Assembly: GCA_001179505.1 (NCBI GenBank)
Contig: CDMY01000499.1
Coordinates: 1-64,000, forward strand
Direction: 5' to 3'
Length of the DNA stretch: 64,000 nucleotides
Origin: Vitrella brassicaformis CCMP3155
Lineage: Eukaryota; Protista; Chromerida
Within the stretch, counting starts at the first letter, position 1; every line of letters starts with the position of its first letter. The notes under the pieces are model-generated. The model saw only the letters and a program-made list of their open reading frames with translations, ran no database searches and had not been told where the DNA came from. Both the position numbers and the translations under genes were made by a program. Shown in pieces: positions 1-64,000 of this stretch.

Positions 1-244
1 GGAAAGCATTCTGAGGAGACACGATCTTATCAGCCATCACCGAAGTGAGATCTGTGTTGATCACCCTTCATGATGTCATACATGGACAGAAACAACTTTG
101 ACTGACTGGCCAGTCCATCGGTCTTATTAAAGTAAAAGCACTCTTACTCTGGGACTTACCGCCCAGCAGATCCTCTATTCAGCTAACTACAGGAAAGGTC
201 CTCACCGGCCTTTTCGCACACCCCTGAATGCTGCCGCCAATGTC

Positions 245-1455
245 ATGGGCGACGCAGCCCAAGGAGCCGCACCGTATGTCGAGTTCCTTCCCCCGCTTGA
301 AGACCCTCCCGCCGAGGAGACGGCTGACCTTCCTGTCACCAAGAAGGAACTGTGGGACTTCCGCCGCCAGATGCGGGACGACACGTCCAAAGTCATCCAT
401 CATTGCAATGACTTGGTTGCATCACGCGAGCAAGAGGTCGCCGCCTTCGCCCACGCCTTGCGGGACCTCCAGACACGTTTCGAAGAGTTGGAGATGTCGA
501 TTGAGGGCCGCCGCGTCAGCGCGTACCTCAAAGCGAGAGAGTCCCTCGTGATCCGCCGTCACCTCTCCCGCATTTGCCCCAAGGACCCAAACAAGGACAT
601 CGACTTCTCCTCGCAAGAGGTGCACCGGATCAACTGGGCTGAGGCGAAGAAGATCGACAGCACTGCACTGGAGACGTCGATTCACAACGGCTGGAACGAC
701 CTCAGCGCGTCCGCAGACCCCCAAGACAAGCAGACGGCTCTCAACCTGCACCGTCTCTTACAAGAGATCAACCACGACAAGTGCCGTCATCAGGGGGTCC
801 ACACGGGGAAGGAGAGCATCTTGGCGTTTCTACAGCACGACGAGCGAACAGCCGCCGCCCCTCCACAAATCTCCCGCCCCTACCAGCTGCACATGCTGGA
901 ATACAAGGACAAGAGCGGCGTGAAGTTGGCAGACACAGTAGCGGGATTGGAGAAAGCCCTCAAACAAGACCGGTACGAGACACACACACACTCTCTTTCG
1001 TGGGCTGTTCTCTCTGTGTCTCCCGTTACTCAACCCGTTCGGGCCTCAACTGTTGGGCTGTTCGCCTTCTCGGGCCTTCGTGCCCTTCTCATCCTCAGCG
1101 AGCTTGGCTCGCTTCTCTTTTTTGTTTATGTCACTGTTTGCTCTTCTTCTGAGTTCTCCCGTCAGTGTCGCCGGTGGCGGTCAAACGCTCCATCACCTCG
1201 ACTCCAAGTCCGTCTCCCGCACTCAAGGCCGCCAAAAAGTACGACGGTCCTTGTCTCAACTGCAAAGTCGGTGGCGTTGAGGCGATGCACGACTTCAACT
1301 ACTGCCGAGACGTGCTCAAAAACCCCTGCCGCATCGAGTGCCTGGCATGCAAGAAAACTGGACGACCCGCGCAGCTGCACTGGATGCATCCTGATCACTG
1401 CAATTCGGTGCGTGTTTCCTACAACCTCCCTCCCCTCTCACACCTCCCTCCGTAG
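245..1455 (+). CDS. Gag-like ORF1: coiled-coil N-terminal part (245-972) and two CCHC-like zinc motifs in another frame (1165-1455)
   Basis: First ORF of the element with a heptad-like segment. After 972 the DNA becomes pyrimidine/microsatellite-rich. Frame 1165-1455 encodes CLNC-x8-H-x4-C and CLAC-x9-H-x6-C. How the two parts join is unresolved. Confidence 0.7.
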
Positions 1456-1957
1456 TCTGTCTCTCGCTTGATTCCATCATGAGACTCTTCTTGAGGGCTC
1501 CTTAAATGCTCTTCCATCCCGTCTCTCCCCTATTAAACAAATCCTGACTCGCCCCACTCTCTCTTCAGTCGCTCGGGGAGGTTCCTCTACTCGCTCACTC
1601 AGGGATGGTTTCCCTTTCTCTACTCAGTCACTCGGGGATGGTTTCCCCTTCAGTCGATGTGGTCGTTCTCGCTCACTGTCTCACCCTTCGATCTCTACCT
1701 CACTTACTTACTTATGTGTTCACTCACCTCTCTCACCTCGCTCGACAACACTCAGCTGCTCAACTGATGTCTCTCGCTCGCTTTGGTTGGTGTGTGATGT
1801 TTGTTTATTGTTTCCTCTCTCTCATTCTCACTTTCTCCTCTTCCTGTTCTCCAGCTCTCTGTCCTTGTGTGTCTCAAGTGTGAGTCCTGTCAGGCGGTTT
1901 GTGTTCACGCCTCACGTTGCCTCACCCCCCTCACCCTCTCCTCTCGCGACGCCTCCC

Positions 1958-4117
1958 ATGGAAGTGTCCTCTGATCAGTCCTCTCTTCCCATCGACGTGT
2001 CTCGTCGTATTCTCACGCTCGAGGATCTGCCCCCGCTGTTCCGCGAAGGCCTCGGCTTCTCGACTGTCACTCTTCCTTCAAACAACCCCTCTCTCCCTTG
2101 GCGCAATGGGCGCCGTCTCTCGGGTTCAACAGCGAGTCAAATGGGTATTCTTCCGGCCGTCTGTCGTGCTTGGGACGAGGGGATCTCTCTTTTGGTTGTT
2201 CGCCAAGTCGAGGCTTTCGAGCGACGAAATTACAAGTCGGTGGACGCGGTTCGTCCTGAAGTTGGGAGGGAACTCGATCGTCTTGCAGAAAAAGGCTGGA
2301 TCGAAGAATGTGCACATCGCCCTCATGTGGTCAGCCCACTGGGAGCCGTCCGCAAAGCAAACGGGAAGATCCGCATCATTATGGACCTGACCATCTCGGG
2401 GGTGAATGCATGTTTATTCGTCCCCCCCATGTCTCTCCCCTCTATCTACGACGCATTACGAATGCTCAAACGAGGCTTCTATCAAGCCAAACTCGACCTT
2501 CGTGACGGTTACTTGCACTTGCCAGTGCGGCCTGACGAATGTGATCTTCTTGGCTTTCGTCATCCTGTCTCTCAGAAGTATTTTCGTTATCGTTTTGCCC
2601 CCTTCTGCGTGTCCACTTTGCCGTGGATTTTCGTTCGTTGCATGTTCTTCTTACAGCGTTGGCTGTTTCAGCGGGGCCTTCGATCGGTCATTGTCTATCT
2701 CGATGACTGGTACACCTGCGGTCCTTCTCTCGCCGATGTCTCGCAAGCAAAGGCCCTCATTCAGACCGCTCTCTCTCGACCCGGTTGGGAAGAGGCCTCA
2801 GACAAAGCCAAAGGGCCAGATCAGCTCGTATCGTTTGTCGGTTTCCTCATTAACACGCTCACGCTAATGCTCTCGATTACAGAGAAAAAAAGGCAGAAAA
2901 TCGTGTCTCTGCTCGACGACATCCTCGAGTGTGCTACCGTCGGCCATGTCAACTTCCAGAAGCTACTCAAACTCATGGGCTCTTGTTGTCATATTGCAGA
3001 CATCGTTCCCTTCAGCCCAGCCCGTCTACGCGCCGCGTGGTCTTTCGCAGCCTTTCATCAGGCGCGTCTCAAGTGGCAGTCGCCCTCCAAAGGATCAGAC
3101 GACACGACCACCGTTCCCCTCCCTCGAGAAGACTCTATCTGGAGAGATCTCCGTTGGTGGCGTCGAAAGTTGTCAACACGGCCCGAGCGGAAGCTACATG
3201 AGGCACCGGATGGCACTCTGTACATCTGGGAACCAAAAGCAGATCCCCTGCGTCTCTTTCCACCTGACCTGCGGTCGGCGGACCCAGTCGTGGCTACCTC
3301 TTCTTCGGAAGTCATTGTCGTTTTTACCGATGCTTCGGACTCCGGCTGGGGTGCGGTTTGGGGTCATCAGTCGTTGCATGGCCGTTGGTTCAAGTCCGCA
3401 CTGCGTCGGTCCCCACCTTCAATCAACTGGCGCGAGTTGATGTCCTTCGTTTTCGCTGCTCAGCGTTGGGCTCAACAATGGTATGGGCGTCGTATCCTTC
3501 TCCGTACAGACAGCACAGCAGTTACGGCATGGATCAACAAGAGACATTCGGCATTCAAGGGCATCATGCGCACTCTTTTCGAGCTCTTCAACCTACTCGG
3601 CAAGTTCCAAGTGGAGCTTCTCGCTCTTCACATCTCGGGTACCGACAACATTGCGGCGGATGCCTTATCTCGTGGCCATAAAGTGGGATCCGACTGTTTG
3701 TTTCGTCTCAACCCACGCTCTCTGCAATCAATCGCTCGCGATTTTCACGTGCGCTTCGCGGCTCACTTTGGTCTTGTCGATCCCAGTTGGGAGAGTCTCA
3801 AGATTCGTCACGTCTCTTTCCGTCCCTCGTGCCCCATCAGCGATATCCCGTCCCCCCTGATTGTCTCTCTCTTTCATCCGCGTGTGGCGAGGGACATGCT
3901 CGACTTCGTTCAGGCTCTTCGTCTTCACACTTCTCAGCGTATCTTCATTCTCACCCCCTTCCCTTTCCCTCCAAACACTCACCAGTTCTTTCTCAAACTC
4001 AAGCCTCGCCGCCAGTGGCGTGCAGGCTCTCGTATTCTCGATATGTGGCTGCCGTGTGTGAATCGATGGACGATCAAACAAGAGTTACCATGGGACCTCT
4101 GGTTGTTTGTTTTTTGA
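1958..4117 (+). CDS. Reverse transcriptase + RNase H (Pol); frame open from 1787, first ATG at 1958
   Basis: RT motifs SPLGAVRK, KIRIIMDL, KLDLRDGYLHLPV, IVYLDD. RNase H motifs VFTDASDSGWG, INWREL, LRTDST, HISGTDNIAADALSR. APFC replaces the canonical LPFG. Confidence 0.95.
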   Translation: MEVSSDQSSLPIDVSRRILTLEDLPPLFREGLGFSTVTLPSNNPSLPWRNGRRLSGSTASQMGILPAVCRAWDEGISLLVVRQVEAFERRNYKSVDAVRPEVGRELDRLAEKGWIEECAHRPHVVSPLGAVRKANGKIRIIMDLTISGVNACLFVPPMSLPSIYDALRMLKRGFYQAKLDLRDGYLHLPVRPDECDLLGFRHPVSQKYFRYRFAPFCVSTLPWIFVRCMFFLQRWLFQRGLRSVIVYLDDWYTCGPSLADVSQAKALIQTALSRPGWEEASDKAKGPDQLVSFVGFLINTLTLMLSITEKKRQKIVSLLDDILECATVGHVNFQKLLKLMGSCCHIADIVPFSPARLRAAWSFAAFHQARLKWQSPSKGSDDTTTVPLPREDSIWRDLRWWRRKLSTRPERKLHEAPDGTLYIWEPKADPLRLFPPDLRSADPVVATSSSEVIVVFTDASDSGWGAVWGHQSLHGRWFKSALRRSPPSINWRELMSFVFAAQRWAQQWYGRRILLRTDSTAVTAWINKRHSAFKGIMRTLFELFNLLGKFQVELLALHISGTDNIAADALSRGHKVGSDCLFRLNPRSLQSIARDFHVRFAAHFGLVDPSWESLKIRHVSFRPSCPISDIPSPLIVSLFHPRVARDMLDFVQALRLHTSQRIFILTPFPFPPNTHQFFLKLKPRRQWRAGSRILDMWLPCVNRWTIKQELPWDLWLFVF

Positions 4118-5190
4118 TGTCTCTTTGCCTCAGCACGTGTCCCACTTGTGGTGGCTCGGGGGTGATGCGCGTTGCCTCTCATTATCAAGCTTTCACGTTC
4201 GAAATCGCGTGCCCGTGCTCTGTTCTCTCAGTGGTTCCTCCGTCGACCTCCCTCCCCTCTATCTCGTCCCTCACAAATCAAATCCGCAGCATCTTCTCTT
4301 CGGCTTACGCCGAATCGACCCTCAACAAATACAGCTCGTCCATCAAACATGTCCCCGATGTCCTCCTCCCCCTCGACTCTCCCGCTAAAGTCCTGGTCGC
4401 CTTCACCAACCTCAAGATGTCTCTTCCAGCGAACAAGACTTTGAGTTGGTCTCGTGTCTCTGGCATCATGTCGGCTGTCAGCTGTTTTCACAGAGTCAGA
4501 AACCTCCCCCCTCCGCCATTCAACGAGCCACTCGTCAAGCTCTTGCTCACGGGCCTTCGCAAACAATGCGACAATACATCCCATCACAGTTTGCCGGTCC
4601 CAGCGAAGGTCTTCACCGAGTTGCTTCGTTATTGGACGTCTAAGAGGACGTATGACGGCCTGCGGAATGCGGCTATTGCCTGTCTGCAGTTTTTTGCAAT
4701 GCGTCGGTCTCGGGAGGTGTTGAGTCTTCAGCGCAATCATCTGGTGCGAGACAGCGACGGCTACAAGATTGTGGTCGACAGGCAGAAGAACGACCCATAT
4801 GGCAAGGGCCAAGTCGTTCCCCTCCCGCACTCGTCTCCTCTTTGTCCTCGCGTCACTTTTCTTCTCGATCAATTCATGCTACTCGCACCACAGTCCACTA
4901 ATGCCCCCCTTTTCCAGTCAACCATGGGTAGTCGCTGGTCCGGCAACACACTGTCGTATGATGCGTGGCGTGCTGCATTGAAACGCGCCGTCCTCGTCAT
5001 CGATCCTTCCGTCAAAGCCACTTCGCACTCTCTCAGGAAAGGCGGGGCTCAATGGGCTATGGATAACGGCGTCCCAGATGATATGATTTGTTACATTGGG
5101 GGATGGGCTCACTCTGCCGCCGTGTGGCGGTTATATGCGCAACGCTCTGTCACAGCGATTCGTGACATGCTTACAAAACTCAATTTCTGA
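4117..5190 (+). CDS. Tyrosine recombinase (YR)
   Basis: Catalytic residues in order: RRSRE (R), RQKND (K), HSLR (H, R), GGW (W), RLY (Y). ATG 4117 overlaps the pol stop (TGATG). Confidence 0.95.
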   Translation: MSLCLSTCPTCGGSGVMRVASHYQAFTFEIACPCSVLSVVPPSTSLPSISSLTNQIRSIFSSAYAESTLNKYSSSIKHVPDVLLPLDSPAKVLVAFTNLKMSLPANKTLSWSRVSGIMSAVSCFHRVRNLPPPPFNEPLVKLLLTGLRKQCDNTSHHSLPVPAKVFTELLRYWTSKRTYDGLRNAAIACLQFFAMRRSREVLSLQRNHLVRDSDGYKIVVDRQKNDPYGKGQVVPLPHSSPLCPRVTFLLDQFMLLAPQSTNAPLFQSTMGSRWSGNTLSYDAWRAALKRAVLVIDPSVKATSHSLRKGGAQWAMDNGVPDDMICYIGGWAHSAAVWRLYAQRSVTAIRDMLTKLNF

Positions 5191-5403
5191 CAGTTGGTCG
5201 AATTACGTCCATGTGTCGATTCCCATCTCTCTCCCCGTCCTCCTTTTCTCTCGCTCCTCCTCCTCCCCTCTCTCTCTCGGTTCCTCGGCTTTCGGCCTCT
5301 GGGCCTTGGCCTCTGTCTCTCAAGCGGTTGTCTCTCGCCATCCGCTGGTGGTGTCTCTCTTTCTTGCCTGGTGGCTCCCTTCGTCGCCCGTGGCACGTTG
5401 GCG

Positions 5404-5503
5404 GTTGGCGGGTTCGCCGATACAGGGCGTCGTTTGACACACCCGGCGACACGGCAACCGTACGTTGTGAGTGTGGAAGCTGCGAGGAGGAAGCCGGGGC
5501 GAA
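5404..5503 (+). repeat. Split direct repeat B1 of the YR element
   Basis: 100 bp identical to 5760-5859 (gttggcgggttcgccg...gccggggcgaa). Confidence 0.97.
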
Positions 5504-5580
5504 GCGGACTGCGGAGGACTGTCAAGTCCGCAGCAGGAAGTTTCGCCCGGCGACCGAGCAGCGTCGTCGTTGAGTCGTGT

Positions 5581-5638
5581 AACGTATCTGCACTGATTGA
5601 TCGGTGTGAAACGTATCTGCACTGATTGATCGGTGCGA
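5581..5638 (+). repeat. 29-bp tandem duplication between B1 and B2
   Basis: aacgtatctgcactgattgatcggtg(t/c)ga twice, one mismatch. Confidence 0.95.
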
Positions 5639-5759
5639 GGACACAGACAGAGTCGTCTGGTGTCCGTCCTTTCTTTCGCGTCCCTCCCTCCCGCCCACTC
5701 TTTTTTCAGATCACGAAGATCCGTCAGCGCGCCCCCCTGAGTTTTACACTCAGGTTCGT

Positions 5760-5859
5760 GTTGGCGGGTTCGCCGATACAGGGCGTCGTTTGACACACCC
5801 GGCGACACGGCAACCGTACGTTGTGAGTGTGGAAGCTGCGAGGAGGAAGCCGGGGCGAA
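5760..5859 (+). repeat. Split direct repeat B2; probable 3' end of the element
   Basis: Identical to 5404-5503; followed by AT-richer host-like sequence. Confidence 0.97.
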
Positions 5860-6233
5860 TAGTGAGATATTCTTTTACATTATCCCATCATATATGAAGA
5901 ATATCCGTACTGGATCTGTCCGTTGCCGTGTGGAGAGTCAGTCGTTCGTGCCTGAGTGAGCGTATGTATGCCTGCGAATGTCTGTGCGTGGCTGTCTGTC
6001 ACTGTCGTGGCTTTCTCGGTTAGTTGTGGATTGGGCGGTCGTGTCTGAGTTCGTTCTCATTCATGGTCTGTATGTATGTATGTACGTACGTAGTGTGCCG
6101 AGGGGCTCATGCAGACAGCCGTGTACCTCGCCTGAGTGCCTCGTCGCTCAGAGATCTCAGTGATAAGAGGCAGTCGAAGTGATTGACCGACGGAGCTTCG
6201 AGCTGCCTCTGTGAGCTTGGCATCTGCGCCTGG

Positions 6234-6789
6234 ATGAAGATCTTGTTGAACAGCATCCAGGCTGCTGTTGGCAGCCTCCTGCTGCTGGTGTTTCCACTGA
6301 CGGTTCTCGCCTTCCGCCCTTCTCGCAGCATCGTCAGACCGTCGCCTCGCCACTCCCGCCCTCTCGCACACCCACCAACCACCGATGTGCGGCCACATGT
6401 CATGGCTCGCGTGTCCAACGCGCTGCGTCGCCCCCTCGAGCGTCTCAAGAAGGACATCAGCCGGAAGACAGGAGAGACAGCAATATCGGTCAACCGATGG
6501 ATATCCGAGGAGGGTGACCAGGGGGGGACGTCTGCAACATCGGTCGACCGATTTATATCCGAGGAGCGTGGCCAGGGGGTGACGTCTTACCAGAACCTGA
6601 TTCTGCACAAGGATGAGATCCTGGACACCTTCATCTACAAGTGGCTTAGCGAGAACCGCAAGTTCGTCCCTGTGACCATTTTCGAAAACTTCGCCGGCCA
6701 GGCACTCTTCAACAGCGGCTTTGAGAAGGGCTGGACTTACCAGTATGTGTGTATGCTGCATGACAGCCGTCGACAGGGAGTGCACATGG

Positions 6790-6824
<35 letters not shown>

Positions 6825-7615
6825 TTTGTCAGGCGCACGTGTGACTACCACATGCACCAGCAGGTTGAGGCGTTGGGGGAGATAGTCGAGACGCGGCCCC
6901 TTGATCGGGTGGGTGTGAGAAAACAGAGAGAGAGAAAGAAAGACACTCAGTGAGTGAGGGGATCGATCGGTTGGTGCGGTGCGGTGCGGTGCGGTGCGTG
7001 TGTGCTGGCAGCTGGTGGATCGCAAGCTGCGTGTGATGTTCGATGCCTACAATAGATGCTGCAAAGATGAACGAACCTTCGCCGAGTTCTACAAGGGCCT
7101 GGTGGACGAGATCAGCAAACGTAGGTATCTGTGTGGGGGGGGGATTGGTTCAACTCGCGCGCATCGTCAAGCGTGTCAGTCTTCTCTGCCCTCTCTCTCT
7201 CTCTCTCTCTCTGTGAATGTGTGTGTGTGTGTGTGTGTGTGTGTTACATCTATCAGCTGAGCACAACTCGATGGGCTCGTATGTCGGCCCGCCAACGTCG
7301 ATATGTCTCAGCATGCCCCAAGACGACTTCTGCTGTGCGATGGTAAACCAGACAGCCACACACACTGGCAGCCAGACACACAGACGGCCACACACACAGA
7401 CAGCCGGAGAGAGAAACAGCGACCTGCCCACCGACTAATGACCCCCCTGTGTGTGTGTGTGTGTGTGTGTGCAGGAGATTATCTGCGGGTCGATGAGCTG
7501 GGGGACGTGGCGCAAGCTTCTGACAGACGAAGAACTAATGGCGATTCAGCAGTGGCAAGAGAACCTGCCCGCAGAGATCCGCTCAAGACAGACGACGTCA
7601 GCAGGTCGCGTGTAG
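6234..7615 (+). CDS. Hypothetical protein with signal peptide + Phe-initiated transit-like leader (candidate plastid-targeted); 5 exons
   Basis: Leader MKILLNSIQAAVGSLLLLVFPLTVLA|FRPSRS followed by an S/R/P-rich stretch. GT-AG introns (first 6743-6832) join open exons ending EIICGSMSWGTW...GRV*. Confidence 0.7.
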
Positions 7616-8311
7616 CGACCAGGAGGGAGTCGCCAACGGCACGGGCATGGTGCCATGCCGCACACGGGCCATCTCCAGATTTCTCGGCATGGCTCTTGGA
7701 ATAAGGGCGGGGGCGCGCCGGCGGCTGAGATCACCACCGCCAATCACGGCAGACCAGGTGAGTGCGAAGAACAGGAAAAAGATTCGCGCCATCGGTCTGC
7801 GATTGGAAGTATTCATTCAGATGGATGCGTACATGTGCTGGTGCGTAGCTGCCACTGAGTAGGCTCACCTCTTGCGAGGCACCGTTTGCGCAGCTGCTGA
7901 TCAGACAGACGGAGGCTCACAGACGATGCTGCAAGGAAAAAATATCGACAGAGGATGCAACAAGCTTGTGCTTTCGGATCTTCGTTTGCCTCACCGTCCT
8001 GATGCTCAGATGACCAGATCGGCACAAAACACGGTCTCTCCTCTACGGCACTTTTCTCGCCTAGCTTGGGAGGAGCGGTTTCACGAAATGTCCTAAGCGG
8101 CCTGCCTAGCTTGGCATCTGCGAGCTTAGCCACTGCGATTTCGGATGCGGACGCCATTCCAGCTTCATCTACCGCTTGCCTGACAGCGCCTGACTCCCTG
8201 ACTCGCACCTCTCGTCATCGGCACAGATCCGTCTGTCTCGATACTCGCTTCAGTGCTGCGCCTGGTTTGCCTGAAGCAGTCAGTGGCTTGGTTCAGCAGC
8301 GTTTTGGCAGG

Positions 8312-8784
8312 ATGCTTGTTCTGAGAAGGCTGCTGGTGACTGTGTGTGTGTTGCTGCTCGGCACCTCCATCGCGTCGGGGCAGAGCGACGGCAGTGGCAA
8401 GAAGGACTCAGTGGGTCGGGAGCTGAGCTCTGACGAGCTCGAGGAGTACAAAAAGGACTTCATCGACTTTGACCTCAACGCTGATGGTACGCAGCCGAAG
8501 AACTCGCCTCACACCACTGCGACTGGGTTGGTGGTGGGTGGTGATGGGTGTGATGCAGGTCACATCGATGCGCAAGAGATCCGGATAGCGTTCAAGAATG
8601 ATATCCACCCTCGTGAGCTCTACCAGTTCTTCTTTGATGTCGACCAGGACGACTCGGGCACCGGTGAGCTGCTGAGGGGACGTGTTTGGATGTTACTGAC
8701 ACGTGTGTGTGCTCGGGTGTGTGCGCGTGGTGTGCAGTGACGATGGAGGAGTACATTGACTACGCCATCACTGTCGAGGGATGA
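8312..8784 (+). CDS. Small secretory-pathway two-EF-hand calcium-binding protein; 3 exons
   Basis: Signal peptide MLVLRRLLVTVCVLLLGTSIASG; EF loops DLNADG|HIDAQE and DQDDSGT|VTMEE. Introns 8487-8558 and 8664-8737 splice in frame. Confidence 0.88.
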
Positions 8785-9202
8785 GCGAGCGGTTTGACGG
8801 ACGTTTATGAGGCCGTACGTGTGTTGTGGGTGCATTCGCGCGCCGTCCGAGTGACTCTGAGTTGTGGCTGACTGACTGACTGACTGGATCCATGCATCAT
8901 GAGGTTTAAGTACTGGTGTGAATGCATTCATCACCCCTTTACCAGTCATCGATTGCACCACTTGTCAGTCGTCCTTGGGTCTATCAGCCAGCCAGACACA
9001 CATCCACGCCACACAGACGACGACACACTCCAAACCTGCCCACTTCCTTCGTCATACTCTTATCCCCCAAACAAACACGCCAATAATCACTTACCGACCT
9101 AATCAGCCACCTGTATAGACACACACACACACACACACGAGCCCACATTCCCAAACCACGTACATGGTGTCTGTCGACCTTTCGCACACCTGCTCTTGCG
9201 GC

Positions 9203-11778
9203 TCAGTTGGTGCCATTGCCATTGCCATTGCCGTTGTTGTGGTTGTGGTTATGGTTGTGGTGGTTGTTGTTATTGCCGTTTCCATTCCCGTTTCTGCCGT
9301 TTCTCTTGCGTCTCCTAGCCCTTGCCAATGGGGAATCGGTATGGTTTGCCGAGGGCAGTGTGAGCGCCCCAGGGGGCGGCAGCTCGGGCACGCGCCAGTG
9401 CAGGAGGTCATAGTGGTCTGGGTGGGGGTACCCTGCACACAGACACACTCACACAGAAACATGCACACATGCATGAGCAGAGAGGGAGTGGTGGACTTGC
9501 CTGGCCCTTTCTTGAGTAGGCCCAGAGTGGCTGGGGAGCTGTATCGGTGCTCGAAGTATGGGTGCCGCCTCGGCCGCCCCTTGGTGTCCAATGGCAGCCG
9601 CAAACTGCCCTCTTGCGGAAGCTGAAAATACACGGACGCAGGAGAGATGGAGAGAAAGACACAAGCAGACAAGGAGCCAGTGTGTTGAGCTGGCGCTCCT
9701 TCCTCCATTCGACTAAGTTCTGACCTCGAGTTTTTCGAATGTGTGTCTTGCTTCCGTCCGGAAGACGATGACGTCACCGTACTCAACCGGGGGGATGCCT
9801 GCATTCCATCCCATCCCATCCCCCCCACACATGGCACCATGTGGTGGGCAGAGCTCAGGCAGGTCTAGTAGGTCTGGTCAGCTCACTCACCGAGCCCCTT
9901 CCGCGGCTTGGCGTCATTCTGCTCGAACCGGAACCTCTCGGGCGAGTCCTGCCTTGTGAGCACGGGACGCTCCTACAACACGCAGACACGCAAGGTAAAA
10001 GCTCTTGTCGGTGTCTCTGTCTTGGGGTGTGTGTGCGTGATCGGGGCTGGCTGATGCACTCACATATGGGTGTGGCGAGATACACGCGGCCACACCGCCG
10101 CTGGACAGCTCCCTGCACATATTGCAATCAACCGCATAAACAGCAGCGTAAGTGGGTGGATCTCTCTCTCTCTCTCTCTCCCTGTCTTTCTATCTGTCTG
10201 TCTGTCTGTCGCTCCTCCCGTCCATTGGCACACCGGTGCTGTATGACGGGCGCCATAGGTGGCCTGAGTGGCCTCCGCGGAGGCAGCTCACTCTCACCGC
10301 CCTCTTCGCCGCCCTCCTCGCCACCCTCAAACCCACCTGATTGATGGGTGGATAGATCATGCGCATGTCTCTCCTTTCTGGGGCATGGATTCTGTGCACC
10401 TGGGGTGTCTGCATACCTGATGCCGCTCGTCTGAGTTGGTACTCGGGGTCGAATCTGTGCATTGGTGAGAAGAGCTCCGAGGCGGACCGACGCATCTGGA
10501 GCACCCTTTGCTGCAGCCAGGGATGGATGGATGGATGGGCCCACAAATGATGAGATGATGTGCACAGGCGACCAGGTGTTGCATTATTGCCTACCATATC
10601 TGTGGAGACATTCTTCAGACTGGCAGTGCAAACAAACAAACAAACAAACAAAGGAACAAACAAAGGGGAGACACAGCCGATAAAGATCCATGTGTGTCTG
10701 TGTGGGGGTAGCTGTTCTTGCTCACTTCCCGCCGATGATGCCCTCGTGCTCCGTCTGAGACAGACCTGGGCAAACAACATCCGATCGTCTAGCCCTGTGC
10801 AATCGCGGAATGGATGATATCCTCCTACCTGATCCCTTTCGTCTGAGACCGTCGGTTGAGTCGAATCGATGAAAGGGAGACGACCCACGGGTAGGAATCA
10901 CCACCTTCGCCCCTACACGAAGGACGTCAACACACAAGCACACCAACACACACACAGAGAGCATTTCTTTCCCCATTCTTTCCTCTAGGCTATCTATGAC
11001 ACTCACTGGGGTCGTATGGCTTCCAAGGCGGCGGCTGTGAGACACTGGGCCTCACCCTCGCCTTGCCGGGAGTCCGCAGCCTTGCCCTCTCATTCTGCTG
11101 CCCATACGCACCCTTGTACACCACGGGCAGCTCTGCGTCGATCATTTTCTTGGGCTTGACCGATCCCATCATGAAGCGGGGGTCCTCCCATTGCTGGCCC
11201 CCTGCAATGGGGTAGAGGGGCGGCCGGTGGGGAGGGGCGAACTTGCGGCGGCCGCGGGGGTCTGCAGACTTGGACCGGAGCTTCACGCCCTTGGATGTCA
11301 CCTGGAGACACACACAGAAGAGGCAGAGGCAATATAGAAAATCTCTTTATCGGATTTGCAGGCTGCAGCTCACGGCATGCAGCCAGTGCCATCCCGAGTA
11401 CTGGCCCGGGTGGACAGCCGCCCCAGGCACATCCACCCGCCGCTTGCTCAGGAACCCATAGGTGACGAGCGTCGATGGCAGAGTCTGCACCTCGACACAC
11501 GGGCCCCTCTGCTTCCTAGTGAAGCCGTAGACGCCACGAGCTGCAGTCTCCTCTTTGGGTGCCGCAAAAGGCCCGCGTTGCTTGCTGGGAAATCCATAGA
11601 CAGCACGGGCAGGGGAGCGTGGCCGCGTGATGACCGGGTGGCCCACAGTGCAATCCTCGGGTGGGATCAGGTGCATCAGGTTGCCGGCTGACTTGCTCAG
11701 TTCCAGCACCCCATCCCCATCCATCCAGGGCACGAGGGGCTCACATGAGCCCGGCTTCACGTTGCTCTCCCACGCCAT
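9203..11778 (-). CDS. Hypothetical multi-exon Pro/Arg-rich protein with YGFxx(K)QR repeats and an N/G/H-rich tail
   Basis: Coding-like segments 11347-11778, 10990-11313, parts of 10190-10888 and 9203-9448, separated by microsatellite introns. Exon structure only partly resolved. Confidence 0.5.
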
Positions 11779-11856
11779 GACACACGTCGGTTAATTCGGG
11801 ACTCGCGAAGCCTGCTGAGAGTGGCACGCTCTTACCGTCCAAAGTATTTGTCCGTA

Positions 11857-13500
11857 ATGGGTCGGGACGGTCCAAACCCGAGAAACCCTGCGACCTTCGG
11901 GGACGTAGGGTTAGGAGACGGGTTTGCTCTGACTTCCTCACGAGTGATGATGAAACTGCCTCGAGGTGATAGCGGCAGTGGCAGTTTGTACACCGGCAGT
12001 CCGTCCCGCTCCCTGTCGGCCATCCCCGTGGATCGTCCGAGTGCCGACAGTCCCCTTTCGCTGACACCTACCGGCTCAAGTCGTCGGATCACGGAAGACA
12101 CCCAGCGAGCGCCTCTTCCACCTTGCTTACCAACCCAAGCTGCCGATGACAGTGTGCTGGTTGAGATCCGCACTCTGCCTGAGGAATGGGGATCTTGGAC
12201 TATCGAGATCTGCGGTCCGATAAAACTGGTCAGTCACACAAGAAAACGATGAGATCTATGTCCTGCTTCGTTCTCCCTTTTGTTCTGTTCAGTGGCTAAG
12301 GGACACTCCCGTCAACTCCCTCATCGATATTGTCCTCGCGGGTGCGCTCAACTACGCTTATTGCGTCGTCACCGCGGATCTCATCGGCCCCGAAAGACTG
12401 GTTTATTGGTGGTTCGACATTGTCTGTCGATATCTCTGGTCGACATTCATCCTCACGTTGAAAATCGTGGGTCATTTCCAGCCTCCACGCAGCGTCCTTG
12501 AAATGGTGCTTGTCAATATCGCCTGCATCGTCGCAGTCGGACTGGGCAGCTTCGCTCTATACATTGCGCCAATCGGACGTAAGGAACAACACATTTATTT
12601 ACGGACAGGGACATGAGCCAATCTGGCATGCATCGGCTGGGTATACCTCTTGTGAATAGGTCTGTTCACGTTTCTGTGGTACATCGGGAACATTTGGTGC
12701 GGAGGATGCACCGTTTTCATCGTTTTTGTCCCAAGGTCATTCAAGGTCCCAACGAGTCCCCCTTCTCCTCGGGCCGACCGGTGTCGCCTTCCTCGTCCGC
12801 ATATCATTCAGCATATTCGCGCCAAAAAGTTCTCACCTCTTCGGTATGCAGACTCGATTGCGTATCAAAGACTCGCTCAGTCGTGCTCCTTCAAAGTCAG
12901 CGCCATCGCAGTGGTAAGCCACTCACGGACTTTCTTCGTTTATATCACCAGCGACTCTCTCTTTCTCTGCCTGTGTGCATTTTATGTCATCCTACTTGTC
13001 AGGAGAGATCAGTCAAACTCTTGCTGTTTTTCCTCGTGATGCTCGATTGGACTCCCGATCTTGCCGTCGGTGTTGACCTTGTCACTCGTGGGCTCCTCTG
13101 GCAATCCGTCATCATCTTCGTCCTCTCTCTCTGCGATTGCGTTGCGCTCAATGCCCACTGGCGTGCGCGGCCTCTGATGGAATTGTCCGTGACATTCCAT
13201 CTCATCACTTTCATCGTCTCGCTGGGAGAGATACCTATCGCCATCATCACCTTTATGTCCATGCCGGTGGATCAGTCGGACCTCAGTACACTCGTCCTGT
13301 ACGTCCTTTCAATCGTCTTCACCTGTCTGATGGTCTGCTTCAAAGGAGGGATGCTGTTCGCCCAAGTAAGGAGAGAGCGACTGAGAGAGAAACGGACGAC
13401 GAGCAGCATCACGAGGACCACCACGAGCACCACCACGAGAACCACCACGAGGGAGTACTGCTTGCGTCCAGTCTCGCACCAAGTCACACAAGATAGGTGA
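11857..13500 (+). CDS. Hypothetical multi-pass membrane protein
   Basis: S/P-rich N-terminus followed by several hydrophobic exons (IDIVLAGALNYAYCVV, MVLVNIACIVAVGLGSFALYI, LLWQSVIIFVLSLCDCVAL, LVLYVLSIVFTCLMVCF) flanked by GT-AG sites. Confidence 0.6.
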
Positions 13501-13627
13501 ATCGCGCGGTCTGGGGAGTTGGGTTGGGGTGGTTTTGTGAGGTTCGATCCACTGGGTGGAATGGGGGTGTATTTCATTCGATGCTCTCTGCACACGTGAG
13601 GTGTGTGGTGTGCTGGGGGGGGGGGGG

Positions 13628-13927
13628 NNNNNNNNNNNNNNNNNNNNNNNNNNNNNNNNNNNNNNNNNNNNNNNNNNNNNNNNNNNNNNNNNNNNNNNNN
13701 NNNNNNNNNNNNNNNNNNNNNNNNNNNNNNNNNNNNNNNNNNNNNNNNNNNNNNNNNNNNNNNNNNNNNNNNNNNNNNNNNNNNNNNNNNNNNNNNNNNN
13801 NNNNNNNNNNNNNNNNNNNNNNNNNNNNNNNNNNNNNNNNNNNNNNNNNNNNNNNNNNNNNNNNNNNNNNNNNNNNNNNNNNNNNNNNNNNNNNNNNNNN
13901 NNNNNNNNNNNNNNNNNNNNNNNNNNN
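13628..13927. other. Assembly gap (300 N) flanked by poly-G
   Basis: N run. Confidence 1.
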
Positions 13928-15497
13928 GGGGGGGGGGGGGAAGAGGGAGTGGGATGATTGCAGGTTTTATTGATTTCATCGGTGCTTTATCTTCGCGTTC
14001 AAGGCAGGATTTGTACCTGTCTGGCGGTGGATTACGTGGAGTGACTACTGTGTGACGTGTGGTGGGTGGCCTTCATGTGTTCGTGTCTTTTGTGCATGGT
14101 GTCGATGATCAAGCTCACGAATCCATATGCCATACGTACACATAATGCATGTGTATGTGTATGTGTATGTGCGTTTCGTAGTTTATGTCGCGTCTGACAG
14201 AATGCCTTTACGACAGTCAGCCCATCGCCCCAGCTAGCATGGCAATGCAATGGATTATTCTGTGTTTTCATGTTGGTGCATACCATGCGGCGTAGGTAGA
14301 TTGGTGGGTGGCTGGGTGTATTGTTGGTCGATAGATTAGTCGACTAGTCAGCGCTGGTCTCGGTCGTGTACAGTGGATTCGTGTAATTCATGATCACGAC
14401 AAGGCAAGGTCTGTGCGAAAAGGTGGATCGGCCGGAGAAGGCAGCCGATCAGACAGACATCTCGCCACTCAAAAAGACATCTTTCCATTGCAAAAAGCCA
14501 TATGCTCCATCAAAAAGCCATCTTTCTGTACAAAAGACAGCTCGCTGAGGCAGAAATACATCTTTCCGGCGGACGTGACAGCACGCTGATCAATGCACCC
14601 ACTCACACGCACACACAGACAGGCATTGAAACGTCAACTGGCCACGGAGGGTCTCTGAAAGCCGTCCATTCACATCATCCATGGCCAACCAACACATGCA
14701 CACCACGCTCATTCACACACGCACAGACAGTCACTCAGACAGTCACACATGCAAGCCGCAACCTTCGTCCCACCCAGGAAGGTCATCCAAAGAGCCGGGG
14801 CAGTCAAATAGTGTCTCTCTGTCCATTCCTTGCGTTGTCTCTATATATACTCGTGCAGTGTGTGGTTTGTCTATTTGTGTGCGCGAGGATTGGATCGCAA
14901 ACAGTCACGCGCATTGCAATGCCCGGACTTTTACGTGCGTGCCTGTCTGTCTGTCTGTCTGTCTGTCGGTGTGTCGGTTGGTTGATTGATGGCTTACGTT
15001 AGATGGTGCAGCATCTGTGTCCGCGGGAACATACAGAGGGGGCCCAGCAGCTGACGGACACGAAGAGAGGAGGGGGACTCCTCGGAGGCCGTCGTGTGCT
15101 CTGCACTGGTCGACTCGGAGTGGCCGGCGCTGTTATCTGAACACACAGACACGCAGACAGACAGACAGACAGACAGCGACGTATACATAGGAAGACAGGG
15201 AGTCGACCAGCACTGCCCCAACACGTCACGGTGTCGTTGCAGTCGACCCCTTCACAGCAGCTGCAGCTGACTGTGCGACACTACATATGCATTGCCTGGT
15301 CCCATGATAAGGAAGAAGGGGAGAAGGAAGTCGGACAGACTTCCTTTGAAGTCGGACAGACTTCCTTTGTATGAGTGTTGTGTCATTCATTATCAGAGTC
15401 TTGTACGAGGTACAGCAAACACATGGTCAGGCATGGTCCGTACGTCGTGGCCTCTGGCGATGCGGCGCTTGTAAACTGGCGGCGGGATCGCTGCAAG

Positions 15498-16030
15498 TTA
15501 CCACTGCCATGCGCCCACTATCATGCCGATCACAGTAAAAATGCCGATCACGATGCTGAGGATGGTATCAAAACATTCTGGCTTGGCGTACGTGAACCAC
15601 CCACATTCGTCGTCGTCCTCTTCCTCCCCAACATCTGCAGACACAAACGCAGACAGGCAGACAGACAGACAGGCAGGCAGACACACACACACAGGTGAAG
15701 ACTTTCTTCCCCCCTCATACATGCTGTCTACGTTCCTGTCTGACAGACGCACCTGCTGGGCCAGCTGATGCGGCCCGCACGCACACTCTGGAGCCGATCG
15801 GCAGGGCATCGCAGTCGATGGATGGATTGAGCCGGGGAAATTCTTTGGGTCCCAATGCCTGTGACTGCCTGTGACAGTCAAGTAGATGTCGAAGCAAGTG
15901 TCGCCACTCCGGACCACCACAACTCCCCACAAGGCACTTCTGCTGACGTGGGAAGAGGACAAAAATTAATCACCACGCCGAGGCAGAGGACCAGCAGAGA
16001 CACGTGCGACACAGGGAGTCCGGGGAATGG
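15498..16030 (-). pseudogene. LysM-domain + shared TM-anchor paralog, frame-disrupted
   Basis: VVVRSGDTCFDIY and LNPSIDCDALPIGSRVCV (the two halves of a Cys-type LysM) lie in different frames. A phase-1 intron then leads to DDDECGWFTYAKPECFDTILSIVIGIFTVIGMIVGAWQW*. Confidence 0.6.
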
Positions 16031-16673
16031 GTGAGTGAGCGAACCAATGGGATGGACACAAAGGGCCGGGCAAACAGCTGGCAGGAGGGAGGGAATCAAC
16101 CAACTCGGAGCGATCAAAGGAGACGGAGGGGCAGCTGTTTCGATGGCCTGATGGACGAGGATTACTTTGGGATTGTAGCCCGTCGCTGTCTTCGGGCGGA
16201 GAGCTGTCTTCGCGGGAGGCCGCGGGAGTGATTCGAGCAATCAGAGAGAGAGAGCAGGTCTCGCGCCGGCGCAACTCAGAGGGAGGGGAGATGGAGGATT
16301 GCTTCTCGTGTGTAAATCAAACTCCCTCTTGAATTCCGCCTTCGGTGGAAGGCAGGTAGATGCTGCCTAGGTATACAATTCTGCAAGCAAGAGCAAGTAT
16401 CGGGGAGGCCCATTGAGTGGTGGTCTCACGTGGGGGCCTGCCCCCAGTCGACAGTCTACTCAACCGCCATCGTGATGAAATTTTCCTCCTCCGTCGGGCT
16501 GGCGGGACTCGCTACGCTTTCGCCGTTCCCCGAAATGCATGCAAAGCCCCCAAGCTCGCATGCAAGCCCCCGCAAGGAAACCGAAGGAAGTGCTAGTTTG
16601 GCCCCAATTACGGAAACGAACACTTTGTTTCGTAAGAGCGTGCCACGCTCGTGAAACTCGCGAGTCCCGAAAG

Positions 16674-19600
16674 ATGATAGCTGTCCTTCTGCTGGCTCTG
16701 CTCGGCAGAGCCTCTGGGCAATGTAAGTGGCGGCCGAGACAATGGCAATTCTTTTTTCACAGCGTTTGTGTGACTGTGTGCTCACGTGTGCTCTCACCTG
16801 CTTTATCTCAGCGACAAATGAGGCGGGCTTCAGGGCGCTGTTCGGCACGTCAGCCTTCGTCGCACCGACATGCTCGTCCGCAACGACAGTGTCTAGCTCG
16901 GCTGACTCAGGATCTGGCTCTCTCAGAGAGGCGCTTGGCATGCTGGAAGCGGAACAGCCCGAGACGGAGACTACCATTCGCTGCATCCGCATCGATGGGA
17001 GTATTAGCGAAATCACTGTACTTAGCCCTCTCACATTCAGCGGCTCCAACGTCTACGTCTTCCCTCAAAACCTGGACGATGCCAGCACTTTTCCAGTGCT
17101 CAAGCCCGCCAAGCGAGATATAGAGGTGCTGAATGTGGATTCTGCCACGGGGCTCACTCTCGCCGGTCTGCGCTTCACCAATACCGGATCTGACCCCTTG
17201 CAGAGTAGCGACCAAGCAGCAACATGCGTTCGTGTTCATCATTCTCAGGACCGGGCCCCGATGAGCGTTGCCTTCTACCGAGTATCCGTTCAAGAGTACA
17301 CGATCGTTGCCTTTCGGACAAAATACCATGCCGCCGTGACTATTGGACAGGGCGAGCGGGATAAACAATACGATGGCTTGGTTTTCTTTACGGAGTCCGC
17401 CATTCACGGCAACACCGGGACTACTTTGGAATGCAAGGCCCAGACTATAACAATGGCATGAGCGTAAGCCTCCGATACAGCCTCGTTTCCGGCAATCTTC
17501 TACACTACAATGAGTATTGGTCGGGTTATACCCCTTATTATAACGTGAAGACATATTACTGTTCGCATCTCTTGATCCACGCGAGTACCTTCGAAAACAA
17601 TGTGGCCGTTGATGAGTCCCAGGCGAATGGCATCTTTTTTACGCCAGCCTTGACAGTCACCCAGTCCCTTTTCCGTAACAACCAGGCGCCTGCCTTTATC
17701 TTTTATCTAAATGGCGGCACAACCATTGAAGCAAGCAGCTTTATCAACAACAAGCCGAGCTCTTTGAGGGGCAGCTATACGGGGATACTACATGCCCACG
17801 GCCCAGCCATCACAATTTCGGAATGCCTATTCCATGGAAATCAGCCTGGTGTCGGCGAACTCTTGCAATCCAGCAACACACCATTCGAAGAAGGGACGGA
17901 TATTATCATCAGAAGGTCGACGTTTCGTCAGAATCGACCTCAAGACGCCGATGATGCCGATGAAGCAAGCGAGCGACATGTCCTCGCTTTTGATACCTAC
18001 CGCCACGCCGAGGTCGTTGGCAATTGTTTCATCGAAAACGAGATGACCATAACAATTCATGCGACCGATCGAAAAGAAGACCGCCTTCCTACCGAGACCG
18101 TTACAATCACCGGCAATGGTTTCATCAAGAGAACGGGTGGCAGCAGTGATGTCTTGTACAAGTTCGAGAACCCAAACGAGTATCATGAGGGCATAACAGT
18201 TAGAGACAACACGCAACGATGCGCCGACGTATGTGGCAATGGGCTGGTGATGCCCGGCATTGAGGAGTGTGATGATGTCGGGACACCTACCAGCACTGCG
18301 ACACCAGCAAGCGGCGATGGCTGCAGTGCGTCATGCACGATTGAAGAGGGATGGGAGTGTAACAATCAGAAAACATATGGTTACGAAGGAGAAGGGCCTT
18401 CTGTCTGTACAGGTTGGTGGAGACAAGAAGGCAGAGACAGAATGTTTTCTTACTCGTACGCATTGTTGCGTGATTTTTGCAGCTCGGCCGATGATCCCCA
18501 CCCTCAGTACTGAAACCCTCAGCATTCGCATATTGCCTTTCGCAGTGAGCATCGCGCTCTCCGAGCCAGCCAAGTCCGGATCCTTTGAGGCCGCCGACAT
18601 CATCCTTTCTGGTGCTGCTGAGGCATCCATTACTTCTCTGCAAACCGTCTCCAACCAGCGCTTCACAGCCAATGTGCAGCCTACAAGCGGTGGCACTCTG
18701 AGCATTCAGCTGACCGCTGGCAAAGTGGAGATGCACAATGCGGCGGGCTACTTCAACCAAGATTCCAACGTTTTGACCGTCACCATCGGTGAGTACGTGG
18801 ACAGGCAATACACTGAATACGTACTGTTGTGACCTTTCAGATGCATTCAGACCGACACCCGTCTTGGCCGCAACGACAGCTTCTCCTGATGGCATTGTGA
18901 AGAGCGAGTCCCCCTTTAGTGTGACAGTGACATTCGATGAGCCAATACGGGCTTCGACACTGATTTTGAGTGACTTTGCCACTACAAACGCTTCTGTTGT
19001 CAGCGTCAGCGAGCTGGGGGCTTCTGGCGACACTTTCAGTATTGGTGTAGCGCCAGATGCAGACGGCGGGATAAACGTGCAGCTTCCGGAAGCCATGACT
19101 GAGGACCTTGTAGGCAATCCGAATATGGCTTCAAACATCTTAACAGTCATTTACGGTGAACAGAGAAACACTACCTCCTTTCAGAGAAACACTACCTCCT
19201 TTTCTTCTCTATGTATGTCTGTGCTTCATTTCTAGAGACGCCGCCAACAACAATACCGCCAACGCAAGGCGCCGGACCGCCGGGTTCGTCTTGCTATCGG
19301 CTGGCATCAGACTGTTTTTGTATGTGTCCTCAGACTCCGGTGGAGGTGATGGGCCACCAGACGGCGGGAATGGTGGCCCTGGTAGTGGTGACTCTGGTAA
19401 CGGTGACCCTGGTAATGGTGGCCCTGGTAATGGCGGCCCTGGTGACTGTTATTGCCCTAATTGCCCTGATCCTCCTCCTTGCGTCTGCGAAGACGCTTTG
19501 GATAACATGTTTCCTCCCTCGCAAGAGGCAGACATTTCGTCTGGAGGAGCCGAGGGCGATCCGGCGGAAGGCTGCAGTACGAGACTTGGCACCGGTGGTC

Positions 19601-20486
19601 AGCATGGGTTGCAGGAGTTCATGGGCATGAATTTTCTTTCTGTGTGTAAGTCTCGCATATGAATTCGGAGTGTGTTTCTCATGCATGCAGGCTTCCGTAT
19701 TACGCATGCAAGGACTCACAGCACATGAAGACCATCAGTCTATCCGAGACCACTTTTGTCACCGTCCTCGAGGGCTCGACCAATGACGATACGCTCAGAG
19801 GCAACTCGAAAGACAACACTCTGATCGGAGGAGACGGCGACGACAGCCTGGCTGGGCGCGGAGGGCGTGACCAACTGATTGGTGGCCGAGGATCTGACAC
19901 ATTCGTCATCACGGATGAGCCGTGCGACGTAACGATCCTTGACTTCGAGACCGGCGCATCCCACGACCAGCTGAACCTCCGCATCTTTCCTTCCATCACA
20001 AGTATGGAGGCCCTCGAGCAGCGGATGACGAGCGGCAGCGTGATCATCGACATCGATGACATGCACAGGGTGACGATAGCGAACCTCATTCAAGAAGAGG
20101 TCTTCGATCCCAGATACTTTCTCCTCAGCGAGGGAGCGGACGAGGCAAGAGACAAAGGCGACGACGAGTGCGGCTGGTTCGCCTACAGCCGGCCCGAGTG
20201 CGTTGACACCATTCTGTCCATCGTGCTTGGAATCGTCGGTGTTGCCGGCCTAGGGGTTGGCGTGTGGCAATTCGCACACAACTTCTTGAAGCGCGGCCAG
20301 AAGCCGACAGAAGAGAAGCCGACCGAGAACGAAGAGGGGATGGATCACCGAAAGCGATCCATATCCGACACTCGAGACAGCCGCAAAAAAAGCTACCTCC
20401 AGAGCAAATCCGAGCGGCGAGTGTCGGGTAGCAATCAGGAGGAAAAGCAATCAGGCGATGAGGTCGCTGCTGTCAATCGCGTCTGA
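16674..20486 (+). CDS. Gene A: type-I surface protein (signal peptide, beta-helix, CGNG..EECDD Cys repeat, 2 Ig-like, Gly/Pro linker, RTX repeats, TM, tail); one frameshift near 17435
   Basis: MIAVLLLALLGRASGQ; repeated S(T/L)FxNN beta-helix rungs; CGNGLVMPGIEECDD...GDGCSASCTIEEGWEC; two Ig-like exons 18483-18788 and 18841-19155; GGDGDDSLAGRGGRDQLIGGRGSDTF; TM ILSIVLGIVGVAGLGVGVW. Confidence 0.85.
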
Positions 20487-21016
20487 GCTTTGCTTTTGCA
20501 AAGTCCGAATATTGGATCTTTCTTTTCTGTCTTATTTATGCAGTCGGTCATCAGACGATTTTTTTAATGCATGTCGGTCATCAGACAGGTTTTTGCATTT
20601 CTCATGTGTCAAGTCTGCTGCAAAAACCTGTCACTATATTGCTAATCGATCGATGGTCACTCTATGTGTCACCTGTGCCGGCAAAAGCCAGTCCTTTGTG
20701 CTGTGTGTCACCTGTCGAATATGTGTCTCCAACCTATTTTAATTTTATGTGTGATTGCAGAATCAGAGTCATGCAGGCCATCACACAGACCCAGAAACAT
20801 AAGCCAGAACCATACATGACACATACACACGACTTCACACACCTACCGGCAGAACCAACTAAGACAGCCGCGCACGCCGCGGGCAAGCCGGAATGAGATG
20901 GGAAAAAAATTGCGTAGCAGAGCGTGTTTCGCACTGCCACCCATGCACAAACGTGCACAAACTCTGTGCACTCCAAACCCTACAAACCCCCTGCCGCCGC
21001 TCGAACAACAGAGCCC

Positions 21017-21666
21017 TCATACCATCGAGAACAAGGATGAGCAACACAGGTGGTATGAGGTGGCTGTGCTGATGCCGGACAGGGCAAGGGCTGCCAGCAG
21101 CACGATCACCTTGATGCAGACGGACAGCACCAGCTTGTACCACACCAGACGGCGGCAGAAGCGCGCAAGGTTGATGAGCGGCGGAAGGTCATCCAGAGAG
21201 CCGTACCTGAGGCAGAACAAGACGGGTGCGTGTGCGCGGATGTGTATGTGCTTTGAATGTGCATTACATACTTGAGAATGTCGGCAGCCTCCACGGCAAG
21301 GTGCTGCACGAGTCCCGGGCCACCCATGTCCTCCCCTCCCCCACAAAAGGCCACGGCGAGACCTACCTACGCCTGCACACCAAACCACATGAGTACACGC
21401 GCCTTCATCTAAAGAGTGCTTAAACAGCAGACGTTGGCCACGCGCAGGACCGACCGCTGATGGGCTGTCATGGAGCACACACACGGCACGCTTCTGACGT
21501 GATGCGTTGCCCGCATGCATGGCCGCACGGAGCGCACCTGTCTGCTGAGTGTCTTGGCGACGGCGATGTGTGTTGGGCCGCACACAGAGGCCGCAGATCC
21601 GCCGGGTTTTGTCACATGAGCCCCAGATGTGCGAGGGCTGAAAGCCACTGCATCGTCAGATTCCAT
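21017..21666 (-). CDS. Small hypothetical membrane protein (tentative)
   Basis: MESDDAVAFSP... first exon and a last exon with a hydrophobic stretch (LVLSVCIKVIVLLAALALSGI). Internal splice phases not fully reconciled. Confidence 0.35.
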
Positions 21667-21851
21667 CGTCAAGTTGCCTGATGAACAAGCACATGGTGTC
21701 AGTGGCGGCCTTTATTGTGTCGTGCTGTGAGTATCTGCCCAACAGCGGCAGCTTGACTGACCTCCATACCCTCGGTAGTTGAAAAGTGGTGGCACTGCTT
21801 AATGGGCCATCCACCAACACCCATGAGCCACACCGCTCATGTACAGGAGCC

Positions 21852-23587
21852 ATGGCGACGTTTTGGATTTCGAGGACACGAGAGATCTGCGAGCTTAGAA
21901 GCGACGGAAGGAGTGTGCTGTTATCGCTCGTCCCCGTTGGTTCTCTCGAAGATCTCCACTGCAGGGCTTACTGCTGCAGCTACGCGATGGAGTATCATGC
22001 ATCAGACGCCACATCGCAACCGCAGCCCCTCACCAAGACAGCCAAGGTGTCGACTCTGCGGCCTTATCCATACTACCGATGGACTCAGCTCTTTCGCGTC
22101 GTGGTGGTGCTGCTGGGTCTCGCGTACTGGCTCTACCGTTCACCGATAGACGAGCGGATAGGTGAGTGCCACGTTCTTATCTGTCCATATGCATCCTTGG
22201 CCAGTACATACGTCTGCACGCGTGTTGATCTGTCACCTGTGCGTGTGCAGATCGGCTGTGGCAGGGGATGAGGTTGACGTGGTTTGTTCGATTCGATACC
22301 TGTGAGCCCATCGTGGCAGCGTACGCGTTCATCGTCTGGGTCAACATGTTTCGCTTCTTCGACGCCTTCTGCCCATTCCTGCAGAGGTTTCGCATTATCC
22401 AGACAGGTATCCGGATAGGCGGCTTGAAGCTCCCCGACACGATGCTGCTGAGCCGTTTCTCTCTCGTTTGTGTCTGCTCCTCTCTTGCAGTGCCTTCGAG
22501 GGTGGAGCGGCTGTGGGTGAATGGCGAAGTGGGCCACGGCACCTTCTCCTACTTTGCCTTTCTCGTCCCCATGCTGGTGTTCGATTACTTCCACCCAAGA
22601 CGGTGAGTGAGGGAAAAATGAACGAATGAATAAGGGGCATTTATTCCATCGGGAGTATTTTGCGAATGAGCTCTCCCGCTGTTTGTGTATGTCAGCGTGT
22701 TGCCTGCGTGGACGCCGACGCTCGGTCAGCTGGTGGGCCAAGTTGCGCTGTCAGTGCTGGTCTACGGTACGTTGCTCTGCACGTGGACGCATCTTTTCCA
22801 ACTTGTGTTCCTTTCCACCTTCACTCACTCGCACAGACTGTCTCTTCTACGGCATCCACACGCTGGTCGGTCGGTCGGTCGATGCATCTGGGACACTCTC
22901 CACCGCACGAAACAAACATACCTTCCGAATGAAATGTGCGATGTGTATATCTGTGGCTGCCTGGCTGCAGTACCACAGGTGGCCGGCCGTGGCTTCCCTA
23001 CACGCCAAGCATCACTCCATGAAGCCCCTCGCCGGCAGCGATGTGGTGCGGGTGTCCGTCATCGATGGCCTCTCCCAGGTCCTCTGCTCTGCAGCAGCGG
23101 TCAACATCTGCCGCTCCCACAGCCTCGCCAGGTCGGGGCACTGGCCACCCACCTGCTTACACCCGAAAGCCGTTGTGGCTGTGCATCAATGCGTCCGTTT
23201 GTGTCCGTTTGTCTGTCGGTTGACCAGGTTATTGCACAACGTGGTTATCACCTATTTGCTGACCGAAGCGCACTCACAGTATGACTTCCCGTGGTCCATC
23301 CACCGTCTGCTGCCATCGGGCCTCATGGGCGGGCCCATCAGACACGAAATACACCACCACACGGGAAAGGTACATATGCGAGCTGCAGACAGACAGACAG
23401 ACAGACAGACAGTTAATGGATGGATGGATGGCCCTTATCGATCATGCGCTTCTTACGTACCATTATCTCTGTCTGTCTGTAGGCCTACTTTTCGCAGTTC
23501 TTTTCCTTCTTGGATCGGTGGAGTGGCAATGAGCTGAGCGAGGCGGAGCTCGACGTCGCGCTCCAAGACTTTGCCTGGAGGCCCTAA
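21852..23587 (+). CDS. Fatty acid hydroxylase / sterol desaturase superfamily protein, cholesterol 25-hydroxylase-like
   Basis: His boxes (YGIH..., HAKHH, HEIHHH), the EAHSQYDFPW motif, TM segments, and C-terminal YFSQFFSFLDRW. About 8 exons. Confidence 0.88.
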
Positions 23588-24583
23588 ACAAACGAATCGG
23601 CCTGTTTTCTACGAGCCAAGTAGTTATGTATGCGTGTACATGTCTGTATGTGTGTGTGCATGATATCGGCCGAAGGCCAGTCACTTTAATGCGATCGATA
23701 GAGAGAGACGGGAGCTTCTTTCTTGTGCCGCATGTGATAGCTCGCTCACGAGGAACTCAGATGAATGGAGCAAGCTGTGGGAGAAATCGCAACTGGCTCT
23801 GTCTACTCACCTGGGAGGGGCGGGACCTTTCAACCAACCTGGGTAGATAGCATCCACACATACATACATGAATACACTGGACTGACTACGGGATCGATTC
23901 GGGGAGGGAGCAGGAGGGAGTGGTCAGTCGGGCCGGGCAATTAAGTAAGGGCCACGCGGCGCAGCGTGTAATGCACGCTGCCTGCTTCCACGATATATAT
24001 ACACATCAGGGGGAGCGGATCGCATTAAGTGAGTTTTCCCATGCGTGAAGTCATGCATGGCTATGATGGATGGATGTGTTGCGCGTGGTTGGTGACGGAC
24101 CCACGACTTGATGCAGCATCTACTGAATTCATCCCAGTCAATCACATCATTCATGCATTGAAGCCATCCACATCGATATCACTCCATTGATTGACTGCAT
24201 TGTCTGTGCGGTCAGTGCACTTTGACCAATCAATCATTCATTCATTCATTCATTCGTTCACTCACTCACTCATCCATTCTCGAGTCTGTTTCAATGAGAG
24301 TGTGTTCTCATCAGACATGTTCGCACGGAAAGATGAGAACTTGTTGTTGTGTGGCGAGATGTCTGTCTGTCTGCAGCGGCTGATGGCTCTTTGCAGCGGT
24401 TGCTGCCTTATCCGGCCGATGATACTTTTTTGAGCTCACCATCCAACCTTTCGCACAGTCCTTGCCTTGCCCTAACTACTGTCACTTGGAGAGTGAGCGA
24501 TTTACTGAGACACGAAAAATAGTATGTCGTCAGACTCACAAAGAAACAACCGACAGCACATCTTAAGCTTCCATGCACCGAAA

Positions 24584-27500
24584 TCACACATTCACACACC
24601 CAGGAGGAGCAGTCTGATCCTCATGAGCCCGGGGCGCGGTCTCCTCTTCAGCCTCCATCTCATATTCATGGGCCCGGGGTGCAGTCTCCTCTTCAGGTTC
24701 CGAGTCATGTTTATGGACTCGTTTGTCGATCCCCATAGAATCCAGCCGGGCCTTGTCCGTCACGTCTCTGTCCACTTGTCGCTCAGATTTTGTCTCCAAG
24801 ATGCTCTTCGCTCGTGATTCGCGGGTGTCAGACTTCGAGCGCTTTCGTGCATCGGTCGTGGCCTTCGGCTGGTCTTTCCCTGTTTCTTCCTTGCGCTTAC
24901 AGAGGCATTTTCTTACGAAGGCCCACCCAAAGCCGGCCACACTGGCCGCCACAGCAAGGATGCCGCCAACGATGCTGAGGATGGTATCGAGACATTCGGG
25001 CTTGGCGTACGAGAAAAACCCACATTCGTCGTCTTCCTTCCCAACCTCTCCTTCGTCCAGCAGGAAGAAGTCGGGATTGGTCATCTCCTGCGGCGTCCGA
25101 TGGAGAATGCGCACCCGGTTGCTCTCGTCGAGATTGATGATGACGCTGCCAATGGTCATTCTCTCCTGGATATCCTTCATGCTCTTGATGGAAGGAAAGC
25201 TGACGAGATTGAGCCGATCGTGCGTACTGCCAGTGTCAAAGTCGAGGATTGTCACTTCGCCAGGCTCCCTGCCGATGACAAAGCTGTCTGCTCCTCTTCC
25301 GCCAATCAGCTGGTCATCGCCGCCCCGTCCATCCAGCAGGTCTGCCCCGTCACCACCTAAATTCAAAGGGAAACGATGCGGGCCTCCATACGCGTACGGC
25401 ATGTGTACACACCGATGAGGGTGTTGCTTTGGCTGTTGCCGCGCAGAGTATCGTCGTGTCTCGACCCTTCCACAGTAGCGATAGGGCTGCCCTCAGCTAG
25501 AGTCATGAACTTCCTGCTTTCTGAGTCTGAACAGGACACGCGCACCTCTACACCTGACAAGACAACCAAGAAAAGGGGAGACTGTGCAGACATGATCTGC
25601 CGGCATTCCTGCATTCATTCATTAATTCATACTTCCTGTGCCATAGTAAGAAGCTTGGCATCCTTCTGCCGGATCGCCATCCGCTCCACCAGATACAATA
25701 TCTACCTCGTCAAGGGGAATGGGGATTACATTTGGTGGAAGGGGCGGCGTCGTGGTGCCATCTGACGGATCAGGAGGTCCTTCATTTTGGGGATTCTTAG
25801 GGCTGTCTGTAGTGTGAGACCCGCCTGGAGAAACACAGAGAGTTAGGAAAATACGCATACGCTTTGCTCTTCCCTTCCCTGGCGGACCGGACGATTTCTC
25901 TGGAAGAACAAGAGGAGACATGCAATAAATAACAACAAACGAGTCCTGCCTCACCATAAGTGACGATCAATATATTGGACGCGACATTAGGATTGCCAAG
26001 CGTATCGTCTATCTTCTCGGCAGGTAGCTGAATCTGTATGTCCCCGTCTTGTTCCCCAGCAATCGAGACACTGATGTCGAAGTGCTGGCCTGTTGAGCCC
26101 TTCTCTTGAATGCTGGCAACCGAAGCGCTCACAGGGACGTGTGAGCGTCCCGTGAGGACGAAGTCGGTGGTTTCTAGTGTGTCGACGTCGATAGCTTTTT
26201 GGAAGCTGACCGTTACAAGGAACGGATTTGTCATCGTGACGCCGTCACCAAAACTGCTTAGTAGGACGGGCTCTGGCTTGCTTGTATCTGAAGAAAAAGG
26301 GAACTGAACACCTTGCTTGTGACAAAGGAAAGGTGTCTCAGTCTTGCCTATGGAAATGGTCAAGACTTGGGACGCTTCATTGAAGTGTCCAGGAGCATTC
26401 AGCAGCTCCACTCGACCTTCCCTCATCTGAAAGCTCACGTCTCCTTGTGTGTCACTGACTGGCTGTACGTCGATGGTGAAGTCCTTGTTCGACAAGCCTT
26501 GCAGATTTGTCAGCGAGACTTCGGCACTACCCGACACTTGAACATCGGTGACAGCCAGCGATTCGGTCTTGGCAGGCTGAGAGAAGGCGATCGTGAGAAT
26601 GAACGGGCTGCCGCCATATGTCTTGGATCCGGTGCTAAGGGAAGGTATCATTGGGCGAGCTGTACACGAGGGGGAAGAAAAAAAAACACACACACACACA
26701 CATACATACTGCTTTACACTTCAGTATGTGTGCTTCCTTTTTTCGTCATGTGTCTCACGTGTACAGACAGAAGGCCCTCGTCCATAATAGGATGTCTGTT
26801 GCTCACACTCCCATCCAGCTTCAACTTGGCACATGTCGTCACATCCATCGCCACTCTGTGGGGCCACTGGAGTGTGTACTGTGCCAATATCGTCGCATGT
26901 CTCGATTCCCGGCATGACCACACCGTCTCCGCATACATTGGCACACCTTCGAGTCTCTGAGTTGTCATCAATCGTCGCGTAGCTCTCGTCCGCAAGGTCA
27001 GCTGGACTGTGTAGCCAATAGGACTCTTGACCCGTTTTCATCAGCACGCCGTTCCTTGTGATGGTAAGCGAATCAGCACCACTTTGTATCTTTTTGGTGA
27101 CCCACATCATGCAGGGAGGAGTGTGCTCCACAAGATCGTTCTCCACAAAGCAATTGTCCACGATCTCAATGTGTGTCCCTGGAGCGAACAGTGTCATTGA
27201 GATTGGATAGTTGATTCCTGTATTTTGACGAAACGTTGACCGCTCGATGGTCCCTGAAGTCGACCCGAAGACAAGTCCTCCAGGATACTCAACGGTGCTC
27301 GCGCCGACAAGGTTCGTCATCTTGTGGTTGGCTTCGAAAAGAGAATCAATAATGGTGAAGCCCTGAGGCACAGCGTCGACCCAGATAATACTTCTCCAGT
27401 AGTTTTCCTCATGATCTCGACTAGAGAAGCCGGTGTTGCCAGTGAAGTGGCAGCTCTCGACCGTCAGTGGCGCTTCCGAGACGAAAATAAGGTGTCCGGA

Positions 27501-30500
27501 CTGCATGTCGCTCTTGAAGGTCGAATGTTGAAGAATTGCTTCTTGCCCAATGTCGATCAGTCGGATGTCGATCAGATCGATTGCCCGGTCTGGCATGCAT
27601 TCGCACCGGTAAAATGGATCGTCAGGGTAGAGCGTAGGGTAAGAACAAGAGCATCCTGCCGTATACTGATTGTTTTCGAATGTCGCCTCATGAGTGATCA
27701 CCAGACATGTCCGAAGGGAGACTATTTGGCGGTCAATAAGAGGAGTGACGATGTTCTTCCGATCATCGATGTCATTTGTATGAAGATCCCAATGAACGTC
27801 TATGTAGTTGCCGTAGATAAGGCTGTTCTTCAAGGCGAGATCGTAGAAAGGAGGCTGAAGTGAGTTCGCAGCGCATGTAATCGCTGACCCTTCAGTTCCG
27901 TGTATAGCCGATTCCCAGAAAGAGACATTGAAATTGGTCGATGTTGTGTTGTCTCCAGGGGTTGCAATTCTCACGCTTGCGAATTGATTATCCTTGCTGT
28001 TGCTGCATTGCTCGATGGACACTCTGTAGAATGCGACGCTCGCCATGCCGACGCCTTGCTGGTTCTCTATGTGAATACAAGAGCTGCCCGTAGCGGACAC
28101 AGCCGTGCCTTCATAATTCGTAAACCGAATACCCGCTACGGTGAATCCGACCGATCCATCAACAGTCAGGATCTCCGTGTCCTTGAGTTGTGATTTCAAT
28201 ACGGGAAACGAGTCCGGATCGGCAAGGTCTTCCGAAAAAAGATATGTGTTGCGACCTGCAATTAGTATTACACGTAACGTAACATCCAGCACCTCGTGTA
28301 CCGCACGTGTATCGTTCAGCACCTCTGAAGGTGAGGGGGCTTAGCAGATTGATTTCGGTGATCCCTGCCGAAACGCGGACGCATCGGATGGTCGTCTCTG
28401 TCTCGGGATCTTGGGCTTCCAGAGTGCCGAGTGCCTCCCTGAGTGTGCCGGCTCCTGAATCAGCCCCGCTTGACACTGTCACTGTAGAGGTGCACGAAGG
28501 GGGGACAAAGTCAGAGGTGCCAAACAGGGCTCTGAATCCAGCCTCATTTGTCCCAGGTACACACGCGGCGCCGCAGCCAACGAGGTCAAACACACGAACA
28601 TGACCGCAGTTGGAACCATAGTCCATTGGAGGGAGGGGGAGAGGAGGGGGGGCACCGCCATCATTCCCGCGAGCACCGATGGCCAAACGAGCGCCATCAC
28701 TGGACATGGCCACTGCTGTCCCCGATTGGTCATTGGCCGCTTCGCCATCGATGTCGGCGCCGACTTGAGTCCAAGTGGATCCAACGAGGTCAAACACGCG
28801 AACATGACCGCTGTTGGAACCACCGCCATCATTATAGTAAGCACCGATGGCCAAACGAGAGCCATCACTGGACATGGCCACTGAATATCCCGAGCTGTCA
28901 CCGGGCGCTTCGCCATCGATGTCGGAGCCGACTTGAGTCCAGGTGGATCCAACGAGGTCAAACACGCGAACATGACCGCGGCTTCCAGAAGCATATGTTA
29001 CGCCATCATTCCGAGGAGCACCGATGGCCAAACGAGAGCCATCACTGGACATGGCCACCGACCACCCCGAATCGTCAGCGGCCGCTTCGCCATCGATGTC
29101 GGCGCCGACTTGAGTCCAGGTGGATCCAATGAGGTCAAACACGCGAACATGACCTCTTTTGGAACCACCACATGTCCCGCAGGCACCGATGGCCAAACGA
29201 GAACCATCACTTGAGATAGCCACTGCTCTCCCCGATTGGTCACCGGCCGCTTCGCCTCGGCGCCGACTTGAGTCCAGATGGATCCAATGAGGTCAAACAC
29301 GCGAACATGACCGCTACGAGAACCACCGCCATCATTCTCAACAGCACCGATGGCCAAACGAGAGCCATCACTGGACATGGCCACTGAATGTCCCGAACTG
29401 TCCCAGACCGCTTCGCCATCGATGTCAGCGCCGACTTGAGTCCAACTGGATCCAATGAGGTCAAACACGCGAACATGACCGTTGGCATCACCGCCGCCAT
29501 CATTCCAGTAAGCACCGATGGCCAAACGAGAGCCATCACTGGACATGGCCACTGCTGTCCCCGATTCGTCACCGGCCGCTTCGCCATCGATGTCGGCGCC
29601 GACTTGAGTCCAGGTGGATCCAATGAGGTCAAACACGCGAACATGACCGCTGTTGCTCGCATAGCGAGCACCGATGGCCAAACGAGAGCCATCACTGGAC
29701 ATGGCCACCGACCACCCCGAAAGGTCACCCTCTTCGCCATCGATGTCGGCGCCGATTTGAGTCCAGGCGACGGTCTCCTCAAGCTCGCGCAGAGAAGAGG
29801 CTGGCTCAGTGGCGGCCTGCGCGGTAGTCTCAGTGCACTGATCAGCTTGGTCAGGGAGCAGCTTCACTAACTGCCATCAAGCAAGCAAGCAAGCAAATGT
29901 GCGCCTATATCTATGCAGACGTGCGTCATTCTGTGTGCACCCCTCTGTGCTGGTCTGTGTGTGTGACTTGAGGGAATAACCTTAGAGCAGATCATCTTGA
30001 AGTAGTCCCCGGCTTGCTTGCGAGCGACCTTTCCGGCCGTTGTGTCGCCCAGAGAAGTGATGAATACGGCGGCGTTCGCTAGGAAGCATCGCTCCGCGCA
30101 CACGTCCCAAGGCATATCATCATCAGACAACTTACCTGACGAATGACAGGGAAAAAAGAAAGAGAGAAAGAAACTGCTCTGCTCTGCGTCTCTCTTCGGT
30201 GTCTCGGTGTGTATATTGAGGGGAGGGGGAGAGGGGGGGTGGCTTTTTGTGTACGAGTGAGGTACCGTGGTCCTGGATGGCCGCCTCGTAGATGTCAAGG
30301 TGGTTGCTGAAGTACTCAAAACAGTACGTATCGATATTCTGCATGCGAGAACACTAAGACTCTCAATCTCCTCCTATTTTCTATCTTATGCTTCGTTACC
30401 TCCATGGCGCAGATGTTCTCGATAGTGCGCAGCGCTGTCTGTACAGCCACACATCCCCTGCCCTTGAGACCCGCCGTATTGAGTCAACTCTCGAGTGCCG

Positions 30501-31093
30501 TCTTGGCGTTTTTGAGGCAGCCGTTGGTACAGGCGGTCTGCAGATCGGCATTGTTGGCTAGCATGGCCACTTTGCTTGCGTTCTGGAGAAGGTCGCTATA
30601 ATTACACGGTTTAGCTGTAGATATGGCAAGCAAAGCACTACAGTACAAGCAAAGCCAGCCGGACTTTTTCGGTAGCTATCTAAGCATGTTTCTACCATTC
30701 AGCGCAGCCTTGAGTTGAGTGAAAGTGGGACAGCAACCTGCCCTAGCGTCTTGGCACTCATTGCCCGTAGTGAGCATGCCTAGGTTATCGAAGTCGCATC
30801 CGAACTAAAACGCGAAAGAGAGGACAAGGCACATGGTACATGTGCGGCCATCCTGAGTCTGTTGTGCTGTGTGCACACCACTGAAGACGTGAATGTTGAT
30901 CCTGTAAGCGTTTTGTAGAGGTTCTGGAAACGGTCGTGTACAGGGATCGGTCCCACCTTGGACTGCACGCTAAGTGCCACGCTGCGCCGCCATCACCAGG
31001 GGATCATCACACATGACACACAGCCATCTGTGATGGCTGTGTGGCTTACGTCGCGAGTCCGAGAAAGGCGAAGGAGGCGATGTAGCACAGCAT
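24584..31093 (-). pseudogene. Gene B: paralog of gene A with an added N-terminal Cys-rich domain and 7-blade FG-GAP-like propeller; in-frame TGA (30484-30486) and 7-nt deletion (29256/29257)
   Basis: Signal peptide MLCYIASFAFLGLAT|VALS. Exons splice in frame into WTQVGADIDGEA...SVAMSSDGSRLAIGA x7, then TNEAGFRALFGTS (same as gene A), beta-helix, CGDG..ETCDD, 2 Ig-like, RTX, DDECGFFSYAKPECLDTILSIV TM and tail. Confidence 0.85.
28570..29770 (-). repeat. Seven highly similar coding tandem repeats (~160-200 bp) encoding propeller blades
   Basis: gaggtcaaacac at 28582, 28786, 28954, 29131, 29289, 29457, 29625; agcaccgatggccaaacgag (one ggcacc variant) also seven times. Confidence 0.95.
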
Positions 31094-31655
31094 ATTCGGC
31101 GTGCGGAGGTGCGTCTTCGGGGGCCTGTGGGGGCTCGAGTCGTGAAATTTACGAGGTAAGTGAAGGTCGCTGCTTGATTGACGAGCAGTGCATCGCAACA
31201 AAATGACGACACATCTCGCTCTAGTCATCAACTGATCCAACTCTCAGCCACAGTCTTCTTCTCTGCCTTTGTCTGTTCCCTCCCGCCCTTTGCCGCATCT
31301 TCCCCTGTCCCAATCTACACATTTCGAAAGAGTCTGACTAGCGACGGTTTGTCAATCGCCACGCCGCTCTTACCCCGCCTGCCCTCTCGTCCGACGGAAC
31401 GAGGCCGCCGGAGGGATCATCGGCTGGAACAAGACAGCCACTCGCCGCAATTGACTGATGCATCATCGCTGCTCACGCCCACCCAAGAAGCTGCCATTTG
31501 CCGACAAGAAGCTGGACATATGTACACAGAAAGCCAGCTTCCTTGACAAACTCACCAGCCCCTGCCACAAACACCACAGCTCTCTGGCTGCAATTGACTC
31601 ACTCATCCCTGGCCCTCGCCCACCCAAGAAGCTGCCATTTGCCGTGACCGCACAA

Positions 31656-32492
31656 GCAAACTCCCGACCACAGGGTGGGTGGGTGAGTGAGTACCTATTC
31701 TCTATGGGTGCTGTGTGTGTGTAAGACGAATTCATACACATGTGTGTGAATGTGCGCACACAGTGATGGCACGCAGTTCGCACTGATGGTTGGCGAAAAT
31801 ACCTCCGACAAGGCGCTCGACGACCTCAAGTGGCTCATGCGCAAGGAAAGCATCATGCAAGTACGAACCGACCGCCACGCACACGCTCGCGGAATGGATG
31901 GAAGAATCAACAAGCGGTGTTCATTCGTATGCGCACGTGTGTGTATCTATCGTGTGCGCAGTGCATGTATGCGGCGCGCGGCAACATCTGGATTCCCATG
32001 TACTTGGACAGTGAGAGTGACCAGCTGATGCCCACCCGATATGAGGGCATCGCCCTGACCGCAAACGAGGGGGAGGGCCCTCAGGCGATCATCAACTACA
32101 TCGTCGATCGATTAAATTGCCCGAACAAGAAGGAGGACGACGGGTACCCCGGGCTGTTTCACGAGACGCCTGAGCTGCACAAGGCTATGGAACGGCCCCT
32201 TCCTCCCATTCGCTTGTACCCTCCGAGAGATAATATTTAGCTAGCTACCTGGGCTCTGTCTAGCTGAGCTGCCTGGCGGCCTGGGCTGGGCTGGCTTCCT
32301 TCATCGTACTTGCCTGTCTGCCTTTTTTGCTTTGGTTGGTGCCTTCGTGGTGTAGGTCTTTTTGAGTAGTCGAGAGAGTCTCTGTGTGCATATATGCTGT
32401 CTGAGTACGTAAGTGCAGTCGGGACTGGCTGAATGGAGCGGGCGGGTGAGTGGGGCAGGCAGGCAGCCAGGCATGTTGAATCTCACGAATTC
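31656..32492 (+). pseudogene. 5'-truncated duplicate of the last exons and 3' flank of the gene at 44451-45844
   Basis: High identity to 45268-46091 (DGTQFALMVGENTSDKALDDLKWLMRKE..., ...ERPLPPIRLYP). No upstream exons or leader are present. Confidence 0.85.
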
Positions 32493-33313
32493 TCTCTGGG
32501 GACACGTCAGTTGATTGAATGCACGATTTGTGTCTCTCTATCCATCCATCCATCCATCCATCCTCCCTCATACACACACACATACACACACACCTGTCTC
32601 TATCGGTCGCGCTGCCTTGTCTCTCTCTCTCTTTCCCCTGTCTCTCGTATGTCCCTGCGCGCAGACAGCTGCTGGAGAGGGACAAAAGAGGCCTCAGAGA
32701 CTTCCAAACACTTCAGGACTTGTTTCCGCCTCTATCCGCCCTCGACAGCATACATCTACGATACACAAGCACACCACCTTCCATTTGGAAGGTGGTACTT
32801 GGAAGGTGGTGCCACAAAATGGATGTATCTGTGATGTGTTGCTTTGGAATAGGCGTGGTTTGTGTTGCTTCCAAAGAGGGAAGTCAAACCACGACGTGCT
32901 TTGTGTCTCAGTAGTGTCTAAGCCTGCCGTCGTCAGCAGGTGTGGTGTAGTGCTTTGTGTGAGACCTTATTCCTGTGCGCGTGCCTGTTATTGAATCGTG
33001 AGGGTCTCCCATCGATAAGCGTCAGTAGAGCATCGAGTAAGCGCTATATCCATATCGCGAATCCATTCGAGTCTGCCTTGACCACTCCGGAAATGAGGAC
33101 CGGTGAAACCCAGAGAGAGGAAACTCGAGCGTCCGCAATAAAATAGTTCGGGAGCCATCGTGCAACGCCGTAGAGCGTGGTTTGAGGGCAAAATTTGACA
33201 CAACTTCCTATCGAAACAAGTACAAGGTGCTTGTCGGCTAGACCATCAAAGCGAACAAAACACAAGAAGGAAGCCAAGGCCACCAAAAGCATTAAGTACA
33301 GCATAGAAGACTC

Positions 33314-36300
33314 TCAATCACTCTTGGTGACTTTTGTCGATTCCTTTGGCCTGTTTGTCGCGGTATGCCTTCTGTTCCTCCCGGAATCTTTCTTCGTCGT
33401 GGATATAGCTGTCGATGGCGCCTGTTAGAGCAGCCTGTAGGTAATGGCAATACAGAGTGTTATACACAGAGAGCATCATTGGCTTTCATACTTGAAGCTC
33501 TTCCAGAGTAAGGCCGTCGTTTGCGGAGTCTGTCATTGTCCAGTTGCTTTCTGTCTCGTCTCTTGCACCCTCTCCGTTGGTAGCGGGACTCTGTATAGTG
33601 TCTGCTGCCTCAGCAGCTGCTGCCTCAGCAGCTGCTGCCTTCTCCTGCACTCACATATGCACACAGAAGTCACAGTAGTCTTCTCAGCGACATCGTCTGC
33701 TAAGTGCACTTTCCTGATGCCATCTGAAGGCGGCATCCAAGAGAAGTCCTGTGAGGTCCCATGGGATCTGCTCCTGAAGGAGCTGCACCTTCTCCATTGT
33801 CTCCTCTAAGACAGTGTAAAGGAAGAATGAAAAAGGGAAAGAAGCAATCGATTCGTTCGCTGCACCTTGTGCGGCAAGAATAAAGCTGAGACATCTCAGT
33901 TGTTCCGGATGGGGCATGCCGATGCTCCTTGGTTTCTTGACGATGTGAAGTGTTGAGTCCTCGGTACTGAGGGCGAAACGAAGCTTCTCCTTCAGCTTTC
34001 GTGTCTCCTTCTGCTTCCTCGCGAACGCGGCGATGGGGCCCTTTCGACTTGTCGCAAGCTCATCGATAAAGTTGTCGATCAAGAGAAGGAGTAGCCAAAG
34101 GAAGAAGAGAACATTGAAGATGAGCACAGCTGAGAGGACGAGCATGCGCAGTACGGACCGCCACATCCCTTTTCCGTCTTCGGGCAGCCCTTGTTCGTCT
34201 CTGCCAAGGAAGACGAAATGGACAAGGAGGACGGAGGTCATCCAAGTCGCCAGACCCAGAGACTCCACACGATTGAGAATATTCTGAAAGGCAAGATACT
34301 GTTTGGTGCTTCACACCTAGAGTGGATGCATACCAGCCTTCTGAAGTCGAATGGTTGACAGTATAGCTGGAGGATGAGGAAGAGGAGTGCCAGGACTCCC
34401 CAAGTCCGCAGCTGGAATTCCGTGTGACCGATGGCCAGCTGTGCTGTCGCTATCACTGCGATACGACGCACTGCGAATATCGAGTCCCAGAAGAAGTATC
34501 GTCGCCTATACCCTGCAGCACACCCAGCCTATCGTTGGGGAAGCTATCATTTAGCGACGCACCTTGGTAGAGGAAGCCGTAGCGACTCCTCATGTGCGGT
34601 TCGCTCAGTCGGCCGCGACGTTGACAGAGGAATATGACAGCCGCAATAATTGGTGCAATCCACCAAAGCAGGAAACCGCAAATGCCGATGACAAACCTGC
34701 ATACGAGGAGTGTCAGGACTTGTTAAGTTACAGCTCGTCTCATCGCGACGAAACCACCTACCACGGTAGATGACGAGGCTCGGCACAGAAGTAGTCCGGG
34801 TAAGGCAGCCACCGATATGCACTCGGGTAGGGAAGCCCATGTGGATTGAAGTAGTGGCATTGTAGAAGTTGCAGCAGGCTCTTGGTTGCCGCTGACGAAA
34901 TTATCAGCACATTAAAACGTGGAATATCTTCAGCTATTCAGCTTACTTCGGTGGAGAAAAGTGAGGCAAATAATCCAGAGCGGGATGGAGTCGCTGATGA
35001 ATGCCTTCCACGAGTCTGAGGTCCAGCTGACTGGAATCTTGCTCCAGCGCAACCTCGGTCGATGGAACATGCCGAAAAACACGAGGGGGTCATCTGCCGC
35101 CTGGAAGATACACACAAAGACACCTGCAAGAGCGTATTCTCTGTACGTACACACCTTGACCGGGGACTGGTCCTGACTCGAAGAAGCTTCTTCTTCTTCT
35201 TCTTCTTCTTCTTCAGCGGGCGATCCTCTTTCAGCTGTAGCTCCAGGCGAAAGGTCCGACGCTGTCTTGTCATCTGGACGGGGGTGTGCCGTTGAAGCTA
35301 GGCGCTTCTTGCATTCGCTGGCCACCGTCTTCACAGCGATTTCAACGACACCTGCTACCACAGCTGCAAGGAATATGACGGAAGCTAGGACGAGACAAAT
35401 CAGGGCCACCCCTGAATGACAGAAAAGGACAGAAAAGAACATTTGTGATTGACACTTCTGCAACGAGAGAACCCAGGGCAAACCAAGGAAGAACAATTTC
35501 CACATCTCTCCCGGCAGTACCTCGACACCACCCAAGGCATCAGTGAAGACCCAATCGATCAGATACATACCAAGCCCACCCAGAAAAGCCGATGTCGCAC
35601 GTACGACGTCGGATTTCGTAATTTCCTGCCGACGAATGCCTCTTTGAGTCAAGAGAACGCCGAACAAGGCTGCATGCCATAATAAGAAAACGTCTGTATG
35701 TGCACTTAGTGCACGAGCCTTTGGCCACTCAGCGCACCTGTGAGAGTGACTAGGAAAAACCAAATAAGGGGTTGCACTATCCATGAGACAGACATGAAGG
35801 CGCCGGACATACCGTGAAAAGTGGGCTCAATGACGCAGCCCCAGCGGGCGGCTGACATGAAAAACATGTAAATCATGATGCAGACAAGCACAGGGGATCC
35901 TGTCATTATACATATCTAGGCCTCTTGTCTCTCTTTGCTCACCCGGCAGACCGCCGTCGACCGTGTCAAACAACCCTTGGATGGTTGACCACGTCTTTTT
36001 CACCAGTTGGTCTTGGCTCTTCGAAAAGGCGAGAACTCCCAAGCAACTCGTCTGCAGCCACCAAGTACTCACGATACTTAATGTGTCATACAAGATGCTC
36101 ACCGCTGTGAAATGTGTAAAGCCGATCTTCACAAGCATAGAGTGTACAGGGCGACCTTCTGTGGGCCTGTAGAGGGCGTTCACAGAAGGAACGAATCAAA
36201 GACGTTTCGTTGTGTTCTTGTGTATTACCGCTGGGATAGATATGTAGTCAGGAAAATCATGCCGATACTGAAGCCTATCAAGAGTACTTCGGCGCTGGCG

Positions 36301-39300
36301 CTTGCTGCTAGCGGCAAGCATTTCGTGCAGGGGCTGCTGGCACTTGATCGTGTCCATCCTTTATCACACACTCCACACATAAAGCTGCCGTCTCGATACC
36401 CACTCTGAGACGACAGCCATATTCAGGCAAAAGGATGCAGTTCAACTTGCAGTTCGAGTTGGTGTGCCGTCTGTGTGTGAGTCAGGTGTGTGTGTAAACT
36501 TGCATCCTCAAAGAGGCATTTGACGACTGCAGGTAACTCAGTTTTGCCAGCTTCGTATCTGAGCTCAAGACAAGGTTGCAGCATAGCCTCTACCTCGTGT
36601 TCCACTTCCTACGTGTTCCACTCCTTCCTTCCGTCGGCATCCTCGGTGCAGGCCTGAAGGCACATAAGGCCATCAACCATCAAATAAAGCGCTATGTGGC
36701 TGGACCAATTCCTCTGCCAACCATTCGAATCCCGTCGATTATGCAGTCGTCGTTTTTGCAGGCACCGGCGGTTTTGAATACCATCTGCTGCTCTCAAGTG
36801 AATCAATGAGAGACTTGACCTGCTGGTTTCTTCCGCTTCGCCGTGTCGGGCCGCCAGATGTGTTGCACTCTCTCGTCCTTCCCTGTACAGGTAATAGCCC
36901 TTGTCGACTTTCACATCGGCAGGATGCCTCACAGGACTCGAGCAATCCAGGCCAGGGATGACATCGCACGGCTCACAAGTGGGGCTCCTCTGGTTGTCTT
37001 TGGGCCGCCTCCTGCAAACACCACGCCCAAAGACGCTAATTAAAAGGGTCAAAAAGCTGTCCTGCATCCCCGCTGGCGTCCGTATTTACTTGATGTACTT
37101 CTCGTTGCAGTAACATTCCTCCTGAGACGTGGCGTTTTCCGGCGAACTAAACTGCTCTCCGCACTTCTCACACTGCTTGGACCCTCCGCCTCCATATTCG
37201 CCTGCAGAAGAGCAGAATCAAGAAGGAATGCTGCATCGTGAGAGAATGCTGTCTTGGCACCTTTACGGCATGGATTGCATTTGCTGGCGTCCCTTTCGTT
37301 CGGGAAATAACCAGCCTTGCATTCACATTCGGTCTGGTCAGAATTTGCTTCTGCAAACAGCAACAAAGCGAATCGTTCTTTTTTTGTTTCCATCTCAATA
37401 GACTCATTGGTTGCTCACGTGCCCCCTGTCCACAAAGAATGCACTTCTCGGTGCCCACAGAGTAATTGGAATGCTTCTGTGGAGGGCACCTCTCGCAAAC
37501 AGGGCATTCTTCGCAAGGCGGCTCCACATTTGTATCTCTTCGTATTTCGAATCCCGGCAAACAGCGGCATAGTCTTTCGCTGTCACTTTGCCAGTCCACC
37601 TGAACGCAACGGAAAAAGAAATAAAGGAAACTAGGCGTTATGCAATTATCGACCTGAACGACGTGAATCGTCGTACACAGCGTGGTGCAGCTGAAGTTGC
37701 CTAGCGGCACACAGTTCTTGTCCGTTGAGCATTCGTAGCTGCAGCTCGTCGGGGCGCAATAATCTTTCTCACAAACAGACACACACACACACACACGCAC
37801 GCACGCACGCAGGCACGCAGGCAGGCAGGCAGAGAGAGAGAGAGCAATTATTGAGAGAGAGAGAGAGAGACGCGAATTTCAGTGGATAAAAAGGGATGGT
37901 ACTAGATTCGCTGGGATTTGGAACGAGGACAGGCTTGGACCTTTCTCTCGCGCTGTAGTCAAGAGCGTCACGACAATCCTGCAACCAACGATGCCAGGAA
38001 TGTGAGTGCATGCAGCAGATGCGTTTTCTAGTATCTGCACCCACCGGATTCTTAATTCGATTGCCCTCAGCGTCAAACACTGGGGTCCCAATTAAGGACC
38101 CAAGGGTCAGCGCATTTCGCCGGAAGTCAACTGATGGTAAAGTCCACCAAGTAAGCTTCGCCTCAGCTGTAGGCTTATCGGGACAATTCATAAGTGCATT
38201 CTCTCCTTTGTCCTCAACGCTTAACACTATACTCAGGCCGCTGTTGAAAAAATTAGCTGACTGAAGAGACGGTGGAGGGACTGCAGGGCCGTAATAACTG
38301 CCAATCCCAAATATGGAATTGTGCGAGAGGCTAAGAAAGCGAAGCGCAGTAAAACCTCGGCTCCGCTCTACGGTCTGCATTAAACGGTGTAATCTCTGCG
38401 GTGTGAGTCACTATTCTTACCGTAATGCTTGACAATTCGCGAAGGCGTGATGTCAACTCCGCAGCGTAAGGGCCTGCTCTCTCCTAAAGGCACAAGCACA
38501 GAATTTTTCGCAGCCATTTCTGCGATCATACCTACGTACTCTCACATTGAGATTGAAAGGTATCTCGTTGCGGATGAGGGTGGCACGAGCCATTATTTTG
38601 TCGAAGTCGTAGATGACAAAGGCCCCACAATCTAGGGATCCCCACAGCCCACAGTTTGCACACGTAAGAGAGACTAAACTGCAAGTGACGACATGCCATA
38701 ACAAGCAAATCAACCGCCCATTGAAACATCAAAGTGTTCTAACTTTGGCAGAGTCTTCAATGAGTGAAGGAAATGACTCACATAAGGCCACAGTGGTCGG
38801 GAGCTCAATGACGCCTTGGCTGACATCATTGACGCATCGAGCTCTCGCAACTTTGGCCAAAAAGGCGGAACTTCTTCGTAACGGGCTAGCTCGCCGACAA
38901 TGTAGGAATCGTCTGTGCAGAAGTCGAATACAACCCCAAATTGCTCATCAGGACTTATTGGTTCTGGGGACTTTGTGGCTCACCGAAGGGTACGTCGTCA
39001 CAGATCCGTCCCGAATCGGGTGTCATGCCCCACTCTGTCCAGTTTATGACGGCGTTTTTGCTGATGTTGAGAATTTCTACCGGTTCAAGTCGGTGCCAGC
39101 TCCAAGGAATCTTGTCGATCATGTTATTTGACACATCCAACACCCGCAGGCCGCAGAAAAAAGAGGTGTGCTGAGGAACCCCGCTGAGAATCCCGTCACG
39201 CACCTCACCTCTTCGGCATGGCTCCTCTAAAGCCCGTGATTTTGTTATCTTCGAGCCGCAGGTGGGTCAGTGAAGTTAAACGATCGAAGGACGGCAGAAT

Positions 39301-42300
39301 CCCGCTCAGATTCGAGTGACTAATGTCCATGACTCTAAGCCGTCTCCAGGGGAAATGAGATGGTAAACCGCGGAGGCTGCACCATGGATGAGAGAGTCTC
39401 CCCGGGTCACGGTGTTTCTCACATCCAGCAAATCGTACTTTGTGTTTCTTGCATACAGCCACGTCAGGTGATCAAAGGTGGTGAAGGCCTCAGGAACCTG
39501 ACCCTCAAACTGAGACAGATAGTGATCATTCAATCCTGAGGCCGCCGTTTCTTGTAAAGAAAGAAAGCTCACACGATCAGTTCTCACTTGTGAGTAAGAA
39601 ATGTCAAGGTATTGAAGCCGCCGAAGACTTGACAAAGAGGAAAGGTTGCCGCGGAAGGCATTTTTCTCCAAATTCAAAAACTCGAGGTTGCCCAACTTCG
39701 AAAGGCTGCTTGGTAAGGGCCATGACATGCCCAAGTGAGATAGGTCCAGTTCTCGAAGCTTCATCAGCTTGCCGAGAGCCCGATCAGCCAAGTCTAAGTT
39801 GATCACGCCAGGGCTCCTTGTCGCATTTCCAATCATCAGTGACCGCAAAGCAGTCACATTCTCTAAGGTTTCGGCTACGAACCCATCCAGCGGGATAATG
39901 TGATATCAAAACATGTTGGGACATCAAAAGTGCTTGACTGCTCACATTGTTCTGGTGCAAGTGGAGGTGAGTGAGGTAAGGCATGCAGACTCCCATGGTC
40001 ACTGTCCCTGTCAGGTGGGCGCCTATTCGAAGCACACACATGACGCTTCAAATACGAAGACGAAGCAATCCTATTGCAAATCACTTTACCGCTTAAATCA
40101 AGAACCCGAAGCTTCTGGAGGCTACCTGTGGAGTGAGGAACGGAGCCACTGAGCCATGCTCGATGCAGGACTAGGAACTTCAGCTTCTCAAGCGAGCCTA
40201 TTTGTTCCGGCAGAATGTGGCAGGGCTGCCAGAGAATGTGACGGGGCTCATAAGGGTCACTACTCTCAATCATCCCGAAGGTTTGTAAGTTCTGGCATGA
40301 TAGTATGCTCGTTGTGACGAGCAAAGGGTTCTGTTGCACTTCTTCTCGCGCATCTTGCAGCAAGGTCGAAGCGGGCTCTAGCCAAAGGGTTTTGAGTGCA
40401 TCGAGCCCCCCAAAGCATGCCGAAGAATTCGAAAAAAGACATGCGGGAAACTTGAGGTTACTCCGAATAATGATCAAAGGTGCTCCAGGGCAGGAAGTTG
40501 GAAGAGCTCGTAGGGGATGGAGCCACGAAAATATGCAGAGCCAGGGTCAAGGTATAGCGCGCGCAGACGGGTCAGATTGCCGATTGAGCGAGGGAGGTTG
40601 CTGATTGATGAGGAAACGATCTAAAACGGACAGAAAGTGGGAGATAGATATCGGCCAAAGGCCCTCCCGAAGAGAGGCAGTGAGGTCAGATAACCTGCTT
40701 ACCCTGTCGATAACCAAGAGACGCAGTGAGGTCAGATTCTGGAGTCCTTCGTCACTGAGATGTACTTTGATTGGTACGTCAGCAAGCACGAGCCCCAACA
40801 TGCCTTGAAGGTGGTGCAGGGAAGGCATCCGCGTGTTGTCAGTTACTGACGCTTTCCAGGCAGGAACGTGAGACCGATTCGCTTCATGAAGCCCACCATT
40901 GAGAAACACCACATAGCCGTCCTCTGACTCGTCGTCGTCGTGGCGGACACATATGACAAAAGACGCTGCACAGATACCAGTCTCTACCTGGGCTTCCCTC
41001 ACAGCTGGGTCCTCATATTTCCAGAGTCCTAGCTGAATGGCGAAGTTCTTCAGAGCTTGGGCGTCTCTCCGGCACACTTGGCAATCAGATTCAGAAAGCT
41101 CAGTAAGGCGGTCGAGCGGCAAAACGTTGGCACCAATCAGCCAGGCTTCAGTGCCAGGGCCGAGATGAGGCATACTCGCAAGCTCGTGCTCCGCGCGGAA
41201 GAAGGCCGACGCTTGCAGGAGCTCATACTTTGCCAGTATCTTCCATCGCTTTCCCACCGGAGGAGGTAGACGAGGCTGCCGGGCTGGATACCAGAACTGA
41301 ACAGGGCCCTCCGTGTGATATGGCATTTCTTTATTAACAACGCCGAAGCCTCTCCAGGGAGAGGAGATGCAGTCGAAATCTGTATTGTGCGCAAGGAGGC
41401 ACTTATTTCATTCGAACAACCCAAGCTTGGCTACCTGATGAAGGTATCAGCGTGGTTGGTGCGTCTACGCGAAAGGCAGGGTCCCCTCTCTGCACCACAT
41501 CCAGAGTGGTGCTGGCGTCTACATGCAAGAGAACAGGAGACATCACGTCAACGAAGAGTCCAAGATTCTACTTGTGGTTGATGGATAAGCCACAAGCATT
41601 AAGCTCTTGTCCTTAACGGACAAGCCAGGCCATTTTGTCGACACGCTTCTGTTGTATGTGACATTCCTAGAAGCTCCAGAGGGGTTCGGAGAGAGACATG
41701 CATAGTCGCACCCGAGAGTACCGCTGTCGTCTGCATTCACCGAGAAACAAATCTCGCTGCCGTCGTAGACAACAAGCACGGCTTTGCCATTGGCTGTCCC
41801 GAACGCCGTATGGCCGACTGTCAGCTCCACATCTTGCGCGGAACACTCGTCCCACTCATAGCAGTCAGCGCCCCAGCAGATGGAGTGATGATGACACTCA
41901 TGAAAATGCCCATAGATATGAATAGGATTATCGGCGTCCGCATCTGCCGCTGGCGCTATTGGAGTCGGACAAAATGCTCCGTGAGGCCTCTTCATCCTCA
42001 GGACCGGCAACGGAATTGACGAATTGAACCAGCGCAGCGTCCAGCTTGTTTCCTGTAGGGCTTCGTAGATCTGATATAGCTCTGGCGTTGAGCACTTGCT
42101 ATCGTTGAAGAGCTGGTAGCCCTCATCACACGAGCACTCAAAGCTGCCGACTGTGTTGTTGCAAGTGTGTTCGCATCCACCATTGTTGGTCTCGCACTCG
42201 TCGATGTCTGGACCAAAGCAATATGTGACATCAAACAGTTGCATACATTTGATTTATTCTCTTACCTTTGCAGTCCTCTCCGTCAGGTTCAAAGCCATCC

Positions 42301-44384
42301 TGACATATACACTCATAGCCACCGGCCGTATTCTTGCATGTGGCATTTTTGTTGCAGGCTGCAGTTCCCTCCGCACACTCGTCGATATCTGAAAAAGCGA
42401 ACTTTGTTCTTGTCAGATCCTTTTTGTCACATACCCCAGCACAATTTGTCAGAGATCGAAATTCGATATCCGTCATAACAGGAGCACACGTGAGATCCTA
42501 CAGTGTTATTGCACACTTGCGAACATCCTCCATTTTCGGTTGCACACTCGTCAATGTCTGTATGAGAGACAAGGCCAACCACGAGAACTACTGAAGCCTT
42601 TCATGCTGATTCTCTCAGGTGTTTTTTCTTGCTGCACCTTGGCACTCTGGACAGCCAGTGAAGTTCCCTCGTGTGGTGCATAGAAGGTCGTTGCGGACCA
42701 CCTGAAACCCCTCCTTGCAAATCACTCGACATCCTGGGCTAGAAGTGGACCTCGCCAACGGACAAACACTTGAAGCATCTGGCACTTGGGGAGGGGAGGC
42801 ACAGGTGACGTCTGCATATGAGAAACATGAGTCGAACACTTGGACTAGGGTACTTGGACTAGGCGTACCTTCAGTAGGAGGAGGGATAGGCCAGTTCCCC
42901 AGCAACCAGACCCAGTGCCTCGCTTCCCAGCCAGCCTGTTGCAATCGACTAATTGCCACCACCGCCTCCTCTCCGCTTGCATTATCGAGGTGACTCACTG
43001 CCACATCGGACCCAAAGGGTATGAACGGTACTGGGAGCCTCCAGAGTTCTTTCGCTTCCTGTATGACGCCGTTCTTCGGACTTTCCACTCGAAATACGTA
43101 AGCGTATCGCTGGTAATCGTCGCCAACAACAACGAGGACATACTTTCCGTCGAACGCCAATCTGATTTCTCCACTGGGTCCATCTGAAGGACTCAGCTTA
43201 GCGAAGGGATGACTCAAGTCGACAGCAGCGCTATTGGTCCGCACCACTTCACCCAAATCGTACAGCAGAACACATGAGAGAGCCTGGCGGCCATAGTTGA
43301 TGCCCACTGCAGCGATTGTGCCTTTGAGAGCAACGGCCTCGATTTTGGCGTCGTCCGTAGGCAGCCTCAATCTTGCAATCTCGAAGACGTCGACAAAGTT
43401 AATTTCATTGGCTGACACGTCGGATACGCTGAAGACATATAGCTCTTTATCGGACCAATCGGCATCCGTCCCTGCCACGAGGACGATGTCTCCTTCGAGG
43501 GCCAGGCCAATCCCCAAATATCCATCTCGCAGTCGATCTCGAAGTCGCAATCGAGCGATTCTTCTACTTGTCTTCGCGATGGGGTCATATCCGAACACGT
43601 AAACTGAAAACAGTAAAAGAAATGAGCACGGAACTAATAACACCTTCGTGTCTGTAAGGCACCTGCTCCGACTCCAATGATTGCCCCGCCGTAACCAATA
43701 CGAAAAACATCCGATGCTGCAATACGGTGAAAAACATCATCAACCACCGTGGTCCGCCCAAAACTCTGAAAGACCCCTCTCGGCTCTTCAATAGTAATAT
43801 CTGGGTTGAGCACGAGGGGGCTCTCGGGCTTGGAAGGAAGGGAAGGTATGTTCAAGAATACGAAGAGCCACTTCCTTGGTTGTTGAACGGAGCCACCTTT
43901 TCCAGCGACGACAACTGTCCGATTCATCACTGACACACAGTATGGGGTGATGGAGAGGTTGAACGGCGGCTGGAGCTGTGCGAACTCGTGTAATTCAACC
44001 GGCTGTTCTGCAGACGATGACTGCCTTGTATCGGTCATCCTCCAGTCGAAAACATGGAAACCGTCACTTATGAGAGCCCCATCGACAGCGACATATGGGG
44101 TATAGCCTTCATCTGTCGCTGTCGACGGGGATAGCCTCGCAAGCACAGGACCTGTCTTCTCTGTCTCGGGCTCCGTCTGGAGACCTCGCGCAGGAATGTT
44201 ACGGGAGGACTCTGAGGACGCATCGTACTGTGGGCGCGGGGCAAACAGGCCTACACGCAGAAAGTACCTCCGGACACCCTTCATCCTTCTTTGTCTCCGG
44301 CTCACCCTCGTTGCGCCCACTGGCGCAAAATATGAACCAAAATATCCACCACACGGGAATGATTATCCACGAGGGCAGGTGCAT
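33314..44384 (-). CDS. Gene C: giant receptor-like protein (signal peptide, propeller-like blades, Sushi, 3 cbEGF, ~10+ LRR, Cys-rich repeats, multi-TM domain with YGFLY motif, tail); probable lesions
   Basis: [23 protein letters not shown]; [19 protein letters not shown]; DIDEC x3; LxxLxLxxNxLxGxIP LRRs; [13 protein letters not shown]; [22 protein letters not shown]; RYGFLYQGY...[14 protein letters not shown]; several TM exons. Confidence 0.85.
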
Positions 44385-44450
44385 ACCGAGAGGCAGCTCA
44401 GCCGATCCAAAGGACGCCGTGGGGGGCGTGAAAGCCAATTCCTGTGCACT

Positions 44451-45844
44451 ATGGCGCAGGCGATCTCGCGTTTCGTCGTTTTAGCACTGGTTGCGTGCGT
44501 GGTGAGTGCGGCTGTCGCGCCACCGGCCTTCGTCTCGTCCCCTCCCCTGGGTCAAGTGGCGCCATCGGCAACAAGCCGCGTGCGGATGAGCGCAGTGAAG
44601 AACCGGTCCTCGGGAAAGATACCTGCTCCCTCTGACAAGGTGATCACATGCTCACGTGCATCATGCATGTTGCCAGCACCATGCAGCTGTCTGTCTTTCA
44701 AGCAGACACACACACACACACACAACCGAGTGTCATGTTGATGTCCTGGGATGAATGTCACGCAGGTCGAGTCGGCTCCCCTGGGGAGAGTGGACCTTCC
44801 TGACACGTTGCTGGAGTTTCTGGGGTTTGCCATCAACGGCGACAGACAACACCACATACCGGGCAGGTGGTGCATAACAACATCTGTCTTCATTCACGCA
44901 CTTTACACATGTGTTGTATGTGTTGTCTGTAATGGTGGTATGTGTTTGGTGGGCTGTGACTACTCCACATCTCGGTCAGATTTCCGCGCGGGGGGCGTTC
45001 AGGCCAAGAGACCTCCAACGGACACATCTTGTGGCCGATGGTACGCACCATACAGACAGACATAATATGCATCTGTGTATACGCTCCGCGCACGTGTGTG
45101 TGTGATTGTTGGTGTCGGCATGACGCGTCCATCCATCCATCCATTCATCCATCAGCTGTATGAGTTGATCCGTCAGACGGACTGGCGTGTGAAGGCCTGG
45201 TGTGTGGACGGCCCAGACGAGAAGCACGACAACTGCTTCCTCTACATCATCCAGAAAGACGGAACCGGCAAACTCCCGACCACAGGGTGAGTGGGTGAGT
45301 GAGTACCTATTCTCTATGGGTGCCGTGTGTGTGTGTGAGACGAATTCATACACATGTGTGAATGTGTGCACACAGTGATGGGACGCAGTTCGCACTGATG
45401 GTTGGCGAAAATACCTCCGACAAGGCGCTCGACGACCTCAAGTGGCTCATGCGCAAGGAAGGCATCATGCAGGTACGAACCAACCGCACACACTCGCGGA
45501 ATGGATGGAAGAATCAACAGGCGGTGTTCATTCGTATGCGCACGTGTGTGTATCTATCGTGTGCGCAGTGCATGTATGCGGCGCGCGGCCACATCTGGAT
45601 TCCCATGTACTTGGACAGTGAGACTGACCAGCTGATGCCCATCCGATATGAGGGGATCGCCCTGACCGCAAACGAGGGGGAGGGCCCTCAGGCGATCATC
45701 AACTACATCGTCGACCGATTAAACTGCCCGAACAAGAAGGAGGACGACGGGTATCCGGGGCTGTTCAACGAGACGCCTGAGCTGCACAAGGCTATGGAGC
45801 GGCCCCTTCCTCCCATTCGCTTGTACCCTTCCAGAGAGATATAG
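44451..45844 (+). CDS. Hypothetical protein with bipartite plastid-targeting leader; orphan family member
   Basis: MAQAISRFVVLALVACVVSA|AVAPPAFVSSPP leader. Exons VESAPLGRVDLP.., ILWPM|LYELIRQTDWRV.., DGTQFALM.., CMYAARGHIWIPMYLD...SREI*. Confidence 0.8.
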
Positions 45845-46091
45845 TTAGCTAGCTACCTGGGCTCTGTCTAGCTTACCTGCCTGGCGGGCTGGGCTGGCTT
45901 CCTTCATCCTACTTGCCTGTCTGCCTTTTTTTGTTTGGTTGGGGCCTTTGTGGTGTAGGTCTGTTTGAGTACTCGAGAGAGTCTCTGTGTGCATATCTGC
46001 TGTCTGAGTACGTAAGTGCAGTCGGGACTGGCTGAATGGAGCGGGCGGGTGAGTGGGGCAGGCAGCCAGGCATGTTGAATCTCACGAATTC
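45268..46091 (+). repeat. Direct repeat partner of 31656-32492
   Basis: Similarity starts at gcaaactcccgaccacaggg and ends at ctcacgaattc in both copies. Confidence 0.93.
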
Positions 46092-46406
46092 GCTTGGGGA
46101 GAAGGAAGGAGAATGCATTCGTTTGACACACAGAGCCAGTCATACGAATCATGGCTTTAGGCAAGCTTTGCAGATCTTTCGTAAGAAGTTCCATCCTTTC
46201 CCTGTACGCTTCTCAGCACACAGCAGACCCCCACACCTCACATACGCGGCACACACAAGCCACAGAAACGACATTTTCCCTCTCCGTGAGTGATGAGTGC
46301 AGCTTCGGGCTGGGCTCATTTCTGTGCCTGGCAGGTCGTGCTGAAGAGGCGAAGGCGACAAGGGGTTTCAGGCTTCTCGGCGCGAGCCTTTGAGCCTCGA
46401 AGGGAG

Positions 46407-47504
46407 ATGGTCAGCCTGGGAAGCGCTATGTTCAAGCTTGGCTGCCGGAGAGCACCGCAACTGTTTGGTGCAGAGTTCCCAAGGTCTGCCTTCACGAAGG
46501 TGAGGAAACTGAACGGGTTTAGCCCTCCGATGCGCTGCAGCATCATTGTCACGTTGGTTTGTGTGTCCGTCAGATGTATCGTCCCCGACTGTCCCCCCTC
46601 ATTCTCCAAACAGCACACCCCCTCGGCCACACTTTGCCACTCACCCGCCACTGTCGCCCACCGACGAGCCGCCATTTTCCCGCAGCTGCCTTCTTCGCCA
46701 CCGTCCGGTGCAGTGCTGAGCAGCAGACGACTGGACAACACAACTCCGGCGGCAAGGCGGCCGATGATGAGATTCTGTTCATTCCCACCGACCCGGGTGC
46801 TGAGCCGTTCGACCATGAGCTGTCGCTGCCCGACGTGACTGAAGCGGATCTTGAAGGCATTTCCAAGGGCCGGTATGGCGTCGAGTACCTGTCGGAGGCG
46901 CCCTCCAGCCAGCAGCTCAGCTACCCACCAGAGGGCATCGTCTCTGGCTCTTGCCGGCGCATGTTCATCAACCTCGTGTGTGTTCGACGGCCTTTTGAGG
47001 GGGAGGCCTCACCCCCGCCCCCCATCAACGTGGTCTTCGTCGTCGACACGACGTCGGTGGTGTCCTACTTGAGCCGACGGGCCTTGGCGGCGCTGGCAGG
47101 AGTGGATGAAGGCAGCGACGAGGTGCCTTTCGGCTTGATGGTGTCGATCGATGGCCATTGCCGCCATGGAGCGTTCGAATACTACCAGTCTTTCGGCACC
47201 TTTGCCCACATCAACGTACGTACGTACGCACCTCAAAGCGACTAACCTAGGTCTTTACACACGAATGGTTTGTTTCTCTCTCTCTTTGGTTGTCTGTCTG
47301 TCTGTCTGTCTTTTTCCTCACTTGATTCATTCATATATGATTCAGGTGTTGGGTATGTGGGCCCTGCATACGCTGGAGTGGACGCCAATCATCGACTGGA
47401 AGCACGAGGACTTCATCCTGACGCCCTACGACCCGCAGAAGACAATGCCACTCACACGGAGAGCCAAGAGGGAGGTGGAGAGGGCAGCCCGTCTTGCTGG
47501 CTGA
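46407..47504 (+). CDS. Retropepsin-like aspartic-protease-fold protein (DTT variant) with Arg-rich, possibly mitochondrial, leader; copy 1
   Basis: INVVFVVDTTSVVSYLSRRAL resembles the hydrophobic-D(T/S)G flap-side motif, and IN|VLGMWAL resembles the LLGMDFL motif. 3 exons. Confidence 0.65.
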
Positions 47505-47800
47505 CCGAGCCTGATCGTTTGTGTGGTGTGTGGGTGTGGGTGTGAGTGTGGGTGTGTGCAGTGCTTTCCTCCGTATCGCATCGATCGATGTTACCCACTG
47601 ACTGAGTTGTGGCGCTGCATCACGTGACTTGTGGTGTGTCGTCTCATGCAGGCCGGTCGAGGTAGGTGTGTGGTGTGGTGTGCGCCTGCCCTCTTTTTCC
47701 GTCAGTCATGTGTGTGGTGTGTGGCCACCATGGTTGTCCAGTCCCCACCCACATATAGTACACCACTCGTGGGGACCACACGGATGGGGTATGTGAGTGA

Positions 47801-47917
47801 GTGGCCGTCTGGCCTCCTCGAGTGACTTCGCTGCCATGAACAAATGAGTGAGACAGCCGCGAGGAAAGGTGCCTGCCGGTCAGGCAAAGGCCAGTTCACT
47901 CGATGCATGTCCGTCAC
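47801..47917 (+). repeat. Dispersed ~117-bp repeat; further copies at 49317-49433 and 54900-55020
   Basis: gtggccgtctggcctcc...gatgcatgtccgtcac three times. Confidence 0.9.
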
Positions 47918-47977
47918 GGCAAACATACACAGATACACTCCACCACACAGTCACCGAGAGGGAGGTCTGGTATGTGG

Positions 47978-48277
47978 NNNNNNNNNNNNNNNNNNNNNNN
48001 NNNNNNNNNNNNNNNNNNNNNNNNNNNNNNNNNNNNNNNNNNNNNNNNNNNNNNNNNNNNNNNNNNNNNNNNNNNNNNNNNNNNNNNNNNNNNNNNNNNN
48101 NNNNNNNNNNNNNNNNNNNNNNNNNNNNNNNNNNNNNNNNNNNNNNNNNNNNNNNNNNNNNNNNNNNNNNNNNNNNNNNNNNNNNNNNNNNNNNNNNNNN
48201 NNNNNNNNNNNNNNNNNNNNNNNNNNNNNNNNNNNNNNNNNNNNNNNNNNNNNNNNNNNNNNNNNNNNNNNNNNNNN
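47978..48277. other. Assembly gap (300 N)
   Basis: N run between the two tandem copies. Confidence 1.
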
Positions 48278-49059
48278 GAGCAGCAGACGACTGGACAACA
48301 CAACTCCGGCGGCAAGGCGGCCGATGATGAGATTCTGTTCATTCCCACCGACCCGGGTGCTGAGCCGTTCGACCATGAGCTGTCGCTGCCCGACGTGACT
48401 GAAGCGGATCTTGAAGGCATTTCCAAGGGCCGGTATGGCGTCGAGTACCTGTCGGAGGCGCCCTCCAGCCAGCAGCTCAGCTACCCACCAGAGGGCATCG
48501 TCTCTGGCTCTTGCCGGCGCATGTTCATCAACCTCGTGTGTGTTCGACGGCCTTTTGAGGGGGAGGCCTCACCCCCGCCCCCCATCAACGTGGTCTTCGT
48601 CGTCGACACGACGTCGGTGGTGTCCTACTTGAGCCGACGGGCCTTGGCGGCGCTTGCAGGAGTGGAGGAAGACAGCGACGAGGTGCCTTTCGGCTTGATG
48701 GTGTCGATCGATGGCCATTGCCGCCATGGAGCGTTCGAATGCTACCAGTCTTTCGGCACCTTTGCCCACATCAACGTACGTACGTACGCACCTCAAAGCG
48801 ACTGAGGTATTTACACACGAATGGTTTGTTTCTCTCTCTCGTTGTCTGTCGTCTTTTTCCCCACTTGATTCATTCGTATATGATTCAGGTGTTGGGTATG
48901 TGGGCCTTGCATACGCTGGAGTGGACGCCAATCATCGACTGGAAGCACAAGGACTTCATCCTGACGCCCTACGACCCGCAGAGCCAAGAGAGCGGTGGAG
49001 AGGGCGGCCCGTCCTACTGGCTGACCGAGCCTGATCTTTTGCGTGGTGTGTGGGTGTGA
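48278..49059 (+). CDS. Second tandem copy of the retropepsin-like gene (5' end in gap; 23-nt deletion alters the C-terminus)
   Basis: Nearly identical to 46718-47530, with few substitutions (DEG>EED, YYQ>CYQ) and loss of aagacaatgccactcacacggag. Confidence 0.65.
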
Positions 49060-49522
49060 GTGTCGGTGTGTGCAGTGCTTTCCTCCGTATCGCATCGATC
49101 GATGTTACCTACTGACTGAGTTGTGGCGCTGCATCACGTGACTTGTGGTGTGTCGTCTCATGCATGTCGGTCGAGGTAGGTGTGTGGTGTGGTGTGCGCC
49201 TGCCCTTCCGTCATGTGTGTGGTGTGTGGCCACCGTGGTTGTCCAGTCCCCACCCACATATATATGTATAGTACACACTCGTGGGGACGGGACACATACA
49301 TGGGGTATGTGAAGGAGTGGCCGTCTGGCCTCCACGAGTGAGTGACTTCGCTGCCATGAATGAGTGAGACAGCCGCGAGGAAAGGTGCCAGCCGGTCAGG
49401 CAAATGCCAGTTCACTCGATGCATGTCCGTCACGGCAAACATACACAGACGCACTCCACCACACAGTCACCGAGAGGGAGGTCTGGTAGGTGGGTCAACC
49501 AGGCAGTCAGAAGCCCCCCCCC

Positions 49523-49620
49523 CGAGAAGGGAGTGTATTCATTTGATTGGATCCGCCTAAATAAGTCCCGAACAAGCTACACCGTGTGAGTCGTCTCTAT
49601 CTACGTGGATGTGTGTCGGA
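49523..49620 (+). repeat. ~100-bp segment repeated at 53642-53742
   Basis: cgagaagggagtgtattca...gtggatgtgtgtcgga in both places. Confidence 0.9.
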
Positions 49621-50055
49621 AGTCCCTATATGTATATATACACATATATATATCGTTCATGTCCCTTCAGTCATGAAGGTGCCGATGAAGATCACAGGTA
49701 GCGTGCCTCTCTCTCTCTCCCTCCAGCTGCTTGCATCTGCCGATGTCGCCTTGGTTGCAGCAGCACGTGAGCGATGGAAAGCGCACATGAATGGATGGAT
49801 GAGAAGACACATTCCGAATCACTCCGCCATTCGGCAATGACACGGTGTCAGTCCACACGAGTGTGTCTTTGTAAGTCGAGGATTGAATCCATGATGGGTT
49901 CGGCTCTGTCCGTCAATTCATTCAGTCACTGGTGTCGCTCATCTCTCTCACTGCGCCAAGTCTGCATCAGCATCACAACTGCGCAAAGTCTGCATCAGCA
50001 TCACAGTCATCAATGCATGCATCAACGTCATGACCATGGCCTTCTGCTTCGCTCC

Positions 50056-50341
50056 TTATGGCCTTCCCTTATGCCTTACATTCCAGTGTCGCGCGGAAAG
50101 CACCGATGATCCACCACGCTTTTTTGATGCAGCTGGAGCGTCGGTATCCTCGTCACTCTTCTAAAAGATACACCAAAGCCAAACACGCACCAGTCCTTGC
50201 ATCATGTCAGGCGCCTGGGCCCATGCAACAATACCTTGCGTTTTTGTAACTTTCCTTTCTCATTTTCTTCTTCTTTCTTGGCCTTCTTTTCGGCTGATTT
50301 CTGGTCCTTGGCATCGACCCCCATCATGGCATCCATAGGAC
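50056..50341 (-). CDS. Last two exons of an unresolved gene (Lys/Glu-rich C-terminus)
   Basis: Exon PMDAMMGVDAKDQKSAEKKAKKEEENEKGKLQKRK, a GT-AG intron, then KSDEDTDAP...KGRP*. Upstream exons not identified. Confidence 0.3.
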
Positions 50342-51837
50342 CTGCAAGACGTGCAAAGGAGACAACAGCGAGTGTGTTGTCCTGCTGTGCACTGCAGGTG
50401 TGTTCCATTCGGTGTGATGTGTGTGTGTGTCCTTGTATGTGCCATGTATGTCGATCGCCATAGGGTTGTTGTCAGGCTGCATCTCTTTATCGCCTTGTTT
50501 GTCTCTTCACACATACACACACACACGCACACACACACACACACACACACAGAACACACGCAACACAGAGAGAGAGAGGTAAGTTTTACCCATAAAAACC
50601 AACACACACAAAAACAACAGAGTGCGATGGGCGAGTGGTGACTAATCTAGTGCTGTCTCCTTGCTCGTGATAGGCAACCGTCTCCAATTCGATATCGAAG
50701 CGCGTCCACGAACCTCGATGAAAATAAATGAATATATGTTTTTCTCGTCGAGTGGCAAGAATCGCATAAGCTGGGCTCACCTAGGTTTGGCCACAGTGGA
50801 TCGCTGGCTGTACTGTTAGAAGTGCTCACCACTCGGAATCGACAGCAGAATGGTGGAAGGATCACCTGATGAAAATAGACATATGCTCAGGTATCGCACA
50901 CAACATATGCGCGTATGCTTATGTTGGGCCTTCATAGAGATGACCTCTTCTGTCATACACATGAAAACAGATGACACACTAGTGATGAAAAGCAATGCTT
51001 GTGATGTGACACCTTCGCGAGAAAGTGCAGTCCATCCTGTCATGATGCGTGGTCTAAAGCCAGTCCTAACGATGTTACACAAGGATCATCTGTATGCTGG
51101 TCTTGGCTTGTTCGAAATCTTACGCGTAGTGCGACGGATTGTCGTGCAGGCCTTGCAAAGAGACACACGTACAATTCTTTCCTTCTATAATGACCCTTTA
51201 CATCTCGTGCTGGCGTCTCACGCAATTTGAAGATGAGCTATGAAGGACATGCACGAATTCATCCATGTTTGAGAGTGAAGATATTTCATCTTGTTTGGCT
51301 TACTTGAGCTTCGCCTCCAATTAGCGTGCCCCCCCACCTCTCTGCAAAAGCCTTGCTAGTCCTTGTAGAAACAAATGTCGACCACCTATCAATTCATGCC
51401 AATGGATTCCATTCAACATACACATACAACGCCCAGGTGAGTCTTAATCGACTTACAGAAACGTTTTCCCTTCACGATAGTGCTCTGAAACGTATCCAAC
51501 CTCAGCTGCACACATAAGGAGAGCGCAATTGAAAACAAATGCGCACAGGCGCAAGGCTCAATAAATTAGAAGCATGTCTCACATCTTGCCGATCAATACA
51601 GAGAGACATCCGCGCCGTCCCTGTTTTTGCCCGTGAAAAAAGGAACTTCCTGGTCAATGACAGTCCCCTGTAGACGAAGGCACATAAAAGTTTCTGTAGG
51701 GTATGTATTGTATGTGTTCTCAAGTGTGATTTATCACCTCGGGAAGCGCTTTAAAAACGAAGCGAAATATGTACAGCTGCTGCGAGTGGCACAAGAGGCG
51801 TGGGAGATAGAGTTCGCGTTGCTTTCCGGGGCAATGG

Positions 51838-52796
51838 ATGACCCAGCCGAGCCGACAGGTGACAACGCTGCGGAATTCTGAGTTCAGGCAGAACAGCGGC
51901 CCATTCTGTTACGGTGTGGATGCTGTGAATGTAGTTTACCTATGGATGTGCCAGTCCGGAGCCAGTGGTAGGTGGGTCCGTCTGTCCCATTATCACATCG
52001 AGGGTGCAGGAGCCGCGCGCCGGCGGGAATGGACGGTGAAAAACAGGCTGGCCGCGCCAGCACAGCTGTATCGACTTGAACTCCGCACAGCCCGTGGTGT
52101 GTCATCGGAGTTCAGGATCGCGGTGCGCATGCCCTTGAAGGGAAAAGAGAATGTTTCGCTCGAAGACGTGCGGGCCAGTATGTCAGATGCCCTAGATGAG
52201 CTTCGCGATGAATATCCCGAACAGACCCGCGGCTGGTTTGTCCACAAGAGCAGTTGGGGACCTCGCAAGCTGGAGACAGCGTTTATTCGGGGACTTGTGG
52301 CATTTTGGTCCACCTTCCCAGGTAGGGGTCTAGCAAAAAGCGACCAAGTACCTCGCTGTACCGACCTCGGAAAAAGGCTGCTACAACATCTCGGTGATCA
52401 TGTCAAGGAGTTCCTACCATTGGCGGTCGTTGCGCCGTCCACTAATGAGCACTGGTCATTGATTGCGATGCCACCCAGTGGGACTGGGCGGCGCACCATC
52501 CGAGCCATGAGACATGCCCGTCCACAAGTATATGTGTTCAAGAAAATCTTTGTTGAATGGAGCGACATGACTTCCCCCATGACCTCGACGAGCCCGCGGG
52601 CAAGGAATGGAGCTGGCTCGTTACCAGGCGGGCTGTGTGGAGGGCAATTAAAGAGTTGAGTGTGGAAATCGACGCACGTGGCGACGCAAACGCGGGCGAC
52701 GCAGACGCAGGCGGGCGAGACAATGGTATGAATGCTGAATGCGTGGAACGGCAGCATTCACATACCATCGCCTGTTTCGTGTATGTGTACAGATGA
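51838..52796 (+). other. Coding-like, possibly decayed region with a weak Ulp1/C48-like HW motif
   Basis: 273-aa ORF containing LAVVAPSTNEHWSLIAM; a neighbouring frame contains RQHSHTIACFVYV. The region is microsatellite-poor. Confidence 0.25.
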
Positions 52797-53341
52797 TCAC
52801 TTTGGTCAGGAATTCGACCTCTTTCACTATATGAGGAAGGGAGAAGGGACAAACAAAGGTGAGACAAAGGAAATTCGCATTTCATTTCCCGTGATTGAGG
52901 CGCGGCTTGTGCAGATAAGAAGAAAGAAGACAATTTGGACAAGTTGTTAAAGAAGGCTGCGGGGGTTGCAAGGGCGGCTGCGAAGGGAAAACCGGCAGCA
53001 AAGCCACAAGTCGTGACTCGAAGTGGCCGACATGTACAGCGACCGAGTAGATCTGGGCGTGTAGAGCAGTAGAGACGTAGAAGAGAGACGCCACAGGAGA
53101 ACAGTAGAGTTCGTCTGTGAAGGACGTGAAGGTTAGATTAACTGATCCATATCCATGTTCAAGTTGACCAATCAAATATTCATTCGTCCATCCACCCTTG
53201 CAAGGAGGGTGAATCATCATAAACATTGGACAAACAACGTATCTGGTGTGAAGTGCAGTAACAATTTGGGTAGAGCGGAGACATGGATGTCAATCGAATA
53301 AAGAACAGTCAAATCCGAGAGGGGGGGGGGGGGGGGGGGGG

Positions 53342-53641
53342 NNNNNNNNNNNNNNNNNNNNNNNNNNNNNNNNNNNNNNNNNNNNNNNNNNNNNNNNNNN
53401 NNNNNNNNNNNNNNNNNNNNNNNNNNNNNNNNNNNNNNNNNNNNNNNNNNNNNNNNNNNNNNNNNNNNNNNNNNNNNNNNNNNNNNNNNNNNNNNNNNNN
53501 NNNNNNNNNNNNNNNNNNNNNNNNNNNNNNNNNNNNNNNNNNNNNNNNNNNNNNNNNNNNNNNNNNNNNNNNNNNNNNNNNNNNNNNNNNNNNNNNNNNN
53601 NNNNNNNNNNNNNNNNNNNNNNNNNNNNNNNNNNNNNNNNN
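53342..53641. other. Assembly gap (300 N) preceded by poly-G
   Basis: N run. Confidence 1.
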
Positions 53642-55075
53642 CGAGAAGGGAGTGTATTCAGTTGATTGGATCCGCCGCCTAAATAAGTCCCGATCAAGCT
53701 ACATCGTGTGAGTCGTCTCTATCTACGTGGATGTGTGTCGGATTTTCCTTTGCCCATATGTATGTAATTGCCGACGGGTTGCTCGCACGTGCGGCGCCTA
53801 GTGGGCAAGAAAGGGGTGGGTCATGGGTCGACAGGACCGAATGATCATTGTACACGTTGCTCTAAGTTAGAGGATGGGCAAGCAGTATCGTCGATAAATA
53901 AAGGTTGACACCCAGACGGATAAGTATGAATGAGTCAGTCAGTCGTCAGTCCCACTCCCCAGGCCAATAAATGCCCCGGAATGGACTGAGCTGTCCTGTG
54001 CGGCCGGCCGGCTAGGGGCACTCACTGTATTTTCTCGCCCTCCCACCCTCCCTGATCGACTGCCTGCCTGCCTGTCTCTCTTGAGCAGGGCCGACAAGAC
54101 ACTCGCAAAAAACGAAACACGTACGGGCGTCGACGACTCACTTGTTATCGGGCATCAGACGAGCACGGAGACCTTCTTCTCGCTCGTCTGTCACACCCTG
54201 CTCATCACTCTGCTGCCTTGTGTCCGTGCCCGCATGGCTCGTCGGTACTCGTCTATAAGGCACCTCACCTCGACACGCCCTACAGGTCTTGTGCCTGCAC
54301 GGCTGGTCTTCGCGACAGCGGGACCTAGCCAGAGCCCCGGTGTAATGGGGCTCCCATATTGAGAAGTACCTCAGTACGCGGCCGAGAGAGCTCCTAGACA
54401 CACGAACACACACACACACACCTACACGAAATGAGACTGATGATCGAATCCGTCGAGCACCCACTGGGCAAAGCGGTCCTGCGATTCGTCGAGGGCGATG
54501 AGATATTCTTCGTTACGACGAAGTATCGCCTGCCACCGATGCACACACATACACACACACACAGACTCGCACTCATACACACATACATCCACGCGAGGTG
54601 GGGCCTGCCAGATGGCACATACATCTGCCTTCTCTAGGTAAGTCTCGAAGTCGCTTGCGTCATGATGTGCGGCAGCTGATTAGCGGAGGTGGAGAGGGTC
54701 AGATGCAAACCGAGGACAGACAGACAGACGTATTGCCCGTGCGTGTGCGTGTGTGCGTCGTCTTACTCTGTCCAGAGTCGGGCACCGAAGACCTGCTGGA
54801 CGCCTGAAGAGCAACAAACACAACCCCTCCAGACACTAACCATTCGCTCTTCCGTGGCCGCGCACCGCTGTTCCGATCTGTGTTTGCCTGTCGGCTTCCG
54901 TGGCCGTCTGGCCTCCACGAGTGAGTGACTTGGCTGCCATGAACAAATGAGTGAGACAGACGCGAGGAAAGGTGCCTGCCGGTCAGGCACATGCCAGTTC
55001 ACTCGATGCATGTCCGTCACGTCACGTCACCTGCTTGTGTTTTTCGAACCCTTAACCCTAAACCCTATATTCAGC

Positions 55076-55342
55076 GGGTTTCAGGCTCCAGGGTTTGAAA
55101 CCCTTAGCCTGTAACCCTAGCACCATCCGGCGCGGTTGCGGTGAGCGACAAGCGCACAAACAGCGGACGACGTGCTCTGAGGTACAGTACGTGTGCGCCT
55201 GTCTATTCCTTCATGCAGATCTTCAGCACTTGCTGCAGATGCCATGGTGCAGATGTATCAGAGGGATGGCATTGAATGAGTGAATGATTCATCACTGTGG
55301 TCTGCTGGGCTCGTGTGCGTGCGTTACAGGTGCTCAGCATTT
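55076..55342 (+). repeat. Inverted copy of 62402-62702 (intron-exon-intron fragment of the gene at 61758-62794)
   Basis: Matches the reverse complement of 62402-62702, from gggtttcaggctccagggtttgaaaccc to ttacaggtgctcagcattt. Confidence 0.9.
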
Positions 55343-55408
55343 GACCCGAACGATCCATGGCGGTGATTGTCTCTCACCCGTCACTCACTTCAGCTGCCTA
55401 AGTCCGTG

Positions 55409-57084
55409 ATGCTGGTGCAGGAGGGTTTTGTGCTGCTTCTGCTGGCTGGTGGGGCCTCCACCTTCTCGATGCTCTCGCCGACGGGACTTCGCCGACGCGC
55501 CACCTCTCAGCAGCGTCCGGTCGGTGCCTGAATGATGGATGGGTCAATCTGATCTGAACGGACACTGATTGCTGGTCCGTGTTTGCAAACAACCAATCAG
55601 ATGCGGCGCATTGGCAAGTCCTGGCACTCGATGACAAGTGCATCGAAAGAGGAGGAGGGTGCCGCGAGTGCCGCTCCCCACGTGGTGGCACCGCACCCGT
55701 CAAAAAGGTGCAGCCACGTGGTAATCCCGTCACTCACTTATGAGCGAACGCTGTCCTTGACCTGTGTGCACGTGTGTGTGTCTGCAATCTGCAGTCTGCA
55801 GGCGCCAAGGAGGACAGCAGTTCGCTCGGCCCGCTGCCACGAGTCGTGGTTCCAAAGAAACTGATGGACTTCCTCTATTCGTTACACGTGCCAGGGGACA
55901 AAAGAAGAGGCATCACGGGCAGGTAAGTACATGTATGTCAGAGAGAAAGAATGTGAGTGCATTCATTGCTTCTCATTGATAGCATTCATTCATTCATTTG
56001 TCCATCCAGGTTGCTCGAGTACATGGGCCGCTCAGAGACAATGACCAGCATGGGGTACATGCATGAGTAGATGTCCTTTGTAGATTGATCTCTCTGTCTG
56101 TGTCTGTGTGTGGTAGGTACCACTTCTGGCCTCTGGTAGGAGAAGACACACTCACTAGGTGGTGGTGCATCACGTGTGCTTCCCGACCCCTCTTCATCCA
56201 GCCCTTCTCTCTGTCTGTCTGTCTGTCTGTCTGTCCATTATGCAGATGGCAGAGATGGTGCGGCAGACTGACTGGCGCGTGAGGGTCTTTGCTGTGGACC
56301 CTCCTGACATGTATGCGCACGACGAGTGTTTCTTCCTGATAATACAAAAGGACGGCACTGACGGCCGAACCCACAGAGGGTACGCACATAACATACGCAC
56401 ACACGACAACGATGGATGAAAAGGAGACGCATCGCATATATCCACCACTTGGTGCCCACGCGCAGGGAAGGAACGCAGTTTGCTGTGCTGGCGGGCAACC
56501 ACCCTACTGACACGGCGTGCAAGCAGCTCAAGGAGCTCGTCCGCAGAGACAACATCACCCAGGCAAGCAGCCACATACGCCAAGCCCAAGCCAGACGGAC
56601 ACGGTCTTCCTGTGTCTGAGCTCGAGTGTACCTCGTAGCCAAATTAATGGATTCCTTTCTTCCTGCGTGTGTGTGCGCCTTGGTTCAGTGCGCCTTGGTG
56701 ATGAAAGGCGCTGTGTGGACCATGATGTACTACGACAGGGATAGGGACAGGCTGATGCCGACCATGGGCAGGCCAATCGGCAACATAGACGTCAACGTCA
56801 GCAAAGACGGGTCAGAGCAGCTCGGAGGCTATGGAGCCCAGACCGTTGTGGACTATGTAAGCATACAAACTCACACCTCGATAGAGACGAACACACACAG
56901 CAGCAGTCATGCAATCAAACATCTGTACTTATCGTCGATTATCGACAGGTTAGAGAGGCCCGACCATAGGGAGGTTGCGGGCTACGCCGGTCTTTTCCCC
57001 TGGGAGAAGAACGAGGCAGCTGTTGAAGCAGCGAGGGATGCAGTGCAGGAGATGTCCGATGATGGATGGGGAGGCAGTGATTGA
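55409..57084 (+). CDS. Divergent paralog of the 44451 gene, also with a bipartite leader; contains a GC-AG intron
   Basis: MLVQEGFVLLLLAGGAST|FSMLSP leader. Homologous exons: LGPLPRVVVPKKLMDFL, YHFWPL|MAEMVRQTDWRV, EGTQFAVLAG, CALVMKGAVWTMMYYD, IIDRL. Intron 56563-56688 starts GCAAGC. Confidence 0.75.
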
Positions 57085-57453
57085 TTGAGCGGGTAGCCAC
57101 CGCGGTGTAGGTATTTATGTCAATTGGTATATAGGCAGATCACTCCCATAGACAGACAGACATACAGACGAGTGTGCCTTTTTCGATGGTCCGTTTGTAA
57201 AGCAGCGTAAGAATCCTACACATGGGTAGGCAGGAAGCAGTTTTTCCGTAAGCATCTGTGGCTGACTAACTGACTGACTGACAGGTGATTGACTCTTCCA
57301 TGGCACTGTGTCGATAGGCTGAGCATTAACCTCACGCAGTCATTGGAATCAGTGTTGCTCTCTCCCCTGTCCAAGAGCTCATGGACACGCATAAGCAGAA
57401 GGAAGGCACATGAGCTGATTCGCAAGTCGGGGGCAGCATATCACACAGTCAGT

Positions 57454-58665
57454 TCAGTTCATAGTAGCTGCCTTTCCCTCCGACTCCCTTCCCTCCTCTC
57501 CATCGCCAGCCCTCGACCCACGGGCCGTCGCCGCATCTGTCGATGCATGTGTAGACGGTGTGTCTTCTGTCCTTGACCTGGACGGCTTGATGACTTGTTT
57601 GGGGTGCACAACACCCGGAGAGATCCGCGAGAGCAGGTAGGCGGTCCAAAAGACGCTCACCTGCACAAACAAGATAGCAATTGTGATGCGACTGTGTCTT
57701 GGCTAAGCACAGGAACACGTGCTTCATGCTTACGAGATTGCCCACAAACACGCGCAGCTTCGGTGGGACGTACCTACAGGCACACCGGAAAGAACAGCGA
57801 GCGACACAAACAGATACTCGAAAACGTTGCACATCTGGTCAGCACCTGTACTGAATCAGGCCCTGTGAAGCAGAAGCAAGGCAGCAAAGTATGAGCATCG
57901 ATCGGCTATCCATGTGTGTGAGTATTTCACTGCTCACCACAATTGGCCACAGACAGACATTTTTCTTCCACACGTCGAAGAGACGGCTTTGCAGCTCTCG
58001 TGCGATGGCTTGCGGCGAGCGGCCCTCGGCCAGGCCAACGACGACGAAGTTGAGGGCGAGGAAGAAGGGCGCGAACACGAGTTGATCAAACACGACCTGC
58101 GCAGAAATCATCGCAGAAATCATCCCAGTGACCCGTCCCCACGCAGCTGGCGTCACGCACCTTCGTGAGCACCGTCTTGGAGCCTTGTGGCGGCCACTTC
58201 TGGAACAGCCGCTCCACCCACCCAAACCACTGATGGACAGAGAGATTAATCGATGCGATGGTATCACGACTGCTCGCAAATGATCTGCCCGAAGTAGTCT
58301 GCTTACATAGTGCAGGACAGGCCCGCGAACGATGAGTCCTGCGCAAGAGACCACAAAACAAATTGACAACATCTTGCTCGTGTGTGCCCTTCTCTCTCTT
58401 GTGATCCATGCGTGTGTGAATACATACCGATGACGAATTGCCGCTGTGCACTCTTTCGCGTGAAGACCATCTTTTCCACCGGCACATGGTGCTTGGTCTG
58501 TATGAGGTACTGTGACAGCAGATCGGATACTGCACTGAGGACACCGCACGTCAGAGATTTGGTCCGGAGAGGATAGTCAGATAGCAGAGAGAGGTACAGA
58601 TCTGCTATGGCCAAGACCTTCGCTGCAGCTGGAGAAGAAGAAGGAGAGGACTGGACAAGGGCCAT
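57454..58665 (-). CDS. Mpv17/PMP22 family membrane protein
   Basis: YLSLLSDYPLRTKSLTCGVLSAVSDLLSQ, GPVLHY|WFGWVERLF, KVVFDQLVFAP, NVCLWP, YVPPKLRVFVGNLVS, FWTAYL. Confidence 0.93.
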
Positions 58666-58841
58666 GGCGAGAGGAAACTCAAAGGCAACGCAACTCAGGC
58701 AACAGCAGCAACTCCTTGGGGTAGTGCGTGAAACGGATTCAAACTTGCCTCGAAGGAGCGGTTTCAGGGAGCATCCTGATTCAACTTGCCCTTTGCGAGC
58801 AGCTCCGCTCTTACCAGCGCTCCTTCCCCCTTGCTTCCCCG

Positions 58842-60415
58842 ATGGCCGCGGTTGCTGAATCATGTCCTCAGCCCGAGGATCCCATCGTGGTCAAGAAGCA
58901 GCAGTCGCCCGATATGACGATTCGCAGCGAATCCACCGCTGAGACGTCCGTTGACGCTGCGTCAGCCAATCACAGCACGGAGGACTTCAACCCCTTCATG
59001 AATGCGGCCATCTCGAGCGCTCTGGCGGGGGTGCATCAGGAGCACGGGGGACCGTTCGGCGCCTGCATCGTCAAGAACGGGGTCATCGTAGCCTGCAGTC
59101 ACAACATGGTGCCCACCAACCTCGACCCGACCTGCCACGCAGAGATGAACTGCATCAGACAGGCCTGCAAGGTGACTGACACGACACGCTCACACAGAAA
59201 GGAAGAGTCGGAGTGAGAAAAGAGAGAGTGAGTAAGAGAAAGTCATCGGGGGCTGGATGTTTCTGTCTGTCTGTTTGTCTGTTTCTTGTGTGGGTATCCA
59301 TCCAGGCGTTGAGCACTCACGATTTGTCGTGTTGCGAGTTGTACACGACGTGTGAGCCGTGCCCCATGTGCTGGGGGGCGGCCAATTGGGCGCGTTTGAG
59401 GAAGATCCATATCGGGTGCACCCGCCAGACCGCGGCCAAGTACGGCTTCGACGACGAGTTCTTCTACCAGGAGCTGGACCTGCCCCACGACAAGCGGGCC
59501 ATCAAACACATGAAGGGCATCATGTCCGACCAGGTAGGTGCACAGACAGCAACATACTCCTGGAGCGAGGGATGTGGGACTCACCCTCTCTCCCTCTCTC
59601 CCTCTCTCCCTCTGTCTGTTGATTGCTGGATGGATCCATATATCTCTCAGGTTCGTAAGGTGTTTGAGGAGTCGCACACGTACAAGAAGCGTCTGCGATC
59701 TGGCGGCGGCATCTTGGCCAAGATCTACCAGCAGATGTTCCTCGACGACGACAGCATCACGCCGAGTGACGACGGCAAGGGCCAGGGGATGACCTGCACC
59801 GACGAGTGGATGCAGGCGGCCATCGAGGTGGCCCTCGAGGGGCAGCGCAAGGGCGAGAGCAAGGAGCGGGAGCCATTCGGGGCGATCGTCGTCAAGGACG
59901 GGGTCATCGTGGGCCGCGGCTACAACACCGTCCTGCGGGATGACGACCCCACCGCCACAGCGGAGGTCAACGCCATACGCGCCGCATGCAAAGTCGAAAA
60001 CTCATACAAACTCGTGGTAAGTCACTCACTCAGTCAGTGGACTGACTCGGTGTGGTGGGGTAGAGAGACAGAAGAAAGAAAGGGCAAGAGACTCAAACCA
60101 CACGACTGACTGCATGAATGGAATGCGCGTGTTTGTTGTCTGTCGCATGGCATGTAGGACCACGAGCTGTACACGACGACGGAGCCCGACCCGATGTCTT
60201 TGGGAGCCATCTACTGGGCGCGGCTCAACGCCATCCACATTGGCGTGTCGCAGAAGCTGGCTGCGGCCTTCGGCCACCCCGACGGGCTGCTGCACTACAA
60301 GGAGCTCGAGACGGATTTCAAGGAGCGGGCCATCGAGAGTGAGTGGAACGTCATGGCCGATGGATGCGAGAACGTCTTCAAGTCATGGAAGAAACTCCAG
60401 GGCATCCTCTACTGA
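58842..60415 (+). CDS. Two-domain CDA-superfamily deaminase (guanine/guanosine deaminase-like); domain 1 intact, domain 2 lacks zinc ligands
   Basis: Domain 1: GGPFGA, DPTCHAEMNCIR, EPCPMCWGA, GFDD. Domain 2: EPFGA, DPTATAEVNAIR, EPDPMSLGA. 4 exons. Confidence 0.93.
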
Positions 60416-61757
60416 CCATGACGTGACGCATGGGAAGGGAGGGAGGGAGGGCTGCATGGGGGACTGACTGGTGGGCCTGTCTGTCTGTCTGTCTGTCTGT
60501 CTGGGTGACAAACAAACATCCCATCTGACCAGTTTTTAAGGGCAGTCGATGCTCACCGCGGCGGTTGGATTCAATCGCTCTGCTCTGCGTCGTGGACTGA
60601 TGGATGGGCGAATGCTTGCCTGCCTGCCTGCCAGCCACTCTGTGTGTGTGTGTGTGTGTGTGTGTTGGTTTGTGCGTGTCTGTGTGTAAAGAAAATGTCC
60701 ACTTTTGCCTCCCTCATTTTGCCTCATTGTGATCTGTCTGCATACAATACTTGTCTTTGTGCTTTCTTTCTTTTCCGATGCGCACACATGACGCTGGTCT
60801 GTCTGTCTGTCTGTCTATCTGTCCGTACGCGGACACCGCGTCAGCCAGGCCAGGTCAGGTCGTGTGTGATGTGAGTGCCTGCCTGCCTGCATATCGGCCG
60901 GGGCTGGCGGAGAACAGAGCAGCATTTTGGCAATCACTGAGTGAGTGAGGAGAGGACCACTATCTATCTATGTGTCTCTTCTTCCCCTATCTATCCTCTT
61001 CTCTTTCGCTGCTCTCTCTCCCAACCAAACAGCCTGCCAGCCTGCCTGCATCTCTGTGAATTTTTCCTCAAGACCGACTTATGCGATGGATGAACCTCTG
61101 TGTGGGTATCTCTGCCGTGTGCTGCTATATGCGCATTCACAAATTTCGCAAACCCAACGCATCCTTAGTGGTTGGCTGAGCACCTCAGCGGAGGCAAAGC
61201 CAGTGCAATGCAGCATGAATGGTGTGCAAGTGCCGGTCGTCATCGTCTGCTGCTGTGTTGTCTCCCGTCAGGGTCGTGTGATGGCGGGCACAGCCGCTGC
61301 GCGAGCTGCCCTTCTACGAGCGATTCTTGTTCATAGTTTGCAGGCGGTCCTTCCCCTGTTCCATCATGTCGCCATGCCCACGCACACGAGGCAGTGCAGG
61401 TGGTCTCCGCCACAGTCCGTCGGCCCCACCTCCACCCAACAAAGAGATAGACACAGCCGGGGAGGAGGGCGACAGACACAGCGGGGGGCAGCAGAAAAGA
61501 GCAAGCACGCTTCAGCGGCACACCCTTAGCTACTGGCTGCAGTCAGTCATGGGCCAGAGGGTCGTGCGGGCATTGGTCGGCGGTTATATACAGACTGAAT
61601 ATAAAAGAGTCACAAAAGTGTGGCTGTCGAGAATCTGGCCCTGGCACTCATGGACTTGACACAGACACAGCTGTGCGCGCCTTCGACAGACCAAGTCTAT
61701 CTTTATCTCTCTCCCTGTCCCCTGTCCTATCCTGCACCTGTTCCCAGCTGTCTACAG

Positions 61758-62794
61758 CTACTCGGCGAGTGGTTCCGCTGCCTCGTCGTCGGCTGGTCGG
61801 TGCCTCCTCTGAGTGACGCGCCGCCACCACTTGGCCAAAGCAGGTGCGTTGTCTCTCTGCCACTCGGCCTCCTTCTCGGGCGACCACAGCGGACCTACAC
61901 ACACACACACACACACACATGGAAAGAGAGAGGGTCGATTGCCGATGCGTTCCTGTCTGCATCTTGTGTGCCTCGTGTGGTCCGTGAGTGAGTGGGTGCA
62001 TGTGTCCGTCCCGTCCTCACCGAGCCAGAGTGCGTATGCCTGGTGATGGTGCGCCTGGATGGGCCGTAACCCACATCTCACTGTGTCTACGAACCGCATC
62101 AGCCTGTTGCTCTCGAGTCCCTGCTCCCGAAGCTCCTTCCATATGAGCCGCATAGCATAGTCGTTGGCAAACCGCGGTGAGCCACCGGACGCACAGTACA
62201 TCTCGTACTCGGGCAAGCGACATATTTTGGGTTCCTTGTCCATGTAGTACACAAGGACGTCCTTGTAGCCATCAACCTCTTCGGGAAAGGGCCCTCTCCA
62301 CTTGGGCGGGAAACCACGTGGCGGGCGTTGGTCGAGGTCAAACACACGGTGAAAGGAAAAAGGGTAGCGCCACATCGCCTCTCCGAGTCCCCTCTGGAAA
62401 TAAATGCTGAGCACCTGTAACGCACACACACGAGCACAGCAGAGAGGACAGTGATGAATCATTCACTCAATGCCATCCCTCTGATACATCTGCACCATGG
62501 CATCTGCAGCAAGTGCTGAAGATCTGCATGAAGAAACAGACAGGCGCACACGTACTGTACCTCAGAGCTGGATGTGATGTTTTGAGGACCCATGCACGTC
62601 GTCCGTGATTTGATTGTTTGTGCGCGTCGTATTCGCCAAGCACCGTCCCGGATCGTGCTAGGGCTACAGGCTAAGGGTTTCAAACCCTGGAGCCTGAAAC
62701 CCAGTACGCTGACCCTCGAAAACCCTAAACGACAAACCCCACGTTGGCGGTACTTTTCAACCTCATAGCGGGATGGCATTCTCCCGGTGTGCAT
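61758..62794 (-). CDS. Hypothetical multi-exon protein (5' end unresolved)
   Basis: Coding-like exon VLSIYFQRGLGEAMWRYPFSFHRV...LMRFVDT, with smaller flanking exons bounded by GT-AG sites and microsatellite introns. Confidence 0.5.
62402..62702 (-). repeat. Source copy of the inverted fragment at 55076-55342
   Basis: Reverse-complement match to 55076-55342; includes degenerate telomere-like gggttt/aaaccc runs. Confidence 0.9.
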
Positions 62795-64000
62795 CTGGGT
62801 GATGCTGGCCTATTTTCCTCTGCCAGTGGTCGTGTGGTGCTCCGCCAGTGCCATCCTGCGGGGGGCACACAGTCTCCCGAGCGGCAGCCATGCTTTCATC
62901 ATCGTCGGGCCGATGCAGGGTGGAATCATCCGGCGCCGGCAAGGTACATACGTGGATCCGCATCCCGATGCTTGTGTGCGTCAACGAGAAAGCGTGATCA
63001 CACGATGGACGAATGGATTGTGGTGACAAAATATGGCCATATCGCATGGTTTGACTCAGGTCATGCTGGTCAATGATGGTGTGCTTCTGACGCCGGACAA
63101 GGAAAAAACCAGTGTAGGTCAACACGCCGCAAAGGGAAACAGATGCATGCGTGTGCGTAGACGGTGTCCTGTGCGGCATTTGCAATACAGGCGATGAGGT
63201 CTCGTGTGCGTCGGCTGCGAAAACACAGCACACAGGTACGTTCTTTATACGGATGTGCAGCGATACAGCCACTGCAGTCAAGCTGACTAGAATCGCATCT
63301 CTTGGTGCTTGTGGTGTGCGCCAGGTCATGAGGGCTGCTGGGGGGGATAGCACGAGTGAGGTCCTCCCTGGAGGCGTCACAAATGCGACCACCACCACAA
63401 GTGCGACCGATCAGACCAAAGGCCCCACCGGTGGGGACACCACAACGTTCCCCAGTCATTGTGGGCGTGCGTGTGGTTCGCTGTCGTTGCAGATATTGCG
63501 ACACCGTTGAGCCAGCTCGTCGGAACCTTACCGAAGTGGAGGAGCAGCTCGTCGCGAGCTTTGCCGCACTGAGGGACGAGATCGCCGAAATGAGGGGCGA
63601 TCGCCAAAATGAGGGGCGAGATCGGAGACGTGATTTACATGCTCGAGGTCACGCAGAGGATCAAGAGTCAGCGTTCTCGCAAGTCCCGATCGAAGAGAAA
63701 GGGGTAACTGCGACCAGCACTCTCGATTCATTCTACGGGGCGTTTGGTTTGCTTCGTAGGGGGGCAGAGGTGGGATGAAGATGCTACATGGGTCGAGCTA
63801 GACGGGCTTATATGCGTTGACTCGGCTGACTGCGAGGGCGTGATTGACGGTCTCATGTATGTCGAACACGACAACGCAGATCCAAAACGACCACAGCCAT
63901 AGATCCAAAGGCTGCGGGGAGCGAGATCGGCGCAGTTGGCTAGGTTTTCAGAAGTCCATCTAATGATAGACCCACACAATAATTCATGGATTGAGACATA

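What the first reader, a model, noticed from the sequence alone, without database searches (positions are those of the whole stretch)
973..1893. YR retrotransposon may make Gag-Pol by splicing
Gag coding character stops at CG|GTACGA (973), a donor like the host's gtacga/gtacgc donors. The stretch to 1893 is pyrimidine- and microsatellite-rich like host introns and ends in ...gtgtgagtcctgtcag|G. Both sites are phase 2, so joining 972 to 1894 gives KQD-R-RFVFTPH...MEVSS, an in-frame Gag-RT-RNaseH fusion. This would explain why the pol frame is open upstream of its first ATG (1958). The same donor joined to AG 1208 would give Gag + zinc motifs. Alternative 3' splice-site choice could set the Gag:Gag-Pol ratio. 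Splice-controlled expression is known for copia and foamy viruses; I do not know it as a described DIRS/Ngaro feature. The sites and phases are seen in the sequence; their use is inference.
Basis: partly seen in the sequence, partly recalled or inferred. Interest (0 to 1): 0.8.

Follow-up and report, generated by a model that had tools for sequence, protein, structure and literature searches.

The report
Possible spliced Gag-Pol in algal retrotransposon
A jumping gene of the alga Vitrella brassicaformis has a very strong host-type splice start right where its capsid (gag) coding ends, and joining it to the best splice end ahead of the copying-enzyme (pol) gene would fuse the two in frame; no RNA data could be obtained to show this happens.

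Summary
GT 973 is the best donor in the whole 5.9 kb element, in the top 0.3% of the window's GTs under a model built from 43 host introns. The published Vitrella gene model P0001 also uses it, but joins it to AG 1165, not 1893. AG 1893 is the best acceptor between gag and pol. Both sites are phase 2, so 972^1894 is in frame, which chance gives one time in three.

A sister element on contig C1057 is annotated (P0011) as gag plus zinc knuckles spliced in frame to pol, so spliced Gag-Pol looks like a family trait.

Three points weaken the reading:
- A 921-base intron is far longer than the sampled host introns (53-143 bases).
- This intron would skip a conserved zinc-knuckle exon (1166-1407) that is one base out of frame at both of its junctions.

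The pol frame being open upstream of its ATG is not informative (P about 0.4).

The scan has already noted the same idea on other DNA of this genome (s1-233274, s1-233297). My verdict is plausible but unproven, and a new variant of splice-controlled retroelement expression if true.

The parts
1..244 (+). Part of the 5' leader. The rest, with the A1 terminal repeat, lies at the end of contig C845.
   Evidence: Window 1-128 matches the last 128 bases of C845 at 98.4%. 116 bases upstream of that overlap on C845, a 177-base stretch matches window 5501-5681 at 96.7%.
245..972 (+). gag exon 1 (242 codons plus 2 bases). It is an orphan N-terminal Gag domain.
   Evidence: ORF. The codon signal is strong up to about 960. 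It is identical to residues 1-242 of the published protein P0001. No relatives were found among 1.84 billion representative proteins.
973..1165 (+). Proximal intron (193 bases): GTACGA followed by (CA)5, a T/G-rich tail, and CAG.
   Evidence: This intron is removed in the published model P0001. Donor 9.8 bits, acceptor 1.9 bits. A-poor composition and no coding signal.
1166..1407 (+). Zinc-knuckle exon (242 bases). It encodes the conserved Gag C-terminal CxNC..H..C / C..C..H..C motifs in the frame of ORF 1165-1455. It is one base out of frame with the 972^1166 junction and with the 1407^1894 junction.
   Evidence: ORF. Homologous to the gag zinc knuckles of three sister families. Positive codon score in frame 1 only. 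Phases read.
1408..1893 (+). Second intron-like spacer (486 bases): a GTGCGT start and a TG-rich ...tgtcag end. It contains a 33-base tandem repeat at 1585-1651.
   Evidence: No coding signal in any frame and stops in all frames. A-poor composition like 973-1165. Donor 3.6 bits, acceptor 6.8 bits. Repeats.
973..1893 (+). Its removal joins gag exon 1 to pol in frame and skips the zinc-knuckle exon.
   Evidence: It pairs the best donor with the best acceptor of the region, both phase 2. Its use in RNA was not tested.
1894..4117 (+). pol ORF (reverse transcriptase and RNase H). The first ATG is at 1958 and conservation with relatives starts near 2040.
   Evidence: Pfam RT_RNaseH 8e-06 and RVT_1 1.3e-04. 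Alignment with relatives. The codon signal starts near 1950.
4117..5190 (+). Tyrosine recombinase ORF. Its ATG overlaps the pol stop (TGATG at 4115-4119).
   Evidence: Pfam Phage_integrase 3.8e-08, above the cut-off. Sequence.
5404..5859 (+). 3' terminal repeat block: B1 (5404-5503), A2 (about 5501-5681) and B2 (5760-5859). B1 and B2 are 100% identical.
   Evidence: the repeat finder. A2 matches the A1 copy on C845.

Best explanation
This is a DIRS-order (tyrosine-recombinase) retrotransposon of Vitrella brassicaformis that carries host-type spliceosomal introns. The donor at 973 is real. It has two competing acceptors.

- The nearby acceptor at 1165 brings in the 242-base zinc-knuckle exon and gives a Gag-only message.
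- The distant, stronger acceptor at 1893 skips that exon and joins gag to pol in frame, giving a Gag-Pol fusion.

Because the skipped exon is not a multiple of three, including it shuts pol out and skipping it lets pol in. The choice of acceptor would therefore set the Gag to Gag-Pol ratio. The unspliced RNA would be the copy that is reverse-transcribed, which is how the introns persist.

Shown here: the sites, their phases and their strength; use of donor 973 in the published gene model; and spliced Gag-Pol in the published model of a sister element. Inferred: that 972^1894 is actually made, and that it is what delivers Pol.
For: - Donor 973 scores 9.8 bits. It is the best of all GTs in the element and in the top 0.3% of the window. 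It sits exactly where the gag codon signal ends.
- The published model P0001 splices at 973. That annotation used Augustus with RNA-seq intron hints (PMC4501334).
- Acceptor 1893 is the best acceptor between gag and pol, with the host's TG-rich tail (TG fraction 0.70 against a host mean of 0.72).
- Donor and acceptor are both phase 2.
- It is the only in-frame route to pol that uses good sites. GT 1452 scores -4.8, AG 1978 scores -3.4 and AG 1208 scores -16.9.
- Sister element C1057: the published protein P0011 equals gag plus zinc knuckles, then a 340-base intron (G|GTACGT...CAG|GC, phase 1 on both sides), then the pol N-terminus.
- Sister pair C33/C863: a 182/183-base GTAAGA...CAG spacer is in frame between gag and pol. 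The two copies differ by a 1-base indel inside the spacer, which suits an intron and not a fixed translational frameshift.
- Gag and pol do not overlap, and all three frames have stops in between, so ribosomal frameshifting or readthrough cannot link them.
Against:
- The published model uses 1165, not 1893.
- 921 bases is far beyond the 53-143 bases of the 42 reliably sized host introns I sampled.
- The fusion would lack the zinc knuckles, whereas both sister families keep them in the fusion.
- 1894-1957 has no codon signal in the pol frame (-6.4 over 21 codons). The signal begins at ATG 1958.
- In-frame pairing has a 1 in 3 chance.
- In this copy the zinc knuckles are one base out of frame with 972^1166, so the 'Gag plus zinc' arm of the switch does not work as assembled.
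- An earlier scan note on the C33-type element reports that the only transcript seen kept the spacer (s1-233274).
Confidence: 0.42

Rival explanations
1. Pol is made on its own from ATG 1958, not as a Gag fusion. This could be by reinitiation or leaky scanning on a spliced message, or from a subgenomic message that joins a leader donor to acceptor 1893, as foamy viruses do. Under this view the in-frame relation of 973 and 1893 is a coincidence.
For: - The pol-frame codon signal starts at about 1950 and is negative over 1894-1957.
- Each relative also has an ATG soon after its acceptor: 10 bases after it in C1057 and about 60 bases after it in C33.
- The element already uses an overlapping stop/start (TGATG, 4115-4119) between pol and the recombinase.
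- Moderate donors exist in the leader: GT 198 at 6.3 bits, and a GT 20 bases upstream of the overlap, on C845 (L068 1774), at 6.0 bits.
Against: - Three families (this element, C1057, C33/C863) all have an in-frame GT..AG path from gag to pol.
- The published C1057 model is a fusion.
- Donor 973 is much stronger than any leader donor.
- 21 low-complexity Pro/Ser codons are too few for the codon score to decide.
Confidence: 0.25
2. The intended design is a three-exon gene: gag exon 1, intron 973-1165, the zinc-knuckle exon, intron 1408-1893, then pol. This matches the sister families, where the fusion keeps the zinc knuckles. On this view the copy, or its assembly, is frame-broken, so it makes neither Gag-zinc nor Gag-zinc-Pol.
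For: - Composition and codon signal change exactly at 1165/1166 and 1407/1408.
- Both spacers have host-like polar ends.
- The sister families keep the zinc knuckles upstream of the gag-pol intron.
- All Cys and His residues of the zinc knuckles are intact.
- The contig breaks inside the element, and a 98.4% overlapping contig end exists, so assembly errors are plausible.
Against: - It needs two separate one-base problems, one at each end of the exon.
- Pol and the recombinase are fully open, and the 100-base terminal repeats are identical, which points to a young and otherwise intact copy.
- GT 1408 is only a middling donor at 3.6 bits.
Confidence: 0.2
3. Only the short intron 973-1165 is ever removed, as in the published model. 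The rest of the spacer is decayed or filler DNA, the copy is dead, and the 1893 acceptor is a chance match.
For: - Eight AGs in the element score 6 bits or more by chance.
- The element is effectively single-copy, with only 160-232 base fragments of its family elsewhere.
- The database search found no annotated pol protein matching this locus.
Against: - Pol (740 codons) and the recombinase (357 codons) are intact, and the B repeats are identical.
- The sister family shows the spliced design.
Confidence: 0.1

Closest known systems
Drosophila copia and plant Ty1/Copia elements (EVD, BARE): alternative splicing sets the Gag to Pol ratio (PMC5580714, PMC3735527)
   Same: A retroelement uses the host spliceosome, rather than ribosomal frameshifting, to make more structural protein than enzyme from one transcript.
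   Different: In those elements the unspliced RNA encodes Gag-Pol and splicing removes pol sequence to give a Gag-only message. Here the unspliced RNA cannot give Pol, and splicing would create the Gag-Pol frame. Those are LTR elements with an integrase, whereas this one is a tyrosine-recombinase element.
Foamy viruses: Pol is translated from its own spliced mRNA (PMC7828637)
   Same: Splicing is needed to express Pol.
   Different: Foamy virus Pol is not a Gag fusion. Here the good donor lies at the end of gag exon 1 and is in frame with pol. The foamy-like alternative is kept as a rival explanation.
Penelope-like elements that retain spliceosomal introns (PMC3846280; also my own recollection of Arkhipova et al. 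2003)
   Same: A retroelement keeps an intron through RNA-mediated copying.
   Different: The Penelope intron is not known to link gag and pol frames, and the element class and enzymes differ.
Sister Vitrella YR element on contig C1057 (published protein P0011)
   Same: It has the same gene order and homologous zinc knuckles, pol (39% identity) and recombinase. A GT..AG spacer between gag and pol fuses them in frame when removed.
   Different: In C1057 gag is one exon, the donor sits two codons before the gag stop, the intron is 340 bases, and the fusion keeps the zinc knuckles. Here the in-frame path skips them.
DIRS-1, Ngaro and PAT tyrosine-recombinase retrotransposons (PMC7192593, PMC8547959)
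   Same: Shared gag-like ORF, RT/RNase H and tyrosine recombinase, and an A1...B1-A2-B2 type of terminal repeat.
   Different: The described members have separate or overlapping ORFs. I found no report of natural introns or spliced Gag-Pol in them.

Membership tests
DIRS-order (tyrosine-recombinase) retrotransposon | Reverse transcriptase with RNase H | tested here: met
   RT_RNaseH scores 8e-06, above its cut-off. RVT_1 scores 1.3e-04, below its cut-off. Pol is 34-46% identical to five other YR-element families in the genome.
DIRS-order (tyrosine-recombinase) retrotransposon | A tyrosine recombinase instead of a DDE integrase | tested here: met
   PF00589 scores 33.7 bits against a cut-off of 27.1, over window 4120-5190.
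DIRS-order (tyrosine-recombinase) retrotransposon | Terminal repeats of the split direct type (A1 ... B1 A2 B2) rather than LTRs | tested here: met
   B1 (5404-5503) equals B2 (5760-5859) at 100%. A2 (5501-5681) matches a copy upstream of the leader on the overlapping end of contig C845 at 96.7%. Caveat: A1 lies across a contig junction.
Host-type spliceosomal intron (973-1165 and 973-1893) | GT..AG ends with a host-like donor and a TG-rich, A-poor 3' end | tested here: met
   Donor 9.8 bits. Acceptor 1893 scores 6.8 bits with TG fraction 0.70. Acceptor 1165 scores 1.9 bits with TG fraction 0.63. The host mean TG fraction is 0.72.
Host-type spliceosomal intron (973-1165 and 973-1893) | Length within the host range | tested here: not met
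   The 42 reliably sized host introns are 53-143 bases, with a median near 81. The candidates are 193 and 921 bases. The annotated intron of the sister element is 340 bases.
Host-type spliceosomal intron (973-1165 and 973-1893) | Removal seen in RNA | not testable with these tools
Only the published model P0001 (973-1165) speaks to this, and I cannot tell whether RNA hints backed it.
Copia/EVD-type splice control of Gag versus Pol | Unspliced RNA encodes Gag-Pol, and the spliced RNA encodes Gag only | tested here: not met
   Unspliced, the gag frame runs to a stop at 1469-1471 and never reaches pol, and all three frames have stops before 1787. Splicing would create the fusion rather than remove it.
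Gag-pol linked by programmed ribosomal frameshift or readthrough | Overlapping or abutting gag and pol ORFs with a slippery site or a leaky stop | tested here: not met
   The zinc-knuckle ORF ends at 1455 and the pol frame opens only at 1787. No overlap exists and no convincing slippery heptamer was found. The C33 and C863 copies differ by a 1-base indel in the spacer.

The most novel reading that the evidence does not exclude
A tyrosine-recombinase retrotransposon uses a frame-shifting cassette exon as its Gag/Gag-Pol switch. One strong donor (973) chooses between a near acceptor and a far acceptor. The near acceptor includes the 242-base zinc-knuckle exon and gives nucleocapsid-bearing Gag with pol out of frame. 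The far acceptor skips the exon and gives Gag-Pol. The unspliced RNA serves as the template that keeps the introns. This would be a way of setting Gag to Pol stoichiometry not described for any retroelement class.
Probability: 0.25. Interest if true: 0.75.

Novelty: new variant of a known kind. Interest (0 to 1): 0.55.

Why it matters
How DIRS/Ngaro-type elements make Pol, and in what ratio to Gag, is not known. A splice that creates the Gag-Pol frame would be a third solution alongside ribosomal frameshifting or readthrough and the copia-type 'splice away pol' strategy.

It would also sharpen a paradox. An element that copies itself through RNA can keep introns only if the RNA that is reverse-transcribed escapes splicing. 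That implies some control over export or packaging of unspliced RNA in an alveolate.

There is a practical point too. Gene-finders annotate such elements as ordinary multi-exon genes (P0001, P0011), which affects gene counts and repeat masking in chromerid genomes.

Tried and rejected
- **RNA reads.** I did not resend it.
- **Other genomic copies.** DNA and protein searches of the whole assembly found only this copy, plus 160 and 232 base pol fragments at 88% identity.
- **Transcript-derived proteins.**
  - The word search with gag exon 1 found only P0001, and the word search with pol found only distant relatives.
  - The full library search with gag exon 1 found P0001 plus one weak hit, P0012.
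  - The look-up of encoding contigs had no record.
Rejected as unlikely, because the acceptor AAG scores -16.9 bits.
- **GT 1452** (GTAGTC across the TAG stop), which would give an in-frame zinc-to-pol join. Rejected, at -4.8 bits with C at position -1.
- **1407^1979.** It is in frame, but the acceptor scores -3.4 bits.
- **-1 frameshifting from the unspliced gag frame into the zinc frame.** There is no suitable slippery site after the frame-1 stop at 1150.
- **Structured RNA in the spacer, or pairing between its ends.** No Rfam match at E up to 1, and folding is no better than shuffles, z = +0.87.
- **Gag frame staying open to 1471.** This is only marginal, P = 0.04 with dinucleotide shuffles.
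- No repaired frame was worked out.

Full report
**What is there.** The window starts inside a tyrosine-recombinase (YR) retrotransposon of Vitrella brassicaformis. The organism follows from the source name of protein P0001, which agrees with an earlier scan note.

The parts, in order:
- A leader (1-244).
- gag exon 1 (245-972).
- An A-poor spacer (973-1165).
- A 242-base stretch with coding composition that encodes two zinc knuckles (1166-1407, inside ORF 1165-1455).
- A second A-poor spacer (1408-1893).
- A 740-codon pol frame (1895-4117, first ATG at 1958).
- A 357-codon recombinase ORF whose ATG overlaps the pol stop (TGATG, 4115-4119).
- A 3' block of repeats, in which 5404-5503 and 5760-5859 are 100% identical.

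Pfam finds RT/RNase H in pol and Phage_integrase in the recombinase ORF. The missing 5' repeat sits at the end of contig C845. That contig end overlaps window 1-128 at 98.4% and carries a copy of 5501-5681. This gives the A1...B1-A2-B2 layout of Ngaro/PAT-type elements.

**The observation.** 971-972 are the first two bases of a gag codon and GTACGA starts at 973. The AG is at 1892-1893, and base 1894 is the third base of a pol-frame codon.

To judge the sites, I derived 43 host introns from HSP70 and kinesin genes, anchoring exon ends on Pfam model coordinates. Host donors are loose (GT, then A/G/C, then A/C, then mostly G) but have G at position -1 in 40 of 43 cases. Acceptors are CAG in 37 of 43 cases, after a TG-rich, A-poor tail. 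Reliable lengths are 53-143 bases.

Scores with weight matrices from these introns:
- GT 973 scores 9.8 bits. It is in the top 0.3% of the window's 4046 GTs, above 81% of true donors, and is the best GT in the element. Only one other GT, inside the recombinase gene, reaches 7 bits.
- AG 1893 scores 6.8 bits, at the 97.5th percentile. It is the best acceptor between 1000 and 2100, but one of eight AGs scoring 6 or more in the element.
- AG 1165 scores 1.9 bits, GT 1408 scores 3.6, GT 1452 scores -4.8, AG 1978 scores -3.4 and AG 1208 scores -16.9.

A codon-usage score trained on the element's own conserved coding parts gives the following:
- The gag signal ends near 960-970.
- The zinc frame is positive over about 1170-1320.
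- There is no signal in any frame from 1408 to about 1950.
- The pol signal starts at about 1950.

**Independent support for the donor.** The published Vitrella protein P0001 (280 aa) equals 245-972 joined to 1166-1280. The genome paper's Augustus annotation was trained on Vitrella genes and given RNA-seq intron hints. It also splices at 973, but to AG 1165. That reading runs in a frame one base off the zinc knuckles and stops at 1278.

**The zinc-knuckle exon.** Its motifs align with the C-terminal gag zinc knuckles of three other Vitrella YR families. C, N, C, G, H, C, C and H are invariant columns, and the pairwise E-value to the C1057 gag is 0.001. It is therefore a genuine Gag domain.

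In this copy it cannot be reached in frame through any good site. After 972^1166 the frame is one base off. From the zinc frame, GT 1408 is phase 0 while 1893 needs phase 2. Both junctions are off by the same single base. I describe this and have not worked out any repair.

**Relatives.**
- Across families the design recurs. In the C1057 element gag is one ORF with the zinc knuckles. A GTACGT donor (8.0 bits) lies two codons before the stop and a TG-rich CAG acceptor lies 340 bases on. Both are phase 1. The published protein P0011 is exactly gag, then that intron removed, then the pol N-terminus.
- In the C33/C863 pair a GTAAGA...CAG spacer is in frame between gag and pol. The two copies differ by a 1-base indel within it, 182 against 183 bases.
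- The C929 copy has a strong donor overlapping the gag stop, but is too decayed downstream to read further.

**Most likely mechanism.**
- Donor 973 is used. I consider this well supported.
- The near acceptor 1165 gives a Gag message. The far acceptor 1893 gives, in frame, Gag-Pol without the zinc exon.
- Because the exon is 242 bases, inclusion and skipping lead to different frames. This would make acceptor choice a Gag/Gag-Pol switch.
- This is the only in-frame path to pol through good sites, and it matches the family habit of making Gag-Pol by splicing.

I put this reading at about 0.4, for these reasons:
- No RNA was seen.
- A 921-base intron is very long for this host.
- The sister elements keep the zinc knuckles in the fusion.
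- 1894-1957 shows no coding signal.
- In-frame pairing is a 1 in 3 event.

The rivals are Pol from its own ATG 1958 (0.25), a three-exon design that is frame-broken in this copy or in the assembly (0.2), and a dead copy with a chance acceptor (0.1).

**Comparison with known systems.**
- Splice control of retroelement expression is known for copia and plant Ty1/Copia elements, where splicing yields a Gag-only message (PMC5580714, PMC3735527).
- It is also known for foamy viruses, where Pol comes from its own spliced mRNA (PMC7828637).
- Penelope-like elements keep introns (PMC3846280).
- In full-text searches I found no report of natural introns or spliced Gag-Pol in DIRS/Ngaro elements.
- Here the logic would be the reverse of copia, because splicing creates the fusion.
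- The scan has already raised the same idea on other DNA of this genome. Notes s1-233274 and s1-233297 appear to concern the C33/C863 family. One of them reports that the only transcript seen kept the spacer.

**Limits.**
I did not resend it.
- Spliced models were examined exon by exon by reference.
- The splice matrices rest on only 43 introns from conserved genes.

Noticed in passing
window 4115-4119: The pol stop and the recombinase start overlap as TGATG. This suggests termination-reinitiation coupling between pol and the tyrosine recombinase.
   Followed up: no
window 1-128 and L068 (C845:13761-15681) 1794-1921: The end of contig C845 overlaps the start of this contig at 98.4% and carries the element's 5' repeat (A1; 96.7% to window 5501-5681). 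The two contigs probably abut inside the element, or a second copy exists whose interior is unassembled.
   Followed up: partly
window 1166 and 1407 (the two junctions of the zinc-knuckle exon): Both junctions of the 242-base exon are out of frame by the same single base relative to the conserved zinc-knuckle frame. I have no explanation. Possibilities are assembly error, real damage, or an unusual design.
   Followed up: partly
window 973-1471: The unspliced gag frame stays open for 166 codons past the donor, across the spacer and the zinc exon in the wrong frame. P is about 0.04 with dinucleotide-preserving shuffles, which is marginal.
   Followed up: yes
L021 about 5029-5072 (C1057 element): A roughly 22-base tandem duplication (gcgctatcgttaaaaca repeated) shifts the pol frame of the sister element, so that copy is broken. 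The published protein P0011 ends there.
   Followed up: partly
L022 6201-6441 (-) and L025 2711-2956 (-): The C33 and C863 copies of another YR family are 97% identical across their gag-pol spacer. They differ by a 1-base indel inside it, while GTAAGA and CAG are kept.
   Followed up: yes
window 1585-1651: A 33-base unit is repeated twice (88% match) inside the second spacer. Its function, if any, is unknown.
   Followed up: no
C418:70838-71071 and C40:111936-112095: 232 and 160 base fragments of this element's pol at 88% identity. They are the only other traces of the family in the assembly.
   Followed up: yes
C838:15513-15582 and C359:80000-80069: 70-base pieces 99% identical to window 5617-5686, part of the terminal repeat, occur on two other contigs. 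They could be solo remnants or a shared short repeat.
   Followed up: no

Follow-up and report, generated by a model that had tools for sequence, protein, structure and literature searches.

A putative membrane-anchored protein family with an internal RTX module in the alga Vitrella brassicaformis

RTX proteins are defined by Gly/Asp-rich repeats together with export via an uncleaved C-terminal signal, i.e., by Gram-negative type I secretion (PMC3034196); the locus analyzed here raises the question of what such a module is doing inside spliced genes of an alga. The window (i.e., the whole stretch of 64,000 nucleotides that was analyzed) corresponds to scaffold CDMY01000499.1 of Vitrella brassicaformis strain CCMP3155, and the two sequences are identical. 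Vitrella, a free-living relation of the malaria parasites and other apicomplexans, is a benthic alga associated with corals, and little is known of its surface biology. According to the original prediction, which was made from the letters of the window, two genes (A and B) encode a domesticated adhesin or receptor family built from bacterial adhesin modules.

In the public annotation, gene A appears as two models (232 and 669 aa), gene B as three (128, 368 and 1266 aa), and a gene of the fatty-acid-hydroxylase family sits between them. The automatic annotations CEM17990, CEM17993, CEM18028, CEM39693/4 and CEL94344 represent the same loci as the RTX family; some are named after an Ig-like or beta-helix domain, but the genes are cut into two to three models each, which hides their frame breaks, and neither family nor function is described. 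All sequence searches reported here used single exons, or protein entries returned by databases, as queries.

Structure and modules of genes A and B

Gene A (16674-20486, forward strand) consists of seven exons (16674-16722, 16812-18412, 18483-18788, 18841-19155, 19236-19283, 19334-19597 and 19691-20486), and all of its introns are GT-AG. Four of these joints are present in one RNA-like run (X7), and a transcript contig (L002) spans all exons. Exon 1 (16674-16722) encodes a signal-peptide-like hydrophobic N-terminus, and its joint to the second exon (16722-16812) is found both in X7 and in L002. It is followed by an N-cap (16812-17040; 68-73% identity among A, B and the paralog C described below), a right-handed beta-helix with a frame break inside (17041-18216; Pfam PF13229, E 1.9e-8), a single Cys-rich acidic repeat (18217-18412; TIGR02232, 40 bits against a cut-off of 20.8) and two Ig-like domains, one per exon (18483-18788 and 18841-19155), with weak Big_5 and Big_12 matches and with joints in the RNA-like run. 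A Pro/Gly linker (19236-19597, two exons in L002) leads to the start of the last exon (19691-19727), where the joint 19597-19691 enters a frame that stops and where a second frame break lies (approx. 19702). The remainder of this exon encodes five RTX nonapeptides (19767-19901), a cap module (19902-20126) and a Cys-pair anchor motif with a transmembrane helix (approx. 20208-20279) and a putative cytoplasmic tail (20160-20486).

Gene B runs from 31093 to 24584 on the reverse strand and, judged by profile matches and exon structure, contains the same listed modules. Transcript contig L003 spans it from 28646 to the end of the gene and reveals one GC-AG intron, one 12-nt micro-exon and one intron within the RTX array; an apparent break in this contig proved to be a gap of N letters only. 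Judged from exon phases only, the 5' exons (31093-29981) would join the rest of the gene; they comprise a signal-peptide-like exon (31093-31050) and four Cys-rich exons (30804-30696, 30614-30400, 30338-30266 and 30135-29981), which matched no Pfam or other family when searched exon by exon. These are followed by an FG-GAP array with seven unit starts (28600/28653-29767; TRF period 168, 6.7 copies; FG-GAP_2, 58-59 bits), which has relatives at 30-39% identity on bacterial plasmids, by an N-cap (28323-28551) with 73% identity to that of gene A, and by one exon with an open frame that encodes the beta-helix and the Cys repeat (26759-28255; profiles and fold model). The two Ig-like domains (25955-26659) are separated by the GC-AG intron (26347-26288) in L003, and the linker (25554-25899) includes the micro-exon (25899-25888) and a further exon (25824-25633), both in the transcript. 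Five RTX nonapeptides and the cap (25058-25473; transcript and model), with the intron 25412-25357 inside the array, precede the anchor motif, the transmembrane helix (approx. 24982-24914) and the tail (24584-25057).

The predicted spliceosomal introns are thus borne out by RNA joints in gene A and by transcript contigs for both genes. Contamination or a chimeric assembly can be rejected for gene A, where two DNA-like runs are identical to the window over 16645-19748 and the joints occur in RNA; it is unlikely for gene B, given the intron within the RTX array and contig L003. The RTX module also lies, as anticipated, between a signal peptide (assigned by eye in both genes from the hydrophobic N-terminus) and a single hydrophobic helix, which follows the conserved Cys-pair motif and precedes the tail. 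All tails share the motif RKRS-S-DTR-SR. The same anchor is also used by a neighboring LysM-like gene.

The remaining modules were matched with varying strength. TIGR02232 exceeded its cut-off in both genes; DUF4215, to which the Cys repeat had likewise been compared, and Big_5 gave Pfam matches below cut-off. The Ig-like pair is weakly matched (Big_12 in a single copy, with E 1.1e-5, and Big_5 in 4 of 7), and it yielded no plasmid match and no clear PDB match. For the beta-helix, the Pfam Beta_helix match fell below the cut-off in gene B, and the model of the gene B exon is weak (pLDDT 55), although it matches pectin-lyase-like helices with Z of 20-24 (best match Z 23.8, with 291 residues superposed at 3.0 A rmsd). 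Polysaccharide lyases, tailspikes and the adhesin PfbA tie among these matches; the fold is common to enzymes and adhesins. Among 1.84 billion representatives, no relative of the beta-helix was found by sequence outside Vitrella. Overall, the beta-helix, the Cys repeat and the RTX array of the predicted module list were recovered and the Ig-like domains weakly so, while the FG-GAP array and the Cys-rich region of gene B had been missed.

A bacterial-type roll and cap in an internal position

The predicted four to five RTX nonapeptides were found as five 9-residue units in each gene, of which the last three are canonical. HemolysinCabind (Pfam; cut-off 23) scored 46.7 bits in gene A and 18.6 bits for the post-intron part of the gene B array. 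A triple repeat occurred in none of 20,000 shuffles, which indicates that the pattern is not due to chance. As the Asp/Asn residues at the calcium positions are kept in five of five units in six sequences, the units are predicted to bind calcium. The approx. 75 residues following the repeats, described in the original prediction as serralysin-like, can be aligned, though weakly, to the terminal residues of RTX proteins from bacteria, and these matches stop near the C-terminus of the best bacterial matches.

The model of the gene B roll and cap (pLDDT 91), from which the fold of the gene A cap is also predicted, is the expected parallel beta-roll and overlays the very end of a Pseudomonas lipase (residues 492-617; Z 18.3, with 124 residues superposed at 1.9 A rmsd). 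As the alignment behind this model contained 44 non-Vitrella RTX rows and the model therefore leans to the RTX fold, the fold match is support rather than proof. By this overlay, the Vitrella module would correspond to the entire C-terminal end of a substrate of type I secretion. The cap lies 119-157 residues before the end of the protein, ahead of the transmembrane helix, and no transporter genes are found among the annotated neighbors. We thus reject the type I export route, as the cap is internal, a transmembrane helix lies behind it and the host is a eukaryote; as a type I export signal, roll and cap have lost their function. RTX folding requires calcium and the C-terminal cap (PMC8953716), which may be a reason to keep the cap where the export route is missing. 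Two further identities were rejected, i.e., an RTX toxin (the RTX_toxin model matches the repeat part only, with 34 bits against a cut-off of 1000) and a serralysin protease (the match is limited to profile positions 312-448 of 462 and lacks the N-terminal zinc protease).

In a tree, the Vitrella RTX copies group together as a clade (100/100); its branch is long, and no bacterial sister to it has support. The named matches to the RTX module are mostly from alphaproteobacteria, which is a lead only as regards the donor. The Cys repeat was absent from all 132 non-Vitrella RTX matches and RTX from all 141 matches to the Cys repeat, so that this combination of modules probably arose within the lineage of Vitrella. 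Relatives of the Cys repeat include a protein of the eukaryote Mastigamoeba, and this repeat is hence not specifically bacterial. Of the proposed bacterial adhesin modules, then, only the RTX-cap module is clearly bacterial-type; the helix is without outside relatives, the Cys repeat is also eukaryotic and the Ig-like match is weak.

Frame breaks, paralogs and selection

Genes A and B had been treated as working genes; in CCMP3155 both are broken, and neither can give the full protein. Gene A is broken at approx. 17438, with a stop after 232 codons (17438-17461; reads and transcript), and at approx. 19702. At the first break, runs from three studies (X1, X2 and X7) have the sequence of the window, and the transcript contig carries both breaks. 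An assembly slip can be rejected, as reads and transcript contig share the sequence of the window, and so can hidden introns over the breaks, as the transcript shows none. In a marine sediment metagenome (X11), the first site is one letter longer and the second two letters shorter than in the window; either difference leaves the frame open, and the second site then yields a peptide resembling that of the paralogs; each site is represented by one contig at a depth of approx. 3, and the second may come from a paralog. Gene B has an in-frame stop in its 5' Cys-rich exons (30486-30484) and a frame break at approx. 29262 in FG-GAP unit 4, which is 158 nt long, possibly owing to a slip within the repeat.

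The family suggested by the original prediction comprises at least six copies in Vitrella, five of which (A-E) were examined. Paralog C is located on CDMY01001045, D on CDMY01000217, and E is represented by a transcript only; all three have roll, cap and anchor, and C and D have the whole layout. A sixth copy is indicated by second contigs with approx. 93% identity over the last exon of gene A. In CCMP3155, none of the five copies keeps its reading frame, though all are transcribed, and no intact full-length copy was found: C has a frame shift where the Cys exon ends, in genome and transcript alike, D several breaks and E a frame shift in the linker.

We estimated dN/dS pairwise on stop-free exon pieces. 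Several pairs were saturated; for those with unsaturated dS, values were 0.10-0.17 for the roll and cap, while values of 0.03-0.28 were obtained for the anchor and 0.15-0.28 for the Ig-like domains. These dN/dS values indicate that the family has long been kept by purifying selection, and together with the small number of breaks per copy they suggest that the loss is recent. The gene A copy in CCMP3155 is a recently disabled, transcribed pseudogene, and the best reading of the sequences of the other copies, gene B included, is that they are the same. The beta-helix is the most variable part (31-67% identity among paralogs, compared to 60-85% for the roll and cap), and the anchor is among the best-kept parts. 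Judged by this identity pattern alone, a conserved base with a variable tip is as would be expected for recognition proteins.

Within length and size limits, no eukaryotic relatives outside Vitrella were found in word-index searches (one of them among at most 8000 candidates), in a full-library search, in pattern scans of metagenomes, genomes and viral contigs or in the Atlas.

Proposed role and relation to known systems

Overall, we favor, with a probability of roughly 55%, the reading that genes A and B encode type I membrane proteins of a small family specific to Vitrella; these would be surface proteins of the adhesin or recognition type, recently disabled in CCMP3155. The signal peptide would take the intact chain into the ER, the single helix would anchor it, and the outer part would be displayed at the cell surface. 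The roll and cap would go back, presumably by transfer, to the C-terminal part of a bacterial protein secreted by the type I route. By analogy with bacterial RTX proteins, their most likely role is that of a stiff base, folded by calcium, beneath the two Ig-like spacers. The distal beta-helix most likely binds glycans on the substrate, on a bacterium or on a neighboring cell, and the product of gene B may add an FG-GAP propeller. The proposal of a domesticated adhesin or receptor family therefore holds as far as native, spliced and paralogous genes under purifying selection are concerned; the adhesin or receptor role and calcium binding are predictions.

In the Azotobacter AlgE mannuronan epimerases, a beta-helix (A-module) is followed by an RTX roll (R-module). 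It is conceivable, but in our judgment unlikely, that the Vitrella proteins are likewise membrane-tethered polysaccharide lyases, hydrolases or epimerases, with a catalytic helix and with the roll as an R-module, that act in wall remodelling or biofilm digestion. Helix and roll follow the AlgE layout, both models match AlgE at the fold level (Z 22.3 for the A-module and 13.7 for the R-module), and most top fold matches are carbohydrate-active enzymes. However, the helices of paralogs drop to 31-38% identity with large indels, their shared residues look structural, no enzyme family was matched, and the fold matches are tied between enzymes and adhesins. A role as signalling receptors or calcium sensors, in which ligand binding or RTX folding would be relayed via the conserved anchor to the tail, appears slightly less probable still. 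The shared tail motif and an anchor that is both well kept and reused by the LysM-like gene are consistent with such a role; on the other hand, the tail is short and lacks a catalytic domain, the motif may be a sorting signal, and calcium in seawater would probably hold the roll folded at all times.

The breaks themselves allow two other explanations. That the family is dead in the species, with its members as leakily transcribed remnants of surface genes that were formerly useful, would agree with five of five broken copies and the repeated breaks in D, but low dN/dS and few breaks per copy point to a recent loss, and X11 is open at both gene A sites; we consider this explanation improbable. 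We give very little credence to regulated breaks, i.e., to recoding or phase variation by which either the anchored protein or a short N-terminal piece that is secreted would be made. In favor of such a switch, transcription and splicing are seen for all copies, and the first break of gene A lies within a short C run; however, the place, size and kind of the breaks differ between copies and include stops, RNA and DNA are the same at 17438, and no shared slippery motif was seen.

The favored reading, i.e., adhesin- or recognition-type surface proteins, can be extended to a wider and rather doubtful idea, namely that the RTX C-terminus is a shuffled membrane-proximal block in many unrelated Vitrella receptors, with the beta-helix members as variable proteins that recognize bacteria, substrate or coral and that are intact in wild cells but were lost in culture; if true, this would be the first eukaryotic RTX adhesin system. 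As annotations of RTX-type repeats exist for some other algal genomes, we claim no first for eukaryotes. The literature searched, beyond which lies one likely review, contained no description of RTX in Vitrella, and RTX terms are absent from the supplements and Appendix 5 of the chromerid genome paper (Woo 2015; PMC4501334). The family is thus real and apparently undescribed, a known module in a new setting. A spliced, selected and membrane-anchored RTX module suggests that the roll and cap are useful apart from type I export, probably as a structural unit set by calcium, and a benthic, coral-associated alga gains candidate attachment or recognition proteins. Such genes are hidden by the reference strain and its annotation, in which the copies are broken and their models split, so that any test would have to use wild alleles.

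Among described families, the chromerid 'CAST multi-domain protein' family has a conserved coiled-coil tail and a wide range in eukaryotes, and RTX is not mentioned for it (PMC4501334, Appendix 5). It, too, is amplified and consists of single-pass surface proteins whose outer parts are rich in Cys, and the Vitrella RTX family is set apart from it by description alone. Compared to AlgE, identity of the helix is 7-9%, profile and full-library searches found no sequence match between the A-module and the Vitrella beta-helix, and the Vitrella proteins add Ig-like and Cys spacers and a membrane anchor. With bacterial type I secretion substrates (Pseudomonas lipase PML, serralysin and CyaA block V) they share the nonapeptides, the beta-roll and the whole C-terminal cap; in contrast to bacterial RTX proteins, the module is internal and followed by a transmembrane helix and tail, an N-terminal signal peptide and introns are present, and toxin, lipase or protease domains are missing. 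Bacterial RTX adhesins (LapA, MpIBP and SiiE) have N-terminal retention, a long Ig array and RTX at the free C-terminus. In these surface proteins, too, an RTX roll is joined to Ig-like spacers and to a putative ligand-binding domain, but their polarity is opposite to that in Vitrella, where only two Ig-like domains are present, the anchor is C-terminal and RTX adjoins the membrane.

Near-identical sequence and possible exchange around gene A

Over window 19775-20234, second contigs approximately 93% identical to gene A were found in three sequencing runs, and these point to a closer paralog of gene A. Within the Cys repeat of gene A (window 18220-18276), near-identity to paralog C was observed, with far diverged sequence on the flanks; gene conversion between gene A and paralog C is possible at this site. 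The 3' ends of two transcript contigs (L002, which covers gene A, and L024) look chimeric.

Introns and domain changes among the paralogs

Two introns of gene B (window 28322-28256 and 25412-25357) are absent from gene A, and the second of them interrupts the RTX array. A short intron within the beta-helix (sequence L005, about 9436-9481) appears to be peculiar to paralog C. The FG-GAP units of gene B (window 28653-29767) are approximately 81% alike at the DNA level and represent a recent internal expansion. In the transcript of paralog E (L023, 3-329), the second Ig domain is replaced by a different, beta-sandwich-like domain.

Surroundings of genes A and B

Read depth over window 16600-16674 was approximately 10 times that of the gene A body in runs X1 and X2, and loose ends were numerous at 16671-16674 in both; this stretch is thus a short multicopy element immediately 5' of the gene A start, with a partial copy at 11795-11835. 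Head to head with gene A, on the minus strand (window 15501-16030), lies a LysM-like piece that apparently carries frame breaks. Next to it comes an exon bearing the Cys-pair anchor and transmembrane helix known from genes A and B (61-65% identity); a Pfam search of the LysM-like fragment did not confirm LysM. An assembly gap (Ns) at window 13628-13927 has homopolymer runs on its flanks, and a fatty acid hydroxylase family gene (window 21987-23587, plus strand, annotated as 316 aa) lies between genes A and B.

On a further sequence (L004, 13901-21129), AAA_34 and Helicase_C_4 domains, which usually occur within one strawberry-notch protein, are annotated on two separate genes. This split may represent another break or a gene-model error.
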